Part shown: positions 1 to 32,000 of the stretch, piece after piece
How the letters are laid out: each line of letters opens with the position of its first letter
Position numbering within the stretch: position 1 is the stretch's first letter
Assembly: GCA_000002975.1 (NCBI GenBank)
Contig: AF165818.4
Coordinates: 1 to 32,000, forward strand
From: Guillardia theta nucleomorph
Lineage: Eukaryota > Protista > Cryptophyta
Direction: 5' to 3'
Length of the DNA: 32,000 nucleotides
Notes under the pieces: generated by a model
Database searches by the model: none
What the model was told of the DNA's origin: nothing
The model's input: the letters and a program-made list of their open reading frames with translations, nothing else
Position numbers and translations under genes: made by a program

Positions 1-16784: not shown

Positions 16785-16799
16785 CTAATTATTCATGAG

Positions 16800-18074
16800 C
16801 TAATAATATGAAAGTATGTTATCATAATTATTAATAATGTCTAGAATATAATCTTTTGATTCACGAAATAAAGTATTAGCTTCATCTAGTAAAATTTCAC
16901 CACAATAATACTCAAGGAATGCATTCCTTTTTTTTAAAAGTTCAAAGTTTTGAATAATTTTTTTAATAACTGGGTTGAAAGATGTATGATTCAATAAATA
17001 AGTTAGACTGCTGTAATTTTCTTTTTTTACATTATTGTTGATAATTACAGAATCATATTGGTTTAATAATTGAGAGTAAAATCTGGTTTGATCATAGAAA
17101 ATTTTATCATAAATACTATTTGCGAACAATTTATAAAAATTTCTGTTTGATAATTCAATTGATGATAGGTAGTTTCCAGATTTTAAATCTAAATTCATAC
17201 TTATTTCATTCAGTTGATTTGTTTTGTTTTCAATCATAGAAGGTCTTTTTTTCCTTAATTTTGATAGTAAAATATCAATATTAATTGTAGAGAAAAATAA
17301 ATTCAGATAAGGATTTACTATTAGCGGAGAAATCAAGGTTTCTAGTGTGAAATTGTGATTCAATGTATTCATAATTATTGATATAGTTTTTCCAATAATG
17401 TAATTAACTTTCCTAAATGACAATTCATTATTGATTTGATTTTTTGTAAGTAAGTTTTCTATGGCATGATTTTGGAAAAAAATATTTGAATCACAATATA
17501 GCCCTTGCCAGGCTATGCTCAAAACACTATTGTAAGGCTGAAAGGTTACTTGTGTATTACCGTATAAATCAGGGAATATTGAACAACAATTTATGAAACT
17601 CTTTGGATAATTATTTCTGATATATTCAATTAAATATGAACTTAAACCTGCACCCGTTCCGCCATTTATAGAGTTGAAAACATTAAAATATTTCACACTA
17701 TTCATTTTTTCAATTCTCTTTCTTAAAATATTATCAACCAAATTGCAATTACTTATTCCTTCGTAATATCCTTTTAGCCAACTGTTACCAGTATTTTTAT
17801 TTAGTATAAAATGCCTGTTTTTATCGTACATTTTAGAATAATTACTTTTCATTATGTAATTAAAATCTCTCTCTGAGAGGTCAAAAATAATTGTCCTCGG
17901 TATAAAAAAACTTTCATTAGATTCTTCAAAAAAGACATTATCGTTAGTTGGAGAATTTTTGCCTAAAGAAAAGTCCGAAAGTAAATTTTTTTCTCTAACC
18001 AAGGACTTCCAAAATTCATTTCCAGTCAATATTCCTGTTTTACCAACTTGAAGAGTTAGGATTTCATTATTCAT
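16800..18074 (-). CDS. tubG: Gamma-tubulin (highly divergent)
   Basis: EILTLQVG...EFW, FIPRTIIFDL, SINGGTGAG, QPYNS, and the gamma-type C-terminal KRNAFLEYY. Confidence 0.88.
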   Translation of the reverse strand: MNNEILTLQVGKTGILTGNEFWKSLVREKNLLSDFSLGKNSPTNDNVFFEESNESFFIPRTIIFDLSERDFNYIMKSNYSKMYDKNRHFILNKNTGNSWLKGYYEGISNCNLVDNILRKRIEKMNSVKYFNVFNSINGGTGAGLSSYLIEYIRNNYPKSFINCCSIFPDLYGNTQVTFQPYNSVLSIAWQGLYCDSNIFFQNHAIENLLTKNQINNELSFRKVNYIIGKTISIIMNTLNHNFTLETLISPLIVNPYLNLFFSTINIDILLSKLRKKRPSMIENKTNQLNEISMNLDLKSGNYLSSIELSNRNFYKLFANSIYDKIFYDQTRFYSQLLNQYDSVIINNNVKKENYSSLTYLLNHTSFNPVIKKIIQNFELLKKRNAFLEYYCGEILLDEANTLFRESKDYILDIINNYDNILSYY

Positions 18075-18100
18075 AGCATAAATAAAATAAAATTAATTTA

Positions 18101-18442
18101 TTAAAATTTACTACATTTTTCCAAAAATAATTCACATCTTTTGAATTTTATTGATTGGTATAAATCTCCTATATGTTCATATGCAATTGAGATTTTACAA
18201 ATTATTTCAAGAATAATTCTTAAACTACTTTCGATCTTTTTTTTCAATTTAACGGTTTTATTACTATTACGAGAACCGATACAATAATTCAGATAATTAT
18301 AAATATTATTCATTTTTGATATATTTAAATTTTTTTTAAATTGATAATATTTTAGATTCAATGTTGTTTTTTGAAAGTTTCTGTAAATTTTATAAGTATA
18401 ATATGATAGTTGAAAAAACGGTTTCTTTATGAAGGAAAGCAT
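18101..18442 (-). CDS. Probable C-terminal (DSHCT) part of the upstream Mtr4/Ski2 helicase, out of frame
   Basis: MNNIYNY...IESSLRIILEII...AYEHIGD...IKF resembles the Mtr4 C-terminus (MEVVYEW...EGSLIR...ANTIGN). The frame is open back to the A11 run at 18453-18463. Confidence 0.65.
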   Translation of the reverse strand: MLSFIKKPFFQLSYYTYKIYRNFQKTTLNLKYYQFKKNLNISKMNNIYNYLNYCIGSRNSNKTVKLKKKIESSLRIILEIICKISIAYEHIGDLYQSIKFKRCELFLEKCSKF

Positions 18443-20586
18443 AGAATTGAAGTTTTTTTTTTTCCTAAATGTAATTCAAAATTAGATAAAATAGAAACGA
18501 TTACTTCAATAGGTTTTTTTAAAAAAAAACCATTATATATCAATTCTAGCAAAATCAAATTTTCATCTAATCTACTTTTAATGCATACTTCAGCTTTTTT
18601 ATTTAATCTTTGATTACTACCGATAAGGCCCATGTTTTTTAGTGATTTGCTTATTTTTTCAAATTGCAATAAGAAAGAGTTTTTATTCTTTAAATCAAAT
18701 ATATTATTCAAATAATATTCAAGGTTAAGCATTTTAAAAAAAAAAAATTTATTTTTTTGGGTAAGTTTCGAATGATTATATATTATCGATGAGGATATTA
18801 ATTTAATTATTAAATTCATAACTAAAGTCTTGTTGAAGATTAAAAATTTATGAATCTTAAGAAAAAACTTCTCATTGAGATATATAGGTCTATAAATTTT
18901 TCTTTTACAAAAAGAGGTTACTTCAAATGCATATTGAAGTGATATTTTGGAATAATTATTAAAATATCTAAATAAATCAGTAAATAAAAAAAATAAATAA
19001 GAGAAATTATTTCCACTAAAAAGATTTAAATTTTGATTTTTTCTTTTTATAATAACGTAAGAATTTCTATAAAAAATTTTTGAGTTTTTATCTTTTTTGT
19101 AGCTTGATATCAGATGTGAAAAATAATTGATTTTTTCTTTATTATCTAAACATGATAATTTTAGTGATATATAAACTGATAATTTATAAATCGAATTAGG
19201 GTTTGGATCAGTTTTATTTATAATAGAGTTTAATAAATCAAAATCGTTATTATTTCTATAAATAGTAAAAATAAAGCCTTTATGGTCAATTCCTCTTCTA
19301 CCTGCTCGTCCACTCATTTGGATAAATTCTGATTTTCTTAATTTTCTAATTTTATTTCCATCGAATTTTTTTAATGTATGGAAAACCACTGTTTTAGCTG
19401 GCATGTTTAAACCTATTGAAAATGTTTCAGTGGCAAATAGAATTTTAATTAAATTCACTTGAAATAAAATCTCTATAAGCTTTTTAGAAACTATCGATAT
19501 ATCAGAATTATGTACTGCTATTCCATTTAATAATAAAATCCAAAAATTTTTATATGAATCTAATTCATGTGAAATGATACTGAATTTTTTTTTTTTTCCT
19601 ATCATTTCTAATAATCTATTTAATATGTTTTTTTCAAAAATGCTTAAGAACGAAAACTTCATAAAGTTTTTTGATAACAAAATGCATTTTTTTTTATTGA
19701 AAATGAAATATATTAATGGAAGTAAATTTTTATTTTTTAGCAATCTGATTAATTGGTTAAAATCTTGAATTGAATTTTTTCTAAAGTTTATTTTAATTCC
19801 TTTTTTATAATTAAAAATTAGATTTTTGTTTTTTAAGAAAAAATCTAATTTTGCAATTTTATCTATTTTTGATAAATAAATATAATTAACTAAAGGAATT
19901 ATTCTTCTATCGGTTTTTATTGTGAATAATATTTTTTTTCTTGTTATGAAAATCCATTCAGACATTTCCATCAAATTCGAAATAGTTGCACTGAGATATA
20001 TTATATTTATATAACCTGGCGTTATAATTATGATTTCTTCCCAAACAAATCCTCTAGTCTCATCAAATATAAAATGAGCTTCGTCTATAATTATATAATT
20101 TATATTTTTAAGCCAATTCGAATTATTTAATATATATAACCTAAAAATTTCAGTAGTCATGATAACACAATTTGCATCAGGATTAATAATTTGGTCTCCC
20201 GTTATTATTCCTACATTATAAAAAATATTTTTAAAATCTTCAAACTTCTGATTCGATAATGCTTTTATAGGAGATAAATATATTACTCTTTTGTTCAGTT
20301 TAAGAGTTGAAAAAATAACTTGTTCTCCAACCAATGTTTTTCCTGATGAAGTGTGTGCTGCGACAAAAATATCTACGTTAAAATACATCAAATTCAAACA
20401 AATAAGTTGAAAATTATCTAATTTAAAATTATATTTTAAATTAGATAGTAATTTTTTAAAAAAGTTTTTCAATTTTCTAAATAAAATTGATTTGTTATAA
20501 CAGGTACAATATATAAATAAATTATTAAGATTAAAAATAATAATTTGAAATGTAATAAAAACATTCTCACTACATCTTATGTCCAT
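18427..20586 (-). CDS. mtr4: Ski2-like DExH RNA helicase (Mtr4/Dob1 type), N-terminal 719 aa
   Basis: AHTSSGKT, SPIKALSNQK, DEAH, LSATISN, FATETFSIGLNMPAKTVVF, QMSGRAGRRGID, and LLELIYNGFF at the start of DSHCT. Confidence 0.9.
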   Translation of the reverse strand: MDIRCSENVFITFQIIIFNLNNLFIYCTCYNKSILFRKLKNFFKKLLSNLKYNFKLDNFQLICLNLMYFNVDIFVAAHTSSGKTLVGEQVIFSTLKLNKRVIYLSPIKALSNQKFEDFKNIFYNVGIITGDQIINPDANCVIMTTEIFRLYILNNSNWLKNINYIIIDEAHFIFDETRGFVWEEIIIITPGYINIIYLSATISNLMEMSEWIFITRKKILFTIKTDRRIIPLVNYIYLSKIDKIAKLDFFLKNKNLIFNYKKGIKINFRKNSIQDFNQLIRLLKNKNLLPLIYFIFNKKKCILLSKNFMKFSFLSIFEKNILNRLLEMIGKKKKFSIISHELDSYKNFWILLLNGIAVHNSDISIVSKKLIEILFQVNLIKILFATETFSIGLNMPAKTVVFHTLKKFDGNKIRKLRKSEFIQMSGRAGRRGIDHKGFIFTIYRNNNDFDLLNSIINKTDPNPNSIYKLSVYISLKLSCLDNKEKINYFSHLISSYKKDKNSKIFYRNSYVIIKRKNQNLNLFSGNNFSYLFFLFTDLFRYFNNYSKISLQYAFEVTSFCKRKIYRPIYLNEKFFLKIHKFLIFNKTLVMNLIIKLISSSIIYNHSKLTQKNKFFFFKMLNLEYYLNNIFDLKNKNSFLLQFEKISKSLKNMGLIGSNQRLNKKAEVCIKSRLDENLILLELIYNGFFLKKPIEVIVSILSNFELHLGKKKTSILCFPS

Positions 20587-20632
20587 TACAGTTGATATTG
20601 CTGATAAATATTATATAAATATATGTTATATT

Positions 20633-22168
20633 CTAATTATTTATTATTTCGTCAATTCTTAAAATTGAACATGCCATTTGAGTTGCAGCAAGAAATTGTT
20701 GTTGTTTTCCAAGAAGAGTCTCGTAAATTTTTTGTTTTTTCATATCAAGAACATGGTTTTTTAAATTTCCAACTCCAATATTAGAATTATTTTGTTTTAT
20801 TTGGTATTCTTCTATAATAGAAATTGTTTGTAAAGGATTTTTACCAGCATTCTGAGCTAAGGTTTTGGTTATAGATTTCAAAGCCAGTGAATATGCTTTA
20901 AAAACCATGTTCTTAAGGCTATTGTTATCATTAAAAATTTCAACTAATTTTAAAGAACATGATATTTCAGAAGATCCGCCACCAGAAACGACTTTGCATC
21001 TTTTGATCATATTTCTAATTGCCCACATGGAATCTCGTATTGATCTTTTTGCTTCTTGAATCACGAAGTCACTCCCTCCTCGTAACAATATTGAAACACA
21101 ATTAGATCTAGCACAATTTTCGAAAATTATCATTTTATTTTCATGATTTCCTATTACTTTTTCTGTTACTTTACCACAAAACCCAATTGTTGAAGAATTT
21201 ATTTCGGAATATCTAGAGTTAATTGAAGATCCAGTTTGTATTGATAATAATTCTATTTCTGTTCCATTCACCCATCTGATTGCAGATATTTTGTTTCTTA
21301 ATAATAAATGATTACCTTCATCATCAAAACCCCATTGACAAATAAGTAAATTTGCACCACTTTTTTTTATCTGTGAAATCATTTGTTTAAAAAATATCTG
21401 CTCCGTACTGTTTAAATTTTTATAAGATTCCGAATCGGATATTTGAATTTCACACTTATTTTTAGTTTTAGGTGGTTCTAAAGGTTCTGTAACTATACAA
21501 ACTCTAACATCATCGATTTTTTTAGGCATTTGACAATGAGAAAATTCTTTTTCTAAAATTATACCGTTAATCAACATGCTGTTTTCTAATGAGCCACCAA
21601 TTTTACCTTCAATTTTAATAAAATCAAAATTAATATCTCTTCTATCTATATCAGCCACAGCCAAAACTGATTTTAGAGTTATTTCACTTAATTTATCTTT
21701 ACTTCTATTGATTATTTTAGAATTAATTGCTGTTTTTGATACATTTAATAAAAAATTTAATAGGGAAGAATCATTTTCATAACCATATGATATTTTTTCT
21801 AGATGATTAACGCAGAAATCACAGCAATAAAAATATCCTTCAATTATCCTGATAGGATGAACACCATTTTCAATCAATTTAATTGCTTCTTCAAGTAAAA
21901 ACGATGTTAGCAATACTACACCCGTCGTCCCGTCTCCGGTCTCGTCGTCGTGTGATTTAGACATTTCGCATATCATTGATCTAATTAATCCTTTAACTTT
22001 TGCTTTTTCTAAAATTGTAGCCCCATCATTTGTTATAATGAGACTACCATCGTTATCTCTTATTGCTTTATCAAATCCATATGGTCCGAATGATGACTTT
22101 AATACTGATGCAAGAGAAGTTATCTTATTGATATTTCTTTTTATTATATTTACTTTAAATTCATTCAT
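20633..22168 (-). CDS. tcpE: Chaperonin CCT/TCP-1 epsilon subunit
   Basis: ITNDGATIL, GDGTTGVV, and the CCT5-specific CQWGFDDEGNHLL...AIRWV. Confidence 0.95.
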   Translation of the reverse strand: MNEFKVNIIKRNINKITSLASVLKSSFGPYGFDKAIRDNDGSLIITNDGATILEKAKVKGLIRSMICEMSKSHDDETGDGTTGVVLLTSFLLEEAIKLIENGVHPIRIIEGYFYCCDFCVNHLEKISYGYENDSSLLNFLLNVSKTAINSKIINRSKDKLSEITLKSVLAVADIDRRDINFDFIKIEGKIGGSLENSMLINGIILEKEFSHCQMPKKIDDVRVCIVTEPLEPPKTKNKCEIQISDSESYKNLNSTEQIFFKQMISQIKKSGANLLICQWGFDDEGNHLLLRNKISAIRWVNGTEIELLSIQTGSSINSRYSEINSSTIGFCGKVTEKVIGNHENKMIIFENCARSNCVSILLRGGSDFVIQEAKRSIRDSMWAIRNMIKRCKVVSGGGSSEISCSLKLVEIFNDNNSLKNMVFKAYSLALKSITKTLAQNAGKNPLQTISIIEEYQIKQNNSNIGVGNLKNHVLDMKKQKIYETLLGKQQQFLAATQMACSILRIDEIINN

Positions 22169-22535
22169 TATAATTGTGCTTTATTATATCAATATATGAG
22201 TATTTAAACTATACTTTTTTACCAGTTAATAATTAATGTTTATAACATGCTACAGCTATGATATCACGTTAAAAAATTTAAATTGATTTATTAACAAATT
22301 AATGTTAATATCTATTATCTTGTTCAGTATTTACAATATTTTATAAATTAAAATAATCTCGTAATTATTTTTTATTTATTTTTTCGAATAAATTTATAAA
22401 ATTTGTAAAGTATGAATAAAAAAATATATTTTTAAAAAATACTTTTTAGGTTTTTAATGAATGATAAACAAAATTTGTATGATACAGTTTAAGTTTTACT
22501 TTAACAAAAAATTTTTATATTAACAATCAATAAAT

Positions 22536-23120
22536 TTATTTCAAAAATATTTTAGGAATAGGATTATTTTTGTCAAATTTAAGTAAATTATTGATACGGA
22601 ATTTTTTTATCTCTTTTTTTTTTTTTAATACAACTTTACCTAGAGCAGCCAACTGGTCGCTTTTTTGTTCAATAAATTTTCTATTTTTCCAACCCAAAAC
22701 TTCACATACCTTTCCTAGGTTTACTGTTTTTCTGTAATTTTTAATAACCTTATATCTAAATGCCTCAAAAAATTTTTCCTTTTTTATTTTAGAAAAAATT
22801 CTTGGTAACCCCTCAAAAATTTTCAAATTTTTTAGAGCTTTGGAGCCTCTCATTGTTTTGTGGGGTATCATTCTTTTTATTGTTTGATAAAGAATTTTAG
22901 ATGGAGACTTAAAATGAAAAGGACCTCTTCGAGGATTAGTGTTGGTTTTTTTTTTAAAAATCGATTTGTATTTATTTACGTTTCTTCCTAATTTTCCAGT
23001 TATAGATGTAAGCTCGCTGCGAATAATTATAATTTTATCACCTTGTAAAATCTTTTTTGCACAAATAGAAGCCATTCTTCCTAATAAATGGTTTTTTGCA
23101 TCTAATACATGTATTTTCAT
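22536..23120 (-). CDS. rpl13A: 60S ribosomal protein L13a (uL13)
   Basis: DAKNHLLGRMAS, NTNPRRGPFHFKSPS, MIPHKTMRG, LKIFEG. Confidence 0.95.
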   Translation of the reverse strand: MKIHVLDAKNHLLGRMASICAKKILQGDKIIIIRSELTSITGKLGRNVNKYKSIFKKKTNTNPRRGPFHFKSPSKILYQTIKRMIPHKTMRGSKALKNLKIFEGLPRIFSKIKKEKFFEAFRYKVIKNYRKTVNLGKVCEVLGWKNRKFIEQKSDQLAALGKVVLKKKKEIKKFRINNLLKFDKNNPIPKIFLK

Positions 23121-23145
23121 TATACTTATAAATTTTAATATTTAA

Positions 23146-24447
23146 TTATTTATTATTTATTACCAGTTTTAATCTTATTTTACCATTAAGATTTAAAAAA
23201 ATAGAAAGGTAAATATAATCATAATAAATGCAATTTATTCCAAAATTTTTAATATCAAAAGTTCCAAAATAATTCTTAATGTTTATATTGTTAAAATATT
23301 TAAAAATAGGAGTTTTAAAATTTTCAAATTTAATATAAGATATATTAAAAAGATTAATTGATTTTTCAGATAAATAATTAAATTCAATGTTTGGAAGTTG
23401 AGGCGTAAATAATCGGCAATTGAAATAAATTTTTTCTTTATTATTTTTAAAGGACATACCAATAAAAAATTTACCGAAAAATAAAAAATTTTTTCTGATT
23501 AAATTTTTGAAATCTATTTCAATTTTCATTTGATTATCAGAATTAATATTGACTAGACTATCAACATACTTTAAAATTAAATCGAAATTAACTTTTGTAT
23601 TTTCTTTAAAGTTAATATTTTTTCGTAAATTAAAATGCTTACCTAAAATATTTTTCTTCTTTTCGTTTTTGATAATAAACTTATCAAAAAAATTGTTCAT
23701 ATAGTTTAAAAGTGACAATTTAATACAATAATCAGAATTTCTTTTTTTAAATTCTGAGTACATATCTATATTATTGTTTAAAATATTAAAAAATTTACAT
23801 TCCATTTTACTTCTTACCTGATTTTTATGTAAATACATACTTGGAATTATTTCTGATCTTGGAATAAAAGTTTCATTAATGACAAGATAATATAGATTTT
23901 TATCAAGTTTATTTGTTTTGTAAAATCGAGATTCAAAAATTTTTATTTTGTGATTAAATTTTAATATGAAATTTAAAATTTTATTGCTCATTTTTAAAGT
24001 ATCACCAAAATTTAAATTAAGACTGGATAATGTTTTTCTATTTTTTTCCAAACTATTTATTATATTCCTTTGATAAACTTGATTATCCATCATAGACAAT
24101 TTGATTCCTACAAAAATTGGTTCTTTACATATTAAAACTACTTTTCTTTTTTTTTGGTCTTCTTTAAAGTCATAATTTAAAATTTCAACATGATTTATCT
24201 TTTTATTCTTATAATTATTAAATGTTTCGTTTTTTAATACACGACTGATCTGATTGTAATCTTTTTCATTTTTTATTATTTCCGATATAGTCTTTTTTAA
24301 TTCAGTTGAAGATATATCTTCACAATTTTTATAAATAAATTCAAAATTTTTTTTTGAATTTAAATATTGATCATTATTAATTGTATAATTTTCTGAATTT
24401 TTACTTTTTTGATAAAAATTTTTAAAATAATCAAAAAACAATTTCAT
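23146..24447 (-). CDS. 433-aa hypothetical protein; possible divergent Omp85/Toc75-family beta-barrel
   Basis: The long ORF is secure. The family guess rests on a POTRA-like end (KVVLICKEP) and alternating-hydrophobic C-terminal strands, and is tentative. Confidence 0.45.
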   Translation of the reverse strand: MKLFFDYFKNFYQKSKNSENYTINNDQYLNSKKNFEFIYKNCEDISSTELKKTISEIIKNEKDYNQISRVLKNETFNNYKNKKINHVEILNYDFKEDQKKRKVVLICKEPIFVGIKLSMMDNQVYQRNIINSLEKNRKTLSSLNLNFGDTLKMSNKILNFILKFNHKIKIFESRFYKTNKLDKNLYYLVINETFIPRSEIIPSMYLHKNQVRSKMECKFFNILNNNIDMYSEFKKRNSDYCIKLSLLNYMNNFFDKFIIKNEKKKNILGKHFNLRKNINFKENTKVNFDLILKYVDSLVNINSDNQMKIEIDFKNLIRKNFLFFGKFFIGMSFKNNKEKIYFNCRLFTPQLPNIEFNYLSEKSINLFNISYIKFENFKTPIFKYFNNINIKNYFGTFDIKNFGINCIYYDYIYLSIFLNLNGKIRLKLVINNK

Positions 24448-24909
24448 ATTTAATATAAATAATATTTATATAAAGATATAATATAATTTAAACAAATTTA
24501 AAATAATTTAATATTAAATATAAAAAAAAAAATTATATGACTAGAAAAATTAAAATTTAGATGATTTAATAAAATAAAACTTACAAAAATTGAAGATTTG
24601 TCAAATAAGTTAAATAATCTTTTACAAAATTTTAGAAAAAAAGAATGTGTTTTTTAAATTATATATGATTTTGGGTGCTTTATTTAATACTAATCTATAA
24701 ATTGATTATTTTTTGAGTAAAATTAATTAAACTTGATAAAGTTTATTGAATTTAAAAATGAAAAATCAGAAAAGTTTGGATTATCCTTAAAATTTTGTAA
24801 AAATATTTAAACTTTTTTTTATTCGACCACAAATAATGATATTCTCAAAGATATCATAAATATTTAAATAGATTTTTCTTAGATATTACTAACAAAAAAA
24901 CCTCTTGTA

Positions 24910-26079
24910 TCATATTTTAAGATATTTATTTTTAAAATTTATAAGTATTTTTTTTTTTTTTGATTTTTTCATGAATATGATTTTTTCAATATCTTTAGAT
25001 TTTAACTTGATAAATAAGTTTAAAATTTTTTCAACATTTAATTTACAGTTATTTTTTAACGACATATAAATCAAATTTATAATAATAATCTTGTGCATAT
25101 ACTGATAATTTATTTTAGAACTAAAAATTTCAATCAAAATCGATTTATCTGCTTTACTAGAATTAGAAGAATTTTCTATATCTGAACCAATATTTTTTTT
25201 TTGATTATATTCAAGTTTATTTATCAATAAAGAATTATTCATACAATAATTTCTGGATTTTTTATTAATTGTGTCAATTTTAATTTTATTAATTGCTTTA
25301 CAAACAATCAATGATTTTCCTGCAATTTTTCGATTATTCATTGTTATTATTGCTTCTTCAGCATCTTCATGATTTTCAAAATTAATGTAGGCAAAACCTT
25401 TGGGAATACTATTATACCACAATGGTATAAAAATTGATGTTATTTTACCGAAAACTCCAAATAAATTAAAAATTACTTTTTCTGATAATTTGTCAACAGG
25501 CAAATTTTTTACATAAATATTTGTAAACAAATCACATGAGGATATTCTTTCTCTTTGAGATTTATTTAAAAAATGCTTTACAGTTATCATTTTATTAGAT
25601 ATTAATTTTCCATTCAAGTTATTGATTGCTGATATAGCATCTTTCATTTCTTTGTAGTGAACAAATCCATAACCTAAAGAACTGCCTTCGTTGTCATATT
25701 TGATTTTGGAAGATAATATCTCACCATATTCACTAAAGAGACTATGTAAATCTTTTGGAGAAAAATTATAAGGTAAATTTTTGATGAATAAATTTCCATA
25801 TCCTGATTTTCTAATGCTGTTGTTATTATTTTTCCACATTATTCTAATTGGTGTTTTAAAAAGTTCCGTATCTGAGTAAAAATTCATATCATTCAATGCT
25901 TTTTTAGCAGAGGAATAGCTATTGAAATAAACGTAGCTATATCCTAATGAATTTCCAGAAAAAATATCTTTGCATATTCTTAATCCAGAAATTTCATAAT
26001 CTTTACGAAAAATTCGCTCCAAGTCTATATCTTTCAAACTAACATTTAAATCTCCAACGTAGAGACAATAACAATTCAT
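24910..26079 (-). CDS. pab: Polyadenylate-binding protein (3 RRMs plus degenerate MLLE), 389 aa
   Basis: LYVGDL, SLGYSYVYF, PIRIMW...RKSGYGNLFIKNL, SLGYGFVHY, FTNIYVKNL, KGFAYINF. Start moved to the ATG at 26079 because the GTG extension overlaps a tRNA. Confidence 0.9.
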   Translation of the reverse strand: MNCYCLYVGDLNVSLKDIDLERIFRKDYEISGLRICKDIFSGNSLGYSYVYFNSYSSAKKALNDMNFYSDTELFKTPIRIMWKNNNNSIRKSGYGNLFIKNLPYNFSPKDLHSLFSEYGEILSSKIKYDNEGSSLGYGFVHYKEMKDAISAINNLNGKLISNKMITVKHFLNKSQRERISSCDLFTNIYVKNLPVDKLSEKVIFNLFGVFGKITSIFIPLWYNSIPKGFAYINFENHEDAEEAIITMNNRKIAGKSLIVCKAINKIKIDTINKKSRNYCMNNSLLINKLEYNQKKNIGSDIENSSNSSKADKSILIEIFSSKINYQYMHKIIIINLIYMSLKNNCKLNVEKILNLFIKLKSKDIEKIIFMKKSKKKKILINFKNKYLKI

Positions 26080-26112
26080 AAGTAAGTTATTATTAAAATA
26101 TAAATTATTATC

Positions 26113-26192
26113 TAACCTTGATGGGATTCGAACCCACAATCCCTGGATTTATTAATAGAAGTCCAGTGCGTTATCCATTGCGCTACAAGGCT
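26113..26192 (-). tRNA. trnR(UCU): tRNA-Arg(UCU) with a 7-nt intron (26149-26155)
   Basis: Acceptor AGCCTTG/CAAGGTT; D arm GCGCAATGGATAACGC; anticodon arm CTGGA-CT-TCT-A[TTAATAA]A-TCCAG; T arm GTGGG-TTCGAAT-CCCAT. 73 + 7 nt. Confidence 0.93.
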
Positions 26193-27068
26193 ATGTATAT
26201 TATGCCTGGTAGAATATATATTGAATATATTATAATAAACATTAAACATAAAATTTTCAATTTATATAAATTTAATCGTAGACATTGTAAAAATACGCAT
26301 TACAATTCTAATAGAAATGTTCAATTACAAAATCAACACAATGATGTACAAAATGATATAAATAATGGTTTTTTAATTAATGATATATTAATATATCGAT
26401 ATTTAAAAGCTCTTAACTTTTTTAAAGAATTTAGTTTTAATTTTTCATCTCGTTTGTTATATTCACTTTTGCATTTAAAATTAGTTTCTAAATTAAAACA
26501 TTTTTGCTTAAATTTATTGGAAAAATTATTTATTCATTCTGAATTTTTTATAAATAATCATTTTATTAAATATAAAATTCTGTCATTGGTTTTTAGTAAA
26601 AAGATCAATTATAATTTTAGATTTTCAAAAATAAATATTCTAAAACGTTTAAAAATCAATCGTCTAGATTTTAATAAATTTACTCTAAAATTTAATAAAA
26701 CAGATAAAAAATTTTTTATTTTAGCTTTTTTAATTAATAAATATTTTATTTACTTTATTAAAATTGCAAATAAAATGGTATTTTTATCCACAAGTATTAC
26801 TAATTTTACTTATCTAGACTCCGAAAATTATAATTTTGATATAAATAAGTTAGATTTTGTAATTTTTGATTTTATCAAAAAAATAAATTGTACTAAATCA
26901 TACAAAATTCAAGATTTACAAAAAATTAATCATTTTTTTAATACCAGTTATGTAATAATGTTAATAAGAAAAATTGGATTTAAATTAAACAATCCTAAAA
27001 TATTACTCTCAGAAACACACCCATTTAAAATTTTAATTAAAAACATGTATAATTTATGTTTTTTCTGA
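26193..27068 (+). CDS. Hypothetical protein, ~291 aa
   Basis: Long ORF; the first ATG outside the tRNA is 26193 (alternative 26202). No recognisable motif. Confidence 0.65.
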   Translation: MYIMPGRIYIEYIIINIKHKIFNLYKFNRRHCKNTHYNSNRNVQLQNQHNDVQNDINNGFLINDILIYRYLKALNFFKEFSFNFSSRLLYSLLHLKLVSKLKHFCLNLLEKLFIHSEFFINNHFIKYKILSLVFSKKINYNFRFSKINILKRLKINRLDFNKFTLKFNKTDKKFFILAFLINKYFIYFIKIANKMVFLSTSITNFTYLDSENYNFDINKLDFVIFDFIKKINCTKSYKIQDLQKINHFFNTSYVIMLIRKIGFKLNNPKILLSETHPFKILIKNMYNLCFF

Positions 27069-27287
27069 TTTAAATTTAAAATAAGTTATGAATTTTTTTG
27101 TTATTCTTTTTATCTTTTTCTTTTTAGCTATAAAAATAATTTTACTCATATATTCATTTATGATGTATTCTATAAATTTACTTAATATTAAACAACTATT
27201 TAAGCTCAATTTACCAAATTTTTTATCTTTTTGAAAAAAATCTTTTATTTTATTTATTGGATAAATTGGATTAATTAATGTTAGCAT
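27054..27287 (-). CDS. Small H2A-type histone-fold protein, most like NC2alpha (DRAP1/Bur6) or NF-YC
   Basis: YPINKIKDFFQKDKKFGKL...ILSKFIEY...AKKKKIKRIT versus consensus FPxxRIKKIMQxDEExGKV...IxxxLELF... Confidence 0.65.
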   Translation of the reverse strand: MLTLINPIYPINKIKDFFQKDKKFGKLSLNSCLILSKFIEYIINEYMSKIIFIAKKKKIKRITKKFITYFKFKSEKT

Positions 27288-27320
27288 TTGTTTTTTTTAA
27301 TTAATATTTAATAAAAGTAA

Positions 27321-28580
27321 CTATAAATTTTTATAACTACCCAAACTCCCAACATTTAATTTTTTGGAAAAATGGCAAATAATGTTGCTCTTTAAATAAC
27401 GTAGATGATTGAATTTTTTATGACAAGATATTATAGATTGATTTAAACTTTTGAGAATTAATAGATTAATTTTTTTTTTACCAACTAAAAATTCTTTATA
27501 CTCATGTAAAAAAGTAAAGAATAATTGTATTGAATAATTATAATAGCTGTTATTAAAAACACAAGAGTTAAATAAATTATATTTAGAAATTTTTGACATT
27601 CGGTAACTAGAGAAATCATATTGTAGTTTTAAAAATAATAACTCAAGGTTTTTATATTCTATATAATTATAGTTTAACCTTATATTTTGAAAAAACTCGT
27701 CATTAAAAACAGTTATTGACTGATTGAAAAAGTTTTTTTGTTTTACTTTGCTAGATATATTTGAATAAATAATATTATTTGAGCCCGAATTAAAAGAAGT
27801 TGAACAATAATATTGATTCTTAAAAATTTTTTTTTTGTTTTTAAGTAAAATTAAATACGAATTTAAAGGCCATTTTGATTTAAGAATTAAAACTTTTATA
27901 TTTTTTTGAATTTCTGAATTAAAATTATAACAAAATGTTAAATTATTAAATCTAAAATAAACATAAGAATAAGTTAGTAAATTTATTTTGAATAAATTCT
28001 TCCATGTTTGATAAAACCCTAAAGAAACCAAAAAACAAAAGTAAGCTGGTTTTATGGTTTTACCATTACTTAGTTTTTTTATTTTATTTGTATTTAAAAA
28101 AAAATAAATTATTTTTTTAAAGTTAACGAATTTTGAAGTAAAATTGATTGTAAAATGGGTATATCTTAATAATATATTTTTATACATAAGCATAAATTCT
28201 ATTTTTTCTAAAAGTTGATAATCATTTTCAATTACATTTTTATTTAATTTTTTATATAATTTTTCATCCTGTTCTTTTAATTCTAATATATATTCAGAAT
28301 CACCATGTAAAAATTTTTTATAATTAACATCTGTCATTTTAATATTTAAGTAAGATTTTTTAGCCATTTTATTTAAAAAATTGTTAGTTATTATGGTAGA
28401 TGAAAATTTGATAAAATTATTTTTTATAAAAAATTCTTTATTATATAAAGTTGTTGTATTAAAGAATATTAATATTGTTTTTTCAATTTTAAAATTCACG
28501 TTAGAGTAAAAAAATTCAAATTTAGTTAACAAATTATCAAAACTTAATCTTTTTATGCATCTATTAGACCACATTATCAT
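27321..28580 (-). CDS. 419-aa protein; putative degenerate C-terminal half of an RNA polymerase largest subunit (Rpb1 domain 5-like)
   Basis: IYSN-x20-E...YIEYKNLELL aligns without gaps to recalled Rpb1 IYTN-x20-E...YVNYRHMALL, with other colinear blocks. First ATG at 28580 (GTG at 28595). Confidence 0.5.
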   Translation of the reverse strand: MIMWSNRCIKRLSFDNLLTKFEFFYSNVNFKIEKTILIFFNTTTLYNKEFFIKNNFIKFSSTIITNNFLNKMAKKSYLNIKMTDVNYKKFLHGDSEYILELKEQDEKLYKKLNKNVIENDYQLLEKIEFMLMYKNILLRYTHFTINFTSKFVNFKKIIYFFLNTNKIKKLSNGKTIKPAYFCFLVSLGFYQTWKNLFKINLLTYSYVYFRFNNLTFCYNFNSEIQKNIKVLILKSKWPLNSYLILLKNKKKIFKNQYYCSTSFNSGSNNIIYSNISSKVKQKNFFNQSITVFNDEFFQNIRLNYNYIEYKNLELLFLKLQYDFSSYRMSKISKYNLFNSCVFNNSYYNYSIQLFFTFLHEYKEFLVGKKKINLLILKSLNQSIISCHKKFNHLRYLKSNIICHFSKKLNVGSLGSYKNL

Positions 28581-28606
28581 ATGTTTTACTAACACTCACA
28601 CTAAGA

Positions 28607-29140
28607 ATGTATTTTAAAATTCATCATACTATTTTACTAGAAATTATTTCTAACTATTCAAACTTTAATATACTAGAATATAATAAAAATTCAATTATCA
28701 AAATTTTAATTGAGATTATAAATTTAAAGAAAAAAATATTATATGATAATGGAAAATTACTGTTTTTTTCAAATTACCACAAAAAAAAAATTATCTCCAA
28801 AATATCCAATTTTAAAAAAATTTATTTAAGTATTAACATTTTGAGAATTTATTTTCAAAAATGTTTTAAAAATATTGTGTTTCAATTTTGGAATCAAATT
28901 GACATTAAAAAAAAAATTATTATTGAAAATAATTTAAATACAATTAATATTAAATTACTTGAATTTTATTCATGTTTAACAATTATAGTAACCAATAAAT
29001 CCAATTTAAGTTTAGACTTTAATACTTTTACCTTAGATAAAATATTATTCAAGAATTTTAATGATTTTTTTTTAAAAAAAAAATTCTTTAGCGTTAATAA
29101 CAATTTTCAGATTAATTTTTTATCTAATAAATTTGTTTAA
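28607..29140 (+). CDS. 177-aa protein; putative inactive MPN domain (CSN6/Rpn8/eIF3f-like)
   Basis: FKIHHTILLEIISNY resembles FKLHPLVIVNISDHY; FQKCFKNIVFQFW resembles FKQVFKELEFLGW. Confidence 0.5.
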   Translation: MYFKIHHTILLEIISNYSNFNILEYNKNSIIKILIEIINLKKKILYDNGKLLFFSNYHKKKIISKISNFKKIYLSINILRIYFQKCFKNIVFQFWNQIDIKKKIIIENNLNTINIKLLEFYSCLTIIVTNKSNLSLDFNTFTLDKILFKNFNDFFLKKKFFSVNNNFQINFLSNKFV

Positions 29141-29212
29141 ATTGATCGCTTATAGTTTAATTTGAATAGTGAGTATTTCGCGTAAATTTGACAAATTAAT
29201 AATTTATTAAAT

Positions 29213-30595
29213 ATGTTTTTCAATTTATTGATCGATTCAAAATTTACCATTTCTAATAATAGTATTCCATTTTTTTTTGGAAATAATTCGAAACATAGAT
29301 GTATTCATAAAAATTTAGTTATTTATAAAAAAAACATACACATTTCTTTATTAAAGATAGAGACAAAACAGTTAGATGAGGAGTTGACATATATGACATC
29401 TAAAAAAAACTTTCATGAATTGACAGAAGGAGAAATGTTTGAAGTAATCAAATCATTCGGAATTCAAGGTTCTGCTTCAATTGAAAATACCGAAGAAGAT
29501 GATTTTTATCAAAATAATGGTCTCTCAAAAAATATACAAAAAGCCGATGATTCTGTCAGATGGTATCTTCAGCTTATCGGGAGAGTAAGATTACTTAGAC
29601 CTGACGAGGAAATTCAATTAGCAAGAGAAATATCACAATTACTTCATTGGGAACATGTAAAAATTTCACTTAGAGATAAGTTAAGAAGAGAACCGACAAA
29701 TTCTGAATGGACAGCCGCGTGTAAAGTCTCTGATGTAAGAAAATTCAGATCAATTTTACATAACGCACGAAGAGCAAAAGAAAGAATGGTAGCTGCTAAT
29801 CTAAGATTAGTTGTTTCGATAGCAAAAAGATACGTTAATAGAGGAATGTCTTTACAAGACCTTATCCAGGAAGGCAGTTTAGGATTAATTAGAGCTGCAG
29901 AAAAATTTGATAGCGAGAAAGGATTTAAATTTAGCACATATGCAACATGGTGGGTAAAACAAGCAGTAACTAGAGCAATTGCTGATCACTCCAGAACAAT
30001 TAGGTTACCGGTTCATTTATACGATACAATATCAGCGATTCGTAAAACTACAAGAAATTTAAATATCGAAATTGGAAGATCACCAACTGAAGAAGAAATT
30101 GCAAAAAGAATGGATATGTCAGTTGAAAAACTTAGAAATGTATTACAAAGTGCTCAACCTACGCTCTCTCTCGAAAGACCTTTAAAAAACGACGACGATA
30201 CTTCTCAGCTTTCTGATTTTATAGAGGCTGATCAAGAATCACCTGAAGAGCATGTAGAAAAATCAATGCTAAGAGATGATTTAGAAAATGTTATTAATAG
30301 TTTGAGTCCTAGAGAAAGAGATGTAGTCCGTATGAGATATGGATTAGATGATGGGAGAATTAAGACGTTAGAAGAAATAGGTCAAATTTTTAGTGTTACA
30401 CGTGAAAGAGTAAGGCAGATCGAAGCAAAAGCAATAAGAAAACTGAGACAACCATATAGAAGCTCTATATTAAGAGATTATGTTGCTTCTAATTCAAACG
30501 AAAAAAGCTCTGCAATAAATACATCTTACATGACAAACTCTAAACAGATAATTAAAGGAATAAATAACACAAGAGTACTAAAGAAAAAATTTTAA
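29213..30595 (+). CDS. rpoD: Plastid-targeted sigma-70 factor
   Basis: DSVRWYL, ANLRLVVSIAKRY, DLIQEGSLGLIRAAEKFD..KGFKFSTYATWW, RTIRLPVH, TRERVRQIEAKA. N-terminal extension begins MFF. Confidence 0.97.
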   Translation: MFFNLLIDSKFTISNNSIPFFFGNNSKHRCIHKNLVIYKKNIHISLLKIETKQLDEELTYMTSKKNFHELTEGEMFEVIKSFGIQGSASIENTEEDDFYQNNGLSKNIQKADDSVRWYLQLIGRVRLLRPDEEIQLAREISQLLHWEHVKISLRDKLRREPTNSEWTAACKVSDVRKFRSILHNARRAKERMVAANLRLVVSIAKRYVNRGMSLQDLIQEGSLGLIRAAEKFDSEKGFKFSTYATWWVKQAVTRAIADHSRTIRLPVHLYDTISAIRKTTRNLNIEIGRSPTEEEIAKRMDMSVEKLRNVLQSAQPTLSLERPLKNDDDTSQLSDFIEADQESPEEHVEKSMLRDDLENVINSLSPRERDVVRMRYGLDDGRIKTLEEIGQIFSVTRERVRQIEAKAIRKLRQPYRSSILRDYVASNSNEKSSAINTSYMTNSKQIIKGINNTRVLKKKF

Positions 30596-30632
30596 TACGA
30601 CACCGTGAGAATAGTGTCTGTATCCTTTAACC

Positions 30633-32000
30633 ATGTTTTTTATATTGCCGAAGCCTGCTCTTAGAGTTTACAAAAATTTTAAAAATATTGTTTTATATGA
30701 TAAAAAGAACGTCCATAATTTAAGCAAAAATGGAAAATCAGTTCAAAAATATTACAATAATATTATTTATTTATATAAAAACATTAAAGTTAAAGAAAAA
30801 TTTACCAATTTAAAAATAATTTTTTTTCTATTGCTGTTAGTCGACTTAACCATTGGTAATTCAGAAAAAATATTTTTAGATAAAAAAAAAATAAACCTTT
30901 CAATGAATGATAATACAATTGTTAAAAATGAAAATGTAAAAAATTACGATATTAAAAATAATTCAAATTTATTATTCATAGATATAACTCCTTTAAATGT
31001 GATTAATGATAAGTTTTATGAAATAATTAAAGAAATGGATCATCATGTATCTAGACCAGTAAAGGACGCTTTAATATTGTTATTAGCAACCGTGTTTGTA
31101 GTGCCGTTAATGAGAAAATTTAACACATCGCCTATCTTGGGATTTTTAGCTGCAGGATTATTTCTTGGACCTAATGGATTTGGATTGGTTCATAGGATAG
31201 GAGCATCTAAAACTCTAGCTGAGTTTGGAGTTGTGTTTTTTCTTTTTGAAATGGGATTAGAATTATCACTTTCTAGATTAAAATCTCTAGGAATGGATGT
31301 GTTTGGTCTGGGGTATCTACAATGGTTAATTACAGGTTTTATCCTAGCGTTCATATCTCTTTGCAACAATGCTTCAATTGAAATTTCATTGGTGATTGGA
31401 TTTGGTTTAGCATTATCAAGCTCTGCTTTTGTCCTTCAATTGTTATCTGAAAGAGGAGAAGTCGGTACAAGATTCGGAAGGGCATCATTTGGAATTCTTT
31501 TATTTCAAGACCTTGCTGTTGTCCCACTTTTGGTTGTTGTCCCACTTTTAGCTACCGGTGGTGGTGATTTCACAAGTCTGATGAATGCTTTAATTCTAGC
31601 AGCAGGAAAAGCTGCAGTAGCCTTAGGTATAATTTTTCTTGGAGGTAGGACTTGTCTAGAACCTGTTTTTAGATTTGGTGCTTCAGCTAAATCTCCAGAA
31701 GCTTTTGTTGCAACAATATTGGTTACAGTCTTAGCTATGTCCACACTAACTGAATCACTGGGATTATCAGATACTTTGGGAGCTTTCTTGGCAGGTGTCC
31801 TCCTTGCGGAAACTAAATATAGACATCAAATCGAAGCTGATATAGCGCCATTTAGAGGCCTATTATTAGGGTTATTTTTCATAACAGTAGGTTTCGGAAT
31901 TGATATTTCTCTAATATCGGGTAACTTTCTTACTGTTATTACGATGCTCATCACATTACTAGTAATTAAAGCATCAATTATAACAACTTTAGGCTTTTTT
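30633..32000 (+). CDS. kea1: KefB/KEA-family K+/H+ antiporter (CPA2), incomplete at the window end
   Basis: Not in the ORF track because there is no stop in the window. Frame is open from ATG 30633 (MFFILPKP...) through SPILGFLAAG, LAEFGVVFFLFEMGLELS, LALSSSAFVLQLL, GILLFQDLAVVP, LGAFLAGVLLAETKYRHQIEADIAPFRGLLLGLFF. Confidence 0.93.
   Translation, partial: MFFILPKPALRVYKNFKNIVLYDKKNVHNLSKNGKSVQKYYNNIIYLYKNIKVKEKFTNLKIIFFLLLLVDLTIGNSEKIFLDKKKINLSMNDNTIVKNENVKNYDIKNNSNLLFIDITPLNVINDKFYEIIKEMDHHVSRPVKDALILLLATVFVVPLMRKFNTSPILGFLAAGLFLGPNGFGLVHRIGASKTLAEFGVVFFLFEMGLELSLSRLKSLGMDVFGLGYLQWLITGFILAFISLCNNASIEISLVIGFGLALSSSAFVLQLLSERGEVGTRFGRASFGILLFQDLAVVPLLVVVPLLATGGGDFTSLMNALILAAGKAAVALGIIFLGGRTCLEPVFRFGASAKSPEAFVATILVTVLAMSTLTESLGLSDTLGAFLAGVLLAETKYRHQIEADIAPFRGLLLGLFFITVGFGIDISLISGNFLTVITMLITLLVIKASIITTLGFF

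Follow-up and report, generated by a model that had tools for sequence, protein, structure and literature searches.

Nucleomorphs rank among the smallest eukaryotic genomes. In known structures of RNA polymerases, region H of the largest subunit contributes helices of the clamp core and switches, which lie against the end of Rpb2, Rpb5 and Rpb6. Extra subunits derived from Rpb1 occur in plants, where NRPD1 and NRPE1 of Pol IV and Pol V have a degenerate trigger loop, are of full length and keep the catalytic aspartates. In nucleomorphs, rpa1, rpb1 and rpc1 are each annotated once in eight genomes, and the core of the nucleomorph Rpb1 is complete to its end (PMC3646058). ORFans account for 16–32% of the nucleomorph protein genes (PMC3514955), and syntenic ORFans, rpb4 and rpc3, were given their names later through profile or synteny (PMC3514955, PMC6559170).

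The window analyzed here comprises the first 32,000 nucleotides of a record of 196,216 bases (AF165818), which we take to be chromosome 1 of the Guillardia theta nucleomorph. A sequence-only reading of the window had proposed that one of its genes, orf419, is a stand-alone, degenerate C-terminal half of the largest subunit of an RNA polymerase. We compared this gene with its counterparts in other cryptophytes and with archaeal, viral and eukaryotic polymerases.

Structure and Expression of orf419

27321..28580, minus strand, orf419: single-exon gene for a 419-aa protein, counterpart of HAN_1g42 and CPARA_2gp267 (orf442)

The frame runs on the minus strand from an ATG at 28580 to a stop at 27321 and encodes 419 aa, with F, I, N, K and Y making up 54% of the residues, which bears out the earlier description of an AT-rich open frame of this length; all the peptides quoted in that description are present in the sequence. 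RNA reads were found on orf419 at low depth, mostly on the sense strand and in the same pattern as for the minus-strand neighbours, and no differing letters, gaps or 5′ joints to another gene were listed for them. One contig, which probably derives from an RNA run, stops at 28590, 10 bases ahead of the ATG. The ORF is real and transcribed, and the expression that had been proposed as a check was detected.

The catalytic NADFDGD motif, searched as DxDGD, was absent from orf419 and 15 relatives (16 of the 16 members checked), the GEP motif of the trigger loop (GEP.TQ.TL.TFH) was absent from the same sequences, and block scans of orf419 for the trigger loop scored at chance, in agreement with the earlier observation that both motifs are gone. 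Since neither motif occurs in the members checked, the protein is not catalytic and cannot synthesize RNA alone.

A Conserved Family in Cryptophyte Nucleomorphs

The neighbouring rpoD gene was used as bait to locate the locus in other cryptophytes, and more members were obtained by profile searches. Two genes flanking orf419 served as synteny markers:

28607..29140, plus strand, orf177: GINS (Psf1-like) gene, assigned via syntenic counterparts, head-to-head with orf419
27054..27287, minus strand: histone-fold gene of 77 aa downstream of orf419, with counterparts that match CBFD_NFYB_HMF

About 25 counterparts were obtained, all from cryptophyte nucleomorphs, with full-length members of 432–450 aa. 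Hemiselmis andersenii, Cryptomonas paramecium and several environmental lineages carry a same-strand ORF of 439–445 aa between the histone-fold and GINS-like genes, so the syntenic orthologues that the sequence-only reading had suggested looking for do exist. Position, strand and size are shared by at least eight lineages, and the family gene is present, mostly in synteny, in every lineage with a readable neighbourhood. Two marine lineages keep it though the neighbourhood is altered on one or both sides, and in one further cryptophyte group it does not adjoin rpoD. Among 1.8 billion representatives, a profile search found 18 matches, none longer than the family size. As a single sequence, orf419 has no Pfam, PDB or database homologue; given the syntenic counterparts, however, it is an ORFan by BLAST only.

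The named members, HAN_1g42 and CPARA_2gp267, the latter from Cryptomonas (PMC9548191), are all annotated as hypothetical. No paper naming orf419 was found in the literature, and the main text of a Phyre2 survey (PMC6559170) does not name it. We define here a conserved, previously unnamed nucleomorph family of about 440 aa.

The family alignment is almost gap-free and the length is constant. Close pairs have pN values of 0.26–0.41 against pS values of 0.47–0.67, and the family is under purifying selection and retained; constant length, expression and pN below pS agree with the earlier claim that the gene is kept as an open frame. The sequences diverge rapidly, with an identity between genera of 15–20% compared with 74% for rpoD. 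The most distant member is orf419 itself, which has 15–17% identity to the others and is missed by a family HMM built without it. Nevertheless, global alignments of orf419 with the family reached z values of 3.3–3.7, with none of 200 shuffles as good. The position of G411 holds a nearly invariant glycine across the family and the terminal G-x4-Y is shared, while the C-terminus of one member is PIGT.

Standard Homology and Structure Searches

Pfam, including RNA_pol_Rpb1_5, gave no polymerase match for orf419 and 25 members, nor did NCBIfam for the members. Sequence searches of the PDB also returned no polymerase, whether the query was the protein, the C-terminal part, any of five family profiles or either of two sub-profiles, whereas an archaeal RpoA″ used as a positive control found Pol I, II and III immediately. 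The largest-subunit HMMs of giant viruses and archaea matched nothing in the family with hmmsearch, orf419 scored at chance level against the archaeal RpoA″ HMM, hhalign against our own polymerase profiles gave no match, and a custom profile–profile alignment of the family with the polymerases reached a z of at most 1.8.

Two AlphaFold models had pLDDT values of 32 and 34, and three fold searches with them gave no polymerase hit; these blanks are uninformative because the models are very poor. The sequence-only reading had stated that it would be refuted if neither the ORF nor its syntenic orthologues matched a profile or structure of the Rpb1-family cleft domains; the profile side of that outcome was observed, while the structural models are too poor to count. 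In the ESM Atlas, the features of orf419 placed RNA_pol_Rpb1_5 (PF04998) clusters at ranks 2–3 (0.81–0.82), which is a lead only; for one orthologue, the families indicated by the features were unrelated. Across the searches, no alternative family came up a second time.

Targeted Tests of the C-Terminal Third

The protein was divided as follows according to its resemblance to the largest subunit:

27921..28580, minus strand: residues 1–220, unassigned, where bridge-helix and VHPG matches are unsupported and a jaw reading is possible, not significant
27771..27920, minus strand: residues 221–270, ambiguous, with two readings of which neither is significant, a helix following the trigger loop and the LKG strand at the end of the jaw
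27516..27770, minus strand: residues 271–355, gapless match to region H of the largest subunit (IYTN ... SFE ... ILF)
27336..27425, minus strand: residues 386–415, match to the terminal L.GV.ENI..G....GTG block, holding G411

The reference set combined 12 archaeal RpoA″ sequences with the C-terminal parts of 55 giant-virus Rpb1 sequences, with no eukaryotic sequence, and the test used an ungapped profile of 85 columns from IYTN to ILF; the limits of the blocks in these tests were chosen and tuned on orf419 itself. With all references, residue 271 was the best of 335 placements in orf419 and one of 200 shuffles scored as well, which upholds the gapless IYSN...VEILF match that had been claimed from the sequence. 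The placement ranked first with each half of the viral set, AT-rich and GC-rich, and came second, without reaching significance, when only archaea served as references; orf419 topped 139 nucleomorph ORFs for this block.

A scan along the reference revealed the residue-271 diagonal in five windows, and a second diagonal at residues 376–415 with the top score (z 5.2), corresponding to the terminal block that ends in GTG. This block, which was absent from the matches of the sequence-only reading, sits at the protein end and is preceded in orf419 by a 28-residue insertion; it was equalled by none of 200 shuffles and ranked first with either viral half, AT-rich or GC-rich, and second with archaea alone. 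The two-block score of orf419 was 9.7 compared with 4.4 ± 0.7 for 500 shuffles, none of which was as high, and with a maximum of 7.7 over 274 decoy profile windows. A chain of six blocks was matched by none of 200 shuffles and was the best among 121 nucleomorph ORFs.

The relatives behaved differently. The two-block test failed on 14 of them, the best giving 3 of 100 shuffles, and the six-block chain failed on the family profile (50 of 200). With the G. theta sequence removed from that profile, three blocks at colinear positions took ranks 1, 2 and 1 out of about 420 and two other blocks ranked 27 and 31, so that the family lends partial support; single family blocks are at noise level because a non-colinear match reaches a z of 4.7. 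The gapped version of the test is not robust: orf419 reached a z of 4.2 against one viral set, but the value was 0.5 against archaea and −1.1 against nine other viruses, and one of 38 decoys reached 4.1. A rough tail estimate based on the decoys is about 1e-4 per window; over the whole of Pfam this would give an E-value above 1. The resemblance of the C-terminal third to region H persists against independent references, shuffles and decoys, but it lies below database significance, and the orthologues fail the two-block test. Weighing all these results, we put the chance of true homology between this third and region H at a little better than even.

The N-Terminal Part and Competing Registers

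The match to the end of the bridge helix, put forward in the earlier reading, ranked 38–56 in orf419, where 300 of 300 shuffles were as good, and 80 or worse on the family; the resemblance of IKP to VHPG ranked 5 of 405. Because these two matches are unsupported, so is the layout in which orf419 would be RpoA″-like with the trigger loop lost and the jaw deleted, which is one of three registers, none of them significant. The register that pairs IKVLILKSK with IKEIINASK, with residues 221–247 as the helix after the trigger loop, ranked 1 of 400 but is not significant, and it competes with a reading of the same stretch as the LKG strand that ends the jaw, which ranked first with the archaeal profile and was also not significant. 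As an alternative layout, orf419 may start after the trigger loop and comprise the jaw and region H, an option in which the jaw reading is not significant. Four further registers recognized by eye were dropped as not significant: the family GxE with LGIE, GxE...KTP with GVPR...KTP, family positions 81–110 with the terminal block, and the N-terminus with the start of the jaw.

Neighbouring Genes and Other Loci

Counterparts of orf177 match Pfam Sld5 with E-values from 3.6e-7 to 3e-3 and the Cryptomonas counterpart has been named Psf1 (PMC9548191), so orf177 is probably GINS Psf1, and an MPN/CSN6 identity is disfavoured by both. Several lineages have the orf177 counterpart called as two separate pieces, perhaps owing to a small intron. 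The histone-fold gene at 27054–27287 has the highest RNA depth of the window. A further feature lies beyond it:

26112–26193, minus strand: tRNA gene, given no name by ARAGORN, whose sequence can be read as tRNA-Arg(UCU) interrupted by a short intron

The listed ORF at 26118–27068 wrongly starts within this tRNA gene. At 30347–30800, where rpoD has its 3′ end and the next gene begins, most reads of run X18 are on the strand that antisense transcripts would occupy, at a depth of 3–7 versus under 1. In one cryptophyte group (L007:6153-9236, L014 and L023), rpoD has an MCM gene on one side and a gene resembling TFIIIC subunit 6 on the other, flanks that indicate a rearrangement separating rpoD from the orf419 family.

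A 433-aa ORFan occupies 23146–24447 on the minus strand; the C. paramecium locus shows no such gene, and the syntenic HAN_1g36 group has been labelled outer membrane protein (PMC9548191). In the other lineages, this ORFan is separated from the gene for the poly(A)-binding protein by a DEAD-box helicase gene, as at the comparison locus L002:3849-5060; the helicase gene is missing there in G. theta (about 24450–24900). The sf3b3 gene is in three pieces in C. paramecium (L004:14453-17906), as already described (PMC3514955), and whole in other Cryptomonas. Several archaeal genomes have the second-largest subunit and RpoA′ fused in one frame (L286:2545-6828, L292:653-4936 and L300:1-3366), with a motif that reads GYNADFDGD or similar and an adjoining RpoA″ without the usual GEP.TQ pattern. 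Contigs with giant-virus-like or eukaryote-like Rpb1 genes were present in two bacterial genome bins (L287 and L297), where they are probably contamination.

Discussion

We consider it somewhat more probable than the contrary that orf419 is a non-catalytic derivative of the C-terminal part of the largest subunit of a nuclear RNA polymerase. The order of region H appears, at a borderline level, to be followed by the last 150 residues, which end where the subunit ends, and the family would be a fast-evolving yet retained descendant of that part. The link to the polymerases is favoured because the family gene is still kept where it has been relocated, indels are nearly absent and pN is below pS. 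By the defining motifs of the RpoA″ and Rpb1 families orf419 stands outside both and is at best a derived piece. As region H contacts other subunits, the protein, if the homology is real, would be a structural partner binding polymerase subunits. The most likely form, itself held tentatively and short of an even chance, is that of an additional accessory piece alongside three polymerases that are each complete. The sequence-only reading had raised the question of whether the known largest subunits are full length; completeness holds for Rpb1, and all three are annotated in the eight nucleomorphs.

The strongest competitor, to which we give a chance only moderately below even, is that the family is a conserved protein of another, unrecognized family and that the G. 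theta copy mimics the helix pattern of region H. It would account for the blank result of every standard search, for competing registers that reach similar scores, for the estimated Pfam-wide E-value and for the annotation of all three known largest subunits, and it fits a signal that lies in the one sequence that prompted the idea and mostly fails in the 14 relatives. However, the terminal block was an out-of-sample success, the family blocks ranked high at colinear places, and no search pointed twice to another family.

Within the polymerase reading, it is unlikely, though worth weighing, that rpa1 ends after the trigger loop and that orf419 is a separate Pol I chain of jaw plus region H; the same low probability is given to such a chain when part of a fourth, degenerate polymerase is included as an alternative. 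Alignments with PDB sequences give a length downstream of the trigger loop of about 430–457 aa in Pol I, about 330 aa in Pol II and 280–310 aa in Pol III, so that the family size fits Pol I. No loss of trigger loop or jaw would be required, retention in photosynthetic and non-photosynthetic lineages would be explained, region H is most divergent in Pol I among the three polymerases, and the 5′ end of orf419 has no read joint to another gene. However, an essential region H should not erode so fast and would be expected to retain LGIEA, SFE and GTG and to match Pfam, which finds none, while rpa1 is listed without comment in the eight nucleomorphs and the jaw reading is not significant. We know of no nuclear polymerase that is split after the trigger loop in this manner. 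Finally, it is highly improbable that orf419 lacks orthology to the family of about 440 aa, or that the frame is decaying and has no function, as the low identity and the leave-one-out HMM might suggest, given the shared position, strand and size, the global alignments, the common terminal G-x4-Y and the expression of orf419.

If the derivation of orf419 from a polymerase is true, a split would mean that a nuclear polymerase can work with a divided, heavily eroded largest subunit, and an extra piece would mean that a minimal nucleus retains one more Rpb1-like piece, its fourth; in both cases the result would be relevant to the question of where the enzyme is truly constrained. The unnamed conserved 440-aa family stands even if the polymerase link fails.

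Among the known systems, the archaeal RpoA″ (Rpo1C), of 350–470 aa in our reference set, is like orf419 in being a stand-alone chain that ends with region H, or what resembles it in orf419; it has an invariant trigger loop and is easily found by sequence, whereas orf419 has no such motif and only a chance HMM score. NRPD1 and NRPE1 are detectable by profile, unlike orf419, for which no matching N-terminal half is known. The C-terminal part of Rpa1/A190, Rpb1 and Rpc1 (RNA_pol_Rpb1_5) resembles, at a borderline level, the last 150 residues of the G. theta protein in order and spacing, and the part of Rpa1 after the trigger loop equals the family in size; in contrast to these subunits, orf419 is a separate gene with no Pfam match, eroded motifs, the 28-residue insertion and an ORFan-like rate. 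The ORFans rpb4 and rpc3 fill a missing subunit, whereas for orf419 all three largest subunits are already annotated; like the orf419 family, they are AT-rich, conserved in position and size, and eroded beyond the reach of BLAST.
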